Positions 1 through 64,000 of a stretch of DNA of 64,000 nt are shown here, in pieces. The translations under genes were made by a program, and so were the position numbers. This stretch comes from Escherichia phage FEC14. The stretch lies in the sequence record MG383452, one strand, 5' to 3'. A model generated the notes under the pieces. That model did not search any database. It was not told the origin of the DNA and saw only the letters and a program-made list of their open reading frames with translations. Positions within the stretch are counted from its first letter, which is position 1; every line of letters starts with the position of its first letter.

Positions 1-300
1 TATTCATCCGTGCGATCAGGCGCGGCGTTAGGATACAGCGACTCATAAAGATCTTGGTATTTGGCGCTGGTCTCGATGGTCTTGGTATAAGTTCCACCAG
101 CGCGATCGGTAACGACTTTGCGCAGATCAACGGCTTTGATGCCTGTTTCTTTTGCCAATTCAGCCAGGGCTTCGGTAACAAAGGTCTGTTCAGACTTGAT
201 ACGGATCTGGGCGGCGCGACAATTTTCTAAAGTCTGCATCATCTTTTGACGCAGTTTTGGATCAGAAGGGAGTTGATAAAAACCAATTTGTTCAACTGAC
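1..300 (-). CDS. hypothetical protein, N-terminal 100 codons only (gene runs off window start)
   Basis: ATG at 300-298 on minus strand opens a frame with no stop before position 1 (MSVEQIGFYQLPSDPKLRQKMMQ...); absent from ORF track because truncated. Confidence 0.35.
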
Positions 301-314
301 ATAATATATCCTCA

Positions 315-647
315 TTAATGACGAGAACCGAGTGGACCGATACTGGTTCCCAAACGGCGCAGGAAGAAATAAACGATACTGTGAAAACCAAACTTAGGAA
401 TAATATCAACGCCTTCAACATTGTAATATTCCTGAGTGTTGGTCTGTACTGGCAACGGAAAAGACGGAAGATCAAGCTGAACCAATTCACCTGGTTCGCA
501 ATGTATCTTGACATTCTTACCCCAATGCCGACGATTCTTATAAAATTCTAGAGTCTGCTCTGTAGTGAGTTTGAGACTGGTTTCTCCAGACTGGCACACC
601 TGTTGTGCCGCCCGAATCAGGTCAGCTATAAATGCAACATCCGACAT
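315..647 (-). CDS. hypothetical protein (110 aa) downstream of helicase gene
   Basis: ORF track; ATG preceded by GGAG 8 nt upstream; tightly packed after gene 41. Confidence 0.45.
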   Translation of the reverse strand: MSDVAFIADLIRAAQQVCQSGETSLKLTTEQTLEFYKNRRHWGKNVKIHCEPGELVQLDLPSFPLPVQTNTQEYYNVEGVDIIPKFGFHSIVYFFLRRLGTSIGPLGSRH

Positions 648-710
648 GATGTGCTCCTGGGTTAATATTCAGATCATAGAGATTATACCCTATGATCACC
701 ATTATTGAAG

Positions 711-2141
711 TTAACCGAAATTCCAATTATTCACGGTCTCGGCTTTCTTGACATCATTTACGTCGCCTGTTTTGTTTAAGTCATGTTTGATATGAACATT
801 CTCAACATAACGGGCTTCCTCTTCTGTCAGGTCTCGCTTGACTTCATTCCAATCCAAGTCAAACAATATCTGTTTATCTTGATCCATACCGAACAAGAAC
901 GATTTGAGTTTCTGTTTATTGGCATAACGGTTTTTCAAGATAGACGCTCGGGCTTTCTTAACAGCCGCCAGTTCATCAGGGGCATAGAACGCCATGATGA
1001 AGTCTGCAACCTTCGGAATACCGATAGCATCTGCCAGGTCGCTAATATTACCATCAGTCGCCGATTGTTTTTCACGGATAAATTGCATACCTGTCCATAC
1101 AGGGCAATCAAATTCAAATCCAAGCGCACGGAATTCACGCGCCACCGACGTATAATACACGTTGGTGTTCTGCATTAAATGGGCAGGAAGGCGAGAAGAC
1201 GCTGATTCACCCAAGTAGTCTATAATAATGACGTCCGGCGTAATTCCCGTGGATGTCGCATAATCAAGGATATCGCGGCGATATAGTCCTGTATGCCCAG
1301 CGCCTGAAGGATATTCCTTGATAACAATATCACCCTTCATGGAACCGTCTTGACGAGTTCGCAACTTTTGTATCGTGGCGACATATTCATGTCGTGAGAG
1401 CTTCTCTAAGGACTCGAAGTCCCTGCGCATCATACGGGCATCAAGGCGGTGACGCCAGACGTTCTCAGCCACTTCTAGGGTGAATACGAATACGTTCAAC
1501 CCTTGCTCGGAGTAACCAGCAGCCAAATCAATCAGAGTTGTTGTCTTACCCGCATTAATTGCACCCGTCACGATGTTCAGCGTTTTCTTACCAACACCAC
1601 CACGAGTCGCTTTGTTGAATATCTCTACAGCGAAAGGAATCTTCGCTTCATTAGAGTTCATGTGGTCGTATTGTTGTTCAGCCATTTCCCAATAGATATG
1701 GCCAAGATAAGAATCAAAACTTATCGCCAACGCCTCTTGTAGGAGAGTTGGAATCGTGTTCATCTCATCTTTACGTTTCTCATCACCATAGATGTTGACG
1801 GCGTGTTTGATCGCATTATGAACAGCTTTCTGCCGCGCCCAACTTTCTGTTTCTTTTACAAGCCATTCCTGATGGAATGTGTTGTCATTGATATTCTCAA
1901 GAGCAGAAATAGCTTGTTCAAATACGTGTTCGTTGAGCGAAGTCTTTTCCAGCATAATAGACAACGCTTCAACCGAAGGACGAGCATTATATTCGCAAGT
2001 GTAATGGTCAATGAGACCGAATATAATTTTCTCGCCTTCGTTATCGAAATAATCGGCTTTCAAATACGGCTGGATCTTTCTTTGATATTCTTCGTTATAG
2101 ATTAATTGGGAAAGCACGACAGATTCGAGTAACATTGGCAA
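711..2141 (-). CDS. 41: replicative DNA helicase, T4 gp41-like (DnaB family)
   Basis: 476 aa; Walker A GAINAGKTT; motifs WLVKETE, ALAISFDSYLGH, IIIDYLGE match T4 gp41; uvsX-40-41 synteny. Confidence 0.9.
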   Translation of the reverse strand: MPMLLESVVLSQLIYNEEYQRKIQPYLKADYFDNEGEKIIFGLIDHYTCEYNARPSVEALSIMLEKTSLNEHVFEQAISALENINDNTFHQEWLVKETESWARQKAVHNAIKHAVNIYGDEKRKDEMNTIPTLLQEALAISFDSYLGHIYWEMAEQQYDHMNSNEAKIPFAVEIFNKATRGGVGKKTLNIVTGAINAGKTTTLIDLAAGYSEQGLNVFVFTLEVAENVWRHRLDARMMRRDFESLEKLSRHEYVATIQKLRTRQDGSMKGDIVIKEYPSGAGHTGLYRRDILDYATSTGITPDVIIIDYLGESASSRLPAHLMQNTNVYYTSVAREFRALGFEFDCPVWTGMQFIREKQSATDGNISDLADAIGIPKVADFIMAFYAPDELAAVKKARASILKNRYANKQKLKSFLFGMDQDKQILFDLDWNEVKRDLTEEEARYVENVHIKHDLNKTGDVNDVKKAETVNNWNFG

Positions 2142-2471
2142 CTACCCCACCAAAATTTTGTTGTAATCCTGAGCATTTTGCTGTATCAGATCAACTAAGA
2201 TATCCCCAGACACCACAGTGAACAAGTCATTTTCTTTCAAATTAACAAATAACAAACGCCATGGTTTCTTCAATATATCTGTTGTAAAGGATAACCGAGG
2301 CTCTCCATTGTCTAAATGGACACCCACTTTCCCTATACGAAATTGAACGCCACGGAATTTGCCTTCCGTTATTTCGATTATTGCTAACTGATCAGAACCA
2401 GGGTCGATGATTTTGTAATTAACGGGGGAGTCTCCTCCCCCTGCAATATTACTCGGTTGTTTTGATGACAT
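2142..2471 (-). CDS. hypothetical protein in the position of T4 gene 40
   Basis: 109-aa ORF between uvsX and 41; assignment by synteny only, no sequence motif recognised. Confidence 0.4.
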   Translation of the reverse strand: MSSKQPSNIAGGGDSPVNYKIIDPGSDQLAIIEITEGKFRGVQFRIGKVGVHLDNGEPRLSFTTDILKKPWRLLFVNLKENDLFTVVSGDILVDLIQQNAQDYNKILVG

Positions 2472-3534
2472 TATCGAGGCGCTCCAGCATATCTGCAGGC
2501 ATAACCGAACTCTGAGAGATACCGAACATGTTGTTCACATCGTCAACAAAGTCTGGGTTTTCCAGCAGCGGATACCAGAAGTCATCCCCCAGCTCTGCCT
2601 TACGATATTTCTTTTCTTTTTCTGGATCAAACCCGCCTTTGGCAGTGCGTTGATACCAAGAACCACTCACCAAATCCACATACCCCAGCATGCGCGCAAT
2701 TTCTAACATACCGGACCAACGGTCAATACCGCCTTCATACAACACAGTGACAGGGAACTTGGCTTTTTCACGGACAAAGCGGCCTTTCATAATGTTGACT
2801 GTAAACTGCCATCCCAAAAGGTCTTTGTCTTCTTTAACTTGAGAACGCGTGATGAACCACAATTGGTTAGAAGACAGGAACCCCTGTTTACCGCCTTTGA
2901 TGTTCGGCTCGGCGTATTGGTTCCCGATTTCATCATAGTACGAGTTGATCCATACCAAAACGAATTTCTTTTCAGTGACCAACGGGGTGATAACACGCCA
3001 AAAACTATTGAGAGCGCGAGCGCGGGTCATATCTTGTGTGTCTTTGCCCGCGATGGCATCATCAACTTCTTTGGTAGACGGCAACTGGCTGATTGAGTCA
3101 ATGAATACGATGATCTTGTCACCTTTCTGTGCATCGTTCAGAAGCTGTGTCAGCTTGATCTTCGTCTTTTCAACGTTTTCAATTGGCAGATACAAGACAC
3201 GGTCCATGTCAATACCCATAGATGTCCAGTAGTTTTCATTCGCACCGCCTTCTGAATCCGCGAAGATACAAATTGCATCAGGAAACTTATCCATGTAAGC
3301 CTTAACATCCACCAGCCCAAACATGGTTTTGAATGTACGAGAATCCCCCACCAACTGTTTGATGCCTGATATCAGACCACCATCAATACGACCGGACCAG
3401 GCCAAATTCAGAATAGGAATACCCGTACTGCAAATAATGTCAGGCTTCAGCGCATCGGTCTTTGACAGCACTTCGGCATTCGGGTCCAGTTTCTTTGCTG
3501 TCTTGAGCATGCGAGCCATCAATGAATCGGCCAT
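2449..3534 (-). CDS. uvsX: UvsX RecA-like recombinase
   Basis: 361 aa; P-loop variant GDSRTFKT (T4 GPSKSFKS), DMTRA and GGxQGF motifs collinear with T4 UvsX. Confidence 0.85.
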   Translation of the reverse strand: MADSLMARMLKTAKKLDPNAEVLSKTDALKPDIICSTGIPILNLAWSGRIDGGLISGIKQLVGDSRTFKTMFGLVDVKAYMDKFPDAICIFADSEGGANENYWTSMGIDMDRVLYLPIENVEKTKIKLTQLLNDAQKGDKIIVFIDSISQLPSTKEVDDAIAGKDTQDMTRARALNSFWRVITPLVTEKKFVLVWINSYYDEIGNQYAEPNIKGGKQGFLSSNQLWFITRSQVKEDKDLLGWQFTVNIMKGRFVREKAKFPVTVLYEGGIDRWSGMLEIARMLGYVDLVSGSWYQRTAKGGFDPEKEKKYRKAELGDDFWYPLLENPDFVDDVNNMFGISQSSVMPADMLERLDNVIKTTE

Positions 3535-4049
3535 TTCGTTTCCTCTTGCTTGTTGATCGTAATTAATAAATCGGTGCCCAAGACTTTCTTGGACAATATA
3601 TTGATTGCTTCGTGAATCGCCATTATTGACGGGAGTTTTTCATCGTTAATTTCGGAACCCCCGCGTTCTGTTAAATACATATTACGCAGACGATTGTGCT
3701 GTGCCCTGTTGACACAAGAAACATTCAATGCGATATTCAGGATATACATCATTTGTTCAGTTGTAACATCCTTTGGAATAGCATGAACATAATATATCGC
3801 ATCTTCAAAATAGATATGCTGTAATGACTCTGGAATTTCTTCCCCGCCAAAAGCAAAATCTTCAATGCGTTTAAATAGTGTTTCCGGCTCTGGTGTTGTA
3901 ATATGTTGTGTTACAGTAGCCGCACCATCTGGCTCTTTCTTGAAATTGGTCGCAATAACGACATGACCGCCTGGTTTAATAAACTCAGCGAAGTTCTCTG
4001 CCATGTACGGGGCATGTTCCGCATAATATGATACGACAACTGTAAACAT
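3519..4049 (-). CDS. hypothetical protein (176 aa)
   Basis: ORF track; operon context between uvsX and nucleotide-metabolism genes. Confidence 0.4.
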   Translation of the reverse strand: MFTVVVSYYAEHAPYMAENFAEFIKPGGHVVIATNFKKEPDGAATVTQHITTPEPETLFKRIEDFAFGGEEIPESLQHIYFEDAIYYVHAIPKDVTTEQMMYILNIALNVSCVNRAQHNRLRNMYLTERGGSEINDEKLPSIMAIHEAINILSKKVLGTDLLITINKQEETKWPIH

Positions 4050-4600
4050 TAGAACTCCAGAGTCAGAGGGGTTTCGGCAGACTTGTCATAGTTCGCACCG
4101 CCAGCAGCACGTAGACGATTGCGATCGTTCTTGCGCTTGTGGGCCAGCATATAGGTTTCGGTGTCCAGATCCAAATAACCACAAGCCTTTGATAAAAACC
4201 GCACAAAACGGATAACATCTGGTTGAACCATAAATGACGTAAAACATTCTGTGACCGATTCCAGATTGGCCGATTTGTCTATCACTCGTCCGTCCTTGAA
4301 GAAAAGGTCAATCTGCATTTCAACTGGGAAAGCAGAACCAAATCCAGATAAAATGGAAGACAACATAAAATGTACCACGTCCACCAATTCGTAGACAGCT
4401 GCTTCTCGGTCATATTGTATCCCACCGCCATAGATTTTCCAGTCCTGGGTTGTTTCGTCAAGAAACTCTGCCCACTCACGATAGATGGAGTTCACCACCG
4501 CCACATGAGTCCAATGTTTACGCCACTCTTCCCCAAAATAGGCCACGTTGGTGGCCTTTTGAAGTTCGAGCAGACTTTTGATATGCTCTGCTGTGATCAT
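4049..4600 (-). CDS. putative MazG-like all-alpha NTP pyrophosphatase (T4 gp56 dCTPase/dUTPase-like)
   Basis: 183 aa; acidic helix pattern REWAEFLDE ... EAAVYELVDVVHF typical of MazG/HisE fold; context with dNMP kinase and hydroxymethylase. Confidence 0.4.
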   Translation of the reverse strand: MITAEHIKSLLELQKATNVAYFGEEWRKHWTHVAVVNSIYREWAEFLDETTQDWKIYGGGIQYDREAAVYELVDVVHFMLSSILSGFGSAFPVEMQIDLFFKDGRVIDKSANLESVTECFTSFMVQPDVIRFVRFLSKACGYLDLDTETYMLAHKRKNDRNRLRAAGGANYDKSAETPLTLEF

Positions 4601-5166
4601 TTCCGTTCCCTATAAAATTTGACGAATGGTTGCCAACCTTCAAATGGGTTAACAAATTCATAATCAACTTTCATCTCATCAATGAAAGCCTCTATGTCGT
4701 CCTCTATGATACCGCCGCGATCTGCCTTTGAAATGCGGGTGATGGGACATTTAGTGCTCAGCGCCCATTCATATTCTTGAGGCGTCCGTAGATCACTCAC
4801 AATATAATGAATGTTAGGATTCTGTTCAACTAATGGGAGTTGGTAACGCTTAAAGAAAGACAAAAACAGATCCGGTTGGACATAACGAAGCCCCGTATCG
4901 CTGCCGAGATGAAGCCAGATCTGCCTTGGGGTTAATCCCTTGGGGTTATCTGGGTGAACATATGGCAAGTCCTTGATATCGTCCTCTACTTCCTCTGGCA
5001 ACCAAGGATAGATGTAATGAGCCACCCGACGCAACTCGTCCGAGAAAGATAAGCGCTGGATGTCCATATCACCCTGTAAATGGTGATAGCTGATGAGGGA
5101 CTCCAAACAGAAGTCCTTGCCGGAGCGCTTGCGCCCCGTAAAGAATTCAAGGTTCGGATACATCAT
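4597..5166 (-). CDS. 1: deoxynucleoside monophosphate kinase (T4 gene 1-like)
   Basis: 189 aa; N-terminal P-loop FFTGRKRSGKDF matches T4 gp1 FLSGVKRSGKDT. Confidence 0.55.
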   Translation of the reverse strand: MMYPNLEFFTGRKRSGKDFCLESLISYHHLQGDMDIQRLSFSDELRRVAHYIYPWLPEEVEDDIKDLPYVHPDNPKGLTPRQIWLHLGSDTGLRYVQPDLFLSFFKRYQLPLVEQNPNIHYIVSDLRTPQEYEWALSTKCPITRISKADRGGIIEDDIEAFIDEMKVDYEFVNPFEGWQPFVKFYRERK

Positions 5167-6212
5167 ACTGCACCTTCCAAGAACTTGGGATCAACGATCT
5201 TGCGGTCAATCGGAGAATGGGCGAGCGCGATGTTCAAACCATGATCCTGAATCAGGTTCATGTTGATGAGCTTGTCGTTCAGTTTGCAGTACAGGCAGTA
5301 CGCCATCTGCACGATCAGGCCGCGATCCGCGCCGTACTCCTTCAGGTGAGCGACAACAGTTTCCCACGGGCTGCCGATATCACAGTGATGAAGCACACCA
5401 GTGAACAGATTGCGGATATGGTTCTGGTTGGTCACGTTCGTGAAGTAGATCATGGAGTTGATGAAACCACCAGTGACTTTTGTGTCTTTGGTGATCTTGC
5501 CAAGCTGCTTCTGGCTGACTTCATTGTTGTAGTAATGAAGATTGTTAGAGAATAGCTTGTACTGACCGACATCAACATCTAACACCTGAGCAATCACTTC
5601 CTGAAGAATAGAGAACTCAATGAAGTTGATTGAACTCATCCCCCACAGAACATCCTGTGAGCGGTTGATGACCGTCAGGTTCAGACGACCTTCAACGATG
5701 GCGAACAACAGAGCCAGGTTACACACCATGTCCTTAGTCTTTGCTTCGCCGCTCTCGCTGAACTTCGCCAGACCAGCATCCGAATCTAGAGCCGGATCAT
5801 AGATGGTGAGGTACGCTTGACGAGTATTTGGGTTCTTGCGTAGGCGGTTGATAACGCTATCCAGCTGGCCATGGGCGTACAGACGCGGACCATAAGCGGC
5901 TCGCCATGTATGGCCATTATCAGAGAAGTTGGCGGCGCGAGGGAGGACACGGGACAAGAAGCGCACATCATCGCGCCCAGACAGAACCCAGAAGGTCTCG
6001 CCGATGGCAGCAATAGCCGATGAGTTGCGTCCTTCAACAGACAGCCAACGGTCGCGGATGTCAGAGACGGTGATCGTCACGCCATCAATAAAACGAGTGC
6101 CGTCTGTGTTGATCTCCGCGTTACCAGGGTCAGATTCAATCCCGTGCTCACGGATAGCCAAGACAGCCTGTTTCAGCATGTCGTTGTTGTTAATTGCTTT
6201 GATTTCCATCAA
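5163..6212 (-). CDS. thymidylate synthase / dCMP hydroxymethylase superfamily enzyme; putative pyrimidine deoxynucleotide hydroxymethylase
   Basis: 349 aa; nucleophile Cys in KDMVCNLALLF followed 20 residues later by RSQDVLWGMSSINF, same spacing as T4 gp42 MCTN...RSND and TS PCH...RSxD...FN; NTRQAYLTIYDP loop; no TS-type His after Cys. Confidence 0.7.
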   Translation of the reverse strand: MMEIKAINNNDMLKQAVLAIREHGIESDPGNAEINTDGTRFIDGVTITVSDIRDRWLSVEGRNSSAIAAIGETFWVLSGRDDVRFLSRVLPRAANFSDNGHTWRAAYGPRLYAHGQLDSVINRLRKNPNTRQAYLTIYDPALDSDAGLAKFSESGEAKTKDMVCNLALLFAIVEGRLNLTVINRSQDVLWGMSSINFIEFSILQEVIAQVLDVDVGQYKLFSNNLHYYNNEVSQKQLGKITKDTKVTGGFINSMIYFTNVTNQNHIRNLFTGVLHHCDIGSPWETVVAHLKEYGADRGLIVQMAYCLYCKLNDKLINMNLIQDHGLNIALAHSPIDRKIVDPKFLEGAV

Positions 6213-6883
6213 TAAATACTCCCAAAATCACGATTGAGAAACGCAAAAACAGCCTGCTCTACAGTCAGGCCATCGGACTTCATCATACCTGCGGGAACGG
6301 TAGGGAACAAGCCTTTATGCCGTTGACGATGATCATGAACTCTCTCCCACTTCTCGACCACCAGACTTTCATTGAAGTCTGCGCCACCGTTACGCGATTT
6401 GACACGGGCAATACAGGTTTCAAGAGGGGTATCCATAAAGAGGACGACCAATTCACGTGGTGGGCGTGTCAGGCGGGGAATCCAAGAACTCAATAATGTA
6501 GACGGAATGATGCCTTCGAAAATCACATCATATTTCAGGTATTCTGGTTGGTCAGCAATAGACAACGCGAACAACATCTGCTCAGTATCCTTCAGAGAAT
6601 CAACCCCTTTGGACTTAGACTTGTCATATTTACCGACACAGACAATATTGTAAGATGGACAAACCGTGAGCATGATCTTACTGTTATGGGTTACGACATA
6701 CGCCTGAGGATCATTCTCCGCCAAATAAGAGGGCACAGTAGACTTACCACTACCATTGGAGCCTTTAATGTAATACAACTCTCCTCGTGCCGAATATTCC
6801 CCTTCTACAGTAGGTGGTTTGACAAACAAATGCACAGGGCGCTTCAACAGCCCTTTGAGCGAATAAGACATGACATGCTCCAA
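6209..6883 (-). CDS. PNK-type P-loop kinase; candidate 5-hydroxymethyl-deoxyuridine DNA kinase or nucleotide kinase
   Basis: 224 aa; Walker A GSNGSGKST (polynucleotide-kinase style, unlike the RSGKD dNMP kinase), Walker B-like VIFEGII; immediately upstream of hydroxymethylase. Confidence 0.45.
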   Translation of the reverse strand: MEHVMSYSLKGLLKRPVHLFVKPPTVEGEYSARGELYYIKGSNGSGKSTVPSYLAENDPQAYVVTHNSKIMLTVCPSYNIVCVGKYDKSKSKGVDSLKDTEQMLFALSIADQPEYLKYDVIFEGIIPSTLLSSWIPRLTRPPRELVVLFMDTPLETCIARVKSRNGGADFNESLVVEKWERVHDHRQRHKGLFPTVPAGMMKSDGLTVEQAVFAFLNRDFGSIY

Positions 6884-6943
6884 TAAACAAAAGGAGCTGC
6901 TATTATAGCAGCCCCTTTATCTATTGAACGCTTCTGAATTAAA

Positions 6944-7903
6944 TTACGCAGCAGCTTTCGCTTCGGCCAACGCCTGAGGCAACCATTCATTGATTGCTTT
7001 CACCAGAGATTCGGCATCAGTTTCTTTGATTTTCTGGCGTTTGGTGAATGATTTACCATTCACATACAGACTGAACCCCCAGCCGCCGGAAACGATCGGC
7101 GCCAGATCAACATAAGTATTGGTGCGGGCGTGTGGATTGGCTTCATCTGCCAGTTCGGTAACAGGGAACTGGAACCAGCGCATATCCGGATTCACATAGC
7201 TCAAATAAACCCCAGGCACAACCCCTGATTCAACCGCAGCCAGGATAGGACCATAATTGGATGCGCGAGCCGCTTCAACCATTTCTTCACGCTTGTTATG
7301 ACGACGCTTGCGTTCTTCGGTAGAAGATGCAGGGCGCATTTCAGAAGATTTCTTGGCCAGAACCGCCTTCGCGTTCGCTAAAGCCTGATCATCCTTCGGA
7401 TTTTCAACGTCGGCGATTGCTTCAGCAACGGTTGTGCCCAGCATACGACGGCGAACTTCTTCAGCACGGGCTTGCGCTTCTTCGTCAAGAACTTCTTCGC
7501 CTTCAACTACCAGGGAAATGGAACCGTCTTTGTTGACTTCAAGAGAACCGTCTTCGACGGTCTGGGAATTTTGATCACCGACAGGTTGCCCAACCGTTTC
7601 TTCGGCGTCAATCACCGGATTTGATTCACCGTCGCCCTGTTTAACCCCCGCATCTTCGGTCGGTTTAACTTTTTCGGCTTCAGCGCGGTCAAGAGCTTCG
7701 AGAGTCTCTTCTTTCTCTTCCTGGCTCAGACCTTCGATGAGTTCAAAGCCATTGGCTGACTGGAGGACGCCTTCCATCATACGGCGTAACGTGACGTTGC
7801 CGATGATAAGGTCTGCACCTTTGATTTCTGCTTGAAGATCAGCAGCGGTTTTACCATCAATTTCAAATTTCAGGCCGGACTCGATATGAAGAATATAGGA
7901 CAT
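6944..7903 (-). CDS. hypothetical acidic protein (319 aa)
   Basis: ORF track; long acidic/coiled central region; preceded by sigma70-like promoter. Confidence 0.5.
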   Translation of the reverse strand: MSYILHIESGLKFEIDGKTAADLQAEIKGADLIIGNVTLRRMMEGVLQSANGFELIEGLSQEEKEETLEALDRAEAEKVKPTEDAGVKQGDGESNPVIDAEETVGQPVGDQNSQTVEDGSLEVNKDGSISLVVEGEEVLDEEAQARAEEVRRRMLGTTVAEAIADVENPKDDQALANAKAVLAKKSSEMRPASSTEERKRRHNKREEMVEAARASNYGPILAAVESGVVPGVYLSYVNPDMRWFQFPVTELADEANPHARTNTYVDLAPIVSGGWGFSLYVNGKSFTKRQKIKETDAESLVKAINEWLPQALAEAKAAA

Positions 7904-7970
7904 AATAAAAACCCTTTTGTGTAGTAACCTTCTTTGGCAGTTTAATGTTCAACTGTGCGTCTGGAACATT

Positions 7971-8000
7971 AATATACTGCCTTTTTAGAAGATGTAAACC
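7971..8000 (-). promoter_or_regulatory. sigma70-like early promoter (-35 GTTTAC, 17-nt spacer, -10 TATATT) reading into gene ending at 7903
   Basis: minus-strand GTTTACA at 7999-7993 and TATATT at 7976-7971; matches T4 early promoter architecture. Confidence 0.35.
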
Positions 8001-8076
8001 ACTTTTTATTGAAAAGTTGGTTAACACTTCTGTGTTAGACAACGGAACGCTGTATCAGCGCGGACTGGCGTGAATA

Positions 8077-8364
8077 TTAACTTTGTATATCAATATTGAA
8101 AACTGTTTCAGGTGGCCACATGGCAGACAACTCGATTTGTGTGAATTTGGGTTGAACATACTGGTCCAAAACTTCGTCCCAGAGAGCATGTTCTATGTTG
8201 GCAATCAACAATTCGTCGTCCACTATTTCGACGGAATGAACCACTATCCGGTGGTCATAAGTCAAAGCATCGCTCACATGATCATTTTCTGCTCTCAGGT
8301 GCTGCATTATGAAATATTCGATTACAGATTCCAGTACCGTGTTCAGGCGAACATATTTCTTCAT
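8077..8364 (-). CDS. hypothetical protein (95 aa)
   Basis: ORF track. Confidence 0.4.
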   Translation of the reverse strand: MKKYVRLNTVLESVIEYFIMQHLRAENDHVSDALTYDHRIVVHSVEIVDDELLIANIEHALWDEVLDQYVQPKFTQIELSAMWPPETVFNIDIQS

Positions 8365-8381
8365 ACAGCCCCCTGCTTGTG

Positions 8382-9128
8382 CTACAGATAGAAATTAGGG
8401 ATTTCGCCGGATTCACAACCAAACCCGTTAAAATTCTGCTCAACGTGTAAGCGAATTTTATTCACCACTACCTGACGATGCTCTTCTTCCATACAACGTT
8501 CAATCAAAGAATACGCTGTATATGACAGACTGTTGAACAATCTGGAAATAACAAGGCAATTCTCTTCATTGTAAACGACTTCAGTATGGATTGCGAAAGC
8601 GTGGTCTTCGTCGGTAAGAATTTTACAGCCTTTGACCACAAATGGTTTTTCAAAGAAATCACGAGCTGAATCAGTGCCAGATTCTGGCATTAAACGGAAA
8701 TCGCCTTCTTCGCCGAAAACCGCTTTCAGATTTTCTTTACTGAATTCCGCTTCCATCTGTATACGTTTGTCGGCAAGATATTTCGCCGCAAAGTAGAATT
8801 TACCCACTGCATCATTAGCAGCGCGGCGGTTCGTAGCGGCTTGGGTATAACCAGAAACGAAGTCTTCAATGAATTCCAATGCTTCTGGTTTGCCAAAACG
8901 AATTTCGTCGCCCAGATCCAAGCTGGCTTCGGAATCAAGTTCAATACCCATAACCTTAAGAAGATCCGTTTCATTCAGCCTGTGCTGATTAAACAATTGT
9001 TCCTTGGAATATCCCAACTGGCTACCGAGTTCATATCCGGTTTTACCACCCGAATCTTTATGGGTGCGATCATATCGAACGCAATTAGAACTGAATTCAA
9101 TACCAAAAATACGATGTAGCTGTGACAT
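8382..9128 (-). CDS. hypothetical protein (248 aa)
   Basis: ORF track; no recognisable motif. Confidence 0.5.
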   Translation of the reverse strand: MSQLHRIFGIEFSSNCVRYDRTHKDSGGKTGYELGSQLGYSKEQLFNQHRLNETDLLKVMGIELDSEASLDLGDEIRFGKPEALEFIEDFVSGYTQAATNRRAANDAVGKFYFAAKYLADKRIQMEAEFSKENLKAVFGEEGDFRLMPESGTDSARDFFEKPFVVKGCKILTDEDHAFAIHTEVVYNEENCLVISRLFNSLSYTAYSLIERCMEEEHRQVVVNKIRLHVEQNFNGFGCESGEIPNFYL

Positions 9129-9189
9129 ATCATAACCTCATGTTTATAGAAAGCCGTTCGCGAATTATCACGTAGAACGGCTTTTAGAA

Positions 9190-9894
9190 CTAACCATTTT
9201 TGTGTTTACGACGTGCGTCCTTCCAAACAGACATCTGACTCTGTTTCTGGAATCGAGCAGTACGCATAAACAAAACGACCTCCCAATATTGCGGTTCAAT
9301 TTCATAAAGTTGTGAACGAAATTGATCTGCGCGGTATAATTTGACACAATGATTGTACAAAGGGTGATTCGCAAACCGCTTTAGCGCATCCCAGGTAAGT
9401 CTCAAACGTGTTTTAGAACGATATGCCCGTTCATTTCTCAATTTAATGAGATCTTCAAATACCAACAATCTGAGTTTAGGCGGTAAATAATGGAGGTTTA
9501 GGCCATAAAGATAGGTCACACCACGTTCACCGAATTTCACCCCATCCCCCTTCACAAAATTGAAGAAGAACACCAGAGGATACATATCCCAATACGGGAG
9601 TTCATCTTTAGTCAGCGCATCATATTTGAAATAATACATGCGACCAACAATATAACGCACACCCTGAACAGGACGTTTATTTTCAGCGAATGCTTTCATC
9701 ATGTGATTCGGAGATAAGTTAGCATCTTTCGACACGCGCTCCATAAACCACACATGAGAACGACGGATATTACGCTTCGCTTCCGGCCCAAAATGTTGAC
9801 GATATTTGCGGATGTAACGCTTGACCAGTTCTGGGGCGTCCATCTCGGCGGGAAGCAACAACGGGTCTTCTTCACCCATAGCGTTCTTAGCCAT
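9190..9894 (-). CDS. hypothetical protein (234 aa)
   Basis: ORF track; AAGGAG RBS upstream of ATG; divergent from late gene at 9949. Confidence 0.5.
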   Translation of the reverse strand: MAKNAMGEEDPLLLPAEMDAPELVKRYIRKYRQHFGPEAKRNIRRSHVWFMERVSKDANLSPNHMMKAFAENKRPVQGVRYIVGRMYYFKYDALTKDELPYWDMYPLVFFFNFVKGDGVKFGERGVTYLYGLNLHYLPPKLRLLVFEDLIKLRNERAYRSKTRLRLTWDALKRFANHPLYNHCVKLYRADQFRSQLYEIEPQYWEVVLFMRTARFQKQSQMSVWKDARRKHKNG

Positions 9895-9906
9895 TTGTCA
9901 ACTCCT

Positions 9907-9914
9907 TATAAATA
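9907..9914 (+). promoter_or_regulatory. T4-type late promoter TATAAATA
   Basis: exact TATAAATA about 35 nt upstream of the plus-strand gene start. Confidence 0.5.
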
Positions 9915-9948
9915 TCAACAGATATATTATTTAAATGGAGTCCTCATC

Positions 9949-10893
9949 GTGGAAGACTATCGCAATTTTCTAACGCAACTGCTTCAACGGGGTATTTCCC
10001 GCAAGAACAGATTTCGTGTTACAATTCCGTTGCCGCCTGGGATATTTGATTCCAATGCAACACTAGCAAATGATGGGAACGCGTATCCTTCATCTTCATC
10101 ATTTGGGGATCTGTTCAAACAAAGCGCCCGTATTGTAAACGCATTCTTTGGAGGGACAAACCAAACATCTCGTTCCCTGCAAATGATGTGTATGGTCGCA
10201 TCTTTACCTGGTACAGGGATTGACACTACTCCCATGACCAACAACGGCAACCACATTAAAATGCCGAACAACAAGACGAACATTGATCTGGAGTTGTCGT
10301 TCCTCCTCGCCAACGATTATTATGAAAAGTCGGTCATGGACAAATGGAAGAATCTGATATTCGACCCATACACAACCAAGATGGGTTATTATGAAGATTT
10401 CGTGACCGATATTTGTATAGAACAAATGGATACAGAAGATCAGGTTGTTCATCGCGTTTATGTGACTGAGGCTCACCCCATCAACTTCAGTTCTATAGAT
10501 CTGGATAAAAGCGCCGCCGATCAATTTAATCAGTACAACATTTCCTTTTCTTATAACAAAGTATTATCGGAGACTGAATATGAAACGCGCAGCCTCGCCA
10601 GCGATTTTCTTCCTTTGGGTATTACTGATGCTCTTGCTTCCGGAGACTGGGAAACCGCTGCGTCAAAAGCCGGACAGCTGTATAAAAAGATCAAAGAAGG
10701 AAACTTCACAGGTGAAGCCCTGCTGGCTTATAAGCAACTCGATCAGCTTGTAAACAATCTGGCTGGTATCAGCCTGGCTGATTTCGAAAGGATCTCTATC
10801 GGCATCCAGAGGGATATCTTAGGCAATGATAACCTGACGGCGTCTGAGAAGAGTAGTCTGTTGGGATTGTTACAGGATGTTGTCAAAAACTAA
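9949..10893 (+). CDS. late-expressed protein, probable virion (baseplate/tail) component; start uncertain
   Basis: long plus-strand frame ending 10893; first in-frame ATG is far downstream, so GTG 9949 preceded by GGAG (9937-9940) is proposed; the 9754-9948 part of the tracked ORF overlaps the minus-strand gene and is rejected. Confidence 0.45.
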   Translation: MEDYRNFLTQLLQRGISRKNRFRVTIPLPPGIFDSNATLANDGNAYPSSSSFGDLFKQSARIVNAFFGGTNQTSRSLQMMCMVASLPGTGIDTTPMTNNGNHIKMPNNKTNIDLELSFLLANDYYEKSVMDKWKNLIFDPYTTKMGYYEDFVTDICIEQMDTEDQVVHRVYVTEAHPINFSSIDLDKSAADQFNQYNISFSYNKVLSETEYETRSLASDFLPLGITDALASGDWETAASKAGQLYKKIKEGNFTGEALLAYKQLDQLVNNLAGISLADFERISIGIQRDILGNDNLTASEKSSLLGLLQDVVKN

Positions 10894-10913
10894 AAAGCCC
10901 CCGAAGGGGCTTT
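10894..10913. terminator. bidirectional rho-independent terminator between convergent genes
   Basis: hairpin AAAGCCCC-CGAA-GGGGCTTT flanked by A/T runs. Confidence 0.5.
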
Positions 10914-10920
10914 AGCGAAA

Positions 10921-11952
10921 TTAGTCTTGCTTCAGGAACTGCTCGAACTCATCAATGGAAGCCGTCTGTTTCGCATCGGCACCACCATTATTGGCTGGAA
11001 CAGATTGCTGTGCATTAGAAGGCTGAGATTGTTGTTGGTTCAGACTTTCCTGCGCTGTTGGGCGCTGTGGTTCCTGAGACTGGGTAGGCGCATGTGCCAT
11101 AGTAGAAGCACCACCTTCAACCAGAGGCTGATTATCAGGGATGGCCAGAACTTTGCGCAAACGTTTTTCCAGATCTTCGTACGATTTGAAGTTGGCCGGA
11201 TTAAAGAACTCAAACAAGCTGTGCTCTTTTTCCCAGATCTCTTCAATGTATTCGTCTGTCCCCAAAGGTGCCGGAGTATCCCACTTCACATTGGTGAAGT
11301 TGGCCACCAGGCCTTTCCAGTTTCCGAACTCTTTCTCTTCGCCGTACAGATTCAGAATCAGATTCGCGCCTTCCCACATATCGAACGGGTCGAATTTCGG
11401 GTCAGTTGAGAACTTAGGATTCTGAGCCGAATCCAGGATTTTCTTGACGGCATTACCGAACTCAAGCAAGAAGACCTTGCCGTTGTTTTCCGGATTGTTG
11501 CCATCTTTGATCACCAGGATGTTGGCGTAGTATTTGGTGTCCGGCAGACGTTTTTTGAGAACTGTTTTCAGCTTTTCATCATTCGTTTCTTTCTGTTGTG
11601 CCCACAGAGGACGGTCATGGTCACGAACAGGATCATCGTTACCGAAAGTCTGAGGAGAGTTTTCGATATACCAACCACCAGCACCCTGGAATGCGTGTTT
11701 CATGATCATGGCACACGGAGTTAACACAGCATCTTCAGGGATGGTGCCTTCTTCTTTAGCCTTCATGTCCACCAAAGGGATCGACAGGAAACGAATGATG
11801 TTTTCAGAAGTACCCTTATCATTCCAGGTCCACTTCCAGATGCGTGGGTCACGACCGCCACCAACACGCTGGCCTTGCTGAGCGAGTCGCTGTTGCATAG
11901 CTTCGGCTTGTTGGCCACGAGATTGTTTAAGACGATCAAATAAATTACCCAT
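10921..11952 (-). CDS. 32: single-stranded DNA-binding protein, T4 gp32-like
   Basis: 343 aa; YYANILVIKDGNNPENNGKVF matches T4 gp32 YWANILVVKD...ENEGKVF; acidic C-terminal tail. Confidence 0.85.
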   Translation of the reverse strand: MGNLFDRLKQSRGQQAEAMQQRLAQQGQRVGGGRDPRIWKWTWNDKGTSENIIRFLSIPLVDMKAKEEGTIPEDAVLTPCAMIMKHAFQGAGGWYIENSPQTFGNDDPVRDHDRPLWAQQKETNDEKLKTVLKKRLPDTKYYANILVIKDGNNPENNGKVFLLEFGNAVKKILDSAQNPKFSTDPKFDPFDMWEGANLILNLYGEEKEFGNWKGLVANFTNVKWDTPAPLGTDEYIEEIWEKEHSLFEFFNPANFKSYEDLEKRLRKVLAIPDNQPLVEGGASTMAHAPTQSQEPQRPTAQESLNQQQSQPSNAQQSVPANNGGADAKQTASIDEFEQFLKQD

Positions 11953-12048
11953 TTTAATATTCCTCTATAATCCGCCCCTTCGGGCTATTCTGTAAATGTA
12001 TTTGTCAATTATTCCGACGGTGTAATTATACTGCGTTTTGCTATTGAG

Positions 12049-12288
12049 TTAACCCGCAATCATTTGTTTTGCTGGGTCTATTTCAATAATGTCGTACACA
12101 TCCGAGAAGGTTTTGTGTCCTTCCAAGAATGTATGGTATTCGATGACATAGGATTTACCTTCCGGCGTCGTGTAACGTACACGATCCATATCATCAGCAT
12201 GTTCATTGAGGCTACCGTGACGCCAGCGGATAGAACCTGGCAGATACTCTTGCGCCTTCAACATTTTATAGATTTGCTCTTTGCTCAT
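12049..12288 (-). CDS. hypothetical protein (79 aa)
   Basis: ORF track. Confidence 0.4.
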   Translation of the reverse strand: MSKEQIYKMLKAQEYLPGSIRWRHGSLNEHADDMDRVRYTTPEGKSYVIEYHTFLEGHKTFSDVYDIIEIDPAKQMIAG

Positions 12289-12297
12289 GTTACAACC

Positions 12298-12540
12298 TTA
12301 AATGAGTTTTTTAGATTTCAATTCACCCTTCAACAACCGAGCATCAGAACATTCAGCTGTTAGCCTTGACAGAAGAGGAGGCGTGATCAATTTTTTGACC
12401 TTTGCTTCTTCGATGTCATACTCTTCACAAACACTGGCCATCGTTTCAAGGATTGATTCCTTGCGTTGGCTTGCTCTCATCAACACCAATTCGGAAAAAG
12501 AATCTGGTGTGAGCACTTGTGCTATTTGTTGATCAGACAT
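12298..12540 (-). CDS. hypothetical protein (80 aa)
   Basis: internal ATG (MSDQQIAQ...) with AAGGGG RBS; ATGTCTGA overlap with upstream stop; longer tracked ORF overlaps neighbour. Confidence 0.4.
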   Translation of the reverse strand: MSDQQIAQVLTPDSFSELVLMRASQRKESILETMASVCEEYDIEEAKVKKLITPPLLSRLTAECSDARLLKGELKSKKLI

Positions 12541-12778
12541 CGATTGTATTCCCCTTCCCTGATTGCTTCTTAATATGACGCAAAACGTCTTTGAAGCCAT
12601 CAGGCGCGGACTGAGGACCACGAACACCAGATACGATCTTTGGTGCTCCGATAATCATTTTTATTTCGCCGCCACATTCAGAACATGGCTCTAATTCAGG
12701 CGTGTGACGTTCAGCACAAGATTTTCGAGCACTAAACGAATTTCCACAACCTGTACAGGCATAATCATAAAACGGCAT
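12533..12778 (-). CDS. FmdB-family zinc-ribbon protein
   Basis: start MPFYDYACTGCG with GGAGG RBS; two CxxC pairs (CTGC ... CSEC). Confidence 0.5.
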   Translation of the reverse strand: MPFYDYACTGCGNSFSARKSCAERHTPELEPCSECGGEIKMIIGAPKIVSGVRGPQSAPDGFKDVLRHIKKQSGKGNTIDV

Positions 12779-13061
12779 GAATCGCCTCCAATACGTGTCG
12801 TAGAAATATAATAACTGCTCCCACCAGCGTAGAAAACAGGACAATCCTGCTTGCTTTATCACGCAGCAAAACATATTCGGCCAACATATCAGATTGATTT
12901 GCAGCTCTTACATTGACGTCACTATGTGGTGAAACCGCATAGAAAGATACCATGGCACTTAATGAATGAAGGAATGTCAAGAATCCCTTAATCCAAACAA
13001 ACGCCGTCATCAACAGCAAGGCGAAAAGCAGTATATCTGCCAGCAGCCAGTAGTTAATCAT
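12765..13061 (-). CDS. small membrane protein
   Basis: 98 aa with two strongly hydrophobic segments. Confidence 0.45.
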   Translation of the reverse strand: MINYWLLADILLFALLLMTAFVWIKGFLTFLHSLSAMVSFYAVSPHSDVNVRAANQSDMLAEYVLLRDKASRIVLFSTLVGAVIIFLRHVLEAIHAVL

Positions 13062-13665
13062 TTCTTACACCTCTATTGAAATCAGGATAATTTTCTATGA
13101 AGTAAGGACCAGAAACCATATTTGCAAACGAATCCACGAGGTCATCGATTGGCTTTGGATCCTTCACATCCAACATGTCCATTATACCGCGCATCTTAAC
13201 GTTGAACAGCTTCTCAAAGTGATCTATCATGACCAATTTGTCGGCATTTCCTTTACCACAAAAATGTTTCTTAACAAAAGACGGGGTAACAATCTGAAAT
13301 TCCATATTGTTACGGCGCATCGCTTGTTTCAATAGAGATGTGTTCTCGGCGGTTTGGCATATGTTGTTGGAGTTTTTTGAATTCCCCATAGCATAGCCTT
13401 CTAGGGTGATGAAATCCGGCTTCTCTGTAAGAAGTACGGCTTCAGCCCATTTGGAAATGTTATAAAACCGTTCTTCGGGGGATTCATATTTGGGTTGACG
13501 TAAAATAAGAATATTGTGTCGCACTTGACGACAGTGCTTCTCAACGGTATGATGTGCATAGAAATGAAGATGATCAAAATCCAGAGGATCTTTGTCGTCC
13601 CAGAAGCACATGGCTGGACAGCCGTAAGAATAGTCGATTCCGCAAAATTTCATAAAAATACCCAT
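13054..13665 (-). CDS. hypothetical protein (203 aa; start uncertain)
   Basis: ORF track; alternative ATG at 13653; weak resemblance of MKFCGIDYS to RuvC-like N-termini only. Confidence 0.4.
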   Translation of the reverse strand: MGIFMKFCGIDYSYGCPAMCFWDDKDPLDFDHLHFYAHHTVEKHCRQVRHNILILRQPKYESPEERFYNISKWAEAVLLTEKPDFITLEGYAMGNSKNSNNICQTAENTSLLKQAMRRNNMEFQIVTPSFVKKHFCGKGNADKLVMIDHFEKLFNVKMRGIMDMLDVKDPKPIDDLVDSFANMVSGPYFIENYPDFNRGVRND

Positions 13666-13702
13666 AACGAAGTTTCATTGTGTTATGGGTATTTAGACCG
13701 GA

Positions 13703-14188
13703 TTATCTGGTGACGATTTTGCTTTCCGGTAAAATCAGGCGAGGTTTGGAGTCCATTTCTTCTTGCATCTGACGTATCTGTTGCAGTAATGCAGAAGTGT
13801 CCACATGACGTTTGATCCCCCGCGCTTCATCACCATATGACACATGGCCGTTGGCGTCCACATAATGCGCGGTGCAAACCATCAAAACATAACCCAACTC
13901 ACCGACGGCAACTGTCAGATCGACCACTTCGGAAGCCAAAGACTCACCATCAACACTGAGATTGGGAGAATAATGGATTTTACCATCAGCCATAAATTCG
14001 CTATTCAGCATAATCATGCCAGCGATCGTTTGTACAACGGGGTTCCCCTGATCATCAGCAACGAAACCGTCGAATGCGCCTTCAAACCCTGGCGCAATTT
14101 CTCCCTTTTCATTTGTGATCACAGCGCGAAGGCGTTGAAGGATGACGTCTTGTACCTGCTGAATATCAGCGCGTTCTACGTTTGGCAT
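13703..14188 (-). CDS. hypothetical protein (about 161 aa)
   Basis: ATG 14188 preceded by GGAG; longer tracked ORF would overlap upstream gene by 92 nt. Confidence 0.4.
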   Translation of the reverse strand: MPNVERADIQQVQDVILQRLRAVITNEKGEIAPGFEGAFDGFVADDQGNPVVQTIAGMIMLNSEFMADGKIHYSPNLSVDGESLASEVVDLTVAVGELGYVLMVCTAHYVDANGHVSYGDEARGIKRHVDTSALLQQIRQMQEEMDSKPRLILPESKIVTR

Positions 14189-14690
14189 TATTGTTCTCCA
14201 GTTCATAATCCCGTTCTTTAACATATTCATAAAGACGAGAAGTAATTCGGTCGGCATTGCCTGTGGTATTCTTCACAACCCAACCGCTCGTAAGGACATC
14301 CATTTTATATCCGTCATCGCTATCTTGAAAATAACTTTTAATTGATTCAAGCCGACGACGTTTATGAAAATATGGTATTAATTCGCCAATGATGACACAC
14401 TCGGGATAATGCTTATCCAGAGTGTTTATGTCTCGTTGTACCCAAACCGGAATAACATCATCCTCTTCAATTGGGCTGTACGTTGGATCAACGATAATCA
14501 CATTGAATCCATAATTCAATAAATCTTTAACTCCCAGCCACCCGAATTTCATATCGGACACGGTCATGGCGACATTCTTTATCCCCAATTTATTTGCAAA
14601 ATCTGTGAGTAATACAAAAAAGTCCGTGTTTGCATCCGGATAATTAATTGCGAGTTGCTCCCCCACTTTACTGAAACAGAACGCGTGCAT
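14166..14690 (-). CDS. hypothetical protein (174 aa)
   Basis: ORF track; GAGGA RBS. Confidence 0.45.
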   Translation of the reverse strand: MHAFCFSKVGEQLAINYPDANTDFFVLLTDFANKLGIKNVAMTVSDMKFGWLGVKDLLNYGFNVIIVDPTYSPIEEDDVIPVWVQRDINTLDKHYPECVIIGELIPYFHKRRRLESIKSYFQDSDDGYKMDVLTSGWVVKNTTGNADRITSRLYEYVKERDYELENNNAKRRTR

Positions 14691-14703
14691 TTTCAGTCCT
14701 CGT

Positions 14704-14711
14704 TATAAATA
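14704..14711 (+). promoter_or_regulatory. T4-type late promoter TATAAATA
   Basis: exact TATAAATA 28 nt upstream of ATG 14740, GGAG RBS between. Confidence 0.5.
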
Positions 14712-14739
14712 CAATTACAATATACCGTGGAGATACATT

Positions 14740-15546
14740 ATGAATTTACCATCATTGCCCAAAACTGAGAGAACACATAAAAGTGATTTCTGGCCGACTG
14801 TGATCAAATACCGCGCCTTTACAGCAGGGCAACAGACCATGTTACTTCAGGTTGCTGATCCGAACACTCCTATGAGTGAGCGCGTGGCAACATTGGAGCA
14901 ACTATTTGACAGTTGTGTTGATGCTGGCGTTCCCTTTAGTAAACTGCCAATCGGTGTTACTGAAGAAGTATTTTTAAAGATGCGCTGTATATCTATCGGC
15001 GAGGTCATGAAGATACGTTACAAATGTAATAACAAAGTTCAAGCCGAAACCAATGAAGGTGGTGAAGAACCAGTTTCTGGCCTTAAAGATTGTGGTCAAG
15101 AGCTTGTGTTACCGATCCCGCTCAATCAAGTAAAATGCGTGTCCCCAGAAGGCTTCAGGGAGACGTTTGATCTACCAGGTGGTTATCATATAAAGATGCG
15201 CCAGCCGTCCTTCTCGGATGCCTCAGTGCTTAATGAAGCATCCTCTGTTGAACAAATGATTGCCACCTTTATCGATTGTCTGTATGACGACGATGGTCAG
15301 GTTTGGAAGGTGGAAAATCCGGCTGAACCTGGTATCGATCCAGAAGTTGCTAAAGAACGCCAACGCATTAAGGATGAATTTGTCAAATGGGTTGGGGACA
15401 ATATTGAATCCGAGATTGTTCAGGACATTTCGAATGATTTCTTTAAAAAGATTCCGCGTATTCGTTACGCGACAAAAATTAAATGCCCTTCGTGTGGGAA
15501 AGAACACGAAGTCAAATTTAACAGTGTCACTGAGATTTTCATTTAA
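14740..15546 (+). CDS. late protein, putative baseplate component (occupies the gene-53-like slot upstream of gene 5)
   Basis: 268 aa; late promoter; C-terminal CPSCG zinc-ribbon-like pair; function by position only. Confidence 0.45.
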   Translation: MNLPSLPKTERTHKSDFWPTVIKYRAFTAGQQTMLLQVADPNTPMSERVATLEQLFDSCVDAGVPFSKLPIGVTEEVFLKMRCISIGEVMKIRYKCNNKVQAETNEGGEEPVSGLKDCGQELVLPIPLNQVKCVSPEGFRETFDLPGGYHIKMRQPSFSDASVLNEASSVEQMIATFIDCLYDDDGQVWKVENPAEPGIDPEVAKERQRIKDEFVKWVGDNIESEIVQDISNDFFKKIPRIRYATKIKCPSCGKEHEVKFNSVTEIFI

Positions 15547-15695
15547 TTTTTGAAATTGATTTACTCTCCTATTTTGTGATGTGTGACGAATTAAAGGCAC
15601 ACGGCTATAGCATATTTGAAATCAGTGAATCGATGCCGTGGCATCTTGATTTGCTTACCGAGACACTGAAAATTAGATTGTCTAAGAAATCTTCC

Positions 15696-15722
15696 AACCC
15701 CACGTAATGTGGGGTTTTCTTT
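15696..15722 (+). terminator. rho-independent terminator
   Basis: AACCCCAC-GTAAT-GTGGGGTT hairpin followed by TTTTCTTT. Confidence 0.5.
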
Positions 15723-16052
15723 GCTTACCTGTATTACCGTTTAAGAAAGGATTGTTTAACCCGAAATTGCTATAACACCATTGTTCCTGATATGAATGTT
15801 GTGTAAATCTGTTTTGAATTTGTTTTGAAACAAAAATAATGCTTTTCTACGCATGTTCTGAGGTGTACAGTATTTTCCTCGCCTTTATGCCTCCATGGCA
15901 TTGGAATGGGACTGCCTGTCAAGGCGGTGTTACGAGCTTCAGCGAGTAGGAACGAAAAGAATAAAGGTTGAACGGAAGCAGAGCTTCCTATAATATATTA
16001 TTCGACAGATTTCAAATCCCCGCCATAAATATCACATGATTCTAATTGACTA

Positions 16053-17678
16053 ATGGGTTTCAATATGTTAGACAACTTGCGTTGGTTTTACGGGCGCGTT
16101 GAAGACGTGAATGATCCCGATCAAAACGGGCGCGTCGCAGTACGCATCTATGGGGTACACACGGAGGATACCACTCTCCTGCCTACCGAATTATTGCCTT
16201 GGGGTAAAATGCTTATGCCAGCATCTAACGCCTCCTCGGCAGGTTTAGGCTGGTCTCCGACGGGTATCACTGTCGGCTCTGACGTTATGGGGTTTGCTTT
16301 GGATGAAGCATATCAGAACATCCGTATTGCATGGGTATGGCCAGCAGCAACACCAACAGATGGGTCAGATACAAACCCATTGGCGCTGGGTCAGGTCGTT
16401 CAATCTATAGAAAGGCAGAAGTATAATGCCGTCGAGAATGTTCCTGTTAAGATTGAGGATGAACCACAACCGGATCCACAACCACCAGTAGACGGATATG
16501 ATCCTGAGAAGTGGATGACCGTGGCTCGTGGGGAATTGGGTGTCAAAGAATATTCTGGTAAGTTCAATAACAACCCAAGGATATTGGAATATCATAAGAC
16601 AACTTCCCTGGGGGCTTCAGAAGATGAAGTTAGTTGGTGCGCGTCGTTTGTCGGATGGGTTCTGATACAGGCCGGATATACATCAACACGTTCTGCTTTG
16701 GCTCGTTCATATTTACAATGGGGATCTCCTCTGTCAGAACCACGTTACGGCGCTGTTGTTGTATTCCGGCGTGGGAACAACCCAACATTTGGTCACGTCG
16801 CATTCGTTCAGAAATTTGACGCCAACTACGTCTGGTGTATCGGGGGAAACCAATCCGATTCTGTGAAGGTGAGTCGCTTCAGCCGCTCATCTGTGTTGGG
16901 TTATCGTTGGCCTGGTCCTGCTACGACAGCATCGGCGGCTCCTGCGCAACAAAATGGTAAATGGTCTGAGCCAATCCCTGATCGTACACCAAAAGTTCAG
17001 GAAACTCCGCCTCCTTCTGGCCGTGTTCAGGATATTGACAACACAGGAGAGGTATCGGTTCCTTCGGCTGGAGGGTCTCGTTATCCATACAACAATGTTA
17101 TGGCTTCTCGAGCTGGGCATATTATGGAGGTCGATGACACTCCAGGCGGGGAACGTTTGCATTGGATGCACTCTTCTGGGTCTTACAAGCAAATGCTTCC
17201 TGACGGTGATGTTGTTAATAAATCAGTCAAAGATCATTATGACCTGACGATGTTCGACAAACGTTATTATGTGGGGGGTGATCATAACCTGACAATTGGT
17301 GGGACTGAAGTACAGCGCAAGAAAGGAGAAGTTTACCACTTACACTCTTCTAACTATTCCAATGTGGTCGCTGGAACAGCGTTGATGAAATTTTCCCAAT
17401 TGGCTGAGATACAGGCACAGAACGTGTTGCGTCTCATCTGTGAAATGTTGGAAGTTTCCAATACTTTGAAAGTGCCTAAAATACTGGCTAGTGAAATAGT
17501 TTGTGATAAGTTGTCGGTGGCGCAGACTATTGAAGGCAACATCAAATATGCTGAAGGCGCTGGTCGCGCCGCCTCACGTGCGGGGGCAACTCCTGTAACA
17601 ACTACAGGCCCAGGTCCAATTGATATAAAACCGGAGTTAGAGGATAACGGTGGCAATTTTGGTGGTAAAGGCGCATGA
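16053..17678 (+). CDS. 5: baseplate hub / central spike protein, gp5-like, with CHAP-like (TIGR02594-type) peptidoglycan hydrolase domain
   Basis: N-terminus LRWFYGRVEDVNDPDQNGRVAVRIYGVH matches T4 gp5 OB-fold start; middle domain EYSGKFNNNPRILEYHKTTSL...WCASFVGWVL...GHVAFV resembles phage tail peptidase; start 16053 or 16065. Confidence 0.75.
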   Translation: MGFNMLDNLRWFYGRVEDVNDPDQNGRVAVRIYGVHTEDTTLLPTELLPWGKMLMPASNASSAGLGWSPTGITVGSDVMGFALDEAYQNIRIAWVWPAATPTDGSDTNPLALGQVVQSIERQKYNAVENVPVKIEDEPQPDPQPPVDGYDPEKWMTVARGELGVKEYSGKFNNNPRILEYHKTTSLGASEDEVSWCASFVGWVLIQAGYTSTRSALARSYLQWGSPLSEPRYGAVVVFRRGNNPTFGHVAFVQKFDANYVWCIGGNQSDSVKVSRFSRSSVLGYRWPGPATTASAAPAQQNGKWSEPIPDRTPKVQETPPPSGRVQDIDNTGEVSVPSAGGSRYPYNNVMASRAGHIMEVDDTPGGERLHWMHSSGSYKQMLPDGDVVNKSVKDHYDLTMFDKRYYVGGDHNLTIGGTEVQRKKGEVYHLHSSNYSNVVAGTALMKFSQLAEIQAQNVLRLICEMLEVSNTLKVPKILASEIVCDKLSVAQTIEGNIKYAEGAGRAASRAGATPVTTTGPGPIDIKPELEDNGGNFGGKGA

Positions 17679-17742
17679 TTACGCTGGTGAGGGCAGATAA
17701 TGCCCTCTCGTGCTGGAGAGGCAATATCCAAAGGGGTTTAAC

Positions 17743-18123
17743 ATGAAAGAGTACAAGGACATTGACCTGAAGTTTGGCATGCATCCGGTCACCAAAGATG
17801 TCACTAAGAAAACAGGCATTTATGCTGTACTACAATCTGTGCGTAATATAGTGATGTCGACGGTAGGTGATTGGCCGACGTATCCGAGTATTGGGGCGGG
17901 GTTGTATACCATGCTGGGAGAAAACACAAATCCCACGATACAGGTCGACGTGAAGAACAAAGTTGAAGATGCCATTGCTCTTTTTGAGCCAAGAGCTGAA
18001 TTGCAATCTGTTGATGTATCATTGTCGGACGATTATCATTCTCTGGGCGTAACCATCACGTTCTATGTGGTCAACAACCCAGAGCCGATAACAGACACCA
18101 TATGGTTGAAACGGACAAATTGA
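17743..18123 (+). CDS. 25: baseplate wedge protein, gp25-like
   Basis: 126 aa from ATG 17743 (AAGGGG RBS); collinear with T4 gp25 (…LFEPRAE…VDVSLSDDYHSLGVTITFYVVNNPEP). Confidence 0.7.
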   Translation: MKEYKDIDLKFGMHPVTKDVTKKTGIYAVLQSVRNIVMSTVGDWPTYPSIGAGLYTMLGENTNPTIQVDVKNKVEDAIALFEPRAELQSVDVSLSDDYHSLGVTITFYVVNNPEPITDTIWLKRTN

Positions 18124-18462
18124 TTAAAGAACGTCCGTGGCAGAGCATTTTGTCACCAACTCAAAATGAGTTAATAAACGATATAATATTTTCCCACCCG
18201 TTCTGTGGACTATGGTGGTTGGTTTCAGATTAACCACCATACCGTCCAGATTACCTGTCAACACAAATGTCAGACGGATGCGTAAGACGTTGGTGCCTTC
18301 AGAACGCATTATTTGGCAGTCATGGCTATATCCTATTTGCTTTCCCTTTAGAACCAGAGGGATACGGACATTTTCCTTTAACAGAATATCCAAATTTTCA
18401 AATAATGGACCTTCCTTTTTGTGAACAGAGTACACTGTTTCTAATATCGGGAATTTGTACAT
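18124..18462 (-). CDS. hypothetical protein (112 aa)
   Basis: ORF track. Confidence 0.4.
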   Translation of the reverse strand: MYKFPILETVYSVHKKEGPLFENLDILLKENVRIPLVLKGKQIGYSHDCQIMRSEGTNVLRIRLTFVLTGNLDGMVVNLKPTTIVHRTGGKILYRLLTHFELVTKCSATDVL

Positions 18463-18463
18463 A

Positions 18464-18925
18464 TCACGGCACCAAAGTAATGACGATCATATTGAGTACT
18501 GTATCAACCGCGACACCAGAATCTTCTTCATGGATAGTTGATGCACGTAAATGAATGTCAGAAATATAATTGTCTATATGCATCGACGTCAAATAAGGAC
18601 GGTGTTGATACACAGGACGGTTGACCTGAACATATTCACGCAGAATGCTGAATGAAAAGTCTTCACATTGAGTGGTGTCAATGCGCAAAAATCTTTGAGC
18701 ATGGCAGGTCTTTAACTCGGTCACTTTCCCCAAATAATGGAGGTCTCCGGATGAACCGATGCGGAACATCACGTCTACTTCAGATTTGAAAATTTCGCGT
18801 TCAATAAGGGTCGCTGGTGCCCAACAAACTTCTTCCTTGTCTTCAGCAAACAACGTGTCTATCACTTCTGGTAATTGGATATAACCAAAGTTGTGGCGGG
18901 GGTTGGTGAGTAATTTGTTGGACAT
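18464..18925 (-). CDS. hypothetical protein (153 aa)
   Basis: ORF track. Confidence 0.45.
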   Translation of the reverse strand: MSNKLLTNPRHNFGYIQLPEVIDTLFAEDKEEVCWAPATLIEREIFKSEVDVMFRIGSSGDLHYLGKVTELKTCHAQRFLRIDTTQCEDFSFSILREYVQVNRPVYQHRPYLTSMHIDNYISDIHLRASTIHEEDSGVAVDTVLNMIVITLVP

Positions 18926-18926
18926 G

Positions 18927-19160
18927 TTATGCTCCTATTACGTGCTGTTTGGCTTGTTCATAGGCTGTGCGGAGTTCAAGATAAGAATCTGCCAACAACG
19001 GTGATTTGTCGTTTTTCCGATTCATGATTATTTGGTGGTTAACGACAGCACGGCGTAATCTGAGTTCTGCCACCCAGAATGCTTTTTGTTTTGCGTGTCC
19101 TGGACGGGCGCGTAGGTCGTGATAATGCATAGAAGCATGATATATTTCAGAGTTGGTCAT
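18927..19160 (-). CDS. hypothetical protein (77 aa)
   Basis: ATG 19160 with AGCAGGAACTATATC upstream context; tracked ORF begins at an upstream TTG. Confidence 0.4.
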   Translation of the reverse strand: MTNSEIYHASMHYHDLRARPGHAKQKAFWVAELRLRRAVVNHQIIMNRKNDKSPLLADSYLELRTAYEQAKQHVIGA

Positions 19161-19237
19161 GATATAGTTCCTGCTATTCAATTTGTGGCGTTTGCCAATA
19201 AATTACTGGGAAGTATAGGCGGAAAGGTTTCAAAAGT

Positions 19238-19260
19238 AAAGCCCCTCATTGAGGGGCTTT
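19238..19260 (-). terminator. rho-independent terminator downstream of nrdH
   Basis: AAAGCCCCTC-ATT-GAGGGGCTTT hairpin, T-run on minus strand. Confidence 0.5.
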
Positions 19261-19266
19261 GAAAGA

Positions 19267-19491
19267 TCAGCGTTTCAAACTTGCGGCGAGTCCAGTAACG
19301 TCGGTCACGGTTTGATCAGCCAGGACAATCACGGGCATAGACATGCGCTGTTTACCAGTGATTTTCTGTAATTCTTCCAGCTTGTAATCTTTGTCTAGCT
19401 TCAGAATTTGGTGTTCAATACCGCGAATGCGACAGATGTTTTCAGCTTGTAAACATTGCGCACAACCTTGTTTGGAATAAATCGTAATCAT
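19267..19491 (-). CDS. nrdH: NrdH-like glutaredoxin
   Basis: 74 aa; MITIYSKQGCAQCLQAE with CxxC redox motif typical of NrdH redoxins; adjacent to nrdB/nrdA. Confidence 0.6.
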   Translation of the reverse strand: MITIYSKQGCAQCLQAENICRIRGIEHQILKLDKDYKLEELQKITGKQRMSMPVIVLADQTVTDVTGLAASLKR

Positions 19492-19500
19492 TTCTCACCT

Positions 19501-20604
19501 TTAGGCAAATTTCAGACCGTCGGAGACTGATCCAGTAAGGACACCAGTCAGATAATCAGGGGCTTCCGCTTCCTGTAATGCATATTGCATTGTTTTATTA
19601 TCTAGCCACTCATTTATCCATGGCACCGGATTGTCTTTACGGGCTTGTCCTGGATATGGGTGGCCAATGGCTCCCATACGGTGTGTTGCCAACCAGTCCA
19701 CCATTTGATGAAGGATATTTGCATTCAGTCCCAGCATTGAGCCGTCTTTGAACAGATAATTCGCCCATTCTTTTTCTTGGTTGACAACGTCGACATACAT
19801 CTGGGTCATTTCGCCGCGCAGTTCTTCTCTAATAATGGCAAAATCAGGGTCCATCAGTGGCAGACGGTTCAGGAAAGTCTGGGTCAGGATGAGGTGATCT
19901 TGCTCATCACGAGCAATCTGACGGATGATTTTAGCGTTGCCTTCCATTTTGTTGAGGAATTGCATGAAAGCCCAAGAACACGCGAATGAAACATAGAAAC
20001 GAACGCCTTCGAGGGAGTTAGCAGCAAACAGAGCACGCCAGAATGCACGCTTGGCGTTCATGATGTCTTCACGGGTGAACGCGCGTCCAGCCATACGCAT
20101 CCCGCTGTAACGCACCATGTCGTCGTAGTATACGCTGATCTGTCCGGCGCAATCGACGATCTCCTGAACGTCCAGAACATGGTCAAAAACGATACCAGGA
20201 TCATTCACTGTGTTACGAAGGATATGCGTGTAAGATAGTGAGTGGATGGCTTCTTGGCGCGTCCACTCCAGAATAGCAAATTGCGCTTCTGGTGTTGATG
20301 CCCATGGGCCAAACGCTTCGAACGGAGCAGCACCCTGGATAGAATCCAGCATGGTCTGTCGTTTCAGGTTGCTGAAGTAGATGTGTTGTTCCGCAGCGGA
20401 TAGAGTGGCAAAGTCTGCTTTGTCTTTGGTGACATCCACTTCTTCCGGACGCCAGAATTGGCTGAGGCCTTTTTCATACCATTTTTGAACAAAAGGCCAA
20501 GCCACTTTGTCATAACGCTGGATACTTACAGGGTCGCCAAAGAATGGCAGTCCTGTATTATTTGAAGATGGATCGAATACTGAGAATTGCTTTTGTTCGT
20601 TCAT
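19501..20604 (-). CDS. nrdB: ribonucleotide reductase class Ia small (beta) subunit
   Basis: 367 aa; di-iron ligand motifs EAIHS and ARDEQDH in the conserved order. Confidence 0.85.
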   Translation of the reverse strand: MNEQKQFSVFDPSSNNTGLPFFGDPVSIQRYDKVAWPFVQKWYEKGLSQFWRPEEVDVTKDKADFATLSAAEQHIYFSNLKRQTMLDSIQGAAPFEAFGPWASTPEAQFAILEWTRQEAIHSLSYTHILRNTVNDPGIVFDHVLDVQEIVDCAGQISVYYDDMVRYSGMRMAGRAFTREDIMNAKRAFWRALFAANSLEGVRFYVSFACSWAFMQFLNKMEGNAKIIRQIARDEQDHLILTQTFLNRLPLMDPDFAIIREELRGEMTQMYVDVVNQEKEWANYLFKDGSMLGLNANILHQMVDWLATHRMGAIGHPYPGQARKDNPVPWINEWLDNKTMQYALQEAEAPDYLTGVLTGSVSDGLKFA

Positions 20605-20674
20605 GTTTCTTTCCTGATGAATAAGGGGTGACGAATCACCCCTGATATTAAACGTTTGTGTTGTATAGACCTAA

Positions 20675-22951
20675 TCAAACAACACAGGTATCACAAATTT
20701 CTTCAACTTGTTTCAACTCTTCATCTTCCTTGGAGTCTTTGTTGGTGTTGTAATACAGAGTTTTACCACCCCACATGTAGAAAGACAGAATATCCTGCAT
20801 CATAAGAGAGCGCGGGATCTTGCCTTCTGGATATTTCTCTGGGTCATACCATGTGTTGGTGCTGATAGATTGATCTACCCAACGTTGTATGACCGCAGCC
20901 GTCTTCAGGTATTCAATACAATCCAGATTCCATTTCAGGTCATATAGAGGACCAAGGGTTTCTACATCCGGAACGATCTGTTTATAGACGCCGTCCTTGC
21001 TGCCTTTGATGCTGATGAGACCTTTTGGTGGCTCTATACCGTTCGTTGCGTTCAGCACCTGAGAGGAGCTTTCAGTTGGTGCTACGGCTAACAACGTGGC
21101 GTTACGGATCCCATACTCGGATAGGTTCTGCTTAAGACCTTCCCAGTCAAGACCATAGGCTTGCCCAACAGGCTTTTTGCCATTGGGTAGGATGTCCAGC
21201 GGGAGAGGCTGAAGGTCGGCTGTTACAAATCCGGAATCATGGATAGTTGATTTCTTACAAGATCCGAAACGCATGGCCAGACGGTTGGACGCTTTGACCA
21301 AGTAGAAATGAAGATGCGCCATCCACTTGTCTAGAAGTTCTAATCCGATAGGCGATCCATAACCCGTGAAATTCTTGGCCAGGAAATGTGCGACGTTGAC
21401 GATACCGATACCCAGAGGACGATATTCTTCTACGGCCAAACGGGCTTGGCGAGCTGGGTAGTCCTGATATTCCAACAACATATCCAAAGCTGAAACCAGA
21501 ACGAAAGCAACATCTTCCATTTCTGTTGGATCTTCAAATGCCGTCAGGTTAAATGATGCGAGTGTACACAGGGCAATGCGACCATCTTCATCATCATACT
21601 GTTGGAACTCACGAGTCGGGAGCGCGATTTCTAAACACAGATTAGAGCTATAAATCGTGTCCAAATTGAACGGACTATACTCGTTCATGTGATCAACGAA
21701 TGCGATGTAGATCCGTCCAGTGTCAGAACGCTGGTCTAGTAGCATTTGGAACACTTCTTCAGCTTGCAGCTTTTTGGAACGACATAACCCGGCGTCGGCG
21801 GCCTTGATCATATTGTCGTACATTTCGCGGAATTTATTGACGTCTGCGAAAAATGCTTCATACATTTCGCGGTTGTCTTTTGGATCAAACAGGTATAGAG
21901 GCTGTTTGTTCACCAGGCGCTCGAACATGACGCGGTTAATCTGAATCCCATAGTCGATACGGCGTTCACGGTTCTCTTCCAATCCACGGTTGTTTTTGAG
22001 AACAACGACATCATCAAATTGATAATGCCAGATGGGAACATAGCATGTTGCCGATCCACCACGGATACCGCCTTGAGAGCAAGACTTCAGGGCACCAGTC
22101 AAATACTTGATGAATGGAACCAGACCTGTATGGACCATTTCCCCTTTACGGATAGGGCTACCGATGCCACGAATTGCTCCAACATCGAATCCGATGCCAG
22201 CACGTTTGGAAACATAATCCACGATGCTTTTCGCAGTGGCATTAATTGAGTCCAATGTATCACCAGTTTTGATCAATACACAAGAGCTGAACTGTCGGGT
22301 CGGGGTGCGGACGCCGGACATAATAGGTGTTGGAAGACTGAATTTGCCTGTACTGGCGTATTCATAGAACTTCTTCACCATTGTCAGTCTGCTTTCTTTA
22401 TCCCACGCTGAGAATAATGCCATAGCGATTGCCATGTACATGACTTGAGGGGTTTCATAATACACTTTGCTGTCAGAAGAACGATCACGCAAAAGATATT
22501 TTTGAGTCAGCTGGCCCATTGCTGCCCAAGTGAAATTCTTGTCGCGTTTGTGGTTGATGACTGTGTTAAGTTCTTCGAATTCTTCTTTAGAGTAAAGTTC
22601 GAGGAATTCGCGGTCATAAACACCCAGCTTGGTGTTCTTTGCAAAGATATCCAGCAAATGAGGTGGCTTGTACTGACCATAGACAACCTTGCGCAGGTCA
22701 TACGACTTCAGGCGGGCAGCAACATATTGATAATTGGGTTTATCAACAGAAATTAAGGTGGCCGCAGCTTGGATAATGATATCCTGAATGCGTTCGGTTT
22801 TCATGTTATCGGTGAATTGAATCTTCGATGCAGCTTCCACCTCAGACACTGATACTCCTTCAAGGCCGTCACATGCTCGTTCAATAACGGTATGGAGTTT
22901 TTCAATGTCAAAGGGGACAGAAGATCCGTCCCGCTTTATGATGTTAATCAT
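20675..22951 (-). CDS. nrdA: ribonucleotide reductase class Ia large (alpha) subunit
   Basis: 758 aa from MINIIKRDGS (ATP-cone) with GAGGA RBS; C-terminal CDTCVV-type tail; tracked ORF extends 17 codons upstream. Confidence 0.9.
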   Translation of the reverse strand: MINIIKRDGSSVPFDIEKLHTVIERACDGLEGVSVSEVEAASKIQFTDNMKTERIQDIIIQAAATLISVDKPNYQYVAARLKSYDLRKVVYGQYKPPHLLDIFAKNTKLGVYDREFLELYSKEEFEELNTVINHKRDKNFTWAAMGQLTQKYLLRDRSSDSKVYYETPQVMYMAIAMALFSAWDKESRLTMVKKFYEYASTGKFSLPTPIMSGVRTPTRQFSSCVLIKTGDTLDSINATAKSIVDYVSKRAGIGFDVGAIRGIGSPIRKGEMVHTGLVPFIKYLTGALKSCSQGGIRGGSATCYVPIWHYQFDDVVVLKNNRGLEENRERRIDYGIQINRVMFERLVNKQPLYLFDPKDNREMYEAFFADVNKFREMYDNMIKAADAGLCRSKKLQAEEVFQMLLDQRSDTGRIYIAFVDHMNEYSPFNLDTIYSSNLCLEIALPTREFQQYDDEDGRIALCTLASFNLTAFEDPTEMEDVAFVLVSALDMLLEYQDYPARQARLAVEEYRPLGIGIVNVAHFLAKNFTGYGSPIGLELLDKWMAHLHFYLVKASNRLAMRFGSCKKSTIHDSGFVTADLQPLPLDILPNGKKPVGQAYGLDWEGLKQNLSEYGIRNATLLAVAPTESSSQVLNATNGIEPPKGLISIKGSKDGVYKQIVPDVETLGPLYDLKWNLDCIEYLKTAAVIQRWVDQSISTNTWYDPEKYPEGKIPRSLMMQDILSFYMWGGKTLYYNTNKDSKEDEELKQVEEICDTCVV

Positions 22952-23035
22952 AGCGATCCTCGGTTTGTGTTTATGCAGGCTGTTATTATACACCGCCTCC
23001 ATGGATTGAAGGCGGTGGGGAAGTTCGTGTGGTAT

Positions 23036-23875
23036 TTAAATGTTGTACAGGTCGTTAATTTCTAACATTAGGCGGGTGAAGTTGCCGCGACCATTACGAT
23101 CAGACTTATCGAATTCGATGATGCTGAATGGTTGAACCCACTCTGGATATTCATCTCCGATTTCTACGCCGTCAATTTGCAAGGAACCTGTTTCCAGCTT
23201 GTTGTTGAAGTCTTTAAAGGAATCCACATACGTCTGTAACGCACTATCACGCAGTCTCTTGTTAGACTGTTTGATATCTCCATTCACGAAGATGTACGAA
23301 GAATCTGAAGCACGGGTCAGTAAGTTCTTCAGCTGCTCCATATCGCATTCCTGCGCCTCTTCGATAATCAGGAAACAATCATCGAAAGTCATCCCTTTTA
23401 CAGTTTCAAGGTCTTGAATTTCTATGATGCGTTTCTCCCACAGATAGTTGAAGAAACCGTCGGAACCCGTATCTGTTTTGAGAACCTTTTTAAATGTCTG
23501 TATGAGCGGCATCAAATAAGGCATCAGCTTTTCATATGTGTCACCAGGCCGGAACCCTGCTGTGGTGCCAGTTGGAAGGGGAGAACGTGTGATGATGATC
23601 TTGTTGATTGTTTTGTCTATCAGATGTTTTGCTGCAGCAGATGCACCACAATAGGATTTGCCTGTACCTGCCGGACCGATAGCGATAGTGAGGTGTTCGT
23701 TTAATGCGGATTGATATGCGAGGTTCTGATTTTCTGAGAGGCCATTGAACGGAGCAATTTTGAAATCACCTTTAGAAAATTTCATCCAGTCTTCTTCCTT
23801 CTGGATGGTGTCTTTCTTACGAGCAGATTTTGTCTTCGCTGGCTTCATGGATACAACTTTAGACGCAGATTGCAT
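23036..23875 (-). CDS. phoH: PhoH-like ATPase
   Basis: Walker A GPAGTGKS, Walker B-like CFLIIEEAQ; ATG 23875 with AGGAAGG RBS (tracked ORF starts at upstream GTG). Confidence 0.75.
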   Translation of the reverse strand: MQSASKVVSMKPAKTKSARKKDTIQKEEDWMKFSKGDFKIAPFNGLSENQNLAYQSALNEHLTIAIGPAGTGKSYCGASAAAKHLIDKTINKIIITRSPLPTGTTAGFRPGDTYEKLMPYLMPLIQTFKKVLKTDTGSDGFFNYLWEKRIIEIQDLETVKGMTFDDCFLIIEEAQECDMEQLKNLLTRASDSSYIFVNGDIKQSNKRLRDSALQTYVDSFKDFNNKLETGSLQIDGVEIGDEYPEWVQPFSIIEFDKSDRNGRGNFTRLMLEINDLYNI

Positions 23876-23954
23876 GTTGAACCTTCCTATATCTACAGGG
23901 GTTGTCGACACCTTTAATTAAGCGACACGCCCAGCATACCTGTATATCAGATAA

Positions 23955-23977
23955 AGAAAAAGGCCGTTTCCGGCCTT
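23955..23977 (-). terminator. rho-independent terminator downstream of endolysin gene
   Basis: AGGCCG-TTTC-CGGCCT hairpin followed by T-run on minus strand. Confidence 0.45.
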
Positions 23978-23982
23978 GAGGA

Positions 23983-24777
23983 TTAGCAGAAACTCTTGTA
24001 TGCTGCCGCCAGTTTAGTATCATACTGGTTTTTCGCATATGCCGGACCATTGTACCGACGAGCAAACTCGGCCCAATTCTTGTTCTTCAGGGCTTTCCAC
24101 ATATTGGCATCAGCCTTGATGAACTTGACAAATGCCAGAAGATGAGCGCGTTCACCAGTCAGGAAATCAGTGAACATCTCTTTGGCATTTGAATAGCCAC
24201 AGATTTGGCAGTTGAACCCCATGATCTGGAATAGGCCGTAGGAAGCACTCTCGTAAGCGCAGTCCTCGTCAAGGGCGATTGCACCCTGAAGGCGTTCCAA
24301 CTCCGCGTCTCCGCCGATATACCCGCCAGAATTGGGGTTAACCAATGTTGGGTAGAGTTGGTACAGAGCATTGGCTCTTGCTTGCCCGAATTTGGCCGTC
24401 ACCTTTTTGTACATGATGTGGCGCTCAAACAGAGTTTTGATCTTGCCAGTTTTGGTAAAACCCGTGCCACGGGATTCTACCTGGTTCACCGCTTTCATAC
24501 TGGCCAGCTCAACACCAAGTTCACGTGCTGCGTCAACCAAGTCCGCTTCGGTCAGATGTTCCTGGTGAGCGTCTCCAGCGTTGCGGATAGCATAGAAGGT
24601 CTTTGGCCCAGCAATACCATCAATAACCAATCCAGCACCTGCCTGAACGGATTTGACGGCATTCTCTGTTGCCTTACCAAATATGCCATCGGCTGTAAGA
24701 GAGAAACCGATTTTGTTGAGGCTTTGTTGAAGTGCTTTGACTTCAGAACCTCGGTTGCCAAGTTTTAGAATGGCCAT
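23983..24777 (-). CDS. endolysin: N-terminal peptidoglycan-binding domain plus C-terminal N-acetylmuramidase-like domain
   Basis: GSEVKALQQSLNKIGFSLTADGIFGKATENAVKSVQ (PG_binding_1-like) and YGLFQIMGFN catalytic region; ATG 24777 with GGAGG RBS. Confidence 0.7.
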   Translation of the reverse strand: MAILKLGNRGSEVKALQQSLNKIGFSLTADGIFGKATENAVKSVQAGAGLVIDGIAGPKTFYAIRNAGDAHQEHLTEADLVDAARELGVELASMKAVNQVESRGTGFTKTGKIKTLFERHIMYKKVTAKFGQARANALYQLYPTLVNPNSGGYIGGDAELERLQGAIALDEDCAYESASYGLFQIMGFNCQICGYSNAKEMFTDFLTGERAHLLAFVKFIKADANMWKALKNKNWAEFARRYNGPAYAKNQYDTKLAAAYKSFC

Positions 24778-24846
24778 AAGAAAATACCTCCGCAATGTAT
24801 GCGAAGGTATTTAAAGTGAAAGTCGAACTTGAGGATTTAGTGTCGA

Positions 24847-25035
24847 TTATCTGACTACGACGATAGGCATGATTTCTTTGAAGGAAGTCCTAACTTCGGA
24901 ATCATACCCATATTTTTCAAATATTTTCAACATCGCTTGTTCCAGTTCCTCTTGGAACTGAGGAAAGTGCGCGTTGGGAATTCGGTCGGCAACCCATAGA
25001 GCGCCAGGAGAGGCTTGGATAATTGCTCTACTCAT
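24847..25035 (-). CDS. hypothetical protein (62 aa)
   Basis: strong AGGAGA RBS upstream of ATG. Confidence 0.45.
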   Translation of the reverse strand: MSRAIIQASPGALWVADRIPNAHFPQFQEELEQAMLKIFEKYGYDSEVRTSFKEIMPIVVVR

Positions 25036-25060
25036 GTCTCATTCTCCTACCAAAACTTTG

Positions 25061-25082
25061 AAAGGGGGAGGTTTCCCCCTTG
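25061..25082 (-). terminator. rho-independent terminator
   Basis: GGGGGA-GGTT-TCCCCC hairpin with flanking T-run on minus strand. Confidence 0.5.
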
Positions 25083-25085
25083 CGG

Positions 25086-25574
25086 TTAAGCCAGTTTGTT
25101 CACCAGAGTTTCTACTGCGTCGGCGCTCAGTTTACCCATTTTGACATACTGGGATTTCGCTTCACCGCCAGCGGCTTTCACGATATCGCTGTTGTCATAA
25201 CCCTTTTTCGGGAATACCATCACGGAGAAGGTTCCGTTGTTCAGCGGGTTCAGCTGAATGCGACCTTTACCGACTACGATGGTGCCGTAAGTTTCGGTGT
25301 TCGCTTCGACAACGTGGATGTCATGGCCCAGGTCTTTCAGCATGCCAACCTTGTCAGCAGTCTTGGCAACCACGGCTTTGTCTACGACAACCTGCTCTAC
25401 CAGGGTGAAGCCGTTGGTCGCTTTCACTTTGCCGTTCAGCAGATTCATGAAGGAAGTTTTGCCACCAGTGAAGCCAGCTGCCTGAGCGATGCGGAACATT
25501 TCAACTTTTGCAACTTCGGTGTTCAGTTCAAAAGAGATGGTGCCGTTGGTGATCAGAGTTTTGGTAGTAGCCAT
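25086..25574 (-). CDS. hypothetical protein (163 aa), probably abundantly expressed
   Basis: ATG 25574 with GAGGA RBS; high-expression-like codon usage; own terminator; tracked ORF begins at upstream GTG. Confidence 0.5.
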   Translation of the reverse strand: MATTKTLITNGTISFELNTEVAKVEMFRIAQAAGFTGGKTSFMNLLNGKVKATNGFTLVEQVVVDKAVVAKTADKVGMLKDLGHDIHVVEANTETYGTIVVGKGRIQLNPLNNGTFSVMVFPKKGYDNSDIVKAAGGEAKSQYVKMGKLSADAVETLVNKLA

Positions 25575-25711
25575 GATGTAATTCCTCATAATGTAGTTGG
25601 GTCGTTTCACTTTTCATTCGGCGGGGTGTTGTGTACCGCCCTATGTGAACTATAATAGTGCATGATTATTGAAGAGTAAAGTCTTTTTCAATAAATTTTT
25701 AAATTATTTTT

Positions 25712-25745
25712 GAAGTATTTTAAAAGGCCTCGTAGAATGAGGCCT
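25712..25745 (-). terminator. rho-independent terminator
   Basis: AGGCCTC-GTAGAAT-GAGGCCT hairpin followed by TTTTAAAAT on minus strand. Confidence 0.45.
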
Positions 25746-25773
25746 AGAGAGAAGGTTTTTGAGTTAAAAAGTT

Positions 25774-25983
25774 TTAGGTCGGCTTCTTTTTCAAATACTG
25801 GCGAGCCAAATTCATTTGTTCTTCAGTGATAGGACAACCGCCGAAGTCCACCATTCCGTTCCTCCAACCATGGATGAAACTCTTAGATTCTAAACCAGAT
25901 AGGACATATCCTTCACGGGCTTGCATATACCCGCGAAGAATCTCTTCATCGTCCATACTATTCAGTTCTTTCAAATCCATCAT
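25774..25983 (-). CDS. hypothetical protein (69 aa)
   Basis: ATGATG start overlapping primase stop (ATGA coupling); GAGGA RBS. Confidence 0.45.
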   Translation of the reverse strand: MMDLKELNSMDDEEILRGYMQAREGYVLSGLESKSFIHGWRNGMVDFGGCPITEEQMNLARQYLKKKPT

Positions 25984-27044
25984 ATCTTCCTCAAGTCAGA
26001 AAATCGTAAGGACGCCGACAGTCCCTGATATACGTTCTTGGCTATGATCTGAAGCAGATCCCGTATCGGGATATTTCCCTTGTCGGGGCGAACCATATCA
26101 TTGATATCCTTCCACGGTATTTCCGGTGGAAACAGAACGACTTTGACTCCGCTGTCTATCATCTTCTGTATACCGTCACAAACTTGTTTGTTCCTGTATT
26201 GGTTATCGGGGATATAGATGTCTCCCTTAGCACTTAATAAGTCGGCATCGGCAGTCGCAAGACAATTAGGTAGAAACAAGCTATCAATTGGACCTTCTAC
26301 TACCAACTTTGTTTTGTTCCAAATGATGCGCTCTTCCCCGTAGATTTTAGTGTCTTCGTTCTTAGGCTTGACAGTGGCATACCGTAATACCCCATCAGGA
26401 AGGTTATCGCCGAATGCGCGCCCCTGAACTATCTTCATGCGCCCGTCTTGGGTCCAGAATGGGATTACCAGCCGCTCATCTTCGGGTATCTTCTTTTGCT
26501 TCTCAACATCCGTTTCGAAACTCAGAAGATCTTGACGAAAATTCCTGCTGTAATACAACAAAGATAACGTGCTCTCCGGCATTCCCCTGCCTTCAACGTA
26601 ACGACGGGCGATATGATCACGGTCAAGAAGATCAAGGCGTATCATATTCCCAAGGTGCTCTTCATCTCGTTTGGCGACCTGAGAACCGATACGCGCTGTC
26701 TGGGTCAGGCGCTGTAGTGGTTTGAGTTTTTGTAACGGGCGGGAACTGGTATCCCCCATGATCCTGAATTTTTCAAGGTTGTATTCATTATACAGACGCT
26801 CGTCAAACTTCTTCAACCAGAATTCAAACGCCCAACCGCTCATTTCATTACAGTTGTGGCACTTGAAACGAAACACATCGTCATCACGATCATAAAAGAA
26901 GTGACCACGACGCTTGTTGGCACTCTTCTTAGAATCCCCGCATAATGGGCAACGAAATTTGGCGACAGCGCCAACACGTTCCCAGCTGAATTTATCAAGT
27001 CGGGGGGCGAGAAAATTGATGTATTGTTCGTCCAAGAATTTCAT
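25980..27044 (-). CDS. 61: DNA primase, T4 gp61-like
   Basis: 354 aa; zinc ribbon FRCPLCGDSKKS...FKCHNC; RLVIPF, VVEGPIDSLF, WKDINDM motifs collinear with T4 gp61. Confidence 0.8.
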   Translation of the reverse strand: MKFLDEQYINFLAPRLDKFSWERVGAVAKFRCPLCGDSKKSANKRRGHFFYDRDDDVFRFKCHNCNEMSGWAFEFWLKKFDERLYNEYNLEKFRIMGDTSSRPLQKLKPLQRLTQTARIGSQVAKRDEEHLGNMIRLDLLDRDHIARRYVEGRGMPESTLSLLYYSRNFRQDLLSFETDVEKQKKIPEDERLVIPFWTQDGRMKIVQGRAFGDNLPDGVLRYATVKPKNEDTKIYGEERIIWNKTKLVVEGPIDSLFLPNCLATADADLLSAKGDIYIPDNQYRNKQVCDGIQKMIDSGVKVVLFPPEIPWKDINDMVRPDKGNIPIRDLLQIIAKNVYQGLSASLRFSDLRKI

Positions 27045-27661
27045 TAGATATTTGGCCTCTGGAACACTTCTGTCACATTATAATCCACCCCGCGACTTTG
27101 AGCTATGCAAAGCTGTCGCCAAGCCCCATACAGAATATTTTGTTCCGCAACCTGATTGCGTTCAAAGTGGGCGAATTCTTCCAGCATCTGTTTGTACCCT
27201 AATAGATAATGAGGGATATCTGTAGGACTTCTTTTGCCCAAAGATTTAGACAAATATGATGCATAATGTTCCGGTGAAGACAAAGAGGAATATTGCATAT
27301 TTGGAACGTGAACGGGCTTCAAAGATTTTCTAGGGGTGAAGTACAACAAACCCCATTTGGGAGGGAGGTCTTCAATTTTAATAACATCTGCTGGGCAAAC
27401 ATAGAAACGATATGCTCCCATGCCTATGGAAGGATTCATGCGATGAGGTTTCTTTTTGTCTGTCAGGAAGTCGGCGCGGGAGACTTTAACTTCCATTAAT
27501 ATAGAACAACCCCCAGGTCTGAACCCGATGGCGTCAGGGGATTCACGATTATCGAATGAATTTGGTTCTACGAACACAGCACCACAATTCATTTGTTTGT
27601 GTAGAAATTTTGCAGCGATTTGACAACCTTCTGAGTGAGAAGGTATAAAGATTTTGCCCAT
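27044..27661 (-). CDS. putative PD-(D/E)XK-type nuclease-like protein
   Basis: 205 aa; PDAIGF ... ILMEVKV arrangement resembles the D...ExK core; weak. Confidence 0.35.
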   Translation of the reverse strand: MGKIFIPSHSEGCQIAAKFLHKQMNCGAVFVEPNSFDNRESPDAIGFRPGGCSILMEVKVSRADFLTDKKKPHRMNPSIGMGAYRFYVCPADVIKIEDLPPKWGLLYFTPRKSLKPVHVPNMQYSSLSSPEHYASYLSKSLGKRSPTDIPHYLLGYKQMLEEFAHFERNQVAEQNILYGAWRQLCIAQSRGVDYNVTEVFQRPNI

Positions 27662-27724
27662 TGTTATCTGTATCCTATTGATGACGAATGGGCAAAATTA
27701 TAACCTGACGATGATCCTATTGAG

Positions 27725-28078
27725 TTAGGACAATTGCTTCAGTTTGTAAATCGTTTGATAGCACAAAGTTTTGATTTCGTCAAGCGTGTTTTGTAAATGG
27801 CTATCACACTGATTGTAGATCCCATTAACGTCGATGACCACGCTGTTGATATACGATATCGGTTCAGGATTGTATAATTTGATGTTCTCGAATCCTGGAA
27901 TGTATATACCACCCGCACCAATATACGCTTCCGTAAAGGTGTCTAGCAAGTCCTCCAGTTCCCCGTAGAACTCCCCGAGTGCCTTGTGCTTGGCGTAGGA
28001 CGTTGTAACGAAGTGCAGGGCATGAGAGTGGGCTATAGCAAGCAGTCCACGGTTGATGAAAATACTCGCGTTAACCAT
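27725..28078 (-). CDS. hypothetical protein (117 aa)
   Basis: ORF track. Confidence 0.4.
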   Translation of the reverse strand: MVNASIFINRGLLAIAHSHALHFVTTSYAKHKALGEFYGELEDLLDTFTEAYIGAGGIYIPGFENIKLYNPEPISYINSVVIDVNGIYNQCDSHLQNTLDEIKTLCYQTIYKLKQLS

Positions 28079-28167
28079 GATTTGTTTCCTGTATTGTGAA
28101 CCATCTAGTATTTAGTGTTAATGGGTTCATGAGGTACTATATAGAATAATATAACTGGAGAAAGAAA

Positions 28168-28773
28168 ATGAAAACTTTTCAAGACTTTTTGACCGAAGCC
28201 GCGCCGCCGATGTCTGTTCATATCAAGGCAGACAAGATCGGCAAATCCACCGAAGACAATATCGGTACTTTCTTGCGAGTTAGTGTTAGTGGCGACAAAG
28301 CCACCTTTGAAACCCCTGATGGTCGTAAGATAATCCTGACGGGTGCCAGAGACATCATTTCCGCATCTGGTCTGAAAGATGGACAGTTTGCCAGTGCCCA
28401 GATGATTGACAAGGTTGATACTGACACCGCTGTCAAGTACAACAAATCAGGCAAATATATTGACTTGTTGGATGTCAAATCAGGTATGGGCAATTCCTTT
28501 ATCTCCATTGACGGCAACAAGCAATGGAAAGAAATGACTGAAGGTGGTTGGTATGCGTATAAAGGCGGTCGCCCCGGCTTGGCTCGTTATAAGATCGCCA
28601 TGGTTATGGGACCTCATGCGGGTATGCCATCTCCTGGGGAAGATATTGAATACGAGTTACCGAATGGCGGCAAAGAACGCGGAACCGTCATGAAACTGAA
28701 TGGTGCATCCAAGCTGATGGACGTCAAAAACGAAAAAGGTAAGAAAGTACAAGTCAGTATGTATGTGAAATAA
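28168..28773 (+). CDS. putative capsid internal protein with T4-type capsid-targeting sequence
   Basis: N-terminus MKTFQDFLTE-A closely matches T4 IP leader MKTYQEFIAE-A; own terminator. Confidence 0.45.
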   Translation: MKTFQDFLTEAAPPMSVHIKADKIGKSTEDNIGTFLRVSVSGDKATFETPDGRKIILTGARDIISASGLKDGQFASAQMIDKVDTDTAVKYNKSGKYIDLLDVKSGMGNSFISIDGNKQWKEMTEGGWYAYKGGRPGLARYKIAMVMGPHAGMPSPGEDIEYELPNGGKERGTVMKLNGASKLMDVKNEKGKKVQVSMYVK

Positions 28774-28775
28774 CA

Positions 28776-28802
28776 AAACCCCGCGAAAGCGGGGTTTCTT
28801 TT
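28776..28802. terminator. bidirectional rho-independent terminator
   Basis: CCCCGC-GAAA-GCGGGG hairpin followed by TTTCTTTT. Confidence 0.55.
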
Positions 28803-29040
28803 ATGGCTTGACCAGAGTCATCTTGACGGTTTCACCCGTGTCGGTGTCTGTCAGGGTCATGACGTCTTGTGCGTTCACAGACTTCACTTTCCCCTGCCGC
28901 TTGTCGCCGTTGCGGTTGTAGTAGTCGATCAGTTCGCCTTTGGTTGGGCGGCCAACATCGGTGATGTCATACTGACCGCGCTTCCCCAGCGCCCGATGGT
29001 CTGTTGCTTCCTTCAGCAGGAAGTCCTGGAACCCTTTCAT
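28801..29040 (-). CDS. small protein with capsid-targeting-like N-terminus (79 aa)
   Basis: MKGFQDFLLKE-A leader; GGGGGA RBS. Confidence 0.4.
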   Translation of the reverse strand: MKGFQDFLLKEATDHRALGKRGQYDITDVGRPTKGELIDYYNRNGDKRQGKVKSVNAQDVMTLTDTDTGETVKMTLVKP

Positions 29041-29048
29041 ACATCCCC

Positions 29049-29618
29049 CTAGACAGGCTTAACGCCGAGGAACTTGGCGATATCAGCAGCCAGGTTTTTA
29101 CCCTTGCTGATGTCCTGCTCTTTGCCGTTGCAGGTGACGATCACATATGGGTCGTCTTCGCCGCCGAAGTTCACGGTGATCGCCTTGCCGATGCCTGGGA
29201 TACCAGAGTATTCGAACTCAGTGCGACCACTTTTGCGGGACTTGCCAACACCCAGTGCTTTACCGATCATCTTGTCCATGTTCGCCAGTTCCTGAGCATA
29301 GGCTTCGGTCACCTGGCCTTTGTCAGCAGACTTGCCAAAGAAGAATTCGAAACCGTCATGGACAGCAACGACTTCCTGACCTTGGGAGATACCGTGAGTC
29401 TGGTCTGGGGTTAGTTTGACTTTTGCTGTGTTACCGTCAGTGAGTTCCAGGTTGTAGACATCCGCCTGATTGTCAGGGGTGATCTGGGTGATGACAGCTC
29501 CAGAGCACCACAATGTTCCATCAGCTTGGCTTTTGATGGATATACTCTTGCCCTGGATGCCAGCATGGGTCTGAGGCTGAGCGGCTTGTTCTTTGAAATA
29601 TTGAAGGAACGGTTTCAT
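29049..29618 (-). CDS. putative capsid internal protein (189 aa), late gene
   Basis: MKPFLQYFKE-Q leader; GAGGAG RBS; exact late promoter 24 nt upstream. Confidence 0.5.
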   Translation of the reverse strand: MKPFLQYFKEQAAQPQTHAGIQGKSISIKSQADGTLWCSGAVITQITPDNQADVYNLELTDGNTAKVKLTPDQTHGISQGQEVVAVHDGFEFFFGKSADKGQVTEAYAQELANMDKMIGKALGVGKSRKSGRTEFEYSGIPGIGKAITVNFGGEDDPYVIVTCNGKEQDISKGKNLAADIAKFLGVKPV

Positions 29619-29642
29619 CTTAATCTCCTCGGGGATTTCAGT

Positions 29643-29650
29643 TATTTATA
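29643..29650 (-). promoter_or_regulatory. T4-type late promoter TATAAATA (minus strand)
   Basis: plus-strand TATTTATA = minus TATAAATA, 24 nt upstream of ATG 29618. Confidence 0.5.
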
Positions 29651-29651
29651 A

Positions 29652-29665
29652 GCCCCCGAAGGGGC
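29652..29665 (-). terminator. stem-loop downstream of the 638-aa gene (possible terminator/RNA stability element)
   Basis: GCCCC-CGAA-GGGGC hairpin immediately after stop codon; weak T-run. Confidence 0.35.
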
Positions 29666-29674
29666 TTTCGATGA

Positions 29675-31591
29675 TCAGATCTTAATCTGCATATTGCCGC
29701 CCAGGGACTGCTCGTACTCGCTGTACGCGCTTTCCCCGTTGCTTGCAGCCCATTCGTCAGACTGCTGAGCGCGAGACAGAGTCATCAGGTTTGGTTCAGT
29801 CGGGTTGTATCCCTTGGACTTAGCATCCTGGTACAGAGTCTGCAGGTACTGGTTAGCGCGATCGATTTGAGCCTTGAACTCGCGATATGCACCTTCGGTT
29901 GTGTTACGACGGAAGGTGATATCCCAGTCCACGTTCAGAGTCTGACCATCACGGCTTGCATAGATCTGCCAATCCAGGTCGCGACCTTTTGGAGCGTTGT
30001 CGCGGATGGAGCCTGCATATGTTGCCAGGTCTACACCAGTCTTTTTAGCGGTCGCTAAAACCAAGGGTGCCAAGCGATCAATAGCGGTTTGCACTATTGC
30101 GGTCAGTTTGGACGGTTTGGTGATGTCGATGTCTCGGATGACGATAGGCTGGCCGATGGTCTTCCCATTCGGTCCATATTCGGTAATTGCTTTGACAGTC
30201 AGCACAATAGGATCACTTCCTTTGGTGATACCACGGTTGATCGTCGCTGTTACAGCCCCTTTCGCGCCAAAAGAGACACTACCGGAGGCCATCGTAGAAG
30301 AAGACACACCACGAAGTTCATTTACTTTGTAGAATGCGTTCACCAGAGCACGCCAGCGGTCTGTTGTGAGTTCGGCTGCCGTGGTTTGAGCAGGAGCCAC
30401 AGCCCCAACGCCAAATTCAACATAAGCCACAATCTTGCCACCCGACTTCAGTTCCCAACCCATACCCTGACGGTCAGAAGCCGCCATGAGTTTACGATCC
30501 ACTTCCCCACGACCAACATATTCTTTGTTGAATACGGTCACCTGAGCGATAGATTGGGAGCGGGCAATCTTCGCCATTGCGCCATCTTTGACCATGATGG
30601 CCAGATCATTGGAACTCAGAGTCACGTCGTTGGCACCGACTACCTTCACAACAGAACTGAAGATGCCGTTGGATTTCGCCATGACGGAAATGTTCCAGTC
30701 AGGGTTGGCATCACTGGTCGGGAAGTTAATTTCACGCCAGTCTTTGACGCGTTGGTTGAAATTATTGAGCAGATCCGAAGGAGGAACAGGAACACCAAAT
30801 TCACGACAAATATCTTCTACGGTCGGTTCTACCACCTGCTTTCTACCGTTCTGACCAACGAGGACATCGGCCTCACTCAGGCTTGGGGTAATGTCCAAGT
30901 CAAATGTGCCACGCTGATAATAGTTGATGCGAGGAGGCTGACCGATCTTACCACGCCATGACCAGGTTGCGGGATTGTTGGTAGTAGCGCCAACATTAGT
31001 GTCTTGAGTATCGTTCTGAACCGGAACGTCGCCGACCTTGTCTGGATCATCCCATGTGACACCTTTCATTTTCGGACCATCGAATACCTGAGCAGGATCC
31101 TTACCTTTACGCACAACCCATACGAATGCACGATCAGGGATAGGGGTATACGTCAGGTCCATGACATTGAGCTTCTGCTTCAGGCCGGACTGACGGATGA
31201 TCTTCGGCAGGAGGGTAACACCACGTTCCAATGCTTTCTTGGAGAAGTTAATTGCAAAGCCGTCAATGGTTTTCCCCAAAGGCGTCGCCATGAATTGCTT
31301 TGTTGCTTCGATCATGGATGCGATGACACGCATTGGGTTTTTGAAACGACCGATTGCGTCTGGATAGGTCGAACCACGTTTCTGGCCTATGAAGACCTGA
31401 CGAACGTTCTTGCCCAGCCCCTGCGGGGTATAAAATTGGATGCGGAATTCTTTTTCGTCTTCATCAACAAATGTGAAGAAAATGTCACCAGCGTTCTTCT
31501 TACCGAATGTCAATTCATACGGGGATGAGTTAAACGCTTCGTCTAATTGTTTAGACTCTTCAAGAAAGTTCAAGAAAGATGGGATGGCCAT
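29675..31591 (-). CDS. large protein (638 aa) with capsid-targeting-like N-terminus; candidate packaged/injected protein
   Basis: MAIPSFLNFLEE-S leader resembling L-x-E cleavage context; AGGAGA RBS. Confidence 0.5.
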   Translation of the reverse strand: MAIPSFLNFLEESKQLDEAFNSSPYELTFGKKNAGDIFFTFVDEDEKEFRIQFYTPQGLGKNVRQVFIGQKRGSTYPDAIGRFKNPMRVIASMIEATKQFMATPLGKTIDGFAINFSKKALERGVTLLPKIIRQSGLKQKLNVMDLTYTPIPDRAFVWVVRKGKDPAQVFDGPKMKGVTWDDPDKVGDVPVQNDTQDTNVGATTNNPATWSWRGKIGQPPRINYYQRGTFDLDITPSLSEADVLVGQNGRKQVVEPTVEDICREFGVPVPPSDLLNNFNQRVKDWREINFPTSDANPDWNISVMAKSNGIFSSVVKVVGANDVTLSSNDLAIMVKDGAMAKIARSQSIAQVTVFNKEYVGRGEVDRKLMAASDRQGMGWELKSGGKIVAYVEFGVGAVAPAQTTAAELTTDRWRALVNAFYKVNELRGVSSSTMASGSVSFGAKGAVTATINRGITKGSDPIVLTVKAITEYGPNGKTIGQPIVIRDIDITKPSKLTAIVQTAIDRLAPLVLATAKKTGVDLATYAGSIRDNAPKGRDLDWQIYASRDGQTLNVDWDITFRRNTTEGAYREFKAQIDRANQYLQTLYQDAKSKGYNPTEPNLMTLSRAQQSDEWAASNGESAYSEYEQSLGGNMQIKI

Positions 31592-31669
31592 TGTAATTCT
31601 CCTGATTATAAAATCGGTGCGGTTTCCCTTAATTAGCGAAAAGAAAGGGATGCTAACACCCCTTTATTC

Positions 31670-31945
31670 TTAACGACGGAACGGGCGAGACGCGTTTTGG
31701 CGATTGTTGTAATTCTTATCAAATTGTGCCAACGCCGCCGGACTCCATTCGCGTTCCCATTCTTTGTCAACTTCGGTTTGGTTGGCAGGTTCAATCATTT
31801 CAGCAGTAGGAAAATCGCGTTTCATAATTTCACGCAATTGTTCAGAAGGGGCGGTTTGGGCGTGGACTAATTCTTCACCGTCGTAAACTTTGGCCATCAA
31901 CCATTTGCTGCCGTAACGGATATATGCGTCGAGGATGATTTTCAT
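31670..31945 (-). CDS. hypothetical protein (91 aa)
   Basis: ATG 31945 with GCAGGAACTACATT context; tracked ORF begins 7 codons upstream. Confidence 0.4.
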   Translation of the reverse strand: MKIILDAYIRYGSKWLMAKVYDGEELVHAQTAPSEQLREIMKRDFPTAEMIEPANQTEVDKEWEREWSPAALAQFDKNYNNRQNASRPFRR

Positions 31946-32017
31946 AATGTAGTTCCTGCTTTTCAAGTTGGTGTCGTACTGCTTATGTTTAGAATTATAC
32001 GTGGGTTATTGAAGAAG

Positions 32018-32040
32018 TAAAGGGGCTTTTGCCCCTTTTA
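32018..32040. terminator. bidirectional rho-independent terminator
   Basis: AAAGGGGC-TTTT-GCCCCTTTT. Confidence 0.5.
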
Positions 32041-32049
32041 TTGAATATT

Positions 32050-32688
32050 TTAAGGTGTTGGATTGACAACGGGAATATGGAACCTGATTCCAGAGACAAT
32101 GTCCTTCAGCTGAGGCTTCCAGCCGTCCACCAGGCGGGACAACGCGTTAGAACCAGGATAGACAATAATGATGTCGCTTCCGGTTACATTATGTTGAGGG
32201 AATTGTGACATGTATTGCTCCATCGTCACCCCTGGGTCTATCAACACAGGACCGACATCCGAAGATGCATATGTTGCCCCCAAACCGTCGACGCCCCATG
32301 CTAGTATTCCATAATCAGGAATATTGGCTTCAGAAGTTATGGTGAATCCGAAGATACGATTCAGCGCAGAAAAATCATACACGCCGTGAGCACTGTCATA
32401 TGTCAGATAACCCTTTGACAGCATATCAGCGAATATCGCGTCTGTGTCACCAGTTGCCGGAGTCGGTATGGTAAACAATAACTCACCAGCAGGAGGGGAT
32501 GGATACGTGCCGAGCGCATAAAGGCACCAAGCGTCAATGCATTTCTTGATGAATGCTTCAGGCGCGACATAATCCGCAAGGCGCATTGTACCGGAATATT
32601 CTGAAGTAATGATCCCTTCCTTCGCGCCCTGAATGGCCAGAAATACCATTATGTGTTCATATCCGGTCTGAGATGGAGTGATATTCAT
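32050..32688 (-). CDS. hypothetical protein (212 aa)
   Basis: ORF track. Confidence 0.45.
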   Translation of the reverse strand: MNITPSQTGYEHIMVFLAIQGAKEGIITSEYSGTMRLADYVAPEAFIKKCIDAWCLYALGTYPSPPAGELLFTIPTPATGDTDAIFADMLSKGYLTYDSAHGVYDFSALNRIFGFTITSEANIPDYGILAWGVDGLGATYASSDVGPVLIDPGVTMEQYMSQFPQHNVTGSDIIIVYPGSNALSRLVDGWKPQLKDIVSGIRFHIPVVNPTP

Positions 32689-33305
32689 TATCTGGTCCTC
32701 TTGAGTTTCTCAATCGTGCGCTTATTCATGGCGATCACTCCTGGGTCGACCTTTGGGTTTATTGCCATGCCTTTGAAAGACACACATCGTTGAAGATATT
32801 TAGCCTTCTTCACGACGTCGGCTGCATAAGAATTGGATTTCTGGTTACGATTGAACCCAGCATTGTAAGAGGAAAGGGATTTGCGGATGTTTTGGTTATG
32901 ATATTCTAGCCAGAAATTCATTTCATCAAGGGCAGCATTGGCAGCATATTCTTGATTGACCAGTAATTTGATCGCCACGTTGGCGTAACACTTCTGTGTT
33001 TTGCATCCCTCCCGTTTCCCGACGGTTTGGACGCGATTTTGAAATGCCCCCATATTAGCCGATTTGAGGTTATTCCGCATGGATACAACATCTTCTCCAG
33101 CGCGGCTTTCCCTCCATGATATTGCGGCGAGAGTGAAACCAAGGTCTTGTTGTTTTCCCACGTGATAGGCTGTGGCCATGGTTGAAAGTTGTTGATCAGA
33201 AAACTCATAATCACATTGGGTGGTACTTTGGGAAGCGTGCACACTCCCGCTGGCAATGGTAAAGGTCACGGACAAGGCCATGGCCTTCAACGTTGTCATC
33301 GTCAT
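32688..33305 (-). CDS. secreted protein with lytic-transglycosylase (SLT)-like domain
   Basis: signal-peptide-like N-terminus (…ASGSVHA); ESRAG, GAFQN and SYNAG motifs in SLT order. Confidence 0.45.
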   Translation of the reverse strand: MTMTTLKAMALSVTFTIASGSVHASQSTTQCDYEFSDQQLSTMATAYHVGKQQDLGFTLAAISWRESRAGEDVVSMRNNLKSANMGAFQNRVQTVGKREGCKTQKCYANVAIKLLVNQEYAANAALDEMNFWLEYHNQNIRKSLSSYNAGFNRNQKSNSYAADVVKKAKYLQRCVSFKGMAINPKVDPGVIAMNKRTIEKLKRTR

Positions 33306-33401
33306 GATGGCGTTCCTTATGTGTTTGTCGACTTGCAGCTCGCTGGAGCCTCCTGACAGGGTTAAAAGATAAAGGGCACTTGATATTTAGTGCCCTTCAC
33401 C

Positions 33402-33686
33402 TTATTCGTAGATCAGATGGTATGATTCCTCGATGCATTCCAACCAACCGTAGACAAATTCCATAGGATCATCCCAAGCTGTATTGGAAGCAATAGTGAA
33501 ATCCCCGTCCAAGATTTGCATGTCAGTATATTTGTTGAAACCTAACACGGCATCAACGACTATTAAGCCACCTTGCTCTAGATAACGCTTTGGGGTCAAC
33601 GTCACCTGATAATGTTTGTTTCGCTGATTCCATAACTCGACAGCGATATCACAAGCAATCTGAATTTCATCTTTCTCTTCTGACAT
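33402..33686 (-). CDS. hypothetical protein (94 aa)
   Basis: ORF track. Confidence 0.4.
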   Translation of the reverse strand: MSEEKDEIQIACDIAVELWNQRNKHYQVTLTPKRYLEQGGLIVVDAVLGFNKYTDMQILDGDFTIASNTAWDDPMEFVYGWLECIEESYHLIYE

Positions 33687-33996
33687 ATGTTTGTCTCAAA
33701 TATTCAGTAAAAGATTTACCCAACTTACGGAATAGTTTAATACGACCGATCACTTTGACATAAACATCTCCATGACATGGGCGCGGCTTACACCAGCATC
33801 CCAAGGTCTTTCCATCTAATTCAAGGAGTTCATCTTCGGTGATATCCCCTTCAATCAGGCGCACATACAAGTCGTCTTCAAACAACTCAATACAGTTTCC
33901 CCGCCCGTGGTCTTTGACCTCGAACGGGTTTCCCCATTTGCCAGGACGGCCAATGTAGACGTCGTGTGGTTCCTTCTTGAAGTGGACGACTTTCAT
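33667..33996 (-). CDS. conserved hypothetical protein (DUF4326-like pattern)
   Basis: 109 aa; HDVYIGRPGKWGNPF ... LGCWCKPRPCHGDV pattern. Confidence 0.4.
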   Translation of the reverse strand: MKVVHFKKEPHDVYIGRPGKWGNPFEVKDHGRGNCIELFEDDLYVRLIEGDITEDELLELDGKTLGCWCKPRPCHGDVYVKVIGRIKLFRKLGKSFTEYLRQTYVRRER

Positions 33997-34148
33997 ATGA
34001 TTGTATCAGCTAACCAGTATGCTGCCCAAACGCTTACACCACCGTACATAAAACCATAGATAATTTCTCCAGAGTTTATGTGGCGTAAACACATATTCAC
34101 AGAACAAATTGTGATTAAAATCAAAAATACCAAACAAATAGTAGCCAT
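33993..34148 (-). CDS. small hydrophobic protein (about 51 aa), translationally coupled
   Basis: unlisted ORF MATICLVFLILITICSV...; ATGA overlaps at both ends with flanking genes. Confidence 0.3.
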   Translation of the reverse strand: MATICLVFLILITICSVNMCLRHINSGEIIYGFMYGGVSVWAAYWLADTII

Positions 34149-34462
34149 CATGACATATCCTCATAATTAGATAGATTGATCAAGAAGGGCAGGTTCCGGT
34201 CATATATGAGGTCAATGGCCTTGCGGCTACCCACAGCCTCACATGTCCAATAACTGTAATTCCCTGCGATCTTCAATGCTAGTCGGACGACATGACGCCT
34301 CATATTGTACTGAGCCAACTGATATCGGGCGCGTGTCTTCTTGCGCCAGCATTGATTCTCCGCTTTGTACTTGTAGAGGATCATCAGGCGAACGGCTTTG
34401 TACAGGCGCTTTTCAGCGCCCTTGGATTTCTTTGATACACGAATCAGGCTACCCATGATCAA
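34148..34462 (-). CDS. hypothetical basic protein (104 aa)
   Basis: ORF track; Lys/Arg-rich. Confidence 0.4.
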   Translation of the reverse strand: MIMGSLIRVSKKSKGAEKRLYKAVRLMILYKYKAENQCWRKKTRARYQLAQYNMRRHVVRLALKIAGNYSYWTCEAVGSRKAIDLIYDRNLPFLINLSNYEDMS

Positions 34463-36792
34463 TCCTTCTTAATCACTTCGGTCATGCCATTACGCAGACC
34501 ATAACGAATGTTATGTTGGAAATATTCTTGGAACTCCTGTTCACGCTGACTGATGACAAACAGATTGTTCCCACCAAATTTATGTTTCAGCATCTCAACC
34601 GATTCTTGTACGCCACGCTCGCTCATGTTCTCAAGGATTTCATCTAACACAAACAGGTTACATTGCACCGACGCCTTGAGGTTGGCCACGTCCCGTAGGG
34701 CTAATGTCACAGCCAGATTGAGTCGGCTGCGTTGTCCTGTAGACAGGGAGAATATGCTTTGCCCTTTACGACCTGCAGCGCTCATGGTGATTTCAAATGT
34801 ATCATCAACAGCAATATCCAAGAACATATTGAGTGCTTCAAGATACTCGTTTATTTTACTATTGAGGAAAGGCAAATACAGGCTGATAATTCGAGCCTTG
34901 GTCTGATCATCTTTTAGGAAGAACAGAAGATGGTTCAGGTCTTGCAATTTCTCATCCAACTCTACGCGCCGCGCATTCAGATCTTCCATTAATGCCGTGA
35001 TGCGAGCGATCTCTCCTTCCAGGGCTTCAGTTGGTGTCGGCTTAACCGCCAATTTACGCTCTAAATCGGCAATGGATGCCTCTAGAGGGGCACGGCGTGA
35101 TTTCAGGCTGGTGAGTTTATCAGCCGTGTCGTTGATACTCTTAGAGAGCTGCTCACGCGCTTGACGGATTGACGTCGTGATATCTTCGTAACGGGTGTCT
35201 ACGGCCTTGAGGACGTCGTTAATTTTGGACTGTTGTTCCCGCTGTAAAGATGTTTTCTCAACAGCAGCGACATCATAGAATCCTTGGATGTCGCGTTTTA
35301 ATGTAGCGATCGCCGATTCCGCTTCTCGGATTTCATTGCGCAAAGCATCCAGTTCTTTGTCAATAACCGAAATCTGAGAAGATAATTCTGAATCTCTGAC
35401 ATTGTAATTCTCAATCAGGGAATTCACTTCTTCTAGGGCTGTATCAACCTGAAGAATCTTGTCAGTCAGTTCACTGATTTGTGGATAATATTGACTTTCA
35501 ATGCGTGATTTGGTATCGTCCGACACTAATTGCGTACACGTAGGGCAAGTGCCCATATCGTGGAAACGTTTGATGGCAGATTCATGTCCTTCCATTTCTG
35601 TTACGAATTTGATACGGAAGTTCTCACCCTGCTGACGCCGCGCTAATGCTTTGTTCAGTTCATCCAGGTTAGCATTCCGTTGGCTGACCAGATCATTTTT
35701 ACGTTCCGCGACTACCGCCATTCTCTCCCGAATTTCTTGTAATGAACGTTCGCCATCAGACACCTCGATACGTTCATAGTCTTCAGCCTTGGTATCAGCA
35801 TCATCCTGAACTGCTTGGATTTTGGCCGCATACTCTTCATTGATGGAATCGATATCCACCTTCATTTCAGCGTTCAGGCGATTACGGACTTCTGATAATT
35901 CAGTTTCTAATTTAGAATCTTGGGCACGGAATTCCGTCAGTTCGTCTTGAGAAGCACCAATATCTGAATTCAAACTATTCAGACGTTCCTTCTCTTGGAC
36001 AAGGATATCAGCAGATTGTTGCTGGATCATCGCATTGGAATTATTGATCTGTTCCAACTGCGCTTGCTGGCCTTTTAAATTTACATCATGAAAGGCGTAA
36101 TCATTGGTGACCGTCGTGAGTTCATTCGTTACTGTCTTGATAGATGCTTTTACATCTTCATTCATCAGACTGAAGAACCCCAAATCCCAGATTGTCTCTA
36201 CCATAGCGCGACGGTCGGCAGTGTACATTTCCGTGAATGGGATGAACTTCTCTTTGCCCAGAACCAGGGAGTTCTCAAACATCTTCTGGTCCACGCCAAT
36301 CAGGTTCACAATATATTTGTTCATGTCGGCTTTGGCCGCATCATTCACGACCTTCTTCCACTCACCGTCTACCATCTGATAGACTTCTACGAAATCAGGT
36401 TTGATACCACGACGGACTTTCCATTCACTTCCTCGAGTGGAGAACTCAACTTCACCCACGCATTCCTTTTTGTTTTGGGAATTGACTAATCCGGCTTTCT
36501 TTTCTTTCTTGCTGTATGTGTCATTATACAGAACGAAGAACAGCAGCCAGACAAGCATGGTGGATTTACCAGCGCCATTGTCATCGGATGTAACCAAGGT
36601 TGCCGAATTGCGTTGGTAATCAATTTCCATGAATTCATTACCGATAGAACGGAAGTTTTTAGCGCGACCGCGATGGAAAGTCAGTTTGTGGGTAATTTCC
36701 CCACGAATTTCAAATGGTACTTCAACAGAAACAGGAGTGTCCGCTTCTTTCAACAGCGAACCAAATTTTGATAATAGGTCTACATTGTTCAT
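34459..36792 (-). CDS. 46: Rad50/SbcC-like recombination ATPase, T4 gp46-like
   Basis: 777 aa; N-terminal Walker A NGAGKSTM, long coiled coil with CPTC zinc hook, C-terminal signature/Walker B (LFVLDEILENM). Confidence 0.85.
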   Translation of the reverse strand: MNNVDLLSKFGSLLKEADTPVSVEVPFEIRGEITHKLTFHRGRAKNFRSIGNEFMEIDYQRNSATLVTSDDNGAGKSTMLVWLLFFVLYNDTYSKKEKKAGLVNSQNKKECVGEVEFSTRGSEWKVRRGIKPDFVEVYQMVDGEWKKVVNDAAKADMNKYIVNLIGVDQKMFENSLVLGKEKFIPFTEMYTADRRAMVETIWDLGFFSLMNEDVKASIKTVTNELTTVTNDYAFHDVNLKGQQAQLEQINNSNAMIQQQSADILVQEKERLNSLNSDIGASQDELTEFRAQDSKLETELSEVRNRLNAEMKVDIDSINEEYAAKIQAVQDDADTKAEDYERIEVSDGERSLQEIRERMAVVAERKNDLVSQRNANLDELNKALARRQQGENFRIKFVTEMEGHESAIKRFHDMGTCPTCTQLVSDDTKSRIESQYYPQISELTDKILQVDTALEEVNSLIENYNVRDSELSSQISVIDKELDALRNEIREAESAIATLKRDIQGFYDVAAVEKTSLQREQQSKINDVLKAVDTRYEDITTSIRQAREQLSKSINDTADKLTSLKSRRAPLEASIADLERKLAVKPTPTEALEGEIARITALMEDLNARRVELDEKLQDLNHLLFFLKDDQTKARIISLYLPFLNSKINEYLEALNMFLDIAVDDTFEITMSAAGRKGQSIFSLSTGQRSRLNLAVTLALRDVANLKASVQCNLFVLDEILENMSERGVQESVEMLKHKFGGNNLFVISQREQEFQEYFQHNIRYGLRNGMTEVIKKD

Positions 36793-36794
36793 TA

Positions 36795-37910
36795 TTATGC
36801 ATCCAATGTGTTCAAACGTTGTTGGGCAGCATTATAAAATTGTTCTGCAAGTTTGCAAACATTTTCAGGGCGCTGGATATTGTTGGCTGCGCGGATATCA
36901 TTTTTCAAGACTTCTACAGCATCAGTAGCCACCATCTCTTCAGTGACTTCTACCTTCTCGGAAGCAACAGTAATCGTCCGATCGATGAAGTTGTAATCGA
37001 TGCATTTACAGCGCTTCAATGCGTCACAGAACTTTTCATAATGCTTGGCATTGTCACGGTTCTGTACAATCACCTTAACGATTTGCCCTTCAATACCCAA
37101 AACATTGTTTAACCAATCGGGGTCGATCCAATTACCTTCAGTATCAGAAGACATTTGTGTGTAGTCGTATTCCACGAACCGGAACAACGTTTGTTGTTCG
37201 TTGTTGGGGATAAACAATTCCCCGCCATTCATGTCGTCTACATAGAATCCTCGGTTCGTCCCGTCTTTGTGGTCTTCCCAGGTAAGATGATAAGGAGTCC
37301 CAATATACTGAATGTTACCTTCCATCGAACGGGTATGGAAATGTCCGGTATCCACGCGCTCGAATTTCGAAAGGAGCGCCAAGTCGATCTGACCTTTATC
37401 ACATACAGAGGACTGGTACATTTTGAACCCTGCCAACTCCAGATGCGCAAAACAGTACTTGGCGTCTGTATCTTGTATCGCTTTAATGGACGCATCATAG
37501 TTCTCTTTGTTAATCCACGGCAGTAGGAGGGTCTTGACACCTTCAATCATTACTTCAGTTGGTTCGCTGTAATAATGATAAACATCCGGTGCCAATTCAT
37601 TAAGATAAGAAGGCCAGTTAATGCGATTGGACTCTTCTAACGTGATATCATGGTTTCCAACGATGCCATTCCATTTGATACCCGCCTTTCTCAGGGCTGG
37701 CGTTAATTCATCTTTCAACCAATCTTTATCGCGACCATACATGAATTTGCGAACATCAAACGTATCACCAAATTGCCACACTTCTTTAATATCGGCGTCA
37801 ACCAATTCTGGAATAAAATAATTGATGAGATAATTCTTTATGAATTCTCGAACGTAACGGGAACCATTACGGCTCCCGATATGTAAATCGCCAATTTTAG
37901 CAATCGCCAT
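36795..37910 (-). CDS. 47: Mre11/SbcD-like nuclease, T4 gp47-like
   Basis: 371 aa; calcineurin-like phosphoesterase motifs GDLHIG, GDTFD, GNHD; directly upstream of 46 as in T4. Confidence 0.85.
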   Translation of the reverse strand: MAIAKIGDLHIGSRNGSRYVREFIKNYLINYFIPELVDADIKEVWQFGDTFDVRKFMYGRDKDWLKDELTPALRKAGIKWNGIVGNHDITLEESNRINWPSYLNELAPDVYHYYSEPTEVMIEGVKTLLLPWINKENYDASIKAIQDTDAKYCFAHLELAGFKMYQSSVCDKGQIDLALLSKFERVDTGHFHTRSMEGNIQYIGTPYHLTWEDHKDGTNRGFYVDDMNGGELFIPNNEQQTLFRFVEYDYTQMSSDTEGNWIDPDWLNNVLGIEGQIVKVIVQNRDNAKHYEKFCDALKRCKCIDYNFIDRTITVASEKVEVTEEMVATDAVEVLKNDIRAANNIQRPENVCKLAEQFYNAAQQRLNTLDA

Positions 37911-38703
37911 TATTTTGTTGCTCCCGTTCTAATGCTCGTTTCTTTGCTTCTTCCCAATCTGGTTCCATAGAACATATTTCGTCTTCCAGATTGAATTGAG
38001 TAGAGCCGAAGTCATAGTCTGAATTATCTTCGGCGTCGGCGGTAATGGTATTTTCACTCTTTGTGAGACATTGAAGTATACCGCGAGGAATTTTCTTATT
38101 CTTTTCCTCTTCTTTGATGGCGATTTGCTTTTGGCGTTCCTTTTCGCGCTGTGCTTCTTTCTTAGTTTCAAAATTTCCGATACGCTCACGGAAGTCCATT
38201 GTTATACCAGTGCTGTCTACGAATGTCTGTTGCTGGAAGTCTGGGTCATCTGATAATGCAGCGAAACCACCTGCTTCTTCAAATGAACGCAACTTGATAT
38301 AATTGTGTTCTTCTTCACTGGTGAGTTTCTTGGCGAATGAACGATCGGCGCACATCGTTACCCAAGAGAAGAAATTGATTTTTCCTTTCTTGCCGATATG
38401 ACTGACGTCAAATGTATGGAGGTAACGAAGAATGTTAACAACGGCCTCACTGACCATGTCTTCGCGGTATGGATAATCACGATAGTTGTAGCGCATACTC
38501 ATGTTCTTAATAATCATCTGAACATTCATGGCCACATAATTGGGGATTCTTGGTAGGGGTGTTCCTTCGGCCAAAGCCTTTTTGCGAGCCGGAATCCAAT
38601 CTCTCAATATTCCAACAACACGGTCATTATCTTCGTCTGTGAAATATTTGGTGACGTTATCACCCCTGTCTACAAAATTCATACCCATCGTGATAATCCT
38701 CAA
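37897..38703 (-). CDS. 55: putative late-transcription sigma factor, gp55-like
   Basis: 268 aa; region ...NVQMIIKNMSMRYNYRDYPYREDMVSEAVVNILRYLHTFD... resembles T4 gp55 core; 55-47-46 synteny; long acidic C-terminal extension. Confidence 0.45.
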   Translation of the reverse strand: MRIITMGMNFVDRGDNVTKYFTDEDNDRVVGILRDWIPARKKALAEGTPLPRIPNYVAMNVQMIIKNMSMRYNYRDYPYREDMVSEAVVNILRYLHTFDVSHIGKKGKINFFSWVTMCADRSFAKKLTSEEEHNYIKLRSFEEAGGFAALSDDPDFQQQTFVDSTGITMDFRERIGNFETKKEAQREKERQKQIAIKEEEKNKKIPRGILQCLTKSENTITADAEDNSDYDFGSTQFNLEDEICSMEPDWEEAKKRALEREQQNNGDC

Positions 38704-39242
38704 ATACCAATGAATTCATTGAAAGAACCAACGACTTTCTTGACCGAGAAACGGTTATTTTCAAGAACCATTGAACTATCTTCTTTGGCTCTAACGCTCC
38801 ACTGATCCGCAATTTCGTTGCCCATCGTTCCTGCATGACCTTTCACCCATTTTAATTCAAGTTCACAAATTGAACAAACTTTGTCATAATAATCGAACAA
38901 CTCGAGCAGAAGTTCTGTGTTCTTAGGCGGCATTCCTTCATATTCCCATTTACGACGCCACTCCAAAACGCTATTGATAACATATTGGCTGTCGGATATG
39001 ATGCGGGCTGGGGGAATGCAGCGTTCACCGCAATTAGAGAATTTCCATAGGATCTTCATTGCGTTTATAACCCCGAGTAACTCAGCTATATTGTTCGTTG
39101 ACGGCGGGGGTAAATACCCATAAAACACTTTCCATTGCTCTCCAGTGATTGGACTGATGGCAAATGCCCAACCAGCGGCTCGTGTCTTCTGAGGGGATGA
39201 TGCCCCGTCAGTGTATATTTCAATCATGTATAAGTATCCCAA
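38700..39242 (-). CDS. rnhA: ribonuclease HI (cellular type)
   Basis: 180 aa; IYTDGAS, NNIAEL, DSQYV, KGHAG...GNEIAD catalytic motifs in order. Confidence 0.7.
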   Translation of the reverse strand: MGYLYMIEIYTDGASSPQKTRAAGWAFAISPITGEQWKVFYGYLPPPSTNNIAELLGVINAMKILWKFSNCGERCIPPARIISDSQYVINSVLEWRRKWEYEGMPPKNTELLLELFDYYDKVCSICELELKWVKGHAGTMGNEIADQWSVRAKEDSSMVLENNRFSVKKVVGSFNEFIGI

Positions 39243-39269
39243 ACTGGTTTTATCGATGAGGAACGAATC

Positions 39270-40037
39270 ATGTCAGAACGCGCATATCGTTTCAGTCTGA
39301 CCGCCCCAGAAATTGAGCGTTTGCTCTTGTCTATAAATGATTCCATACAAAAGCTGGACATCATTTATGACTACACGGCGGGTGGGACTGAAGGTCAAGT
39401 CGCAGCTGCGTCAGCTGTCAAAAACATGTGGCTAAAACTTAATGAGATGGTCACAGGTGAAGGTCTTAAAGACGCAATCAATGCAGCTAACGACAGCAAC
39501 GTATTCACCGATTATTATAAGTCTATTTTAGATCGCGAAACTTGGAAATTTATTGGTTCTCCGGCAGATTTATTAGCAAGGGACGATATAGACACTTCCA
39601 ATTTTGAAGGCGGTGAAGTAATCCTCCTACAAAAGAACGCTTCGGGCAACCCAGAATTCCAATACTGGAAAAGAACTCCTGTGGCAGGAGGTGATCCAAT
39701 ATTTGGTTGGGAATCTGTTTATGAAGGAAACTCCAACGACTCTTCTATTGATATTCCGGTTGTTGGGACCAGCATACTGAAGACAATCCCAAAAGCATTG
39801 TTTCATATGGTCGAATTCAGAGTACACGCTCGAGAGTCTACCCTCGGTCATTGGCAGGACACTGATGGCAAAATCGGTTATCGTGGTGAAGATCTGATTT
39901 ATAGCCTGTATAATCATGTTCAAACCAAACCGATCGCAAATATATCTTTCAGCCAAGATGTGGACAATATGATTATCACGATAACGACACTTGAACCAAA
40001 TATCAAGTGCCATTTATCGTTTATTGCGGGTTATTAA
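39270..40037 (+). CDS. hypothetical protein (255 aa), lone plus-strand gene
   Basis: ORF track; GAGGAA RBS; convergent 4-nt overlap with helicase gene. Confidence 0.45.
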   Translation: MSERAYRFSLTAPEIERLLLSINDSIQKLDIIYDYTAGGTEGQVAAASAVKNMWLKLNEMVTGEGLKDAINAANDSNVFTDYYKSILDRETWKFIGSPADLLARDDIDTSNFEGGEVILLQKNASGNPEFQYWKRTPVAGGDPIFGWESVYEGNSNDSSIDIPVVGTSILKTIPKALFHMVEFRVHARESTLGHWQDTDGKIGYRGEDLIYSLYNHVQTKPIANISFSQDVDNMIITITTLEPNIKCHLSFIAGY

Positions 40038-41755
40038 ACCTCAAACACTGCATCGGTGAACCAGGTTGGGAAGAATTCTGGGTTGCGCATCATAAGAGAT
40101 TCAAAGGATGAATCAATGATGTATGTCGCAGCCCAGTCATCAACACCCCTGACCGAACGCCCACACATTTGAACAATGCGCAGTACTGCATTGCGGAAAT
40201 ATGCCGACGGATCCACTGAATTGATATGTGCTATCAGTGGATCGCCCAGATAATCATAAGGGACTTTGATCAGTATTTGGAAACGGCTGTAATCCCCTTT
40301 GAAATCATAACCTTCTTCCATAGCCGGACTGGCAATGACGCATGGGGACTTTGTTCTAAAAGCATTTTCCATAATATCCATCAACGCCTTTCGGGTGCGC
40401 GGAACATGGATAAAATTCTGATATTTACTGAATTTTTGTATTGCCAAGGCGCGATCATAACTCACTGTATGGATAATGCCGGACTGACCTGGGTGGAACG
40501 CGATTATTTCATCAATATATTCCGTCAACCTTTTCATTTCATAGTCGCCCATATTGTTAGTCATCTTCACTATGGGCATATAGTTGACTTTTCTGTTTTC
40601 AATTGGGATAGGGTTGCCGATCTGAATGGAATGATAATCCCCCTGTCGAATACCCAATGAACGAGCATAAGAATCTATGCCGCAGATCGTTGCTGACATA
40701 TGAACGTGATAATCGGCTTTTCGGAATAACCCGAATTCGCTTACATCAGAAGGCATAACAGGTTTAAACCGGATAAAATCTTCCCCCTTTTCTTGCACAA
40801 TAAATGTACTTGCTTGGGTTTGTGACATAATACCGCAATAATCACTCAAGTTATGCAAGACATCTATAATGTCTGCGAGTTTCATCACTTGGCTTTCACT
40901 CAAGCGATCATCTTCGACCAATTCTTCAAGAACTTCCAACAAATTTTCTACTTTGAGATGGAGGTCTTCAAACATTGAATGTAGTTCACCAGACAAAGAA
41001 TATAACTTGCCCAGGACATAGTCCTTGGTGCGTTCTACGATATCACCAATGGTAGAGACGATCTCCTTGCCCTCAGGGATAGAACGCAGCCCCTCCACGG
41101 CCTTTGTATTGTATTCCATGATCGTGTGCTCTAGGAGCGTAGAGGGCATTTTATGGCACTCGTCAAGGATCAGCATATCGGAACGGTTTTCGGGCTTCAT
41201 GCAGATGGTTGTACACATTTCGATCATCATGGCAGCATTAGTACAACGCAATGATGAAATATCCGTCCACAAATTACGCGCCTGTACATAAGGACAGCGG
41301 CGTTTGCTACAATGCCCGTCACGGCATGCTATACGGCATTGGACAGCATTGTAATACACATCTGGATGTACGTGGCAACGATAGTTCTTCTTGCCTTTTA
41401 GGATGTCTATCGCCACCGCCTTTTCAGCAGCATACTGATCTTGCAGACCTTTGGTCGGGGTGCTGATAGAAGTGCGAAATTGCCCATAAGGATCAGCCTG
41501 TAAAACTAGATGGCGAATCACTTTATGAATGGTAGTGCCAATCAAAGATTTACCGACACCTGTCGGAGCTTCAATGATGACATGTTTAACCTTTTTGTTG
41601 ATAAGCGCATCTATGGCTTCGACGATGCATTCCATCTGGCCTGGGTTCGCTTTGTCATATGGGAATTCATCTTTGGTAAGGCGTTGTATTTCTTCCACAG
41701 GAACCTTACGGCCTATGGCGTCAATCGCCTTTCGGTGTTGATTAAATGCTGTCAC
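40034..41755 (-). CDS. DinG/XPD-family (Rad3-like) Fe-S DNA helicase
   Basis: 573 aa; Walker A EAPTGVGKS, DECH box, four-Cys cluster (C..C..C..C) between motifs I and II. Confidence 0.7.
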   Translation of the reverse strand: MTAFNQHRKAIDAIGRKVPVEEIQRLTKDEFPYDKANPGQMECIVEAIDALINKKVKHVIIEAPTGVGKSLIGTTIHKVIRHLVLQADPYGQFRTSISTPTKGLQDQYAAEKAVAIDILKGKKNYRCHVHPDVYYNAVQCRIACRDGHCSKRRCPYVQARNLWTDISSLRCTNAAMMIEMCTTICMKPENRSDMLILDECHKMPSTLLEHTIMEYNTKAVEGLRSIPEGKEIVSTIGDIVERTKDYVLGKLYSLSGELHSMFEDLHLKVENLLEVLEELVEDDRLSESQVMKLADIIDVLHNLSDYCGIMSQTQASTFIVQEKGEDFIRFKPVMPSDVSEFGLFRKADYHVHMSATICGIDSYARSLGIRQGDYHSIQIGNPIPIENRKVNYMPIVKMTNNMGDYEMKRLTEYIDEIIAFHPGQSGIIHTVSYDRALAIQKFSKYQNFIHVPRTRKALMDIMENAFRTKSPCVIASPAMEEGYDFKGDYSRFQILIKVPYDYLGDPLIAHINSVDPSAYFRNAVLRIVQMCGRSVRGVDDWAATYIIDSSFESLMMRNPEFFPTWFTDAVFEV

Positions 41756-41803
41756 GTTGTTCCTCCTTTGGATTCTGTTATAGTTTACCCGAATCCCAAC
41801 AAC

Positions 41804-41830
41804 GAAAAAGCCGAGGCATTAACCTCGGCT
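41804..41830 (-). terminator. rho-independent terminator downstream of HU-like gene
   Basis: AGCCGAGG-CATTAA-CCTCGGCT hairpin, T-run on minus strand. Confidence 0.5.
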
Positions 41831-41890
41831 TCTCCTTTTAGCCTTGCGCCGCTGCACTGCAGACATGCGCTGGGCCGACGCCTGGTGTGA

Positions 41891-42169
41891 TTACTGGCCG
41901 TTGGCAGCAGCTTTCAGACCTTCACCGACTTTGAATTTAACTACATTTTTCGCTTCGATCTGGATCTGTTGTCCGTTCAGCGGGTTGCGGCCAGTGCGCG
42001 CTTCCTGATGTTTAACTTCGAACGCGCCGAAGCCTACGAATTGGACAGATTGGCCAGCCGCGACTGCAGTTTTCACGCCATTGATAAAAGATGCAACGAT
42101 TTTCTCAGCTTCGCCTTTGGTCATACCCTGGGTTTGAGCGATGTGAGCGATAAAATCAGTACGGTTCAT
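41891..42169 (-). CDS. HU/IHF-family DNA-binding protein
   Basis: 92 aa from MNRTDFIAHIA; GFGAFEVKHQEARTGRNPLNGQQIQIEAKNVVKFKVG is a canonical HU arm. Confidence 0.7.
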   Translation of the reverse strand: MNRTDFIAHIAQTQGMTKGEAEKIVASFINGVKTAVAAGQSVQFVGFGAFEVKHQEARTGRNPLNGQQIQIEAKNVVKFKVGEGLKAAANGQ

Positions 42170-42252
42170 TCGGATTACTCCAGTTAGTTGTTTACGATGT
42201 TTCACTACAAGAGGACTACAGCTTACCTAACAAATACTATTGAATAAAGCGT

Positions 42253-43047
42253 TTATTTGCCGACGTTTAGCATTTTACTTGAGCCTGAACCATCAACAAT
42301 CAGAGTACATTTCCCGCTGTTGGCGCAAGATTGCAACACCATGTTATATTCGTGTTGTAAATATTCAGGTGTCAGAGATGTCGTCAGTTTCTGATTCGCC
42401 CTGGCTTCTTGGTCTCGAATTTCAACGTTCTTTCTTGCTGTATCCAAACGTTTGTCGGCCATGACATTATCACGGATAGATTGCTCAATCGAAGGATCTG
42501 TCAGCGCCTTTTTGACCAACACGCGTGTGATTGTGAACATGCCAGGTGCAGCTGTTTCTAATTGCTGCTGGGTGCGTTCCTTGATCATCTTTTCTAACTC
42601 AGCCCGTTGGGTGTGAATTGTCATAGAATCCAAAGAGGAAACGGCGTCCATCGTTGAGGATGCTGCGGCGGTTTTAACCAGGTTGAATCCCACCGCTATC
42701 GTGCCGTCACCGAGTTCAGCGCTCTGACCTGCAAATTTGGTATGGAACCAAGGAACCTTCGCGACGTTCGGTGTGTAATAAACGTCCACATCCAGATCTT
42801 CCAAGGTCAGGTTGTCTTTGGCCTTTGGCGTCATTTTCGTCAGACTCACAACGGCTTCTTTGGTCGTGTAAACATCCACGCTTGAAACAAAGCTGGTGTA
42901 GATCCCCGCTGTTACAGGGTTCATGTCTACTTCACCCCATTGGGTGCGAACGCCGACATTACCTTCATCGATAACGCCACCACAACCAGAAAGTAGACTT
43001 GCAGCCAGAACCATAATTGCACCAAACACCAATTTCTTGAACATCAA
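42253..43047 (-). CDS. lipoprotein with SPFH (band-7/HflC)-like domain
   Basis: signal peptide plus lipobox LLSGC; VIDEGNVGVRTQWGEV...AGIY resembles SPFH N-terminus. Confidence 0.45.
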   Translation of the reverse strand: MMFKKLVFGAIMVLAASLLSGCGGVIDEGNVGVRTQWGEVDMNPVTAGIYTSFVSSVDVYTTKEAVVSLTKMTPKAKDNLTLEDLDVDVYYTPNVAKVPWFHTKFAGQSAELGDGTIAVGFNLVKTAAASSTMDAVSSLDSMTIHTQRAELEKMIKERTQQQLETAAPGMFTITRVLVKKALTDPSIEQSIRDNVMADKRLDTARKNVEIRDQEARANQKLTTSLTPEYLQHEYNMVLQSCANSGKCTLIVDGSGSSKMLNVGK

Positions 43048-43262
43048 TGTACCCCTTCAAAAATGTAGATATATGCACCCAATGTGAGTGCAGTTATTGT
43101 AACCGAAGAAATCAGCAGTAGGAAAGTTACTCTCACCCGTTTGCGCCAACGTTTACTTCGGTAGATTTTAGTCTCTTTCAAGTATTTGAAAAAGAAAAAT
43201 AAAATGAATGTTGAAATTACGAATATGAACAGATAACGGATTAACCCGATCATATTTCCCAC
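43044..43262 (-). CDS. small membrane protein (72 aa, two predicted TM segments)
   Basis: hydrophobic segments separated by KYLKETKIYRSKRWRKR. Confidence 0.45.
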   Translation of the reverse strand: MGNMIGLIRYLFIFVISTFILFFFFKYLKETKIYRSKRWRKRVRVTFLLLISSVTITALTLGAYIYIFEGVH

Positions 43263-43570
43263 CCTGTGCTACGCAGATGATCAAAATAATCGTTGAGTTC
43301 GTCAATATCTTCGATATCAACCCAACGATCATCCAGACCCATATCATTTAGATCTTCTTCAGTCAGATCATGTTGGTATATTTGAACGCCGGAAGCATTA
43401 CAATAATCCGGCTTGATGTTATTGTTATACTGAAACAGGTCGTAATCAGCCAGAGTATTCTTCAGGCGCTGCGCTTCTTCAAATGTTGGAACCTCAACAT
43501 GAAAAGCGATCCCAGGAACCTGGGGAATATGCCAAACGCGAAATTTAAGTTCAAACGGTTTATTCGACAT
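43250..43570 (-). CDS. hypothetical acidic protein (106 aa)
   Basis: ORF track. Confidence 0.4.
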   Translation of the reverse strand: MSNKPFELKFRVWHIPQVPGIAFHVEVPTFEEAQRLKNTLADYDLFQYNNNIKPDYCNASGVQIYQHDLTEEDLNDMGLDDRWVDIEDIDELNDYFDHLRSTGWEI

Positions 43571-43889
43571 GGGGTTCTCCCTGAGACAGTATGGTTTTCA
43601 TCTGTTCACGCGTGATAATTGTTTCAACAAGATTCTCGTCAATCATCATTTCGTTTAACAGTTCACAACCCAGCACGTGTGGTCGCGCCATATACGGCAT
43701 CGTGTTGAGTTTTTCTTCTATGTCAAGAACGCGCTTGACAGTCAGACCCATAGAAGAAAAGGGAACAGGATAAAAGAATGAAATGATCTGATTATCCATC
43801 CCGTTTGAAAATCTTACCAACAATACATCACACCATACGCCGGACATATTACACCTCCAGACGGTTACAATGAGAAAGCGCGTTATCAA
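43560..43889 (-). CDS. hypothetical protein (109 aa)
   Basis: ORF track. Confidence 0.4.
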   Translation of the reverse strand: MITRFLIVTVWRCNMSGVWCDVLLVRFSNGMDNQIISFFYPVPFSSMGLTVKRVLDIEEKLNTMPYMARPHVLGCELLNEMMIDENLVETIITREQMKTILSQGEPHVE

Positions 43890-44538
43890 TCTGTTCCCGA
43901 GACAGATATTCCAACGGGTTGCGAGAATACGCGTCTAACAGCAGCAGTTGGAGCACAGCGCGATTACGAGTTTCACTCTCCATCATGATACCGTTCATAT
44001 GTGGTGAACGGGCTGTCCATACAACATACTGACCTAAATCGTCGTTGGCAGTCAGGCTAATGCGAAACTGATTACACAATTTGTCGATTAACGCATAATC
44101 ATATGTGAACGTCCCTTCAGTTTTCCAGCTTGATTTCTTCACCTGAAGAGCTTCACCACGAGTTCTGAATTCTAACGTCACTCCATGAGTTTCATTGTCG
44201 AAATGAACAACTCTCTGAGTTTCATTTTTCAGAGTCCGGTTCATATTATGTACGAAGAAACGGGCGTCGATCTCCCTATTGCTCATGGAATTAAAATCGA
44301 TCGGCCAAAAACGAGCGCGCATAATCGCGCCTTCTGGCAATACAATTAGTCCATTTTCACGGGAGACATAGCAAAGACGTTTAACTGCAGGGTCAGGATG
44401 TTCCACACAATAAACGGAAATTCCAGTGGGAAGGATAGCGTGGGCGACAACACCAGATCTTTCAAAATATAAATTACCCTGGTCAGCCCCGATGATAATA
44501 CGGCTCTTGTTGTTCATAATACGGCTCTTGTTGTTCAT
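43849..44538 (-). CDS. hypothetical protein (229 aa) with duplicated start region
   Basis: ORF track; N-terminus MNNKSRI-MNNKSRI encoded by a perfect tandem 21-bp duplication. Confidence 0.45.
   Translation of the reverse strand: MNNKSRIMNNKSRIIIGADQGNLYFERSGVVAHAILPTGISVYCVEHPDPAVKRLCYVSRENGLIVLPEGAIMRARFWPIDFNSMSNREIDARFFVHNMNRTLKNETQRVVHFDNETHGVTLEFRTRGEALQVKKSSWKTEGTFTYDYALIDKLCNQFRISLTANDDLGQYVVWTARSPHMNGIMMESETRNRAVLQLLLLDAYSRNPLEYLSREQIDNALSHCNRLEV
44497..44538 (-). repeat. perfect tandem duplication, 21 bp x 2 (AATACGGCTCTTGTTGTTCAT), spanning a start codon
   Basis: seen directly at 44497-44517 and 44518-44538. Confidence 0.8.
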
Positions 44539-44595
44539 AATATAGATCTCTCAAATAAAAGGCGGTTTAATAATAACCGCCCTAATGTTATTGAA

Positions 44596-45390
44596 TTATT
44601 TTATATCACCGACATACATGTTCAAACTTTCATCCCATTCTAAACGAACACGAATAGTGCCAGAATCGTTTGGGAAAGACAATTTGTCGCACATATGACG
44701 ATTTGCATATGTTCCGCTCTTATTAACAGGATAATCTTTACCTTCACCGATTGCGAATCGTTTGAAGTTCCGACTCACCATCATATTGATGTTAGGCCAC
44801 TGCAATTGTTCCCGTAGGGTTTTGCACAATATAATCTTCCCATTAGACCGGAAAGACACGAATAAATCATTTGGTGAAGAAAATCGCCTTTCTTGCGGGC
44901 ATAATTGCCTGATTGAAATAAATTCAGATTCTTCTTTATTCTCAACTGGAGACTTCACGGGTTCTTCTTTTCGTTTTTCTGCATATTGCTCAACAGCCTT
45001 TTGGCTGACAGGCGGCAGATCAATAGAAGGGGAGATGACTGCGGGCTTAACGACTGGTGAAGTACGAGCAGCAACAAGTTTTTCCTGAGCTTCCAGAATT
45101 CTCTCTTGGCGAGATTTTGGTCGAGTATCAACCTTGGAGCTGAAATCACAAACCGTAACCCAATCACCCTGATCATTGCGCTTGGCAACCAGAGTCAGTT
45201 TATAGATGATGCCCTGCAGCTTGCTTTCGCGCATAGTGTCTGCGAACCAGAAAGCACAACCCTGCTCGAACTTTTCAGCGAAGATGACGCGTCCGTCTTC
45301 GTGAATCAGAATGACCTTTGCTTTGTTGGGCGCGAACATCTTATTCTTTTCAATGATCGATTCGGCGATCTTTTTGGTAATAATCATCAC
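44596..45390 (-). CDS. hypothetical protein (264 aa)
   Basis: ORF track. Confidence 0.45.
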   Translation of the reverse strand: MMIITKKIAESIIEKNKMFAPNKAKVILIHEDGRVIFAEKFEQGCAFWFADTMRESKLQGIIYKLTLVAKRNDQGDWVTVCDFSSKVDTRPKSRQERILEAQEKLVAARTSPVVKPAVISPSIDLPPVSQKAVEQYAEKRKEEPVKSPVENKEESEFISIRQLCPQERRFSSPNDLFVSFRSNGKIILCKTLREQLQWPNINMMVSRNFKRFAIGEGKDYPVNKSGTYANRHMCDKLSFPNDSGTIRVRLEWDESLNMYVGDIK

Positions 45391-45437
45391 GAAGTATTTC
45401 CTTTCAGTTCAATGGAAGTTAAATTTTAACCTGAAAA

Positions 45438-45758
45438 TTATCTTTGATTTCCAACGAAATTAGTCGCTATTTCCCGACACATAGTCAGATCTTTGATCGT
45501 CTGTTTGCTATTGTCGGCAGCGGACTCCATCATTGGCAAATCCAAAGCATTCTCTATTTGATCCACGCTGTAGAGATCAAGGCGTTTCAACTCACCTTCA
45601 TAATCTGATAAAAGGATGGATGTATCTTTATCATCAGGGTGAAATTGTTGATAAGTAGACAACCAGGCCGCACACATATTCAATTTGCTAGCCGGAGTTG
45701 CCACAACTTGGAATGATGCCAACATAGAAAAGAATAACAAGAATATTATGTTTCTCAT
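45438..45758 (-). CDS. small secreted protein (signal peptide)
   Basis: N-terminus MRNIIFLLFFSMLASFQVVA typical cleavable signal. Confidence 0.45.
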   Translation of the reverse strand: MRNIIFLLFFSMLASFQVVATPASKLNMCAAWLSTYQQFHPDDKDTSILLSDYEGELKRLDLYSVDQIENALDLPMMESAADNSKQTIKDLTMCREIATNFVGNQR

Positions 45759-46444
45759 CTTTCGTTCTCCTTCATCATATTATCACAGTCAATTCTTGTT
45801 TGCTTGAGTTCACGGGCAAGCCTGGGATCATCAAGATTGACAGACAAATTAGTGGAAAGATCTTTCAAACCATTCTGAACACGGTCTTCATAATAATGAT
45901 CATTTTCCACCAGCCATGCTCTCAGGCCAAGGGCGCGAGTCCGCCATTCCTTTTTCAAACGTCGATCTGATTCTTGATCAGCACTGTATTCAAATACTCG
46001 GATACATTGGTTGCCATCATTGATGAGATCCAGCTGACGTCGGCCAACCTGCACACCTTTTTGTAATGCTGGAGAAGGAAGAGAACGGCACTGTCTTACG
46101 GTCATTCGTCCTTGTGTGCCCATACGACCAGTCATGATGAGATCGCCAGCCTCCATGCCTCCTCGATTAAATTCTTTGTCGTTCATATATCCTTTCAGGT
46201 TGAACGCGCCTTGCTTATATCGATTAAACTCAATACCAGCATTTACAACGGCATCTGTGACATTACCTGTGGCCCAGAGTTCAGCAAAGTTCTCTATGGA
46301 ACCAGTTTTGTCTATAGCGACGGCTTGGGAGAACCCAGCACAGTAGGAAAGATCAGACCACAGTTTTTCACCTGTGGAGTTCAGCTTGGCGGTGGCAGGA
46401 AGTGCCAGACCAGCCAGCACAACCCCGATGATTAAACGTTTCAT
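45755..46444 (-). CDS. secreted protein (229 aa) with signal peptide
   Basis: ATG 46444 with AAGGAG RBS; MKRLIIGVVLAGLALPATA signal; tracked ORF extends upstream. Confidence 0.45.
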   Translation of the reverse strand: MKRLIIGVVLAGLALPATAKLNSTGEKLWSDLSYCAGFSQAVAIDKTGSIENFAELWATGNVTDAVVNAGIEFNRYKQGAFNLKGYMNDKEFNRGGMEAGDLIMTGRMGTQGRMTVRQCRSLPSPALQKGVQVGRRQLDLINDGNQCIRVFEYSADQESDRRLKKEWRTRALGLRAWLVENDHYYEDRVQNGLKDLSTNLSVNLDDPRLARELKQTRIDCDNMMKENER

Positions 46445-46523
46445 GGTGATTCTCCTTATTTCATTGGATAAAATGATAGGGCTGTCACCATGTTGAGTAA
46501 AGGGTTTCAATAAACTATCGTAT

Positions 46524-46973
46524 TCAGAAACGGGTATCGCTGACCGTTCTGTATCGCACACCCTGAAACTGTTTAGCGAGTTTAACAAATTCCATCGCTG
46601 GCAAATCAACTTTGTAGACCTTCATGCGCTGTTTGCCGTCCATGTTCAACGCAGCGACAAATCGGTGAGACCCGTCAACAACGTAATTGTCAGAAGACAC
46701 CCAAACTCGACCCATGGGCTTCTTATTTCTGATCTGCTTCATAATCTTCCAGACCTTCATTTTATTGATTTCGTTCTGGGTAAGACGAAGCATTTTGATG
46801 GGCACTTGCGCAGCATCTATGGACACGCCGTTGTCTTCAAGATATTTGTGAAAATCTTCTTGTTTGTCGGCATCGATTTGCGGCATAGAAGAACGAGAAA
46901 GCCCGAGGTTCCCAACAGGAATCCTCAGGCCATTTATGATATTCATCCAGTCAATAAAGGATGTAAGGAACAT
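46524..46973 (-). CDS. ParB/Srx-fold nuclease-like domain protein
   Basis: 149 aa; YVVDGSHRFVAA resembles the DGxxR core of ParB-like/DUF262 nucleases. Confidence 0.4.
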   Translation of the reverse strand: MFLTSFIDWMNIINGLRIPVGNLGLSRSSMPQIDADKQEDFHKYLEDNGVSIDAAQVPIKMLRLTQNEINKMKVWKIMKQIRNKKPMGRVWVSSDNYVVDGSHRFVAALNMDGKQRMKVYKVDLPAMEFVKLAKQFQGVRYRTVSDTRF

Positions 46974-47010
46974 GACACACCTCGGGATATAGGGTTATCC
47001 CTTAGTTAGT

Positions 47011-47289
47011 TCATTCGGACTTAAACAGCAATTCGCGAACAGAAGTCCCAACGATATTTTGGGCGTTCAACAAACGAGTTAAATCATCCATGTCGTATGC
47101 TGAATTGGTGACATGGCCCAAGATAATCGCCAACATTCCCTCCAGCGCTCTCCGATTGTTATTCTCTTCAATGTCAAACTTAATTTCAACAAATCGAGAT
47201 AGCATTCTGGATTGAGCATGAGTTTCGTTGGTTTTGCTCTGTATAATATCTTTGATTTCCGAACGAGCAATACTTCTTTGATCTGTCAT
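47011..47289 (-). CDS. hypothetical protein (92 aa)
   Basis: ORF track; conserved upstream cassette. Confidence 0.45.
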   Translation of the reverse strand: MTDQRSIARSEIKDIIQSKTNETHAQSRMLSRFVEIKFDIEENNNRRALEGMLAIILGHVTNSAYDMDDLTRLLNAQNIVGTSVRELLFKSE

Positions 47290-47335
47290 GATATAGTTCC
47301 TTCATTTCAAATGGGCGGGGCAAAGATACCCCGCC
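47284..47335 (-). repeat. 5-prime cassette copy A: GGCGGGG stem-loop plus CATTTGAAATGAAGGAA RBS context
   Basis: near-identical to 47843-47894; hairpin GGCGGGG-CAAAGATA-CCCCGCC. Confidence 0.5.
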
Positions 47336-47341
47336 GTGGGT

Positions 47342-47848
47342 TTATAGGGTAACAAGTGATACGGTAAAAACCATCGTCCCATCTGTTGCCATTTTTCTTG
47401 AAACTGGGAAGACGCGAGGCTGACAGAATATCCATTCTTTCTCCATGGACGCCAAGTCCAGCATATCCATTTCTGATTCATCGCCTTTGTTCACAAATTT
47501 TTCTAGAGAACCAAAGACATTAAGCCCCTCTGGGAGTCCGTTTCGATGTTTATAACAAATGCGGGCAACAGCTTTGGTTCCATACGATTTAGAAAATTGT
47601 TTGGCCACATGCTTCAGTTCGCTGAAACTAAGACAAGAATCCCATGTCTGAAACATGTCTCCTCGTTCAAACATCATCTCCAAACGCGCAACGTCCTCTT
47701 TAGGCAACCCGCGATAAAGTGTGGTCATCTGCGGTTCGCGTAATTCTTGCACCAGACCACGGATGGCAGGGGAAACAGTGCCAGGGCGCATGATGTGGGA
47801 CTTATCATGGACGAGGTAAAATAAATCTTGAATTTGTTGATCGGTCAT
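47342..47848 (-). CDS. hypothetical protein (168 aa)
   Basis: ORF track; starts MTDQ like the downstream 92-aa gene. Confidence 0.45.
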   Translation of the reverse strand: MTDQQIQDLFYLVHDKSHIMRPGTVSPAIRGLVQELREPQMTTLYRGLPKEDVARLEMMFERGDMFQTWDSCLSFSELKHVAKQFSKSYGTKAVARICYKHRNGLPEGLNVFGSLEKFVNKGDESEMDMLDLASMEKEWIFCQPRVFPVSRKMATDGTMVFTVSLVTL

Positions 47849-47894
47849 GATGTATTTCCTTCATTTCAAATAGGCGGGGTAATCATACCCCACC
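47843..47894 (-). repeat. 5-prime cassette copy B: stem-loop plus TATTTGAAATGAAGGAA RBS context
   Basis: about 36-nt near-identity with copy A including first codons ATGAC(A/C)GATCAA. Confidence 0.5.
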
Positions 47895-47907
47895 CTAAGT
47901 TATAGAA

Positions 47908-48147
47908 TTAACTGATGTGCTTCAGAAGAGCGAAGAGGATCGCGGCCTTGGCTTTCACCTTTCCGACGACGCCTGTTTCGACGTCGACTTCTTCGGCAAC
48001 CCAATCTTTTCCCTTCTTGCTGATGATAACATCGCGGCGCTGGGCATATACTTCTTTGGTCGCATACACACGACGGAACCCTTTAGCGCGGAGCAAGCCC
48101 CAATTACGATCAATCTCCACTGAAGTTTCTACCATTTTGTTCTTCAT
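47908..48147 (-). CDS. hypothetical protein (79 aa)
   Basis: ORF track. Confidence 0.4.
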   Translation of the reverse strand: MKNKMVETSVEIDRNWGLLRAKGFRRVYATKEVYAQRRDVIISKKGKDWVAEEVDVETGVVGKVKAKAAILFALLKHIS

Positions 48148-48231
48148 GATATAATCTTACCTTTCAACCTGGTGAACCCATCGTTCGCCAGTTATTGAAT
48201 AATACGCATTTGCCTTATAGAAGTAAACCCC

Positions 48232-48264
48232 TAAAAGTAAAAATCCCCAACGTTTGTTGGGGAT
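48232..48264 (-). terminator. rho-independent terminator downstream of ACP-like gene
   Basis: ATCCCCAAC-GTTT-GTTGGGGAT hairpin followed by TTTTACTTTT on minus strand. Confidence 0.5.
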
Positions 48265-48270
48265 CTTCAG

Positions 48271-48603
48271 TTACTTGCGCAGGGCAACCACGTATTCGGC
48301 AAGTTCACCCATGGTCGGGTCGTCGCCTTTACCGCCCAGCCAGCCATCAGAGATCTCGACATTGAACTCTTCTTCTAGTTCCATGACGATTTCGATGGCA
48401 TCAAGATCGTCGCCGCCGAGGTCTTTCTTGGTGCGGAGGCCAGCCAGTTTATCCAGGGCGTCATTCATAATCACTTCCGCGTCGACGATGCCTTTGATGC
48501 TGCTCTTGTCTTCGTCACTGACTTCCAGGTTCAGATTGTCAGTGGCGTACTGAGCCAGGTGACGCATTACTTCAACATAAGTTGGTTTGTTTGACATAAG
48601 CAT
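48271..48603 (-). CDS. acyl carrier protein-like protein lacking the phosphopantetheine serine
   Basis: 110 aa; DLGGDDLDAIEIVMELEEEF aligns with E. coli ACP [20 protein letters not shown], Ser replaced by Asp; C-terminal extension. Confidence 0.55.
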   Translation of the reverse strand: MLMSNKPTYVEVMRHLAQYATDNLNLEVSDEDKSSIKGIVDAEVIMNDALDKLAGLRTKKDLGGDDLDAIEIVMELEEEFNVEISDGWLGGKGDDPTMGELAEYVVALRK

Positions 48604-48632
48604 ATCTCAAAATGAAGGCGGGTTTCCCCGCC
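48604..48632 (-). terminator. stem-loop/terminator (GGCGGG-TTTC-CCCGCC) of cassette family
   Basis: hairpin followed by TTCATTTTGAGAT and ATG of ACP-like gene. Confidence 0.45.
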
Positions 48633-48640
48633 AGTTGAAT

Positions 48641-50857
48641 TTAGATTTTGACTTCTTTTTCAGCCAGTTCGGCAGTGACAGTGTATTTCACCCCATCAAC
48701 TTCCACATCCATAGTGGATTCTTCCAAATCCAGGTCGGTAAACCAACCATGGCCTGCAACAATCCCATAAACTACCTTGGACAGCGTTTTGTTCAGAGAT
48801 CGAACTTCGTTGATAGCTGCTTTTGCTGCATCACCAATCCAACTTTCGATCAGCTTTTTCTGAGTCTCTTCCGGTACGCTGGTGATCATCGGCGATTTAA
48901 CAAACGCATTGTATTCGGCCAGGGCATTAGCGATCAGCTGATCAGCGACATTCAGTTTTTTACCGTCCGTCTGTTTTTTGATAACAGACGCGATGCTCGG
49001 CAGTGAAGATGCGCCTTTGATTTTCACATTCAATTCACGACTCATATAGACATCGGTTGATTCTACAGAAGAAGTCTTCGGTGAAAATCCATAGTCGCGA
49101 ATGCCGTTTGCTGACAGGAAATCAGCCGCTTCTTTGCCATATTTTGAAGCCAGACCAGTAGCGTTGCCTTTGCCAACCAGTTCATCACGGTAGAATTTCA
49201 GAACTTTTTGCTTTGCCTTCAATGCTTCACGGCGCACATTGTCTGCAAAGAATTCAGCAGCACTGATATTCTTTGTCATGGCGCGGTTAACCATTGGGAC
49301 ACTTTCCAGATTTACAATGAAGACTTCCGGCCCACCAAACACATGAACACCCATGGCAGTCAAATCCTGTGCCACCTTAGCCCGAATAATCGGAGAATCT
49401 GCAGTGATAGGCATTGTTTTCAGGTTGATGATACCATCCTTGACAATGGTGTAATTGCGATAACGCCAGGTTCCCAGCTCTTCAGGAAGTTCATATTTCT
49501 TCTGTACAAACTCAGGCACAACAACCGTTCCGTGTTGAACTGTCTGCACACTGATGTTAGGACGTTCTGAATTGTAGACCAAATTGCTGATCGGGACAAT
49601 CCCTTTATCATCTGCTGGATTGAATTCGGGGGTCCAATCTTCGTGCTCGGCCAGTTTGAGCGCCAGGGCTTTACGCTCTTCTTTAGAAGTCGCATTCGCA
49701 ATCTCTTCGGCCAACTTGTCTTCGGTGTCATCAACTTTCTGTACAGTACCGCGCCCAATGCTCTTGTAAGAGAATAGCGGATGCTTAGTGACAATAGAGA
49801 CATCTGCTTCAGCCAGATACGTCAGAACATCAACAATGGTGGTGGCGTCTTCAGCCGGAACCATATTATAATCGATGCCATCAACTCCTCGCAGAGATTC
49901 GTCTACGATAGCCTGGGTCAGATCGACTTTGATGTTGGAATAGTCCTGCTTGGTGAAACAGTTGCTGTATTGTTTGATGAAGCGGACGTCACCCGTTTTC
50001 TTCAGCGCAGCCCAAACCAAATCTGCGTCCATGGTATACACGCCGTAAAATGCCAGCACGTATGCCGCTTGGATGTCTGCCAGATTATCCAGCTGGTCGA
50101 TCATGTTGGGGTTTACAACCCACAGCTGAGAAACGCTTTCAGGGATGCTGACGTGGCCAATAGGGTGCTCTTCATCAGGATGCACAGCTAAAACAGTCGC
50201 CACGCCATTTTCAACATAAATGGCATGGGTGTAAACCAGGGGAACATCGACCACCACTTTCGGTGAAGAAGTTTTTAGCACGTTTTCCAATTCGGTCTGA
50301 TATTCATTCTGGCCTTCGGCGAATACGTGGGTCGCACCAGAACGTTCTGCCATTAGCGCCAGCAGTTCGCGATTACAATACCAACCGTATTCGATGAAGG
50401 TAATGTTATCAAACGCTTTGGGCAGTACTTCAGCGGCATCCAGGATTTCATTAGAACGCCAGCAGTTGTCATATCCGTCAGTCATGAATGCCAGGTTATT
50501 AACATAACCAGGTTTATTCAGGCTAATGGCAGTTTCCGCAGCCAATTTCAGCGGCTCAACAAAACCAGTACAACCAGAAGGCTTCAGGAAACGGTCAATT
50601 AGATTATTGATCTCAGTGAGATCAGTTGCACTGTTAATCTGACGTCCGGCAAATACCGTTCCGAAATCACCGCGAGATGAAAAGTAAAGGATGCTCACAG
50701 TATCTTCCGGTTTCACCAGGGAAGGCAGGTTCTCCTTCAGATGCTTACGGACTTCTGGAAGTGAACGATACATGGAACCGGAGATATCCACAACGATTAC
50801 ATGGTTAGACGGCGCGACGGTCGCAACCGCATTCTTAAATGTTAATGATTCAATCAT
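48641..50857 (-). CDS. von Willebrand factor A (VWA) domain protein (738 aa)
   Basis: N-terminal MIDAS-like VIVVDISGSMYRS; ATG 50857 with GAAGG RBS (tracked ORF starts at upstream GTG). Confidence 0.55.
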   Translation of the reverse strand: MIESLTFKNAVATVAPSNHVIVVDISGSMYRSLPEVRKHLKENLPSLVKPEDTVSILYFSSRGDFGTVFAGRQINSATDLTEINNLIDRFLKPSGCTGFVEPLKLAAETAISLNKPGYVNNLAFMTDGYDNCWRSNEILDAAEVLPKAFDNITFIEYGWYCNRELLALMAERSGATHVFAEGQNEYQTELENVLKTSSPKVVVDVPLVYTHAIYVENGVATVLAVHPDEEHPIGHVSIPESVSQLWVVNPNMIDQLDNLADIQAAYVLAFYGVYTMDADLVWAALKKTGDVRFIKQYSNCFTKQDYSNIKVDLTQAIVDESLRGVDGIDYNMVPAEDATTIVDVLTYLAEADVSIVTKHPLFSYKSIGRGTVQKVDDTEDKLAEEIANATSKEERKALALKLAEHEDWTPEFNPADDKGIVPISNLVYNSERPNISVQTVQHGTVVVPEFVQKKYELPEELGTWRYRNYTIVKDGIINLKTMPITADSPIIRAKVAQDLTAMGVHVFGGPEVFIVNLESVPMVNRAMTKNISAAEFFADNVRREALKAKQKVLKFYRDELVGKGNATGLASKYGKEAADFLSANGIRDYGFSPKTSSVESTDVYMSRELNVKIKGASSLPSIASVIKKQTDGKKLNVADQLIANALAEYNAFVKSPMITSVPEETQKKLIESWIGDAAKAAINEVRSLNKTLSKVVYGIVAGHGWFTDLDLEESTMDVEVDGVKYTVTAELAEKEVKI

Positions 50858-51020
50858 CGTTATTACCTTCTTTAGTGGTATGGACGGCTTCACCTTCCGG
50901 CTTCGCCAGCATGTGTTCTATGAATTCGCGATTAGTTTCAATCTGTTGGATTAAAACTTCGCTGGGTTTAAACTGTGAGTCAAGAGAGTCAACTCCTGAA
51001 CGCAAAAATGGTTTGGTCAT
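50850..51020 (-). CDS. small ORF (56 aa), translationally coupled
   Basis: unlisted frame MTKPFLRSGVDSLDSQFKPSEVLIQQ...; start 1 nt after upstream stop, stop overlaps VWA start (ATGA). Confidence 0.3.
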   Translation of the reverse strand: MTKPFLRSGVDSLDSQFKPSEVLIQQIETNREFIEHMLAKPEGEAVHTTKEGNNDD

Positions 51021-51021
51021 A

Positions 51022-51381
51022 TCAATTCCCTTTCACTTCCATGACACCAGAAATATTCTTCAGGGCTTCACGGACTTCCGACGCCTTATCTTTCTTTACA
51101 ATCACAACAATGAAAGAAAAGTTCTTTTTCTTACGCCAATTCTTGAAATGAGTGACCAACTGGATATCTTTCTCTTCAGCACCACTTTCTCCAGCTACAG
51201 GGATATAAACTGTGCCTGACTCAATTACGACATCAGCATCGTCTGGAATATTTTCATCGAGTTCTTCACGGTATTCTCCATTAACTTTGACGCAATGATC
51301 ATCGTGCCAAGCACCCTTTTCCCAATATTCGTCATCGTTATAGTAGGCGTTGAATTCAACACCTTTCATTTTTACGGACAT
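51022..51381 (-). CDS. hypothetical protein (119 aa)
   Basis: ORF track. Confidence 0.45.
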   Translation of the reverse strand: MSVKMKGVEFNAYYNDDEYWEKGAWHDDHCVKVNGEYREELDENIPDDADVVIESGTVYIPVAGESGAEEKDIQLVTHFKNWRKKKNFSFIVVIVKKDKASEVREALKNISGVMEVKGN

Positions 51382-51481
51382 GATTTCCTCGCTTTACAAT
51401 TGGACCATTATACCTTGGCTTGTTAATTGAAACGCCCAGCAATTTGCCGGACGTTATTGATTTTGAAAGACTTTTGAAGAA

Positions 51482-52207
51482 TTACAAGTAGGACACCACG
51501 ATGGCTCTATACAGCGCCCCCACGGAATCATCAGGTTCGGCTTTCGGATCTAACAAGAATTTCTTAACACGATCACAAGCTGCTTGGCGTTTGTCTTCTG
51601 ATAGGTCACACCACGGATAATCCCCTGAAGCAGCATTACACGTTTTCGCCAAACGCAAGACAAGTTCAGAATTTAGTTCTTCAGAAGTCATGAACGAGCG
51701 AAGATACGCTTCCACCAAAGATCTTGCTTCACCATTACGTCGTTCGTTATAACGTTCATTATCGGTGCGAACAAATTCAACTCGAAATCCCCGACTTGGA
51801 TCCTTGGGATGACGAAACACGACGGATTGTCCTTTACCCTTAAGGAATTCAGAACCACCCATCTCATGTATCGCTTCCCTTTCTGACACATATTCATCAA
51901 TGTTGATCTTAGCATCTTTGACGGACACATCGATGATCTGCTTTTCTACCATCGCGCGATATGCTTCTAGTTCCCACAGCTGGGAGAAGGTCTTTTCATA
52001 GGCCAGTTTCTTACCCAACTCTTCATCAAAGTTGGCTGGGTCGATAGAAGTTGAACTATTCTTACCCCACACAACGAACCCATTGTCCATCTTGAAATGG
52101 CATGTAATGACGCGGTGACCACCAACTTCACGGTCTTCATAAATCACTTCAGCAATATGTGACTTCAGAAGTTCTGGTGTGAGTTTAATCCCTTCACGAT
52201 TACCCAT
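51482..52207 (-). CDS. hypothetical protein (241 aa)
   Basis: ORF track. Confidence 0.45.
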   Translation of the reverse strand: MGNREGIKLTPELLKSHIAEVIYEDREVGGHRVITCHFKMDNGFVVWGKNSSTSIDPANFDEELGKKLAYEKTFSQLWELEAYRAMVEKQIIDVSVKDAKINIDEYVSEREAIHEMGGSEFLKGKGQSVVFRHPKDPSRGFRVEFVRTDNERYNERRNGEARSLVEAYLRSFMTSEELNSELVLRLAKTCNAASGDYPWCDLSEDKRQAACDRVKKFLLDPKAEPDDSVGALYRAIVVSYL

Positions 52208-52451
52208 TATTCACCCCCACTTTCACCAAACGATCCAGTAATTGGTAAATCTTGCGGGGACAACGCCTTAAATCTTCATCCGACAGATATAGCACTTCGG
52301 TCTGAATATCTTTAAAAGTTGAAAGGTTATTCAACTCAGATTCGACGACGGTTTTCAATTGCGTATACGCTTCATCGCAATAATTTCGGCGGTTGCAATC
52401 GGTCATTACCTGAGATAACTTTTCAAAAGATTCTTGTATTTCCTTTGACAT
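52200..52451 (-). CDS. hypothetical protein (83 aa)
   Basis: ORF track. Confidence 0.4.
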   Translation of the reverse strand: MSKEIQESFEKLSQVMTDCNRRNYCDEAYTQLKTVVESELNNLSTFKDIQTEVLYLSDEDLRRCPRKIYQLLDRLVKVGVNNG

Positions 52452-52833
52452 CGTTTGACACCTCTAGTTGGTCACACACAGATATTACTTTACGGCACGT
52501 GTCGATATCGAATAAACCGATATGGCAGTCGCGTTTCTTGATCCCCAGATTATGAGCCAGCCAGCTGTAAGCATCACTCCTGCTCCTCTGCCCACTTTTC
52601 CAGATAGGGTCAAACGACCTATGAGCTTCCTGCTTAGCAGCACGGAGAGCGGCATTCGCCATCCTTCCCAGAGGTTGTCTACCATCCCCATGGGTATGGC
52701 AACCCACACGAGCGTCGCATGGCGAGCATACCCAAAACTTCAGTTTGTGTAGATCTGGGCGATGAGGGTAGAGTACATCACCCCCGACGTATTTGGCAGG
52801 AAGGCCGCAGTAATCACAGATGACAGGTTTCAT
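52423..52833 (-). CDS. zinc-finger (CxxC...CxxC) protein
   Basis: start MKPVICDYCG; second pair CSPCD; upstream GTG start would lie inside terminator hairpin. Confidence 0.4.
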   Translation of the reverse strand: MKPVICDYCGLPAKYVGGDVLYPHRPDLHKLKFWVCSPCDARVGCHTHGDGRQPLGRMANAALRAAKQEAHRSFDPIWKSGQRSRSDAYSWLAHNLGIKKRDCHIGLFDIDTCRKVISVCDQLEVSNDVKGNTRIF

Positions 52834-52841
52834 ATTCTTTG

Positions 52842-52870
52842 TCCAAAAGAAACCCCGCACACGGCGGGGT
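52842..52870 (-). terminator. rho-independent terminator
   Basis: CCCCGC-ACACG-GCGGGG hairpin followed by TTTCTTTTGG on minus strand. Confidence 0.45.
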
Positions 52871-52892
52871 TGCTCAGGCCGGAGCCGACAGA

Positions 52893-53264
52893 TTATTTCA
52901 ACAGAGCTTCCAGTTCTTCAAGAGATTTACCTTCAAGCTCCTGCTGTTTCTTACGCTGGATCAGTTCCAGAATAACCTGGTTGTTCGCTTTACGTTCGGC
53001 GGCGGTTGCGCTTTCGTCACGTTCTTTCAGTTTAACACCGATGATCGCTTTCACGATATCGAAACGCAGTTGTAACTGAGAGTCGACTGCGCTTTTCACG
53101 CCGATGAAATCTTCTTCATCGCTGGCGGCTTCCTTCACCTGACGGCTGAGGTCTTTCGCCAGTTCGTTTAGGGCATTCAGGTTCAGATCCCAAACCTGCT
53201 CAACAGATAGCAGACCTTTGTTAGAGTTGAAACGCAGTTTTAAACGGGTTGCTTGATCAAACAT
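52893..53264 (-). CDS. hypothetical protein (123 aa)
   Basis: ORF track. Confidence 0.4.
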   Translation of the reverse strand: MFDQATRLKLRFNSNKGLLSVEQVWDLNLNALNELAKDLSRQVKEAASDEEDFIGVKSAVDSQLQLRFDIVKAIIGVKLKERDESATAAERKANNQVILELIQRKKQQELEGKSLEELEALLK

Positions 53265-53301
53265 TTCATTGTTCCTTATTACGAATTTGTGGTCAAATCA
53301 A

Positions 53302-55320
53302 TTAGAAGATGACTTTTACAGTACGGTTAAACGCGCCGGACACTTTGACGAACACGTGGTTGCGTTGCGTCGTTGAGAATCCCAGACCGGACAGTTGGTT
53401 TTCATTCGGCTGGACTTTCATTTTACTACCCAACATTTCAAAAACCTTACGATGTTTATCCAGTTCCGGCTTCAGATATTCGTTGTAGAAACCACGAGTA
53501 CCTTCAGGATTAGCACAGCCTTCAAGAATGAAGAACACATGCTTGTTACCAGTTTGCTCCCCATCCCAATGGTTTGGTGAATTCAGAACCAGCTGTACTT
53601 TCTGGAAGGTCGCAGTCTTGATACCCCAAACTTCTTTAGACTTATCAACATTAGCCAGTTCGGACTTAATGCTAACGACTTGTTTGTCTTTAACAGTCAG
53701 GATGACTGCAGTGATACGCCCCTGATCTTTCAGGCCAGGATGGCTGAAACGATGCGTTGCGCCTTTGTATTCTACTTCGACTTCAAACCCTTCGTCGATC
53801 TTTTCACGTTGATTGTAGTTGTGGATTTCGAAACGGTATTCACCATCGCGCAGCTTGCTTTCATCTGTAAAGATGATATTTTCCACCGGAGCGCGGTTTG
53901 GATCAATACCATCCATACCGTTCATATCGATATCCAGATGGGCACCTGTCATAGAGCGACGATCACGGAAGTACACGTGCTCCATATTGTTAAAGAACAT
54001 ATGAAGATCGAGGTCGTCGTTATTGTGCCACGCCAAGGAAACGCGCAGATACCCGTCAACTTTACCACCAGCAGCCTTTACACGTTCTTTAATGGAATCG
54101 GTCACTTCACCGTTGTAAGACCAGGAGAACCCGTTGTTCCACTTGAACAGGTTAGGCGCATCTGGGTTCGCCGGAGCAACCAGGGACATCAGGTTGCTAG
54201 TATGAGAATTCTCTACAAGCACTTCCATTGAATGCGCTTTTGGCAGAACATTGCTCAGGAAATCATCAACGCTGATCTCTTCAACTTTTTCCAGGGACTT
54301 GGTCGGAGTTTTCACTTCGGCGGCCAGCTGTGCAAACGGATCCATCGCTTTCTGAGCAGCCAGATCTGCGAACAGAACGTTGTTGATTGTCAGATCATCG
54401 TAAACCGCATAACGACGCGCCAGTGAGTCTTCCAAACCCAGAGCAATAACTTCTTTCTGAGCGTTTTCGATCATGGATTTTGAAACCAGCGCTGTCGGAC
54501 GTTTGTAGTTCGCCGGAGCAACTTTGGATTCAAACGATTTAACAGCCTTTTCCAGTTCCACGCCTTCGCTGATATCTGTCAGCAGAGTGCCGATAACTGT
54601 GTTACGGATGCCGTGTGGAACATGATTGTTTGAACGGTATCCAGTATGCCATGCCCACAGAGAACGGGCTGATTCGGGGATTTGTTCATACGCTTTTTTG
54701 GTTTCAACAAATCCCTTCACTGCTGCTTTGTGTTCTGCGCCGCGATACAGAGAATTCTGGTCAATCAGTTCCAGAACGATTTCAGCTGATTCCAGAGTAA
54801 TTTCACGCAGACCGCGTTCAAACAATTCAATAGCCTGGCGGATTTCACCTTTTTTCGAAGCGATTGCGTCCGGACGCAGAACATAGCTACCCAGCAGGTC
54901 GGTGTGGAAGTGGTTGTAGGTGCGGACATTGCCGTCTTTCATTTCGTGATTCGACTCAACACCGACTTTCTTGGTATCGTTGAAGTACACGTCGACGATT
55001 ACGTGTTGCTTGACATACGCAGACAGCGCCGCAGCCACCACGTCATATTCATTACCCAGATCAATGTTGTCCCAGATAGAAATTACGTTCAGGTCGGAGT
55101 CGATGGTGATCACACCGCCGATGTTACGGATGAATTGTTTACAGCAGGTGCAGTCGTGCTCAGTACGCTCACGGTAGAGCGGGTTGGTACCAGCAGGGAA
55201 AGATGCCAGATACAGATCCCAAAGAGCATCTTTATCGATATTGGTCATGAACAGACCAGTTGCGGACATCGCCAGCACGTTGTTATTAACTGCCGTTGCG
55301 AAGGGTTTGAATTCTGCCAT
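53302..55320 (-). CDS. large hypothetical protein (672 aa)
   Basis: ORF track; no motif recognised by eye; lies in the operon downstream of regA. Confidence 0.55.
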   Translation of the reverse strand: MAEFKPFATAVNNNVLAMSATGLFMTNIDKDALWDLYLASFPAGTNPLYRERTEHDCTCCKQFIRNIGGVITIDSDLNVISIWDNIDLGNEYDVVAAALSAYVKQHVIVDVYFNDTKKVGVESNHEMKDGNVRTYNHFHTDLLGSYVLRPDAIASKKGEIRQAIELFERGLREITLESAEIVLELIDQNSLYRGAEHKAAVKGFVETKKAYEQIPESARSLWAWHTGYRSNNHVPHGIRNTVIGTLLTDISEGVELEKAVKSFESKVAPANYKRPTALVSKSMIENAQKEVIALGLEDSLARRYAVYDDLTINNVLFADLAAQKAMDPFAQLAAEVKTPTKSLEKVEEISVDDFLSNVLPKAHSMEVLVENSHTSNLMSLVAPANPDAPNLFKWNNGFSWSYNGEVTDSIKERVKAAGGKVDGYLRVSLAWHNNDDLDLHMFFNNMEHVYFRDRRSMTGAHLDIDMNGMDGIDPNRAPVENIIFTDESKLRDGEYRFEIHNYNQREKIDEGFEVEVEYKGATHRFSHPGLKDQGRITAVILTVKDKQVVSIKSELANVDKSKEVWGIKTATFQKVQLVLNSPNHWDGEQTGNKHVFFILEGCANPEGTRGFYNEYLKPELDKHRKVFEMLGSKMKVQPNENQLSGLGFSTTQRNHVFVKVSGAFNRTVKVIF

Positions 55321-55433
55321 GGTATAGTCTTCCTGTTTCAGTTCAAAGTGAGCGCCCTTATCGGGGCGCGTCGTTAAAGTGAGGTCAATATATACGTTGA
55401 AAAAGTTATTGAAGAACGAAGTAACGCGATTCT

Positions 55434-56690
55434 TTATTCAGGTTTCTTCAAACGATCTAATAAATTGACCGATCCGCGATTGAGGACAATTTCATCGCAT
55501 CGATTTTTGTATCTCCCGCCTCCATCATAACCGACCTTGCCGCGTGGCTTTTCCCCTCTCTCGATAGCCTCAACACAGCGGGTGTACTTGCTCAATTCAC
55601 AGAACATGTTCTCCAGCTGCATGACGTTCATGCACTGATCTTCCGGCGCTTCGGCTGACCAGAACTGCTCTTGGACATAACCATACTGAGCAAACAATTG
55701 ATACTGATGATCACGAACCCAGAATATGCATTCTTCATGAGTCATGCCGTCCTTATCCAGGAACATCAGGTCAATACCCGCACGGCAACCTGGACCAGCA
55801 ATAGTGAAATGATTCTCACTGAATGGATATTCATCGATGTATGTAAAATCAACCCAAATCTGGTATGCCAAGAATGGTCCAAGCCCCTCAATGTCGTCAT
55901 ACATCGCCTGGTAAACAGAGTCGGGACGGCTAAATTCCCTGAGGCGATCAAAGTAATGAGGGTGTTTGTTGACGAATGCCTTCAAAGAGCGAATGACTCG
56001 CATCGGCATGTATGGTTCCCAGCCTTCTATTTTGTATTCACCAGGATTATCTTCGGCCAGCTTCTTGGCAACCTTGTAATCCATTTCATCTATAACACCA
56101 CCCACCCGATGGACTTTTACCTTCATGCCGCCAAAGCGTTGCTCCTTATGGTTGACAACCAGTTCAGGGAAAGCTAGGCATTGTTTCAGACCGCCTGTAT
56201 TAAACGCATTGGTGAAAACTTTGCCACCTTTAGATTCGAATTCCTGAAGAACATCTCGACACCATTCAAGATTTATGTTTCCGAATTCTTCGATCGTCCA
56301 TGGACCACCCAAAGCCTGTATAGGTTCCCACATGTTGTACATGCGGAACAATACACAGTTAAACATTTTGTCAGATAGCGTGAGATCCTGATCGAGGATG
56401 ATATTATTGATCAAATTTCGAGACTGCCTATCGTGCTCTCTCCGGACGTTACAGAACTTGACCTGCCGTAGTATGGGATTATCCGTCCAAGGAGCAGGAA
56501 GACGCTGGACGTCCTTTCTCACGTGGATCTTATAACGCTCGCTCATCCATTCGTATGCGAGTTGTTTATGGAATGGGCTTAACATGGGATGTGCAGATTT
56601 AATTTTAACTTCCCGAACACCGCAATAAGGAATGTCACACGGTTTATCTTTCATGGTATCCTCTCTAGAATACAAAAAAACAGAGGCCAT
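55434..56690 (-). CDS. hypothetical protein (406-418 aa); candidate DNA-modification enzyme by context
   Basis: ORF track; alternative ATG at 56654 with GAGG RBS; first ATG sits in terminator loop. Confidence 0.5.
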   Translation of the reverse strand: MASVFLYSREDTMKDKPCDIPYCGVREVKIKSAHPMLSPFHKQLAYEWMSERYKIHVRKDVQRLPAPWTDNPILRQVKFCNVRREHDRQSRNLINNIILDQDLTLSDKMFNCVLFRMYNMWEPIQALGGPWTIEEFGNINLEWCRDVLQEFESKGGKVFTNAFNTGGLKQCLAFPELVVNHKEQRFGGMKVKVHRVGGVIDEMDYKVAKKLAEDNPGEYKIEGWEPYMPMRVIRSLKAFVNKHPHYFDRLREFSRPDSVYQAMYDDIEGLGPFLAYQIWVDFTYIDEYPFSENHFTIAGPGCRAGIDLMFLDKDGMTHEECIFWVRDHQYQLFAQYGYVQEQFWSAEAPEDQCMNVMQLENMFCELSKYTRCVEAIERGEKPRGKVGYDGGGRYKNRCDEIVLNRGSVNLLDRLKKPE

Positions 56691-56703
56691 TATAGCCTCT
56701 GTT
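56673..56703 (-). terminator. rho-independent terminator
   Basis: CAGAGGC-CATTATA-GCCTCTG hairpin followed by TTTTTTTG on minus strand. Confidence 0.5.
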
Positions 56704-56725
56704 GTTTAGTGAATAACGGATTATA

Positions 56726-57595
56726 TTAATCGAAGCGAGAGAGGTGTGTCACAGTGTTTTGAACAGGTGCGCACGCGTATACACGAACATTAGCACCCCA
56801 CACCCCACACAGCTTAGGCATATTGGTATCGTTAATGATATACGCTGGCACATAACTTTCAATTTGGCCGTTAACATCTACGGGTCGAGAAGATTTTTCA
56901 ACTGCCATAGAAAGAATTATTTCCAACGTTTTTGGAGATACCAACGCCACGCCGTTCAAATCATCAACAAATACCTGACCTTCTTCAATTGCCATGCTGG
57001 CAACGATGTCATTGATCTGACGGGAAGGGGTATTCGTCAGCATATCAGAGAAATCAGGCTCTTTGAACACAGCCATGTTTTTCAGGAATTTTCCTTTCGG
57101 ATATTCTTTGCCATTCCACATCACAGTCTCATTCACTTTGATGCATGCCTGAGGGAATTCACCTTCAACACGTAACTGGCCATCTGGGAAACCGCGTGAA
57201 TAATAATATTCCAGTGCCGGACCGACTTCATCTTCTGAGCGAATAAATTTGCTCATGTTGGAGGCATAAACACGCTGCAAGCACTCATCGCCGTTGAAAC
57301 CAGCAATGTGTGCCACGCCGTCATTGACTGTTGTGATGTCGCCCTGAGCGTCCAAAATCTGGCGCATAATGTCTTTGATGTCGACAACAGCAGGTTCTTT
57401 CAGGACTCGCGGAGATGCAGTGAACTCAATTTTCACCTCGTGGTCGAAATAAGCCGCTTCCAGTAATTCGCGGGTCTCTTCCAGAACCAGTTTGGCCTGA
57501 TTGCGAATTTTACCGAAGTCAGGGGCTGTAATATCTCCAGCCGCATTACCAAAAGCCAAATTCAATCTCACGTTTTTATTAAATGTAGTTGTCAT
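56726..57595 (-). CDS. hypothetical protein (289 aa)
   Basis: ATG 57595 (MTTTFNKN...) with GGAG upstream; longer tracked ORF would overlap regA by 71 nt. Confidence 0.45.
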   Translation of the reverse strand: MTTTFNKNVRLNLAFGNAAGDITAPDFGKIRNQAKLVLEETRELLEAAYFDHEVKIEFTASPRVLKEPAVVDIKDIMRQILDAQGDITTVNDGVAHIAGFNGDECLQRVYASNMSKFIRSEDEVGPALEYYYSRGFPDGQLRVEGEFPQACIKVNETVMWNGKEYPKGKFLKNMAVFKEPDFSDMLTNTPSRQINDIVASMAIEEGQVFVDDLNGVALVSPKTLEIILSMAVEKSSRPVDVNGQIESYVPAYIINDTNMPKLCGVWGANVRVYACAPVQNTVTHLSRFD

Positions 57596-57611
57596 AATAT
57601 AGCGACTCCAG

Positions 57612-58007
57612 TTATTCGCTTTTTGCCCGACTTGGGCGAATAGTGTATTTTGGAACCAATTTCCACTCAGAAACTTGGTCATGTTTTACAACTTTGATCC
57701 GAGACATGTCAGCCACTTCGGTTATTTGTTCCGGATGCAAGATCTTAACCATATTCCATTGCTCCAGAAGCCGTATAATCCGATTCATACGCAGGACATC
57801 TTCACGCGTAAAGCCGTTGTAGTGCCCATCTAGCATGAACAAATGCTTGAAATGCACGATGTGATATCTGCCAAATTTATGCAGGATATGGCACGTTTGA
57901 TACAAGGTGTTAGGCTCTTGACGAGTGTTAACCCCTATCCGACTCAGCGTTTCCTTGATACCCAGGAAAATCCCTGGTTTGTCTTGGTTCAATTGAACTT
58001 CAACCAT
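57612..58007 (-). CDS. regA: RegA translational repressor
   Basis: LYQTCHILHKFGRYHIVHFKHLFMLDG and EWKLVPKYTI match T4 RegA; start at MVEVQLNQ aligns with T4 MIEITLKK (tracked ORF has 23 extra codons). Confidence 0.7.
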   Translation of the reverse strand: MVEVQLNQDKPGIFLGIKETLSRIGVNTRQEPNTLYQTCHILHKFGRYHIVHFKHLFMLDGHYNGFTREDVLRMNRIIRLLEQWNMVKILHPEQITEVADMSRIKVVKHDQVSEWKLVPKYTIRPSRAKSE

Positions 58008-58105
58008 ACAGTCAACAATGCTGGCCTCATCGTTGACAGCTGAAAGTTTTAAGATGTCCAGCGTATTACGCGCCATGACTCATACCCCTTTAACAATTAT
58101 TTGAA

Positions 58106-58528
58106 TTACTTAGCCTTGCGCGGTTTGGCTTTTTCGTTGCTGTTGGAACGTTCGACCTTCGCCTTGATTTCAGCCAGGACTTCTTTCGGCAGGAATCGAA
58201 CATATTCTGAAGCCTTTTCAGGACTGATGTAATAATACTCAGAAATCAATTTCACATCAGGATCCATAGCTCCCTTCTTAGACCACTTGTCATAGCGACG
58301 TTTTGCCGGAATGCTATGAAACGCCAGGTTCCATTGCATCCAAGGAGTAATGGCATGGAAGCGGTTCATTTGTTCGGCAACCACAAGCGTGTCTTTACTC
58401 TGAGCAAGGCCGCGCCGAGTCATGAAAGGATCAAATGCCTTTCTGATTTCGGGGTCTTCGGTCATCAACAGATTCTCTTTGGTGCTATTCAACGCACCGA
58501 GGTAATCGAACAGTGACGGAGCGGCCAT
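58106..58528 (-). CDS. 62: clamp-loader small subunit, gp62-like
   Basis: 140 aa; position between 44 and regA; PAKRRYDKWSKK resembles T4 gp62 PRGKRYGKWAK. Confidence 0.6.
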   Translation of the reverse strand: MAAPSLFDYLGALNSTKENLLMTEDPEIRKAFDPFMTRRGLAQSKDTLVVAEQMNRFHAITPWMQWNLAFHSIPAKRRYDKWSKKGAMDPDVKLISEYYYISPEKASEYVRFLPKEVLAEIKAKVERSNSNEKAKPRKAK

Positions 58529-58532
58529 AATA

Positions 58533-59522
58533 TTACTTCCATTTGATGTTGAGCATGACGTTAGTCAAGAAGTAAACGCCGTGTAACCAGACGTCGCCGA
58601 CGGAACGATGTTCAATCTGAGACTGACCACAGACGCATACCAGATCAGGGATTGACTCGTTTTGAATCAAAGGAGTCTTTTCCTTGTTCTGGGGAACGCA
58701 GAAATGGAAGAAACGGGAATAAAAATCTTCAGTGATGTAGTTTTGGTTGTCGGTCACCCACTGCTTCATCCCAGCCCAATCATTGGTTTTCAGGAAATCA
58801 ACCAACGCTTGGAATTCCCCTGCTTTAACCTGTGCCAGAGCGCGTTCATCGATTTTACCAAACGTGGTGGCATTATCCTGAAGAGTTCCCATAATTTTGC
58901 GATTATCTGGGAAATATGATTTCACAATGGAAGCAATTACACCAGCTTCATACGGAATGCCTTCCTCTGTCAGGATAGTTGCGCAACGACGCATGAATTG
59001 GAGTTTAACTTCATCTGCTTCCTTTTCAGACCAGATAAAATCAATTTCACGACAGCGGGAACGCAGAGGTTCATTAACGCGCTGTTTCGCATTAGTCGTC
59101 AGGATGAAGGAGCAGTTTTTGGAGACTTTCTCTACGATGCCTTTCAGGGATTCCTGTGCCGCCATGGAAAGTCGCTCAACTTCATCAAGGATAACGACTT
59201 TGCGGCCACCGAAAACACTGACGCCAGTTGCGTATTGAATAACGCGGTCACGAATGACATCAATGCTGTTATCCAGTGACGCATTGATCATCAACGGTTT
59301 GATACAACCGATTTCGTTACACACAGCCAGAGCAGAAGTAGTCTTGCCCGTACCAGGCTGAGGGGAATAGAACAGCATTGAGGGGATGTTTCCATTGCCT
59401 GATGTAACATAGCCATGGATTTTTGCACGGACGTCTGAAGGGAGGACGATCTCATCCAGATTGTCAGGGCGATATTTGTTTTCCCACGCATATTGATCTG
59501 TGACGATAGTGATGTTAGACAT
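58533..59522 (-). CDS. 44: clamp-loader AAA+ ATPase, gp44-like
   Basis: 329 aa; WENKYRPDNLDEIV, P-loop PQPGTGKTT, DEVERL, SRCREI match T4 gp44/RFC. Confidence 0.85.
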   Translation of the reverse strand: MSNITIVTDQYAWENKYRPDNLDEIVLPSDVRAKIHGYVTSGNGNIPSMLFYSPQPGTGKTTSALAVCNEIGCIKPLMINASLDNSIDVIRDRVIQYATGVSVFGGRKVVILDEVERLSMAAQESLKGIVEKVSKNCSFILTTNAKQRVNEPLRSRCREIDFIWSEKEADEVKLQFMRRCATILTEEGIPYEAGVIASIVKSYFPDNRKIMGTLQDNATTFGKIDERALAQVKAGEFQALVDFLKTNDWAGMKQWVTDNQNYITEDFYSRFFHFCVPQNKEKTPLIQNESIPDLVCVCGQSQIEHRSVGDVWLHGVYFLTNVMLNIKWK

Positions 59523-59540
59523 TGCAGCCTCTTTAGATAA

Positions 59541-59569
59541 AACGTTTCAAAGGGCGGGGAAACCCCGCC
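59541..59569 (-). terminator. stem-loop/terminator GGCGGGG-AAA-CCCCGCC downstream of gene 45
   Basis: perfect 7-bp GC-rich stem then CTTTGAAACGTTTT on minus strand. Confidence 0.5.
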
Positions 59570-59599
59570 ACCGATAATAAAGCACCGAATCGTTATTGA

Positions 59600-60268
59600 T
59601 TAATCCAGCTGCATGCCGACGTAATAGTTGATGGTGCCGTCTGCGGATTGGAAGTTAACCAGTTGCATTTCGGCACAGGCGCGGATCACATAGTTGCCTT
59701 CGATCATTTTCAGGTTGACCACATCAACAGGCATAGCAAAATCACCCAGAGTTGTTTCACCCAACTCAACAGTGTAATCGTTGGAATTGTCGATAGTAGT
59801 AGTCGTGCCCACCAGACGAGTTTTACCGCCGCTGGCAACCAGACGTACAGTTTTGTGGCCCAGAGTAGAACAGGCGCGGGTCAGCTCTTTCATTTTTTCA
59901 GGAGTGACTGTTGCTTCAAATTCTACAGACGGGAGATCGATGCTGTCTGCCGGAACGACAGTCAGTTCTTTAGCGGAACGCCAGAATTGCAGTTGGGAGT
60001 TTTCACCTTTCAGCAAAATGTGGTCTTCCGACATTTCAATTTTACCGCCTTTAAAACTCGGCAGACGCTGGATTGCCAGCAATTTGGTCAGATCCAGAAT
60101 CGGGAATTCGAACGGGAAGTCTTCGTCAATGTCGGCAATAGCGATAACTGTACTGGAATCGTTAACAGTGCGCAACTTTTTACCAGGTGCCAGAACGATA
60201 GAGGGGCAGATGGTTTCAAAGTTAGCCAGCAGTTGTAAAGTGCGTTCGGAGAGAGTGATCTCTTGCAT
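59600..60268 (-). CDS. 45: sliding clamp, gp45-like
   Basis: 222 aa from MQEITLSERTLQLLANF (T4 MKLSKDTTALLKNF) with GAGGA RBS; tracked ORF begins at upstream TTG. Confidence 0.85.
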   Translation of the reverse strand: MQEITLSERTLQLLANFETICPSIVLAPGKKLRTVNDSSTVIAIADIDEDFPFEFPILDLTKLLAIQRLPSFKGGKIEMSEDHILLKGENSQLQFWRSAKELTVVPADSIDLPSVEFEATVTPEKMKELTRACSTLGHKTVRLVASGGKTRLVGTTTTIDNSNDYTVELGETTLGDFAMPVDVVNLKMIEGNYVIRACAEMQLVNFQSADGTINYYVGMQLD

Positions 60269-60283
60269 TAGTTGTATCCTCAA

Positions 60284-60607
60284 AATATAGTGGGGTTCAA
60301 GTCATATTTGACGCAAATTAGTATCGCGTGTTTGTAGTTATAGAACAAGTGATAAATTGCCCTACGCGCGATAAATAAATGCCTGACGGCATTTATAATA
60401 TTCTGTTTTAATAAAACCTTTCTTTATCAGTCTACTCGCTTCGCTCGTGATAATACTCGTTGCTCGCAAAGCTCACAACTCGTATATTACGCACGGATTG
60501 TTCAACAAGAAAGCGATTTTTATTCAACAAGTAAAATATTTTATTTGGTCTAAACAGAGCATGACATTATTATGTAGCCAAGTTTGCTAACACGTGAGAA
60601 ATAATAT
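60284..60607. promoter_or_regulatory. AT-rich divergent control region upstream of gene 45 with palindrome over a TATAAT and CTCG-repeat array
   Basis: TAAATGCC-TGAC-GGCATTTA palindrome at 60376-60395 overlapping TATAAT 60394-60399; repeated (T/A)ACTCG(C/T)T motifs 60430-60490. Confidence 0.3.
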
Positions 60608-60973
60608 ATGAAGCAATTTGTTGGTTTATACGCAGTAGGGGAAGACCAAGAAGCAATTCTTTCCATATCAGAACAACGTTCGTCATTAAAAGGCGTTTAT
60701 TTACAAAGCCTTTTCTGTACATCGGGGTTTATTGTGTCACCGATGTTGGTGATACCATTACTCCCAAATAACAAAGGTCTGTATGTTGGCATTATTCAAC
60801 AAGGCCAGGCGCGGGAAGTGAAAGTTGTTCCACTGCTGGCATCTAATGAAGAATTGTTTTCTCAGATTCTTGAGCCGAAAGTGCTACAACAATGTATTGG
60901 CACGATCGACTGTTTATTTGGTTCCAACAAAGAAGGCGAGGCAACCCCCGCCTATGTGAATCAAGATATTTGA
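60608..60973 (+). CDS. hypothetical protein (121 aa)
   Basis: ORF track; weak RBS; only plus-strand ORF in this neighbourhood. Confidence 0.3.
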   Translation: MKQFVGLYAVGEDQEAILSISEQRSSLKGVYLQSLFCTSGFIVSPMLVIPLLPNNKGLYVGIIQQGQAREVKVVPLLASNEELFSQILEPKVLQQCIGTIDCLFGSNKEGEATPAYVNQDI

Positions 60974-60978
60974 AATGG

Positions 60979-62481
60979 TTAGAGCGCCACTTTTTTCATT
61001 TTAACAGGGTGGCGCTCCATAAGATAAAATTTATATCTCTCATGAGAATGCCTGAGAGCATGGTTGTAGGAACCGTTGTAACGCAGGTTGTCTACCAGGT
61101 CCCAGATTCGCGCAACATCCTTAGAGGAATGCTGACGCATCAAACGCCCCAATGTCTGTATAACACGGATATAAGATTTGCTGGGATGGGCCAATATCAG
61201 ATGATGGAGTTTTTTGATAGATACGCCCTGTTGCATAGTACCATATGATGCTAACAGTGTTATATCTTCCCCTTCTTCCATAGCAGCCTGAATCTGTTTA
61301 CGAACTTCTGTCTTGACTTCCCCGTTGATGACGAATACGTTTTTCTTGACTGCCGATAGCATTTCATAAACCAACATCATGTGTGCATCGATACGTTCGA
61401 ACATGACTGCGACGTTCCCTTTCAAAGATAGAGCCATTCGGGCTATCAATTCATTGCGGCGTTCGTTAGCAATGAGGAATTCTATTTCCTTTTGATACTC
61501 AGCACCGTGCATTTCAATACAGTCTGCCATAGGATGTATGACTTCAATCATATTAACATTGATGTCTGCCGCATATCCTAGATCGATTAAATCGCGCGCT
61601 GTAATAATTTTATGATATGCGCCAAAGTGAGCAACGACTTGTAACCCTGCGACCTTTGTATTCGCCAGGGTTCCGGTTACTCCCAAACGTTGATCAGCGT
61701 TAATACAGTTGTTCAAGATGTAAGACAATTTATCTGATTTTGATGTATGTACTTCGTCAACGACGATATCTCCAAATTGATGGAACCACTCTTTGGGTTG
61801 GTTCTGGATACCTTGCCAAGTTGAAATAACTATGGGTTTGAAAATCTCTTTCGTTGCCCCTTCGTATATTGTCTGGACGTTCATCAATGGCTTCCATTCT
61901 GTCCCGTGGCTATATTCTTCGAAGTTGTCATACAACTGAGTCACCAAATGAATGGATGGTACAACAATTAACGTCCTCAGATTACTTTCGAGGGCATCTC
62001 TGCGTTGCCTGTAGTAACGCGCCATGATGTACAAAATAAAGGATTTGCCAGCACTCGTGGCAGCTTCGAGGACACATCTGCTTTGGCGTATTGCTGTGGC
62101 AACAGAATCAAATTGATAATCGCGGACAATCGCTTTTTGATATTGTTTGTTTTCGTCTCGGTACACCGCATTCAATGTATCGATGAACGCATGAATTTCT
62201 TCATCCGGAATGTCTTGAATATATTTTAAGGCCGGATCTAATTTGATGGTGTAACCGTTCATCTTACAGAATTTGAACACCTCAAATAACAGGCCGATGT
62301 CGATAAGCCCAGAACTCTTTGTGAACAACCGCACTACGCCGTCCCATTTACTGAACGGATTCGGTTGGAAATTAGGATCTTCAAATTTGAAGTAATCGTT
62401 GAGTTCTTCACGGATATAATCCTCGGCAAGGATCCGCATTCTAACTTCGTTCACTTTGACTATTTGGATCTCAGACATCAC
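60979..62481 (-). CDS. uvsW: UvsW SF2 DNA/RNA-DNA helicase
   Basis: 500 aa; PTSAGKS-like motif I (EAATSAGKS), DEVH box, WQGIQNQPKEWFHQFG matches T4 UvsW WQTVVKQPKEWFSQFG. Confidence 0.8.
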   Translation of the reverse strand: MMSEIQIVKVNEVRMRILAEDYIREELNDYFKFEDPNFQPNPFSKWDGVVRLFTKSSGLIDIGLLFEVFKFCKMNGYTIKLDPALKYIQDIPDEEIHAFIDTLNAVYRDENKQYQKAIVRDYQFDSVATAIRQSRCVLEAATSAGKSFILYIMARYYRQRRDALESNLRTLIVVPSIHLVTQLYDNFEEYSHGTEWKPLMNVQTIYEGATKEIFKPIVISTWQGIQNQPKEWFHQFGDIVVDEVHTSKSDKLSYILNNCINADQRLGVTGTLANTKVAGLQVVAHFGAYHKIITARDLIDLGYAADINVNMIEVIHPMADCIEMHGAEYQKEIEFLIANERRNELIARMALSLKGNVAVMFERIDAHMMLVYEMLSAVKKNVFVINGEVKTEVRKQIQAAMEEGEDITLLASYGTMQQGVSIKKLHHLILAHPSKSYIRVIQTLGRLMRQHSSKDVARIWDLVDNLRYNGSYNHALRHSHERYKFYLMERHPVKMKKVAL

Positions 62482-62507
62482 TAATTTCCCCCAATATTAT
62501 GGAGTAT

Positions 62508-63254
62508 TTAGCGATCCGCCCAGATTCCTTTCTGTTCTTTACCCATTTTGTGATACAGACGGACACGATCAAACATTTTAGAAATAACGTCTTTGCGATC
62601 GAATTCGATTATGGTGGGAACAAGGGCATTTTCGTTGGATATAATATTGATTAAACGCTCTATCTTGACATTAAACATTTGTTGAAACATGACTGAGTAT
62701 AGACACAATTGAATACTATAATCTTCTATCATGCTTCGAGTTTTTAGGGTGTTGGATGTTTTGAAATCGATTATGCTTGGAATTCCTTCGTAAACCCCGA
62801 TGAGGTCAACACGACCAGCAAGACCCAGGACTTCGCTATATAATGGAATCTCTTGTGCATATATCTTGCTCATTTTGTTAAGGTAGGGGAAAACCTGTTT
62901 GAACATAAACACGTATTCCCCTGCAGCTTCCAGAACTTCCTTCATTGGTCTGTTTTTGAGATACAACTCACAAGCCAAATGAAGTTTTTCCCCACGGTCT
63001 GCGCAACGATGTGTTTCTATATCAGCAGCTTCATGTCCCAACTTGTCCCGCCAGGCTTCTAACCATGTGTGGTCACCAGTACGCCCTAACATGGTCGTCA
63101 CTGAAGTTAGTTTGACTCCAGTGGGGGAAACATAGTGACGACCATTTTCGGTAGTTACGCAAGTCAGTTCCTTAAACGGCAAGGAATATTGCTGAAATGT
63201 GTGATGACGATTTTCAAAGTCATTAAGTTTGCGCAAAGCCTGTAGAGAAACCAT
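62508..63254 (-). CDS. putative PD-(D/E)XK nuclease-like protein
   Basis: ATG 63254 overlapping upstream stop (TAATG); GRVDLIGV ... IIDFKTS D...D-x-K arrangement; tracked ORF begins at upstream TTG. Confidence 0.35.
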   Translation of the reverse strand: MVSLQALRKLNDFENRHHTFQQYSLPFKELTCVTTENGRHYVSPTGVKLTSVTTMLGRTGDHTWLEAWRDKLGHEAADIETHRCADRGEKLHLACELYLKNRPMKEVLEAAGEYVFMFKQVFPYLNKMSKIYAQEIPLYSEVLGLAGRVDLIGVYEGIPSIIDFKTSNTLKTRSMIEDYSIQLCLYSVMFQQMFNVKIERLINIISNENALVPTIIEFDRKDVISKMFDRVRLYHKMGKEQKGIWADR

Positions 63255-63709
63255 TACATCCCATCCAAATATTTTCGCCAATCAATAGCATTCTTCACTT
63301 CATATCCGAGTTTGTTCAAACGATCTAAGCAACTTTCGATGAACTTGACTTTGGCTTTCTGCTCTTGAAGCATGCTAGACAATTCGATATAATCATCATC
63401 TGCTTTTACCCATACGTCTATATCAGATTTCAGGGGGCGAACTTTTAATGGACGTTCAACATAAACGTTGGGTGGCAATTCCCCTGCATAAAATCGGCGT
63501 AAATAGAGATCTATTTGGCGGAATTTGCCAGTTAGATACTCCAGATATCTTCCTTCACGAATATAATGGCGTTGCACAGTCATCCACGAACGACCAATTT
63601 TCAATGACATTTGGTCTAAGTTCATGTCTTCAGGATTTACCGAAATAAGAGGCTCCAATTCTGCCATTATATCTTCGGTTTTCATCGTTTCAAGTTTTGT
63701 TTCGCTCAT
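63254..63709 (-). CDS. hypothetical protein (151 aa)
   Basis: ORF track; preceded by tandem TATAAT-containing repeat. Confidence 0.45.
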   Translation of the reverse strand: MSETKLETMKTEDIMAELEPLISVNPEDMNLDQMSLKIGRSWMTVQRHYIREGRYLEYLTGKFRQIDLYLRRFYAGELPPNVYVERPLKVRPLKSDIDVWVKADDDYIELSSMLQEQKAKVKFIESCLDRLNKLGYEVKNAIDWRKYLDGM

Positions 63710-63731
63710 GATTTATTCCCTGCTGTTTCAA

Positions 63732-63761
63732 CTCTCTGTATTATAACTCTCTGTATTATAA
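63732..63761 (-). repeat. perfect tandem repeat 15 bp x 2 (minus strand TATAATACAGAGAGT), each unit carrying TATAAT
   Basis: plus-strand ACTCTCTGTATTATA at 63732-63746 and 63747-63761, between two minus-strand genes. Confidence 0.7.
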
Positions 63762-63763
63762 CT

Positions 63764-64000
63764 TATTGTTTATCAATTTCGCGGGTGACGCGAGTCGGAG
63801 TCAGTTTCAAATATTTGAACGTGACAGTCGTGACCAGTTGGGGAACCGCAGCATCCACATCCACCAATACGTTGTCCAAAGCTGTGGGACGGGCTTCTTC
63901 CAACAACAATTGTAGACCAACAGGGCGATTCATGTTATTAAGAAGGTCGATGGTGATGTCACGGCTAACAGCTAAATCAGATCCAGCATTGGACGCAATC
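63764..64000 (-). CDS. hypothetical protein, C-terminal fragment (gene start lies beyond window end)
   Basis: open minus-strand frame from window end to TAA at 63766-63764 (...VTFKYLKLTPTRVTREIDKQ). Confidence 0.3.

Follow-up and report, generated by a model that had tools for sequence, protein, structure and literature searches.

The open reading frame at positions 16053-17678 of Escherichia phage FEC14 (record MG383452, from which a stretch of 64,000 nucleotides, here called the window, was analysed) probably encodes the orthologue of gp5, the central baseplate spike of phage T4, in which a papain-like cysteine peptidase of the TIGR02594 family replaces the lysozyme and would cut peptidoglycan peptides during penetration, a reading to which we attach a rough probability of 0.8. 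The identities of the domains, the position at which the enzyme is exchanged, the conservation of a Cys/His dyad, the fold of the peptidase and the baseplate gene context come from the present analysis, and presence in the virion is taken from the literature. The exchange itself has been known since 2011, because the proteins of CBA120 (534 of 537 residues identical) and PhiSH19 were described in that year; what is added here is a structural model, the register with the catalytic dyad of the effector Tae3, and a wider distribution.

On sequence grounds, the frame is the T4 gp5 orthologue of a Kuttervirus (Ackermannviridae). It is 97.8% identical at the nucleotide level to annotated Kuttervirus genes (SFP10, aagejoakim, GG32 and others, with Salmonella or Escherichia as hosts), is matched by 225 phage records in GenBank, and has a product belonging to phrog_430. 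The gene and its immediate surroundings are laid out as follows.

14740-15546, plus strand: gp26-like baseplate hub subunit, the upstream neighbour (PF12322, E 1e-51; phrog_150)
16024-16031, plus strand: box CATAAATA, resembling a T4 late promoter, 21 nt upstream of the ATG at 16053 and 33 nt upstream of the ATG at 16065
16053-17678, plus strand: gp5-like baseplate central spike gene, 541 codons plus stop
17710-18123, plus strand: gp25-like baseplate wedge subunit, the downstream neighbour (PF04965, 35 bits; phrog_261/43)

The baseplate surroundings are thereby confirmed, with gp26-like and gp25-like genes on either side, and the same order of gp26-like hub, gap of about 500 nt, spike gene and gp25-like wedge is found in SFP10 and CBA120; the gp27 homologue is located outside the window. 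An in-frame ATG at 16065 provides an alternative start, yielding 537 residues, and is the one annotated in SFP10, CBA120 and Matapan; the start at 16053 is annotated in Vi01 and PhiSH19. The CATAAATA box is unchanged in six Ackermannviridae of four genera, and a similar box, GCTAAATA, precedes gp6. Its likeness is to T4 late promoters, and its function is one that we infer only.

Within the spike gene, the encoded domains and predicted active-site residues, all on the plus strand, are these.

16065-16352: N-terminal gp5 OB-fold domain, residues ~5-100 (PF06714; T4 gp5 residues 6-91)
16353-16502: gp5-like linker, residues 101-150, with the Pro-rich end PQPDPQPP (profile alignment to T4 gp5 residue 173)
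16512-16910: TIGR02594/CHAP cysteine-peptidase domain of the NlpC/P60 clan, residues 154-286 (TIGR02594, CHAP, AF2, Foldseek)
16638-16640: codon (TGC) of the predicted catalytic Cys196 (conservation, model, Tae3 Cys23)
16794-16796: codon (CAC) of the predicted catalytic His248 (conservation, model, Tae3 His81)
16842-16853: invariant motif G264-G-N-Q267 (23 of 23 domains)
16917-17072: Pro/Ala-rich linker, residues 289-340 (pLDDT <40, without secondary structure)
17073-17441: homologue of the first part of the triple-stranded gp5C beta-helix of T4, residues 341-463 (phmmer, profile)
17442-17675: Ackermannviridae-specific C-terminal tail, residues 464-541 (conserved among Ackermannviridae orthologues)

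T4 gp5 chains in the PDB match the spike protein with E 7e-30 when it is searched as a single sequence and with E 3e-44 when it is searched as a profile. With phmmer, two blocks align, residues 7-87 to gp5 6-91 and residues 341-436 to gp5 384-477, and a profile of 22 orthologues covers gp5 6-173 and 385-506, the latter by residues 338-459; left out of these PDB alignments are T4 residues ~174-384. The N-terminal homology thus ends where the T4 lysozyme starts, which corresponds to the start of TIGR02594, since the profile reaches gp5 residue 173 and the lysozyme domain, which Kanamaru and colleagues are said to have placed at residues 174-339 in 2002, begins at 174. The domain assignments agree with this boundary: Gp5_OB (Pfam PF06714) scores 39.9 bits (cut-off 25) over residues 39-98, the strands of the OB-fold domain are modelled at pLDDT ~80 in a full-length AF2 monomer, and the middle domain exceeds the cut-offs both of TIGR02594 in NCBIfam (132.9 bits versus 70.55, profile positions 2-132 of 132 over residues 154-286) and of CHAP in Pfam (PF05257, 40.7 bits versus 26). 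No lysozyme family, the PF00959-type muramidase included, is found in the protein by Pfam search at E <= 0.1. An initial annotation, made from the letters of the window, had proposed a gp5-like spike with an OB-fold N-terminus and a CHAP/TIGR02594 domain instead of the T4 lysozyme, and in both respects it is borne out. It had also called the C-terminal region short, which it is not: about 250 residues follow the peptidase, consisting of the Pro/Ala-rich linker and some 200 more, and residues 341-463 appear homologous to the gp5C beta-helix, an assignment drawn from sequence homology only.

As to these C-terminal parts, the linker at 289-340 gives no alignment to T4 gp5 in either single-sequence or profile searches of the PDB. 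An 8-residue gp5C repeat, sought by hydrophobicity autocorrelation over residues 404-507, gave a negative result (lag 8, z = -0.41), and the full-length AF2 monomer is poor (pLDDT 50, C-terminus <50) and uninformative on a needle or tip. The tail of residues 464-541 ends in a conserved ...L-x-D-N-G-G-N-F, has neither a Pfam family match nor a PDB match by phmmer, and is followed in orthologues of other genera by an extension of about 70 residues. Judged by all these alignments, the flanks are homologous to T4 gp5 and the enzyme cassette alone is different. FEC14 shares with T4 gp5 (PDB 1K28, 1WTH, 5IV5) the OB-fold N-domain and linker (T4 6-173), the beginning of the beta-helix (T4 385-506), the baseplate context, and the point at which an enzymatic domain is inserted, whereas the enzyme in its middle is of the cysteine-peptidase type (TIGR02594/CHAP) and that of T4 a lysozyme-type glycosidase, its last ~78 residues lack a T4 counterpart, and its spike gene adjoins gp26 and gp25, differing from the T4 gene order.

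The conservation of the peptidase domain was assessed in an alignment with 22 other TIGR02594 domains, retrieved from a search of 5.8 billion proteins and found partly in stand-alone proteins and partly fused with SLT, LysM or PG-binding domains. His248, Trp195 and Gly264-Gly-Asn-Gln267 are invariant in all 23 domains and Cys196 is kept in 22, these Cys, His and GGNQ residues being conserved across domains of only 28-54% identity; the one exception, P0039, has Ala in place of Cys196 and a TIR-domain Pfam hit (PF13676). The motifs read by eye in the initial annotation are real, WCASFV containing Cys196 and GHVAFV containing His248, and the Cys/His dyad, the absence of which on alignment was to count against a peptidase, is present. 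Asn266 or Gln267 may furnish the third polar residue of a triad. A ColabFold/AF2 model of residues 140-300 (pLDDT 89.6, pTM 0.86) places Cys196 as the first residue of a helix (domain residue 57) and His248 on a beta-strand (domain residues 108-116), so that, in the model, Cys on helix and His on strand form a papain-like arrangement. Structure prediction, suggested at the outset for the spike as a whole, gives a confident peptidase domain but not a usable full-length monomer.

Against the PDB, Foldseek matches the modelled domain at probability 1.00 to the Clostridioides difficile autolysins Acd24020 and Acd33800, MepS, other NlpC/P60 proteins, and the CHAP domains of LysGH15 and LysK, with TM 0.5-0.7 and identities of 12-21%. 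NlpC/P60 and CHAP hydrolases such as Acd24020, MepS, CwlO and LysK CHAPK share with the spike domain the papain-like fold, with Cys at the N-terminus of a helix and His on a strand, but, at those identities and TM values, TIGR02594 constitutes a separate subfamily; a solved structure of a TIGR02594 member was not found among the PDB matches, nor was a relative of the peptidase by single-sequence phmmer in the PDB. A profile of the domain alone, compared with PDB sequences, places Tae3 (4HZ9), a type VI secretion system (T6SS) amidase effector of Ralstonia pickettii, first, as a weak match (E 0.0018 over 70 residues), followed by the NlpC/P60 DL-endopeptidases CwlO and LytE with the dyad in register. 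Cys196 and His248 align exactly in this comparison with Cys23 and His81 of Tae3, its catalytic dyad (PMC11796386). Tae3, which of all solved structures matches best by sequence, further resembles the spike peptidase in that a contractile injection machine carries it into the periplasm of the target, and TIGR02594 effectors adjoin VgrG genes in Stenotrophomonas (PMC13055248). Yet Tae3, 119 residues long, acts as a free effector, has Cys-His-Ser as its triad (PMC10318531) and is paired with a cognate immunity protein, whereas the phage domain is covalently part of a spike and has the invariant GGNQ, and the similarity is marginal (E 0.0018); membership in the Tae3 family is not claimed. That the spike peptidase is a phage-borne counterpart of Tae3-type T6SS effectors, acting as an active endopeptidase or amidase on peptidoglycan peptides during injection, is a tentative suggestion to which we give somewhat less than even odds.

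The protein has close published precedents. It is 98% identical to its Vi01 counterpart and, with CBA120 orf092, shares the 534 of 537 residues mentioned above. For orf092, a T4-gp5-like segment (aa 3-109), a CHAP/TIGR02594 domain (aa 150-282) and a second T4-gp5-like segment (aa 334-437) were delineated (Kutter et al., 2011; PMC3184105), and the 541-residue PhiSH19 protein was entered as 'Gp5 OB family & CHAP domain' (Hooton et al., 2011; PMC3220722), so that the initial annotation, in treating the swap as unreported, had overlooked its publication in 2011 for a protein 99% identical. CBA120 orf092, Vi01_076 of ViI and the PhiSH19 'tail-associated lysozyme' are essentially the same protein with the same three-part layout, orf092 departing from it by three exchanged residues and by the start codon annotated, nothing substantial, and GenBank product names also reflect the swap ('cell wall-associated hydrolase', 'TIGR02594 family protein'). 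Mass spectrometry identified the spike orthologue in virions of LIMEstone (PMC3296691) and, as cited by Kutter et al. (PMC3184105), of ViI. In the literature searched, no Ackermannviridae baseplate solved by cryo-EM was found, nor any experiment, enzymatic or genetic, on the spike protein or another TIGR02594 member, and TIGR02594 is mentioned there only at the level of annotation.

Beyond the Ackermannviridae, the architecture of OB-fold plus TIGR02594 (plus gp5C) occurs in gp5 of Delftia phage PhiW-14 (34% identity) and in Rhizobium P10VF-like phages (~36% identity), which argues for a functional, selected arrangement. Metagenomic gp5-OB proteins carry PF13539, PF08291, PF00959 or CHAP as their enzyme cassette, the first two of which we take to be M15-type peptidases and the third being the T4-type lysozyme family; with such different Pfam enzyme families in its place, the cassette is evidently exchangeable.

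From these elements we infer a trimeric state, an enzymatic activity, a bond to be cleaved and a role in penetration. By analogy with T4 gp5, the spike protein would be a trimer, with its N-terminal OB-fold docked on the hub (the gp27 homologue) and its C-terminal part forming a rigid needle that would be driven through the outer membrane upon sheath contraction. In the periplasm, the peptidase, with Cys196 and His248 as its predicted catalytic dyad, would most likely cut peptidoglycan in its peptide moiety and not in the glycan strand, candidate bonds being those of the stem or cross-link peptide or the MurNAc-L-Ala amide, and the cut may open a local hole for the tail tube. The exact bond is beyond naming from sequence, the structural neighbours comprising DL-endopeptidases, a cross-link endopeptidase (MepS) and CHAP amidases or endopeptidases.

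It is conceivable, though we would bet slightly against it, that the domain is an N-acetylmuramoyl-L-alanine amidase, like certain other CHAP domains, or an mDAP-D-Ala cross-link endopeptidase instead of a gamma-D-Glu-mDAP DL-endopeptidase, with its role and location unchanged. CHAP lysins (LysK, LysGH15) stand beside NlpC/P60 enzymes among its structural neighbours and Tae3, its closest relative by sequence to have a solved structure, is classed among the amidase effectors, but most of the top neighbours are NlpC/P60-type DL-endopeptidases (Acd24020, CwlO, LytE, MepS), and the present data do not discriminate between the bonds. A different question is whether the module is catalytic at all in infection, since it might be a structural or peptidoglycan-binding remnant in a spike that penetrates by purely mechanical means. 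The lysozyme activity of T4 gp5 is reportedly dispensable under some laboratory conditions, and the Ala-for-Cys substitution of P0039 indicates that inactive copies exist; set against this, Cys, His and GGNQ are kept in all spike-borne copies examined, from Kuttervirus to PhiW-14-like and P10VF-like phages (32-40% identity), and we consider a remnant unlikely. Least probable by far is a soluble lysis enzyme in place of a virion spike: the PhiW-14 homologue is labelled 'endolysin' in RefSeq, and TIGR02594 proteins that stand alone in other phages bear endolysin annotations (PMC5418858; phrog_9589), but here the domain is flanked by gp5 OB and gp5C regions in a baseplate gene neighbourhood, its orthologues were identified by virion mass spectrometry (in LIMEstone and, according to Kutter et al., in ViI), and a separate canonical endolysin is encoded at 23983-24777.

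The window contains two other candidates for cell wall cleavage.

23983-24777, minus strand: muramidase endolysin (PG_binding_1 plus Muramidase PF11860, E 3.8e-58; endolysin PHROGs)
32688-33305, minus strand: SLT-like protein (SLT model, 21.6 bits against a cut-off of 21.3)

With the spike, these had been counted in the initial annotation as three different peptidoglycan-cleaving activities. The spike peptidase and the muramidase endolysin stand as well supported by their sequences, but the SLT-like protein barely passes its cut-off, and three wall-cleaving chemistries are therefore plausible, two of them well supported. The SLT-like protein belongs to a PHROG of unknown function and has no sequence relative that was found in the PDB; it contains the motifs ES (66-67), GAFQ (86) and YNAG (147), presumably similar to those of family-1 lytic transglycosylases, and its N-terminus, judged by eye, looks like a signal peptide.

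Further observations concern the 506 nt lying between gp5 and the gp26-like gene, a stretch that contains a small ORF, a terminator and a structured element. The small ORF ends at 15705-15707 and starts at 15546 (ATT in FEC14) or at an ATG at 15579; in Agtrevirus and Limestonevirus the start equivalent to 15546 is an ATG overlapping the gp26 stop, and the ORF, which is conserved, is annotated in some genera only. From one genus to another, the terminator hairpin at 15696-15716 has undergone compensatory changes. Just upstream of gp5 lies the structured element of ~140 nt (15853-15992), present in all loci whose gp5 protein is at least 84% identical and represented by a weak partial match or none in the two most divergent loci (67-68% gp5 identity); in four genera its core of ~80 nt is found again ahead of gp6, which lies outside the window, and a reduced, CGAG-rich version is found upstream of gp45 (60431-60482, minus strand). 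A structure drawn by hand comprises two hairpins, A and B, a pseudoknot in which the CCAU loop of hairpin A pairs with an AUGG further downstream, and a helix containing tandem G.A pairs; in one copy, an additional hairpin is inserted into the loop of this helix. Tested on 12 sequences, the same from which it was drawn and hence with a bias in its favour, it is 99.1% paired, versus 27-50% with the partners slid, and six pairs have changed on both sides, including a pseudoknot pair from A-U to C-G. A globally stable fold of the whole intergenic region was rejected (MFE z-score 0.15), local hairpins and the pseudoknot alone being supported, so that the element is apparently pseudoknotted. An Rfam search of the element returned only sub-threshold snoRNA noise and ARAGORN detected no tRNA in it. 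Candidate roles of the element are those of a small RNA, of a leader and of a protein-binding module common to baseplate and late genes, and the pseudoknotted motif, lying ahead of both gp5 and gp6, may regulate how baseplate genes are expressed, as a regulator not described before.

A 2017 review notes that, among phages of Gram-negative bacteria, few virion lysins of the peptidase type had been characterised and that a single virion lysin, gp5 of phi6, had been shown to have endopeptidase activity. If the reading of the FEC14 spike as an active peptidase is true, the Ackermannviridae, together with PhiW-14-like and P10VF-like phages, would be myoviruses of Gram-negative hosts whose virion lysin is of the peptidase and not of the glycosidase type. 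T4 blocks superinfection through its Spackle protein, which inhibits the gp5 lysozyme, and a peptidase spike would be immune to exclusion of this kind. An interchangeable enzymatic cassette in the gp5 spike would be of modest practical interest for the design of enzybiotics and for superinfection exclusion.

A conserved structured element lies 5′ of the gp5 central-spike gene, and a paralogous copy of it lies upstream of gp6; these two, and a related module near the gp45-like sliding-clamp gene, are as follows.

15853-15992 (core 15887-15950), plus strand: conserved structured element 5′ of gp5.
SFP10 NC_016073, about 134175-134257, minus strand, outside the window: second, paralogous core of about 80 nt, upstream of gp6.
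60431-60482, minus strand: CGAG-rich module CGAGTTGTGAG...CAACGAG...ACGAGCGAAGCGAGTAGA.

The gp5-upstream copy was found in all Ackermannviridae loci with a gp5 identity of at least 84%, with a weak partial match or none in the two most divergent loci. From sequence comparison, we propose for the element at both genes a fold of two hairpins, a loop-to-3′ pseudoknot and a tandem-G.A helix, the last of which carries a variable inserted hairpin. The proposed structure is 99.1% paired across 12 sequences, a figure biased in its favor in that these are the same sequences from which it was drawn, with compensatory changes at six pairs in this set; the pseudoknot CCAU/AUGG is jointly altered to CCCU/AGGG in Taipeivirus. 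No match to the element was found in Rfam. At both gp5 and gp6 it is followed downstream by a conserved (C)TAAATA box resembling a late promoter. The CGAG-rich module, located about 165-215 nt 5′ of the gp45-like gene (ATG at 60268), has in common with the gp5 and gp6 elements an ‘ACGAGC-loop-GCGAGT’ hairpin and the CGAGTTGTGAG stretch, and lacks their two main hairpins. Among the records matching the Kuttervirus gp5 gene or its upstream element are one labeled ‘Enterococcus phage’ and one labeled ‘Pseudomonas phage’, exemplified by Efm 3-10 (49-nt match, 94% identity), which may be contaminated or mislabeled deposits.

Directly 3′ of the gp26-like gene, the upstream neighbor of gp5, is a further conserved feature.

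15546/15579-15707, plus strand: conserved small ORF.

It comprises 42 amino acids if read from the ATG at 15579 or 53 codons from the ATT at 15546. The annotations of AG3, Ds9CZ and LHE287 include it as a hypothetical protein of 49 residues whose initiating ATG overlaps the stop codon of gp26; those of SFP10, CBA120 and Vi01 omit it. A terminator hairpin at 15696-15716, with compensatory changes between genera, has the stop codon of this ORF in its loop.

Elsewhere in the window, one protein bears a borderline resemblance to SLT domains.

32688-33305, minus strand: 205-residue protein, borderline SLT.

Its N-terminus, judged by eye, is signal-peptide-like, it contains ES, GAFQ and YNAG motifs, and it scores 21.6 bits on Pfam SLT, where the cut-off is 21.3; its PHROG is phrog_600 (‘unknown function’), and the SFP10 annotation calls it hypothetical. 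The protein is possibly a lytic transglycosylase of the periplasm. The downstream neighbor of its gene (32050-32688) encodes a DUF7270 protein.

Three metagenomic relatives from outside the window have unusual fusions of TIGR02594, the peptidase domain present in gp5: two tandem copies with lysozyme and LysM domains in P0024; a junction to an SLT domain in P0026, resembling the Acinetobacter baumannii effector Tae17; and, in P0039, a TIR-domain match together with alanine in place of the catalytic cysteine. The gp5 orthologues of Limestonevirus, Taipeivirus and Erwinia and Serratia phages (P0014-P0022) are 605-617 residues long and have an additional C-terminal extension of about 70 residues, placed beyond the conserved ...DNGGNF end and terminating in a small conserved block (…VIILK..G.KP....SNG..WE..). 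This extension, lacking in Kuttervirus gp5 and absent from window positions 17442-17675, could be a spike-tip domain.

Follow-up and report, generated by a model that had tools for sequence, protein, structure and literature searches.

The window analysed here, the whole stretch of 64,000 nucleotides from Escherichia phage FEC14 (sequence record MG383452), contains three genes that a first-pass annotation had singled out as two candidate PD-(D/E)XK nucleases and a ParB-like nuclease. All three open reading frames (ORFs), here called P1, P2 and P3, are present on the minus strand at the window coordinates below, together with the motifs by which they had been recognised. The genes, their relevant neighbours and the parts of P1 are as follows.

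27044-27661, minus strand: P1, 205 aa, predicted MmcB-related PD-(D/E)XK nuclease (ORF, profiles, model)
27338-27580, minus strand: putative nuclease core of P1, residues 28-108 (alignments, model, match to 3dnx/MmcB)
27092-27289, minus strand: C-terminal three-helix region of P1, residues ~125-190, with a conserved N169-x-x-A-E173 motif
25980-27044, minus strand: gp61-type DNA primase, directly downstream of P1 (PHROG 47 'DNA primase', E 1.2e-78)
62508-63254, minus strand: P2, 248 aa, RecB/Cas4/MGME1-like PD-(D/E)XK exonuclease (Pfam, PHROG, annotation)
60979-62481, minus strand: UvsW-like helicase, directly downstream of P2 (labelled 'DNA helicase ... PDB 2OCA' and 'UvsW-like helicase' in relatives)
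63254-63709, minus strand: UvsY-like recombination mediator, directly upstream of P2
46524-46973, minus strand: P3, 149 aa, ParB/Srx fold (alignment, model, Foldseek)

The source phage is Kuttervirus-like (Vi1-like) and belongs with the Ackermannviridae. Its earlier description as 'T4-like' does not fit, since it is related to T4 solely in the replication and morphogenesis core.

As bare patterns, the PD-(D/E)XK motifs are uninformative. The window has 93 ORFs that are 100 aa or longer. Of these, 54 contain D-x(8-30)-[DE]-x-K, compared with 53.7 ± 3.6 in shuffled ORFs, and 11 contain PD...[DE]xK, compared with 7.8 expected. DGxHR is rare (1 of the 93 ORFs, 0.08 expected). The readings of the three ORFs rise above chance because the motif residues are invariant in divergent homologs and are accompanied by profile matches and confident structure models.

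Fold and family of P1

The two motifs of P1, SPDAIGF and MEVK, correspond to residues 41-47 and 56-59. Its counterparts include CBA120_107 and LIMEstone1 ORF077, and the label is 'hypothetical protein' in all related records inspected. P1 matches PHROG 631, of unknown function, with an E-value of 2.5e-82, and PHROG 5429, 'DNA repair protein', with an E-value of 1.2e-10. A search of the PDB with the single P1 sequence returned zero matches.

The AlphaFold model of P1 (pLDDT 90.3) places helices at residues 9-22 and 62-68 and strands at 28-31, 44-48, 52-58 and 84-89, giving the alpha-beta-beta-beta-alpha-beta order of the superfamily core. The core holds strands b1-b3, a helix bearing SRADF, a family-specific insert (KPHRxxPxxGMG) and a strand bearing LPxxWGL. 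The candidate catalytic residues are E32, D43, E57 and K59; D43 lies at the start of strand 2 and E57-x-K59 on strand 3, as the superfamily requires. In a 25-sequence alignment of the P1 family, residues E32, E40, P42, D43, E57, K59, R62, D64, D68, K71, R74, G80, G82, R85 and W103-G104-L105 are invariant, and most are kept in a second alignment, of 34 representatives with 32-42% identity to P1; both alignments show D43 and E57-x-K59 without exception. Beyond the core, the model contains helices at 130-142, 151-163 and 170-189, where E173 is invariant and N169 nearly invariant in the same two alignments.

The best PDB match of the P1 model by Foldseek is 3dnx (E 4e-4, probability 1.0), followed by NucS/EndoMS, McrC, Cas4, Exo5, Hjc, VRR-NUC, BamHI and FokI, and its viral fold matches include phage proteins named MmcB-like. 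From sequence and model, P1 is assigned a PD-(D/E)XK fold with predicted catalytic residues intact. For both P1 and P2 the original reading as PD-(D/E)XK-fold proteins held up on profiles and intact catalytic residues, and for P1 on the model and Foldseek as well.

Structure 3dnx represents DUF1052, now PF06319, a catalogued PD-(D/E)XK family (PMC3424549). P1 itself falls below every curated family threshold in Pfam, NCBIfam and PADLOC, and in Pfam it has no match to PF06319 at E <= 1, short of the gathering threshold. Weak matches to PF06319 were obtained for 3 of 25 and 4 of 34 P1-family members (E 2e-4 to 1e-3), and P1-family profiles matched 3dnx by sequence with E-values of 1.4e-3 and 3.3e-5. 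Profile-profile alignment by hhalign of the 34-representative P1-family alignment with 24 bona fide PF06319 proteins gave a probability of 97.0% and an E-value of 1.2e-10, over 76 columns only. These comparisons and the model indicate that the P1 family is homologous to MmcB-like PF06319 and stands as a sister family below the Pfam thresholds. A review that summarises genetic work describes MmcB as an SOS-induced PD-(D/E)XK endonuclease conferring protection from mitomycin C and cisplatin; in the literature searched, the SOS-induced role in repairing crosslink damage is known only for Caulobacter MmcB (PMC9578287). The literature searched yielded no functional treatment of phage MmcB-like proteins.

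The P1 family comprises at least 7,110 clusters. By tblastn, residues 1-203 of P1 are covered only in Ackermannviridae and 157-kb Vibrio phages, and the match in other phages is limited to approximately residues 8-118. Some 100 Stx-converting phages have homologs, as do 931 of the 5,426 complete E. coli genomes (~17%), where they are carried by Stx-type prophages and plasmids. The contexts of the wider family are the exo-int region of Stx phages, ICE/plasmid-like loci, phage early regions and one chromosomal-looking context.

P2 in a recombination cluster and the ParB/Srx-fold protein P3

An ATG at 63254 gives P2 a length of 248 aa, in agreement with the first-pass annotation and with the curated gene of phage S118; the ORF lister extends the frame to a TTG at 63281. 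P2 carries D150 in GRVDLIG, D163-F-K165 in IIDFK, and a QLCLY motif. It exceeds the threshold of Pfam PDDEXK_1 (PF12705; score 29.8 bits, cutoff 22; E 7.1e-7) and matches PHROG 298, 'exonuclease', with an E-value of 2.2e-85. Its best PDB match by sequence is MGME1, in which VIDWK aligns with IIDFK. By sequence, P2 is a PD-(D/E)XK-fold protein whose predicted catalytic residues are intact, and its identity as an exonuclease is already known from the annotation of relatives, with S118 and others carrying 'exonuclease; PF12705'.

P2 was also considered as a Cas4 protein, and this assignment was rejected. Cas4 models match at ~1e-8, and the PADLOC Cas4 models at 4e-9 over the C-terminal half only, and the score against the Cas4 equivalog TIGR00372 is 34.5 bits against a cutoff of 65. 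Cas4 proteins build their Fe-S site from an N-terminal cysteine and a C-terminal cysteine cluster, an arrangement unlike the scattered C32, C84, C94 and C184 seen on inspection of P2 (248-aa numbering). There is also no CRISPR context.

The stop codon of the UvsY-like gene overlaps the P2 start (TAATG). A role in recombination, which had been one of the functions first suggested for these genes, is strongly plausible for P2, given that the UvsW and UvsY genes flank it. P2 most likely resects DNA ends for recombination-dependent replication mediated by UvsX and UvsY.

In P3, the motif VVDGSHR spans residues 98-104. D100-G-S-H-R104 and L64-T-Q-N-E68 are invariant in 17 family sequences, down to 39% identity. 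The model (pLDDT 81.6) consists only of an N-terminal helical segment and a ParB/Srx core. Foldseek matched it to pNOB8 ParB-N (E 5.5e-4), Noc, sulfiredoxin, ParB-CDP, SbnI and a serine kinase; ~40 of the top matches are ParB-N, Noc, Srx, SbnI, PadC or serine kinase structures, most with a probability of at least 0.9. Its UniRef name is 'ParB/Sulfiredoxin domain-containing protein'.

The sole sequence match of P3 to a ParB model is PHROG 1033, 'ParB-like partition protein' (E 1.6e-3); neither Pfam ParBc PF02195 nor the NCBIfam ParB models matched, scans of P3 with Pfam, NCBIfam and PADLOC returned nothing, Pfam scans of all family members gave noise only, and the family profile found spurious von Willebrand factor matches among PDB sequences (E ~0.3). 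No nuclease family was matched in the Pfam, PHROG, NCBIfam and PADLOC scans, and the structural neighbours are CTP/ATP-binding proteins. The 'ParB-like' half of the first label therefore stands as a ParB/Srx fold, and the 'nuclease' half is unsupported. P3 alone, and neither P1 nor P2, was placed by these comparisons in a non-nuclease family. P3 does not fit a partition ParB either: its 149 aa include neither an HTH nor a dimerisation domain, and among its neighbours, which are spanin-like, hypothetical and ADP-ribosylase genes, none is annotated as ParA.

The DGSHR motif of P3 presumably occupies the position of the phosphate-binding loop (GxxR, DGxHR or GGCHR) of ParB/Srx proteins, an equivalence that rests in part on Iyer et al. 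2017 (PMC5512222). Those authors describe DdrB-like ParB domains of polyvalent proteins (PF18763), solo or fused, which are encoded beside virion genes, packaged in the head and predicted to act in early infection as NTP-regulated DNases or NTP sensors; they also note ParB/Srx proteins reported to be DNases (Osa, GmrS and Bce_0392), an activity that P3 may share. Membership of P3 among the DdrB-like domains is not supported by sequence: 1 of 17 P3-family members matches PF18763, weakly (E 0.073), and hhalign of the P3 profile with DdrB of phage P1, a weak test against a single-sequence target, gave a probability of 0.14%.

The LIMEstone1 homolog of P3 is flagged as a 'confirmed structural protein', a designation that rests on ESI-MS/MS of virions (PMC3296691). 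From its fold neighbours and conserved motifs, P3 most likely binds a nucleotide triphosphate through the DGSHR loop, and it is most likely packaged in the virion and active on DNA at the moment of injection or immediately afterwards. The LIMEstone1 homolog of P1, ORF077, is unflagged in the same virion proteome and thus absent from it, in contrast to the neighbouring ORF078-085, which are confirmed virion proteins; this speaks against P1 as a virion protein.

The P1-primase locus and the role of P1

The ATG of the primase overlaps the P1 stop codon (TAATG), and a signal scan around P1, otherwise uninformative, found no promoter- or terminator-like site at the junction. The order P1-then-primase recurs in S117, barely, phiMAM1 (53% identity) and Vibrio phage D528 (39% identity). 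In LIMEstone1 and KE31, an HNH homing endonuclease sits between the two genes; the two enzymes (F-LimV and its KE31 homolog) share 61% identity, and a gene of this type is absent from the FEC14 window. Insertion of the homing endonuclease beside P1 marks P1 as the resident gene. P1 is a syntenic core gene of Ackermannviridae-type phages and not a homing element.

The gene overlap indicates co-expression at most, and a physical or functional partnership with the primase does not follow from it. Outside the Ackermannviridae lineage, five metagenomic contexts of the P1 family contained no constant gene partner, and the primase link is therefore lineage-specific and not a property of the whole family. 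A literature search found no Ackermannviridae transcriptome giving the expression timing of P1.

The best joint explanation, which we consider rather more probable than its opposite, is that P1 is an MmcB-sister endonuclease acting on replication intermediates, P2 resects DNA ends and P3 is an injected NTP binder. On this proposal P1, a PD-(D/E)XK superfamily member from a very large and unnamed family borne by mobile elements, would be a small DNA endonuclease that depends on metal for its activity. It would be synthesised along with the primase while DNA is being replicated, and would cleave replication intermediates that are damaged or branched, stalled forks and lesion-containing DNA among them, in a manner modelled on that proposed for MmcB in crosslink repair. 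It would be neither a bulk degrader of host DNA nor a homing enzyme. The suggestion of a recombination role extends plausibly to P1, through homology to MmcB and in the sense of recombination or repair. Service as a Holliday-junction resolvase or primer remover was set aside: according to annotations, Kuttervirus already encodes a RuvC-like resolvase and RNase H. It also has gp46/47 and DexA, which fill other nuclease jobs.

An unlikely alternative is that P1 is a weapon between elements, used in anti-defence or superinfection exclusion to cut rival phage or plasmid DNA or the nucleic acids of host defences, its adjacency to the primase being incidental. The wider family is very abundant and patchy, is almost wholly confined to phages, prophages and ICE/plasmid-like elements, in their accessory or early regions, and has DndB, type IV CRISPR Cas6, KorA and Ead/Ea22 among its neighbours. 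P1 is not sporadic in Ackermannviridae, however, but a syntenic core gene whose expression is linked to that of a replication gene in several genera, at identities as low as 39%. PADLOC has no match for it, and among characterised proteins its nearest relative functions in repair.

Quite unlikely, too, is a stronger version of the proposal, in which P1 serves the gp61-type primase as a dedicated partner and nicks or trims stalled forks, D-loops or lesions to let the Ackermannviridae replisome re-prime and restart, the whole family is a general restart nuclease and P3 is an injected, NTP-gated genome handler. If it were true, a family of at least 7,110 clusters, so far unnamed, would be a general replication-restart and repair nuclease of mobile elements.

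Host DNA degradation, another of the functions first suggested, is disfavoured. P1 would in this case destroy host DNA while sparing phage DNA containing hypermodified thymidine, and supply nucleotides as T4 EndoII and EndoIV do. Its active-site residues are intact, Kuttervirus has genes for a hypermodified base (PMC12115623), and no denA/denB homolog is annotated there for the task. Nevertheless, PMC12115623 describes ViI-type phages as high-frequency generalized transducers without denA/denB/ndd/alc homologs and, citing Matilla 2014, puts their transduction frequency for plasmids and for chromosomal markers at 1e-5 to 1e-6, a level implying that host DNA survives infection. Bulk degradation is unlikely because Vi1-like phages transduce so efficiently. 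Close homologs of the P1 nuclease core are moreover common in temperate Stx phages, in the E. coli genomes counted above and at ICE-like loci, and the self DNA of these carriers is not known to be hypermodified. Degradation of host DNA by P1 is accordingly rated improbable.

It is highly improbable that P1 lacks catalytic activity and serves the primase or helicase as a DNA-binding accessory, its nuclease-like fold being a mere remnant. The tight coupling to the primase would suit such a role, and the lineage-specific C-terminal helical domain could mediate protein contacts, but the canonical catalytic residues are all invariant over thousands of clusters. Inactivated PD-(D/E)XK domains usually lose such residues, and the P1 family keeps them.

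Finally, the idea that P1, P2 and P3 entered among the small ORFs as selfish nucleases of the homing type has next to no standing and is already refuted by gene distribution: free-standing homing endonucleases are numerous in Ackermannviridae (PMC3296691), but the three genes are syntenic core genes across this family and the 157-kb Vibrio relatives, keep their positions in practically every relative inspected and have no HNH, GIY-YIG or LAGLIDADG match in Pfam and PHROG scans, and the true homing endonuclease at the P1 locus is a separate gene.

Overall, the three genes encode conserved phage DNA-handling proteins that are mostly ordinary, and current understanding is not overturned. P1, 'hypothetical' in hundreds of genomes of Ackermannviridae used in biocontrol and therapy, becomes assignable to an MmcB-related PD-(D/E)XK family; the assignment names candidate catalytic residues and extends to homologs in Stx-converting phages and E. 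coli. The expression linkage of P1 with the primase provides a testable hypothesis of replication-coupled DNA processing in a phage group whose replication has received little study. For P3, 'ParB-like nuclease' is misleading; a virion-packaged ParB/Srx domain, probably NTP-binding, directs attention to the early phase of infection rather than to the degradation of DNA.

Comparison with known systems

P1 most closely resembles the MmcB-like proteins (PF06319, formerly DUF1052; COG5321; 3dnx SPO1766; Caulobacter MmcB), with which it shares the PD-(D/E)XK core and the signature D...E-x-K-x-S-R-x-D-F...D-x-K...R...LP-x-x-x-GL; 3dnx is its best match both by sequence profile and by fold. The P1 family differs in an additional conserved insert, K71-P-x-R74...G80-M-G82, in an N-terminal helix containing H9 and in a C-terminal helical region containing N169 and E173, with the insert and the C-terminal region lying outside the MmcB match. 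Its carriers are phages, prophages and ICE-like elements; members of PF06319 reside mostly on alpha-proteobacterial chromosomes. In Ackermannviridae its expression is linked to that of a primase. SOS-linked crosslink repair is a feature of MmcB, and for P1 such a link would be hypothetical.

The D...D-x-K...Q-x-x-x-Y motifs of P2 align with MGME1 and with Cas4 models, MGME1 and Cas4 being grouped with the RecB-family exonucleases. In contrast with Cas4, P2 is placed between UvsW and UvsY, away from any CRISPR context.

Approximately 90 residues of the P3 model superpose on the N-terminal domains of ParB/Srx proteins, namely pNOB8 ParB-N (5k5d), Noc (7nfu), ParB-CDP (7bnk), Srx (3cyi), SbnI and the serine kinase, with rmsd values of 2.6-3.5 Å and probabilities of ~1.0. 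P3 differs from this superfamily in having no HTH or dimerisation domain and in being packaged in the virion. In lifestyle, as a packaged phage ParB/Srx domain, it resembles the DdrB-like ParB domains.

Three candidate genes and their phage

The first-pass annotation proposed three nuclease genes, and the corresponding open reading frames all exist on the minus strand:

27044-27661 (minus): P1, 205 aa, with SPDAIGF at residues 41-47 and MEVK at residues 56-59
62508-63254 (minus): P2, 248 aa from the ATG at 63254
46524-46973 (minus): P3, 149 aa, with VVDGSHR at residues 98-104

For P2, the ORF lister extends to a TTG at 63281; the curated S118 record starts at the equivalent of the ATG at 63254, which overlaps the UvsY stop codon (TAATG). 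Taken as bare patterns, PD-(D/E)XK motifs are uninformative. Among the 93 window ORFs with 100 aa or more, 54 contain D-x(8-30)-[DE]-x-K (53.7 +/- 3.6 when shuffled) and 11 contain PD...[DE]xK (7.8 expected), which bears out the annotation's own caution that motif evidence alone is weak. DGxHR is rare (1/93 of these ORFs, 0.08 expected).

Salmonella phage S117 shares 91% identity with the region at 25.5-29.5 kb, which matches 269 phage records, nearly all of them Ackermannviridae (Kuttervirus, Taipeivirus, Limestonevirus and others). The 44.5-49.5 kb region is 99.5% identical to Escherichia phage PhaxI, and 60.9-64 kb shares 98.8% identity with many Kuttervirus genomes. These identities make the phage Vi1-like. 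The earlier description as 'T4-like' does not hold: the replication and morphogenesis genes are related to those of T4 (Straboviridae), but the kinship is limited to these genes and the closest matches are Ackermannviridae. Two records, OR844942.1 and MN871475.1 ('Enterococcus phage Efm 3-10' and 'Pseudomonas phage Pa-sanjiao'), show 98.5-99.6% identity with Salmonella Kuttervirus in these regions, and are probably mislabelled or contaminated entries.

Fold and family of P1

Searched as a single sequence, P1 has no match in Pfam, NCBIfam, PADLOC or the PDB. In PHROGs, it matches phrog_631 (unknown function; E 2.5e-82) and, more weakly, phrog_5429, a 'DNA repair protein'. A homologue search yielded 41 clusters, ~27 full-length and of Ackermannviridae type and ~14 distant, with only the N-terminal ~110 residues in common. 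In an alignment of 25 sequences drawn from these clusters, residues H9, E32, E40, P42, D43, E57, K59, R62, D64, D68, K71, R74, G80, G82, R85, W103-G104-L105 and E173 are invariant. When 1.84 billion cluster representatives were searched exhaustively with the family profile, 7,110 clusters matched at E <= 1e-3, 1,400 of them at E <= 1e-30. Across 34 representatives that are 32-42% identical to P1, residues E40, D43, E57, K59, D64, F65, D68, K71, R74, G80, G82, R85, P100, W103 and G104 are invariant.

The AlphaFold model of P1 is confident (pLDDT 90.3, pTM 0.86). Its predicted order of helix 9-22, strands 28-31, 44-48 and 52-58, helix 62-68 and strand 84-89 corresponds to the alpha-beta-beta-beta-alpha-beta core of the PD-(D/E)XK superfamily, with D43 at the start of strand 2 and E57-x-K59 on strand 3. 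The top Foldseek match in the PDB is 3dnx (SPO1766; E 4e-4, probability 1.0), followed by NucS/EndoMS, the nuclease domains of LlaBIII and BspD6I, SfsA, Cas4 SSO0001, Exo5 and McrC; further matches include Card1, MspJI, Hjc, VRR-NUC, BamHI and FokI. Among predicted viral structures, the best matches are uncharacterised phage proteins (Aeromonas phiA8-29, E 7.8e-13), and several 'MmcB-like DNA repair protein' entries come next.

The P1 family profiles also match 3dnx by sequence (E 1.4e-3 and 3.3e-5), spanning D43 to L105. This structure represents DUF1052 (PF06319, COG5321), a catalogued PD-(D/E)XK family (PMC3424549). For comparison, 24 PF06319 proteins were aligned; each has this Pfam domain in its precomputed annotation, and some bear the name 'MmcB family DNA repair protein'. 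Alignment of the P1 family with this PF06319 profile by hhalign gave a probability of 97.0% (E 1.2e-10, 76 columns), pairing D43, E57-x-K59, the S-R-x-D-F box, D68, K71, R85 and the LP..WGL strand. A PF06319 Pfam match, even a weak one, was found in just 3/25 and 4/34 family members. P1 thus belongs to a separate, unnamed sister family of the MmcB-like nucleases, and not to PF06319 as curated.

Genomic setting and likely role of P1

P1 adjoins a primase gene:

25980-27044 (minus): gp61-type primase (PHROG 47, E 1.2e-78), whose ATG overlaps the P1 stop codon (TAATG)

A scan of the P1-primase junction found no promoter-like or terminator-like site. The same gene order is kept in S117, barely and S118, in Serratia phage phiMAM1 (53% identity, 4-nt overlap) and in the 157-kb Vibrio phage D528 (39% identity, 5-nt gap). 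By tblastn, P1 matches 646 phage records; full-length matches occur only in Ackermannviridae and 157-kb Vibrio phages, and the nuclease core alone (residues ~8-118) is found in ~100 Stx-converting phages, many Vibrio siphophages and others. One such core homologue lies in Stx2 phage 1717:

L006:4992-5507: P1-core homologue, 171 aa, 'conserved hypothetical protein', exo-int region

Over the core it shares 46% identity with P1, and every catalytic residue is retained. The gene was found in 931 of 5,426 complete E. coli genomes (1,050 chromosomal places, 250 on plasmids), as a 'hypothetical protein' in every record listed, PGAP label included. Other distant homologues lie in an ICE/plasmid-like locus with TopoIII, KorA, DndB and Cas6/Csf5, in phage early-gene arrays, in an Ead/Ea22-KorA region and on one chromosomal-looking contig. 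No constant gene partner of the wider family emerged across the distant-homologue contexts examined; the primase link is a property of the Ackermannviridae-type lineage, not of the whole family. This lineage also carries the full C-terminal helical region.

P1 had been considered as a possible selfish element, but comparison with relatives shows that it is not one. It occupies the same place in all relatives examined, and the true HNH enzyme is a separate gene beside it. In LIMEstone1, F-LimV (ORF076), an HNH homing endonuclease, separates the P1 homologue ORF077 from the primase ORF075 (PMC3296691; GenBank record). Similarly, Kuttervirus KE31 carries a homing endonuclease 61% identical to F-LimV at the same junction:

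L021:3309-3965 and L008:3115-3789: HNH homing endonucleases (LIMEstone1 and KE31 loci), exactly between P1 homologue and primase

The window has no homing endonuclease, and P1 and primase overlap at 27044 without an insert. P1 is therefore the resident gene, and the junction looks like a recurrent homing site. None of P1, P2 and P3 is a homing element.

ORF077 is not among the 39 LIMEstone1 virion proteins, which include its neighbours ORF078-085; its absence from that set indicates that P1 acts intracellularly. The best-supported role, inferred from homology and gene coupling, is that of an MmcB-like endonuclease that would be produced together with the primase and would process damaged or stalled replication intermediates. 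Caulobacter MmcB is described as an SOS-induced PD-(D/E)XK endonuclease with a protective role against mitomycin C and cisplatin, proposed to work with translesion polymerases on interstrand crosslinks (PMC9578287). Bulk degradation of host DNA, as suggested in the first-pass annotation, is unlikely, because ViI-type phages carry out generalized transduction efficiently (1e-5 to 1e-6) and have no denA, denB, ndd or alc homologues (PMC12115623), and because temperate phages, too, commonly carry the P1-type core. Kuttervirus already has other genes for resolving junctions, removing primers and resecting ends: it encodes a RuvC-like resolvase, RNase H, gp46/47 and a DexA-like exonuclease, with DenV in some strains. 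Of the three genes, P1 alone has some novelty, as a member of an unnamed, very large MmcB-related PD-(D/E)XK family that is primase-coupled in this phage lineage.

Two further genes lie near P1. The one directly upstream, 27725-28078 (minus), carries the label 'starvation-inducible transcriptional regulator' in relatives (PHROG 858; Pfam DUF5856). This label looks doubtful, because the homologous LIMEstone1 gene, ORF078, has a late promoter and its product is confirmed in the virion. At 28168-28773 (plus), a 201-aa ORF stands amid minus-strand genes and is followed by a strong bidirectional terminator (28775-28798; 10-bp stem, 6 GC pairs). Just 13 phage records contain this sporadic accessory gene (MK-13, Gloob, S117, 3HA11, some Klebsiella phages and CRW-SP2); barely and S118 lack it, and its product matched nothing in Pfam, PHROG or PADLOC.

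P2 and P3

P2 was correctly called a PD-(D/E)XK nuclease, though this was already known: relatives (S118, rabagast, ISTP3 and others) label it 'exonuclease' or 'PD-(D/E)XK nuclease (PF12705)'. It passes Pfam PDDEXK_1 (29.8 bits, cutoff 22) and matches PHROG 298 'exonuclease' (E 2.2e-85); matches to Cas4 models (1e-8 to 4e-9) fall below the equivalog cutoff. Its best PDB sequence match is MGME1, with GRVDLIG/IIDFK aligned to GLLDCVA/VIDWK. The gene is flanked by those for a UvsY-like mediator and a UvsW-like helicase, and has homologues in 996 phage records, including many T4-like cyanophages.

The nuclease assignment is thus supported by profiles for P1 and P2, and for P1 also by the model and Foldseek, but finds no support for P3. 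Pfam and NCBIfam gave no match for P3; PHROG 2859 (unknown function) matched at E 3.2e-45 and PHROG 1033, 'ParB-like partition protein', weakly at E 1.6e-3. Its UniRef name is already 'ParB/Sulfiredoxin domain-containing protein'. D100-G-S-H-R104 and L64-T-Q-N-E68-x-N-K are invariant in 17 homologues, down to 39% identity. Over ~90 residues, at 2.6-3.5 A, the P3 model (pLDDT 81.6) matches the N-domains of ParB proteins (pNOB8, E 5.5e-4), Noc, sulfiredoxin, CDP-bound ParB, SbnI, PadC and free serine kinase. Of the proposed 'ParB-like nuclease', the modelled ParB/Srx fold therefore stands, but its structural neighbours act as nucleotide-binding switches or kinases rather than as nucleases.

The LIMEstone1 homologue of P3 (83% protein identity) is flagged 'confirmed structural protein' on the basis of virion ESI-MS/MS, which detected a 17.31-kDa unknown structural protein (35.6% coverage, 5 peptides; PMC3296691). 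This 17.3-kDa protein is ORF102 in Table 2 of PMC3296691 and ORF101 in GenBank HE600015, where ORF102 is just 243 nt; the two numberings are offset by one in that part of the genome. Overlapping the 3' end of P3, 45755-46609 (minus) is a mechanical call (TTG start, 284 aa). Its true start is probably near 46444, because the first 55 residues lie outside the PHROG match, which begins at residue 56, and because the gene annotated in relatives is 690 nt long and i-spanin-like. Two genes upstream of P3, 47342-47848 (minus) encodes a 168-aa Alt-like 'RNA polymerase ADP-ribosylase', which aligns at the C-terminal end of the 1,480-position PHROG 832 profile (E 1e-15) and has no Pfam match.

Most likely, P3 is packaged in the virion, binds nucleotides and acts on DNA around the time of injection. 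Iyer et al. described solo and fused DdrB-like ParB domains in phages, encoded beside virion genes and head-packaged, and predicted that they are NTP-regulated DNases or NTP sensors early in infection (PMC5512222). A DdrB-like assignment by sequence is unsupported (hhalign probability 0.14% against the comparison protein P1 DdrB, which is distinct from gene P1). P3 fits the lifestyle of these domains, and the small solo ADP-ribosyltransferase domain beside packaged P3 resembles the domain sets of injected polyvalent proteins.

Follow-up and report, generated by a model that had tools for sequence, protein, structure and literature searches.

A probable T4-type internal-protein locus in Escherichia phage FEC14

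Phage T4 packages and injects Alt, an RNA polymerase ADP-ribosyltransferase that has become the textbook injected protein. In outline, the giant phages SPN3US and phiKZ also eject many head-internal proteins into the host after trimming by a prohead protease related to that of T4; their ejection and inner-body proteins differ in cleavage motif and propeptide organisation and are unrelated to the proteins described here. The T4 internal proteins IPI, IPII and IPIII and their capsid targeting sequence have been characterised (Mullaney & Black 1996; reviewed in PMC3012670). In a survey of polyvalent proteins of phages and conjugative elements (Iyer et al. 2017, PMC5512222) Alt stands as a prototype for enzymes that are injected and modify the host, and the portions of its text available to us make no mention of the Alt N-terminal module as a common N-terminal element. 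An earlier note on the DNA studied here had given one leader to all three T4 internal proteins. Only IPII and IPIII have MKTYQEFIAE/A (the slash marks the cleavage point), and IPI has MKTFKEFTSTTTPVSTITE/A.

Here we analysed a 64,000-nucleotide stretch (the window; record MG383452) of Escherichia phage FEC14, a Salmonella/E. coli phage (Kuttervirus, Ackermannviridae) belonging to the same order as T4. Four genes in it very probably constitute a variable locus whose protein products enter the host together with the DNA, and we consider it likely that these are the internal-protein genes of an Ackermannviridae phage and work as their T4 counterparts do.

Leaders and organisation of the gene cluster

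Four neighbouring ORFs share the start M-K-x-F-x-[DEQ]-[FY]-[LF]-x-E or a variant of it (Table 1). All four were recovered where the earlier note had placed them; its description of them as adjacent holds for their neighbourhood, with the qualification that the 201-aa gene lies on the strand opposite to the other three. When the 876 ATG-initiated ORFs of 40 aa or more in the window are screened with the strict pattern ^M.{1,5}[FYW]..[FYW][LIFVM].{1,2}E, four match, exactly those of the cluster. The complete genome of the congeneric phage Sajous1 yields three cluster homologues, two unrelated annotated genes and two spurious ORFs, and shuffled genomes give a mean of 0.75 matches per whole genome.

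Table 1. Features of the FEC14 cluster and its surroundings (positions in the window).
Feature	Position	Strand	Remark
117-aa Dps/ferritin-like protein (DUF5856)	27725..28078	-	Pfam DUF5856 1.4e-28; phrog_858
201-aa accessory leader protein	28168..28773	+	leader MKTFQDFLTE/A, codons 28168-28197
Bidirectional terminator hairpin	28775..28798	.	between convergent 201-aa and 79-aa genes; scored on both strands
79-aa leader protein	28801..29040	-	leader MKGFQDFLLKE/A, codons 29008-29040
189-aa leader protein	29049..29618	-	leader MKPFLQYFKE/Q, codons 29589-29618
Exact T4-type late promoter box TATAAATA	29650-29643	-	26 nt upstream of 189-aa start
Hairpin ending the 638-aa gene	~29650-29669		late box directly after it
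638-aa protein ORF	29675-31591	-	leader as read in the earlier note, MAIPSFLNFLEE/S
Conserved C-terminal domain (residues 516-638 and stop codon)	29675..30046	-	
Variable middle (residues 196-515)	30047..31006	-	three cassettes, about 196-295, 296-400, 401-515
Alt-N-type domain (residues 19-195)	31007..31537	-	nearly invariant within Ackermannviridae
18-residue leader of the 638-aa protein	31538..31591	-	MAIPSFLNFLEESKQLDE/A
Terminator-like hairpin upstream of the 638-aa gene	31644..31665	-	

Compared with the leader of T4 IPII and IPIII, the 201-aa leader is identical at 7 and similar at 10 of 11 positions, the 79-aa leader at 6 and 9, and the 189-aa leader, a weaker likeness with F rather than L/I at P3, at 3 and 5. 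The final FLTE/A of the 201-aa leader is identical to that in the T4 gp23 maturation site SFLTE/A. Protease sites are predicted at LTE/A, LKE/A, LEE/S and LDE/A, and in the 189-aa protein at FKE/Q (by motif only); [LI]xE[AGSQ] is nearly confined to the N-termini of the cluster proteins. The predicted mature forms have 191 aa (pI 9.3) for the 201-aa, 68 aa (pI 9.1) for the 79-aa and 179 aa (pI 5.6) for the 189-aa protein; three of the four are basic (pI 9.1-9.3; T4 internal proteins, pI 9.0-9.7).

The leaders are conserved across five genera, and the protein bodies behind them differ. The 189-aa protein, which matches phrog_4048 (a PHROG with no assigned function), is conserved across Ackermannviridae, with 275 phage records found by tblastn in Kuttervirus, Agtrevirus, Limestonevirus, Taipeivirus and Miltonvirus. 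Homologues of the 79-aa protein in Kuttervirus, Limestonevirus and Miltonvirus start with MKGF[QPK]DFL..E/A; the MK-13 counterpart is a 160-aa variant containing an insertion. The 201-aa protein has relatives in just 5 clusters among 5.8 billion proteins, all encoded on ~158-kb contigs, and their invariant leader residues (M1, K2, F4, L8, E10 and A11) coincide exactly with the T4 motif positions. Over its last ~48 aa the 201-aa protein is homologous to the C-terminal end of the 79-aa protein (BLASTP 7e-6). The gene is present in MK-13 and absent from Se-B, Sajous1, LIMEstone1 and Menlow, behaving like a gained or lost module. Together with the two sizes of the small protein and a large protein of 546-1025 aa with shuffled cassettes, this polymorphism resembles that of T4 internal-protein loci.

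The exact late promoter that the earlier note had reported for one gene is indeed present, ahead of the 189-aa gene, and is one of three exact sites in the window, each 26-35 nt before a start codon; in LIMEstone1 the annotation lists the same element as a putative late promoter. Because only 9 nt separate the 189-aa gene from the start of the 79-aa gene, the two are probably co-transcribed. Within the cluster the exact box is limited to this operon, and no clear late box was seen upstream of the 638-aa or 201-aa gene. The terminator-like hairpin upstream of the 638-aa gene implies that this gene would have its own promoter within the remaining ~50 nt, where a TATAAT-like box alone is visible. 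A CTAAATA late-type box lies 36 nt upstream of the neighbouring Dps-like gene.

Head machinery and virion proteins of related phages

The FEC14 head module lies outside the window and was examined in Sajous1. That phage encodes a Peptidase_S77 protease (1.3e-27; 36% identical to T4 gp21, 2e-21), a gp22-type T4_CASP scaffold (9.4e-45), a Gp23 capsid protein (1.8e-122) and a gp68-like core protein, and its head-module proteins carry N-terminal hydrophobic-x-E sites.

Presence in virions, for which the earlier note had proposed mass spectrometry, is borne out by homologues of the 638-, 189- and 79-aa proteins, which are covered by two published proteomes of CsCl-purified particles (Sajous1 and LIMEstone1) tied to the FEC14 cluster by syntenic homologues. 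In Sajous1 virions they are represented by gp214 (196 spectra, among the top five proteins), gp215 (189-aa homologue, 32 spectra) and gp216 (79-aa homologue, 20 spectra). The confirmed structural proteins of LIMEstone1 include ORF080 (189-aa homologue), ORF081 (23 peptides, 55% coverage) and ORF082. The 79-aa homologue is missing from the proteins detected there. Length-normalised counts for gp214 (0.25 spectra per aa) are comparable to those of the tail tube (0.29) and sheath (0.14), so it does not fit a six-copy tail-completion protein. The Dps-like neighbour has no leader, yet its homologues also occur in virions (LIMEstone1 ORF078; Sajous1 gp217, 10 spectra); the leader is therefore not the sole route into the particle.

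Architecture of the 638-aa protein

The leader of the 638-aa protein is a variant form (xxPSFLNFLEE) that combines a capsid-targeting-like F-L-x-F-L element with an Alt-type L-x-E/A cleavage site. The earlier note had placed cleavage after E12; the family argues otherwise. E12 is not invariant, and the E12/S13 site is lost in some variants (FMQD-K, FLIKK), whereas E18, A19, F20 and N21 are invariant in 30 members as part of the site [LI]-x-E18/A19 (QLDE/AFNS). Cleavage thus probably occurs at QLDE18/A19, as judged from conservation. In 48 of 52 remote relatives a junction [LIMFV]xE/[AS][FL][DN]S.PY stands at the same place. The sequence in T4-like Alt proteins is xL[NDT]E/[VL]F, and the GenBank record of T4 alt notes that six N-terminal residues are cleaved off.

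Profile and structure comparisons place residues 19-195 in the N-terminal domain family of T4 Alt. A phmmer search of 1.84 billion representatives found the domain in 90 clusters, always at the extreme N-terminus. Some relatives with matching N-domains (E 2e-14 to 8e-5) also carry ADPrib_exo_Tox or Alt-like PHROG domains, and elsewhere the domain is fused to ADP-ribosyltransferase, ATLF-like or DinI-like cargo. The family HMM scored Alt N-termini of T4-like phages at 30.8, 25.5, 24.1, 16.5, 13.1 and 12.7 bits, against a maximum of 10.1 bits among 2000 decoys; T4's own Alt scored just 9.7 bits, under that maximum. Foldseek matched the 638-aa protein to viral models of Alt proteins (E 5e-5 to 4e-3), and a direct hhalign comparison of the Ackermannviridae family profile with Alt-N did not reach significance (E 0.28).

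Segment-wise BLASTP among 30 family members of 546-1025 aa showed the three middle cassettes to be present, absent or reordered. This region is modelled with pLDDT 41-85, and no assignable activity was found for any cassette. The C-terminal domain is 47-98% identical in 28 of the 29 other members compared and is modelled with the highest confidence (pLDDT 82-93). Pfam gave no match for the 638-aa protein at E ≤0.1, ADPrib_exo_Tox included, and BLASTP against Alt aligned nothing in the ADP-ribosyltransferase region, a domain located at residues 374-614 in T4. The suggestion in the earlier note that the protein is large enough to be an enzyme thus found no catalytic domain behind it, only a weak GNAT-like fold resemblance in structure prediction; nor did Pfam, PHROG and other comparisons find a catalytic domain in any of the four proteins. 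From its sequence, the 638-aa protein is a T4 Alt relative that lacks the ADP-ribosyltransferase domain and consists of leader, Alt-N domain, recombining cassettes and conserved C-terminal domain.

Packaging, delivery and comparison with known systems

The packaging reading holds because relatives encode head proteins of T4 type (gp21-type protease, gp22-type scaffold, gp23-type capsid protein), because T4 gp23 is cut at residues identical to the end of the 201-aa leader, and because homologues are found in purified particles of two relatives. In the proposed pathway the four proteins would probably be made late in infection, and their short amphipathic leaders would direct them into the scaffolding core as the prohead assembles. 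The gp21-type (S77) protease would then remove the leader after the hydrophobic-x-Glu site, and the trimmed proteins would remain in the DNA-filled head and exit with the DNA at infection. The analysis shows leaders and sites, T4-type head machinery in the family, homologues in purified virions, Alt-N homology and a polymorphic locus; from these we infer location in the capsid interior, actual cleavage, ejection into the host and any role in host takeover or anti-defence. The earlier proposal of packaged effectors is therefore upheld in its packaging part by leaders, head machinery, virion homologues and the Alt-N domain, and its effector part finds no catalytic domain to support it. More tentatively, the Alt N-terminal domain with its cleaved leader might serve T4-order phages in general as an adaptor for head loading and delivery, and the Ackermannviridae locus might be an arsenal of injected effectors that recombines, its cassettes following the defences of the host; this is a possibility we favour somewhat less than its negation. 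Interchangeable cargo under such a reading comprises ADP-ribosyltransferase, anthrax-lethal-factor-like, DinI-like and many uncharacterised cassettes, and the proteins reach about 1,700 aa.

That the proteins sit in the head with a purely physical or assembly role (DNA charge, core filling, DNA exit) and no host target, their variability being drift in a non-essential filler, would agree with the basic character of three of the four, the absence of a recognised catalytic domain and the abundance of homologues in virions. T4 IPII and IPIII are likewise not known to have a specific target. However, the fusions of the Alt-N domain to toxin-like and other cargo, the swapping of whole cassettes beside a nearly invariant N-domain, which has the look of modular exchange rather than drift, and the gain and loss of the accessory 201-aa gene make this account unlikely. 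It is improbable, too, that the conserved N-domain is an injected GNAT-like acyltransferase modifying a host or phage target, and not, or not only, a packaging or delivery module.

The published labels for the virion proteins of the cluster are tail or "ferrojan horse" (iron-piracy) proteins (PMC10892097), in keeping with their occurrence in purified virions and the ferritin/Dps-like fold of the neighbour. These assignments rest on annotation and low-confidence Phyre2 matches, and its authors report finding no dependence on the iron-uptake pathway in the one host that they tested (TonB- and FeoB-deficient Salmonella were used). Pfam and PHROG show no similarity of the cluster proteins to tail proteins, gp214 is more abundant than expected for a tail-completion protein, and leaders, cleavage sites and Alt-N homology all indicate the head; we regard a tail or iron-piracy role as very improbable. 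Scarcely credible is a coincidental leader likeness, or one serving translation-initiation context or membrane/secretion targeting, with virion detection due to contamination. The motif is short and two unrelated Sajous1 genes match it, but chance, which the earlier note had itself raised, predicts 0.75 matches per whole genome and not four adjacent ones; the conserved leader positions are exactly those of the T4 motif, the leaders are too weakly hydrophobic for signal peptides, and homologues appear in two independent proteomes, in one with 55% coverage.

Phages of Kuttervirus and its relatives find wide use in biocontrol and therapy and infect a very broad range of hosts, and their abundant "unknown structural proteins" have so far been read as tail or iron-piracy components. 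Reading them as T4-style head-packaged, leader-processed proteins makes them concrete candidates for factors that take over the host in the first minute or act against its defences, and points to a tag that could be used as it stands to load foreign proteins into the heads of Ackermannviridae. The N-terminal third of Alt, so far uncharacterised, would on this reading be a module of wide occurrence, which may account for the way in which large cargo proteins are loaded and delivered.

Among known systems, the DarA/DarB proteins of phage P1, which are packaged in the head and co-injected with DNA against restriction, offer a functional analogy for the inferred role; there is no sequence relation, the incorporation pathway is another, and an anti-restriction role in FEC14 would be speculation. 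Like the polyvalent proteins, the 638-aa protein is multidomain and would be delivered with invading DNA, varies in domain make-up among orthologues and is encoded near virion genes; it differs in having no recognisable enzymatic domains. With Alt it shares a homologous N-terminal domain right after a short L-x-E leader (MELITE/LF in T4, SKQLDE/AF in FEC14), and it is likewise a large protein, has homologues in virions and is probably made late. Unlike Alt, it has shuffled cassettes and a conserved C-terminal domain in place of ADPrib_exo_Tox, and its leader is longer (18 residues against 6) and includes the internal-protein-type F-L-x-F-L element as well. The FEC14 locus differs from the T4 internal proteins in family (Ackermannviridae versus Straboviridae), in mature bodies unrelated to T4's, in clustered rather than scattered genes and in a P3 that may be F or M; its cleavage, capsid location and injection are predicted, and no target comparable to that of IPI* (GmrSD) is known. 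The two systems have in common an N-terminal leader of about 10 residues followed by a hydrophobic-x-Glu site, a gp21-type protease and gp22-type scaffold (encoded in Sajous1), and small, mostly basic proteins that occur in virions (as homologues) and come from a polymorphic locus in which the leader alone is conserved.

The leader-bearing cluster and its locus

The four neighbouring leader-bearing ORFs of the earlier note lie where it had placed them (table). A strict leader pattern matched 4 of the 876 ATG-initiated ORFs of the window, and these are the four cluster ORFs alone. For comparison, the complete genome of Sajous1, a congener, was assembled and searched with the identical pattern, with shuffled genomes as the control. 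The pattern hit the three homologues of the cluster, two spurious ORFs and two annotated genes unrelated to the cluster (for a membrane protein and the sheath stabiliser), against 0.75 matches per shuffled genome. The few matches outside the cluster in the window, Sajous1 and the shuffles indicate that the leader is specific to this locus. With these counts and the persistence of the leaders in relatives, chance, which the earlier note had named as the alternative source of the leader similarity, is not borne out.

Features of the cluster and its surroundings (a slash marks the predicted prohead-protease cut)
Feature	Coordinates	Strand	Leader	Remarks
Dps/ferritin-like protein, 117 aa	27725-28078	-		DUF5856; annotated 'starvation-inducible transcriptional regulator'
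201-aa gene	28168-28773	+	MKTFQDFLTE/A	
79-aa gene	28801-29040	-	MKGFQDFLLKE/A	
189-aa gene	29049-29618	-	MKPFLQYFKE/Q	
Exact TATAAATA box	29650-29643	-		26 nt ahead of the 189-aa start codon
638-aa gene	29675-31591	-	MAIPSFLNFLEE/S	
ORF upstream of the large gene	31670-31966	-		98 aa with TTG start; relatives annotate ATG start, 91 aa
DUF7270 protein, 212 aa	32050-32688	-	none	homologue ORF085 confirmed as structural in LIMEstone1
205-aa protein	32688-33305	-		signal-peptide-like N-terminal segment; weak SLT lytic-transglycosylase match (1.6e-4)

Leaders are kept while the protein bodies differ in Kuttervirus, Agtrevirus, Limestonevirus, Taipeivirus and Miltonvirus. Variants are MKPF[LI].YF.E/Q, MKTFLEFFTE/Q and MKKFSEFLIE/Q in the 189-aa family, and MKGF.DFL..E/A and MKSFGDYLLKE/R in the 79-aa family. 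The 201-aa family is rare (5 clusters among 5.8 billion proteins), and its leader residues M1, K2, F4, L8, E10 and A11 are invariant. The 201-aa and 79-aa proteins have homologous C-termini (7e-6), a similarity that spans the last 48 residues of the former. In phage MK-13 the small protein is 160 aa long (4084-4566 of locus L002), with ~80 extra residues inserted after the leader and ahead of the conserved C-terminal domain. From these two features, the common plan of the small proteins is a leader, a variable part and a small conserved domain. An LKLPPIPDDLL motif in the MK-13 insertion recalls the (L/V)P..P...L(N/K).F motifs of large-protein cassettes; derivation from such a cassette was unsupported by BLASTP.

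The exact late-promoter box claimed for the cluster was confirmed ahead of the 189-aa gene, and the equivalent element is labelled a late promoter in the LIMEstone1 annotation. All three exact TATAAATA sites of the window stand 26-35 nt ahead of a start codon. The 189-aa gene and the downstream 79-aa gene are 9 nt apart. A terminator precedes the 638-aa gene, which has no clear late box, while the 201-aa gene on the opposite strand has a bidirectional terminator at its 3' end.

HYP54_gp094 of Escherichia phage FEC14 has the sequence of the 638-aa protein at 100% identity; NCBI places this phage in Kuttervirus, Ackermannviridae, order Pantevenvirales, the order to which T4 also belongs. Many Ackermannviridae genomes match the region at ~90% identity over only ~75% coverage, in which the variation of the locus is already seen. 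This variability reaches past the leader-bearing genes: where FEC14 has the ORF upstream of the large gene, Sajous1 and MK-13 carry quite different genes at the homologous position, of 129 and 123 aa respectively.

Virion content and head machinery in related phages

In Sajous1, gp214, gp215, gp216 and gp217 are the syntenic counterparts of the large, 189-aa, 79-aa and Dps-like genes of FEC14, respectively. In CsCl-purified Sajous1 virions (PMC10892097), they gave 196 (among the top five), 32, 20 and 10 spectra, respectively. Confirmed structural proteins of LIMEstone1 include ORF080 (the 189-aa homologue), ORF081 (23 peptides, 55% coverage) and ORF082 from the large gene, and ORF078 (Dps-like). 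The presence in purified virions that the earlier note had predicted is therefore documented for homologues of the 638- and 189-aa proteins in both published proteomes and for that of the 79-aa protein in the Sajous1 proteome. The text of the EspM4VN gel-band proteome names none of the cluster proteins.

The large gene of LIMEstone1 (NC_019925, 9416-11012) is annotated as two overlapping ORFs, both detected by mass spectrometry; the end of ORF082 is out of frame and ORF081 starts at a Val within the N-domain. Either the sequence has a frameshift error or the gene is truly split within that domain. The large protein of Dickeya phage RC-2014 is intact (531 aa). The 205-aa protein has its Sajous1 homologue in gp211, for which 31 spectra were obtained from virions despite its annotation as a RegB RNA endonuclease; the 205-aa protein is probably a mis-annotated virion-associated peptidoglycan hydrolase.

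The Sajous1 authors read gp214-217 as a tail "ferrojan horse" operon. That assignment was built on low-confidence Phyre2 matches, and in the one host that they tested the authors saw no dependence on the iron-uptake pathway. Per residue, gp214 gave 0.25 spectra, the tail tube 0.29 and the sheath 0.14; gp214 is thus far too abundant for a tail-completion protein. The Dps/ferritin-like protein itself occurs in purified virions of two relatives without a leader, and no hydrophobic-x-E site lies near its N-terminus.

We favour packaging in the head, as for the T4 internal proteins. The leader that the earlier note ascribed to IPI-III holds for IPII and IPIII (MKTYQEFIAE/A) and not for IPI, which begins MKTFKEFTSTTTPVSTITE/A. 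Counting the residue after the cut, the FEC14 201-aa leader is identical to that of IPII/III at 7 of 11 positions and similar at 10 of 11, and its FLTE/A recurs in the T4 gp23 maturation site, SFLTE/A. Three of the four cluster proteins are basic in their predicted mature form (pI 9.1-9.3, versus 9.0-9.7 for the T4 internal proteins). The FEC14 head module lies outside the window, and we examined that of Sajous1. Here, gp155 is a Peptidase_S77 protease (1.3e-27) with 36% identity to T4 gp21 (2e-21), and gp156 is a T4-type scaffold (9.4e-45) with the N-terminus MKPELQNLFE/G. The small prohead core protein gp154 (20609-20923) starts with MEITDIATFADFLASRMDE/Q, including ...FADFLASRMDE/Q, and its C-terminus resembles T4 gp68 (7e-5). 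Its F-x-D-F-L element and hydrophobic-x-E site resemble those of the FEC14 cluster leaders, so the targeting element may be common to genuine core proteins. The gp23-type capsid protein has NLGE/S at residue 51, just ahead of the region covered by the Pfam Gp23 model; the AG3 capsid protein migrates ~3 kDa below its predicted mass, consistent with trimming.

The 638-aa protein and the N-terminal domain of Alt

The large-protein family counts 267 members among 5.8 billion proteins; among the matches listed (120 of 267), lengths are 546-1025 aa and the named sources are Ackermannviridae phages. Residues 18-190 are almost invariant and ~516-638 conserved, while cassettes of the middle are present, missing or rearranged from phage to phage. 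Four positions of the leader region (E18, A19, F20 and N21) never vary, and E12 does (variants FMQD-K and MASFQDFLIKKDPQLQE/AFNS), which places the conserved cleavage most likely at [LI]-x-E18/A19, with a possible second cut at E12/S13 in FEC14. The hydrophobic-x-Glu site predicted earlier is thus kept, but its conserved position is most likely not the one chosen for it, E12/S13.

A domain-only AlphaFold model (pLDDT 53.7) was poorer than the full-length model and was therefore left out of the fold search; a GNAT-like fold resemblance of the N-domain is a weak lead from modelling. Foldseek against predicted viral structures ranked Ackermannviridae relatives first; next, at E 5e-5 to 4e-3, were RNA polymerase ADP-ribosyltransferases of the Alt type from T4-like phages, alongside phage proteins with deaminase or ParB domains. 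The structure prediction proposed in the earlier note thus yielded a resemblance to Alt, but for the enzyme suspected there, as for the other three proteins, Pfam and PHROGs offer no function. PDB sequence searches with the cluster proteins gave nothing useful, and the PDB copy searched holds no Ackermannviridae capsid structure.

When 1.84 billion representative proteins were searched by phmmer with residues 19-200, 90 clusters matched at E <= 0.001. Apart from one 50-aa fragment, their proteins are 279-1677 aa long, and all have the N-domain at the very N-terminus. Among the 52 most remote clusters, Pfam identified ADPrib_exo_Tox in five (best 1e-18) and an anthrax-lethal-factor-like domain and DinI in one each; PHROG matches were to Alt-like ADP-ribosyltransferase in five and, via the N-domain, to an Ackermannviridae PHROG in 46. 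The T4 Alt catalytic region matches four remote relatives (1e-16 to 9e-5, local search), whose N-domains match that of FEC14 at 2e-14, 4e-14, 9e-13 and 8e-5 (whole library). Scored with an HMM from the first 240 residues of the family, Alt N-termini from eight diverse T4-like phages reached 30.8, 25.5, 24.1, 16.5, 13.1, 12.7, 9.7 (T4 itself) and 8.2 bits, against a maximum of 10.1 bits in 2000 composition-matched shuffles; leaving out ADP-ribosyltransferase-bearing members altered the scores little. A short leader ending in hydrophobic-x-E and followed by [AS][FL][DN]S.PY is found in 48 of the 52 remote relatives, and Alt proteins have xL[NDT]E/[VL]F at the corresponding junction. The GenBank T4 alt record has six N-terminal residues removed by cleavage.

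Direct comparisons with Alt were non-significant: BLASTP of the FEC14 protein and hhalign of alignment A3 (E 0.54), both against T4 Alt, and hhalign of small alignments of the family and of Alt-N (E 0.28, collinear over 168 columns). It took the broader family HMM and intermediates with an ADP-ribosyltransferase domain to make the link. T4 Alt has its ADP-ribosyltransferase domain at residues 374-614 and, in the Pfam copy searched, no family on the first ~370; a newer one, PF26846, is precomputed on Alt N-terminal fragments. A homologue search with T4 Alt-N found 4 proteins only. From the fold, phmmer, HMM and junction comparisons, we conclude that the 638-aa protein is a predicted Alt-family packaged protein from which the ADP-ribosyltransferase domain is absent. 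Several remote relatives bearing Alt-N (P0164-P0216, some >1,600 aa) have two-part leaders such as MTSFKKILQE/GMSEEQQLLSE/SFNT, an internal-protein-type targeting sequence followed by an Alt-type site, as in FEC14.

Proposed packaging route and relation to T4

Established in the family are the leaders with their sites, the T4-type protease, scaffold and core, virion presence of homologues, the Alt-N homology, the polymorphic locus and the basic mature proteins. The leader would dock the cluster proteins onto the scaffolding core, where the S77 protease would trim it; the trimmed proteins would stay among the packaged DNA and leave the head together with it. IPI*, Alt and the "polyvalent protein" concept are the analogies that make participation in host takeover or counter-defence plausible. 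The DNA of these phages contains the hypermodified thymidine 5-NeOmdU, which invites modification-dependent restriction; a bioRxiv paper on Taipeivirus and BREX contains nothing about packaged proteins.

In the open-access literature searched, no paper was found that joins "capsid targeting sequence" with Ackermannviridae, and a 2024 review of the family neither uses the word "internal" nor mentions packaged effector proteins. The Alt literature, in its available excerpts, does not mention the N-terminal domain as a separate, widespread module. Systems of this kind are familiar from T4; their presence and form in Ackermannviridae are new, and so is a cassette-shuffled Alt relative without the ADP-ribosyltransferase domain.
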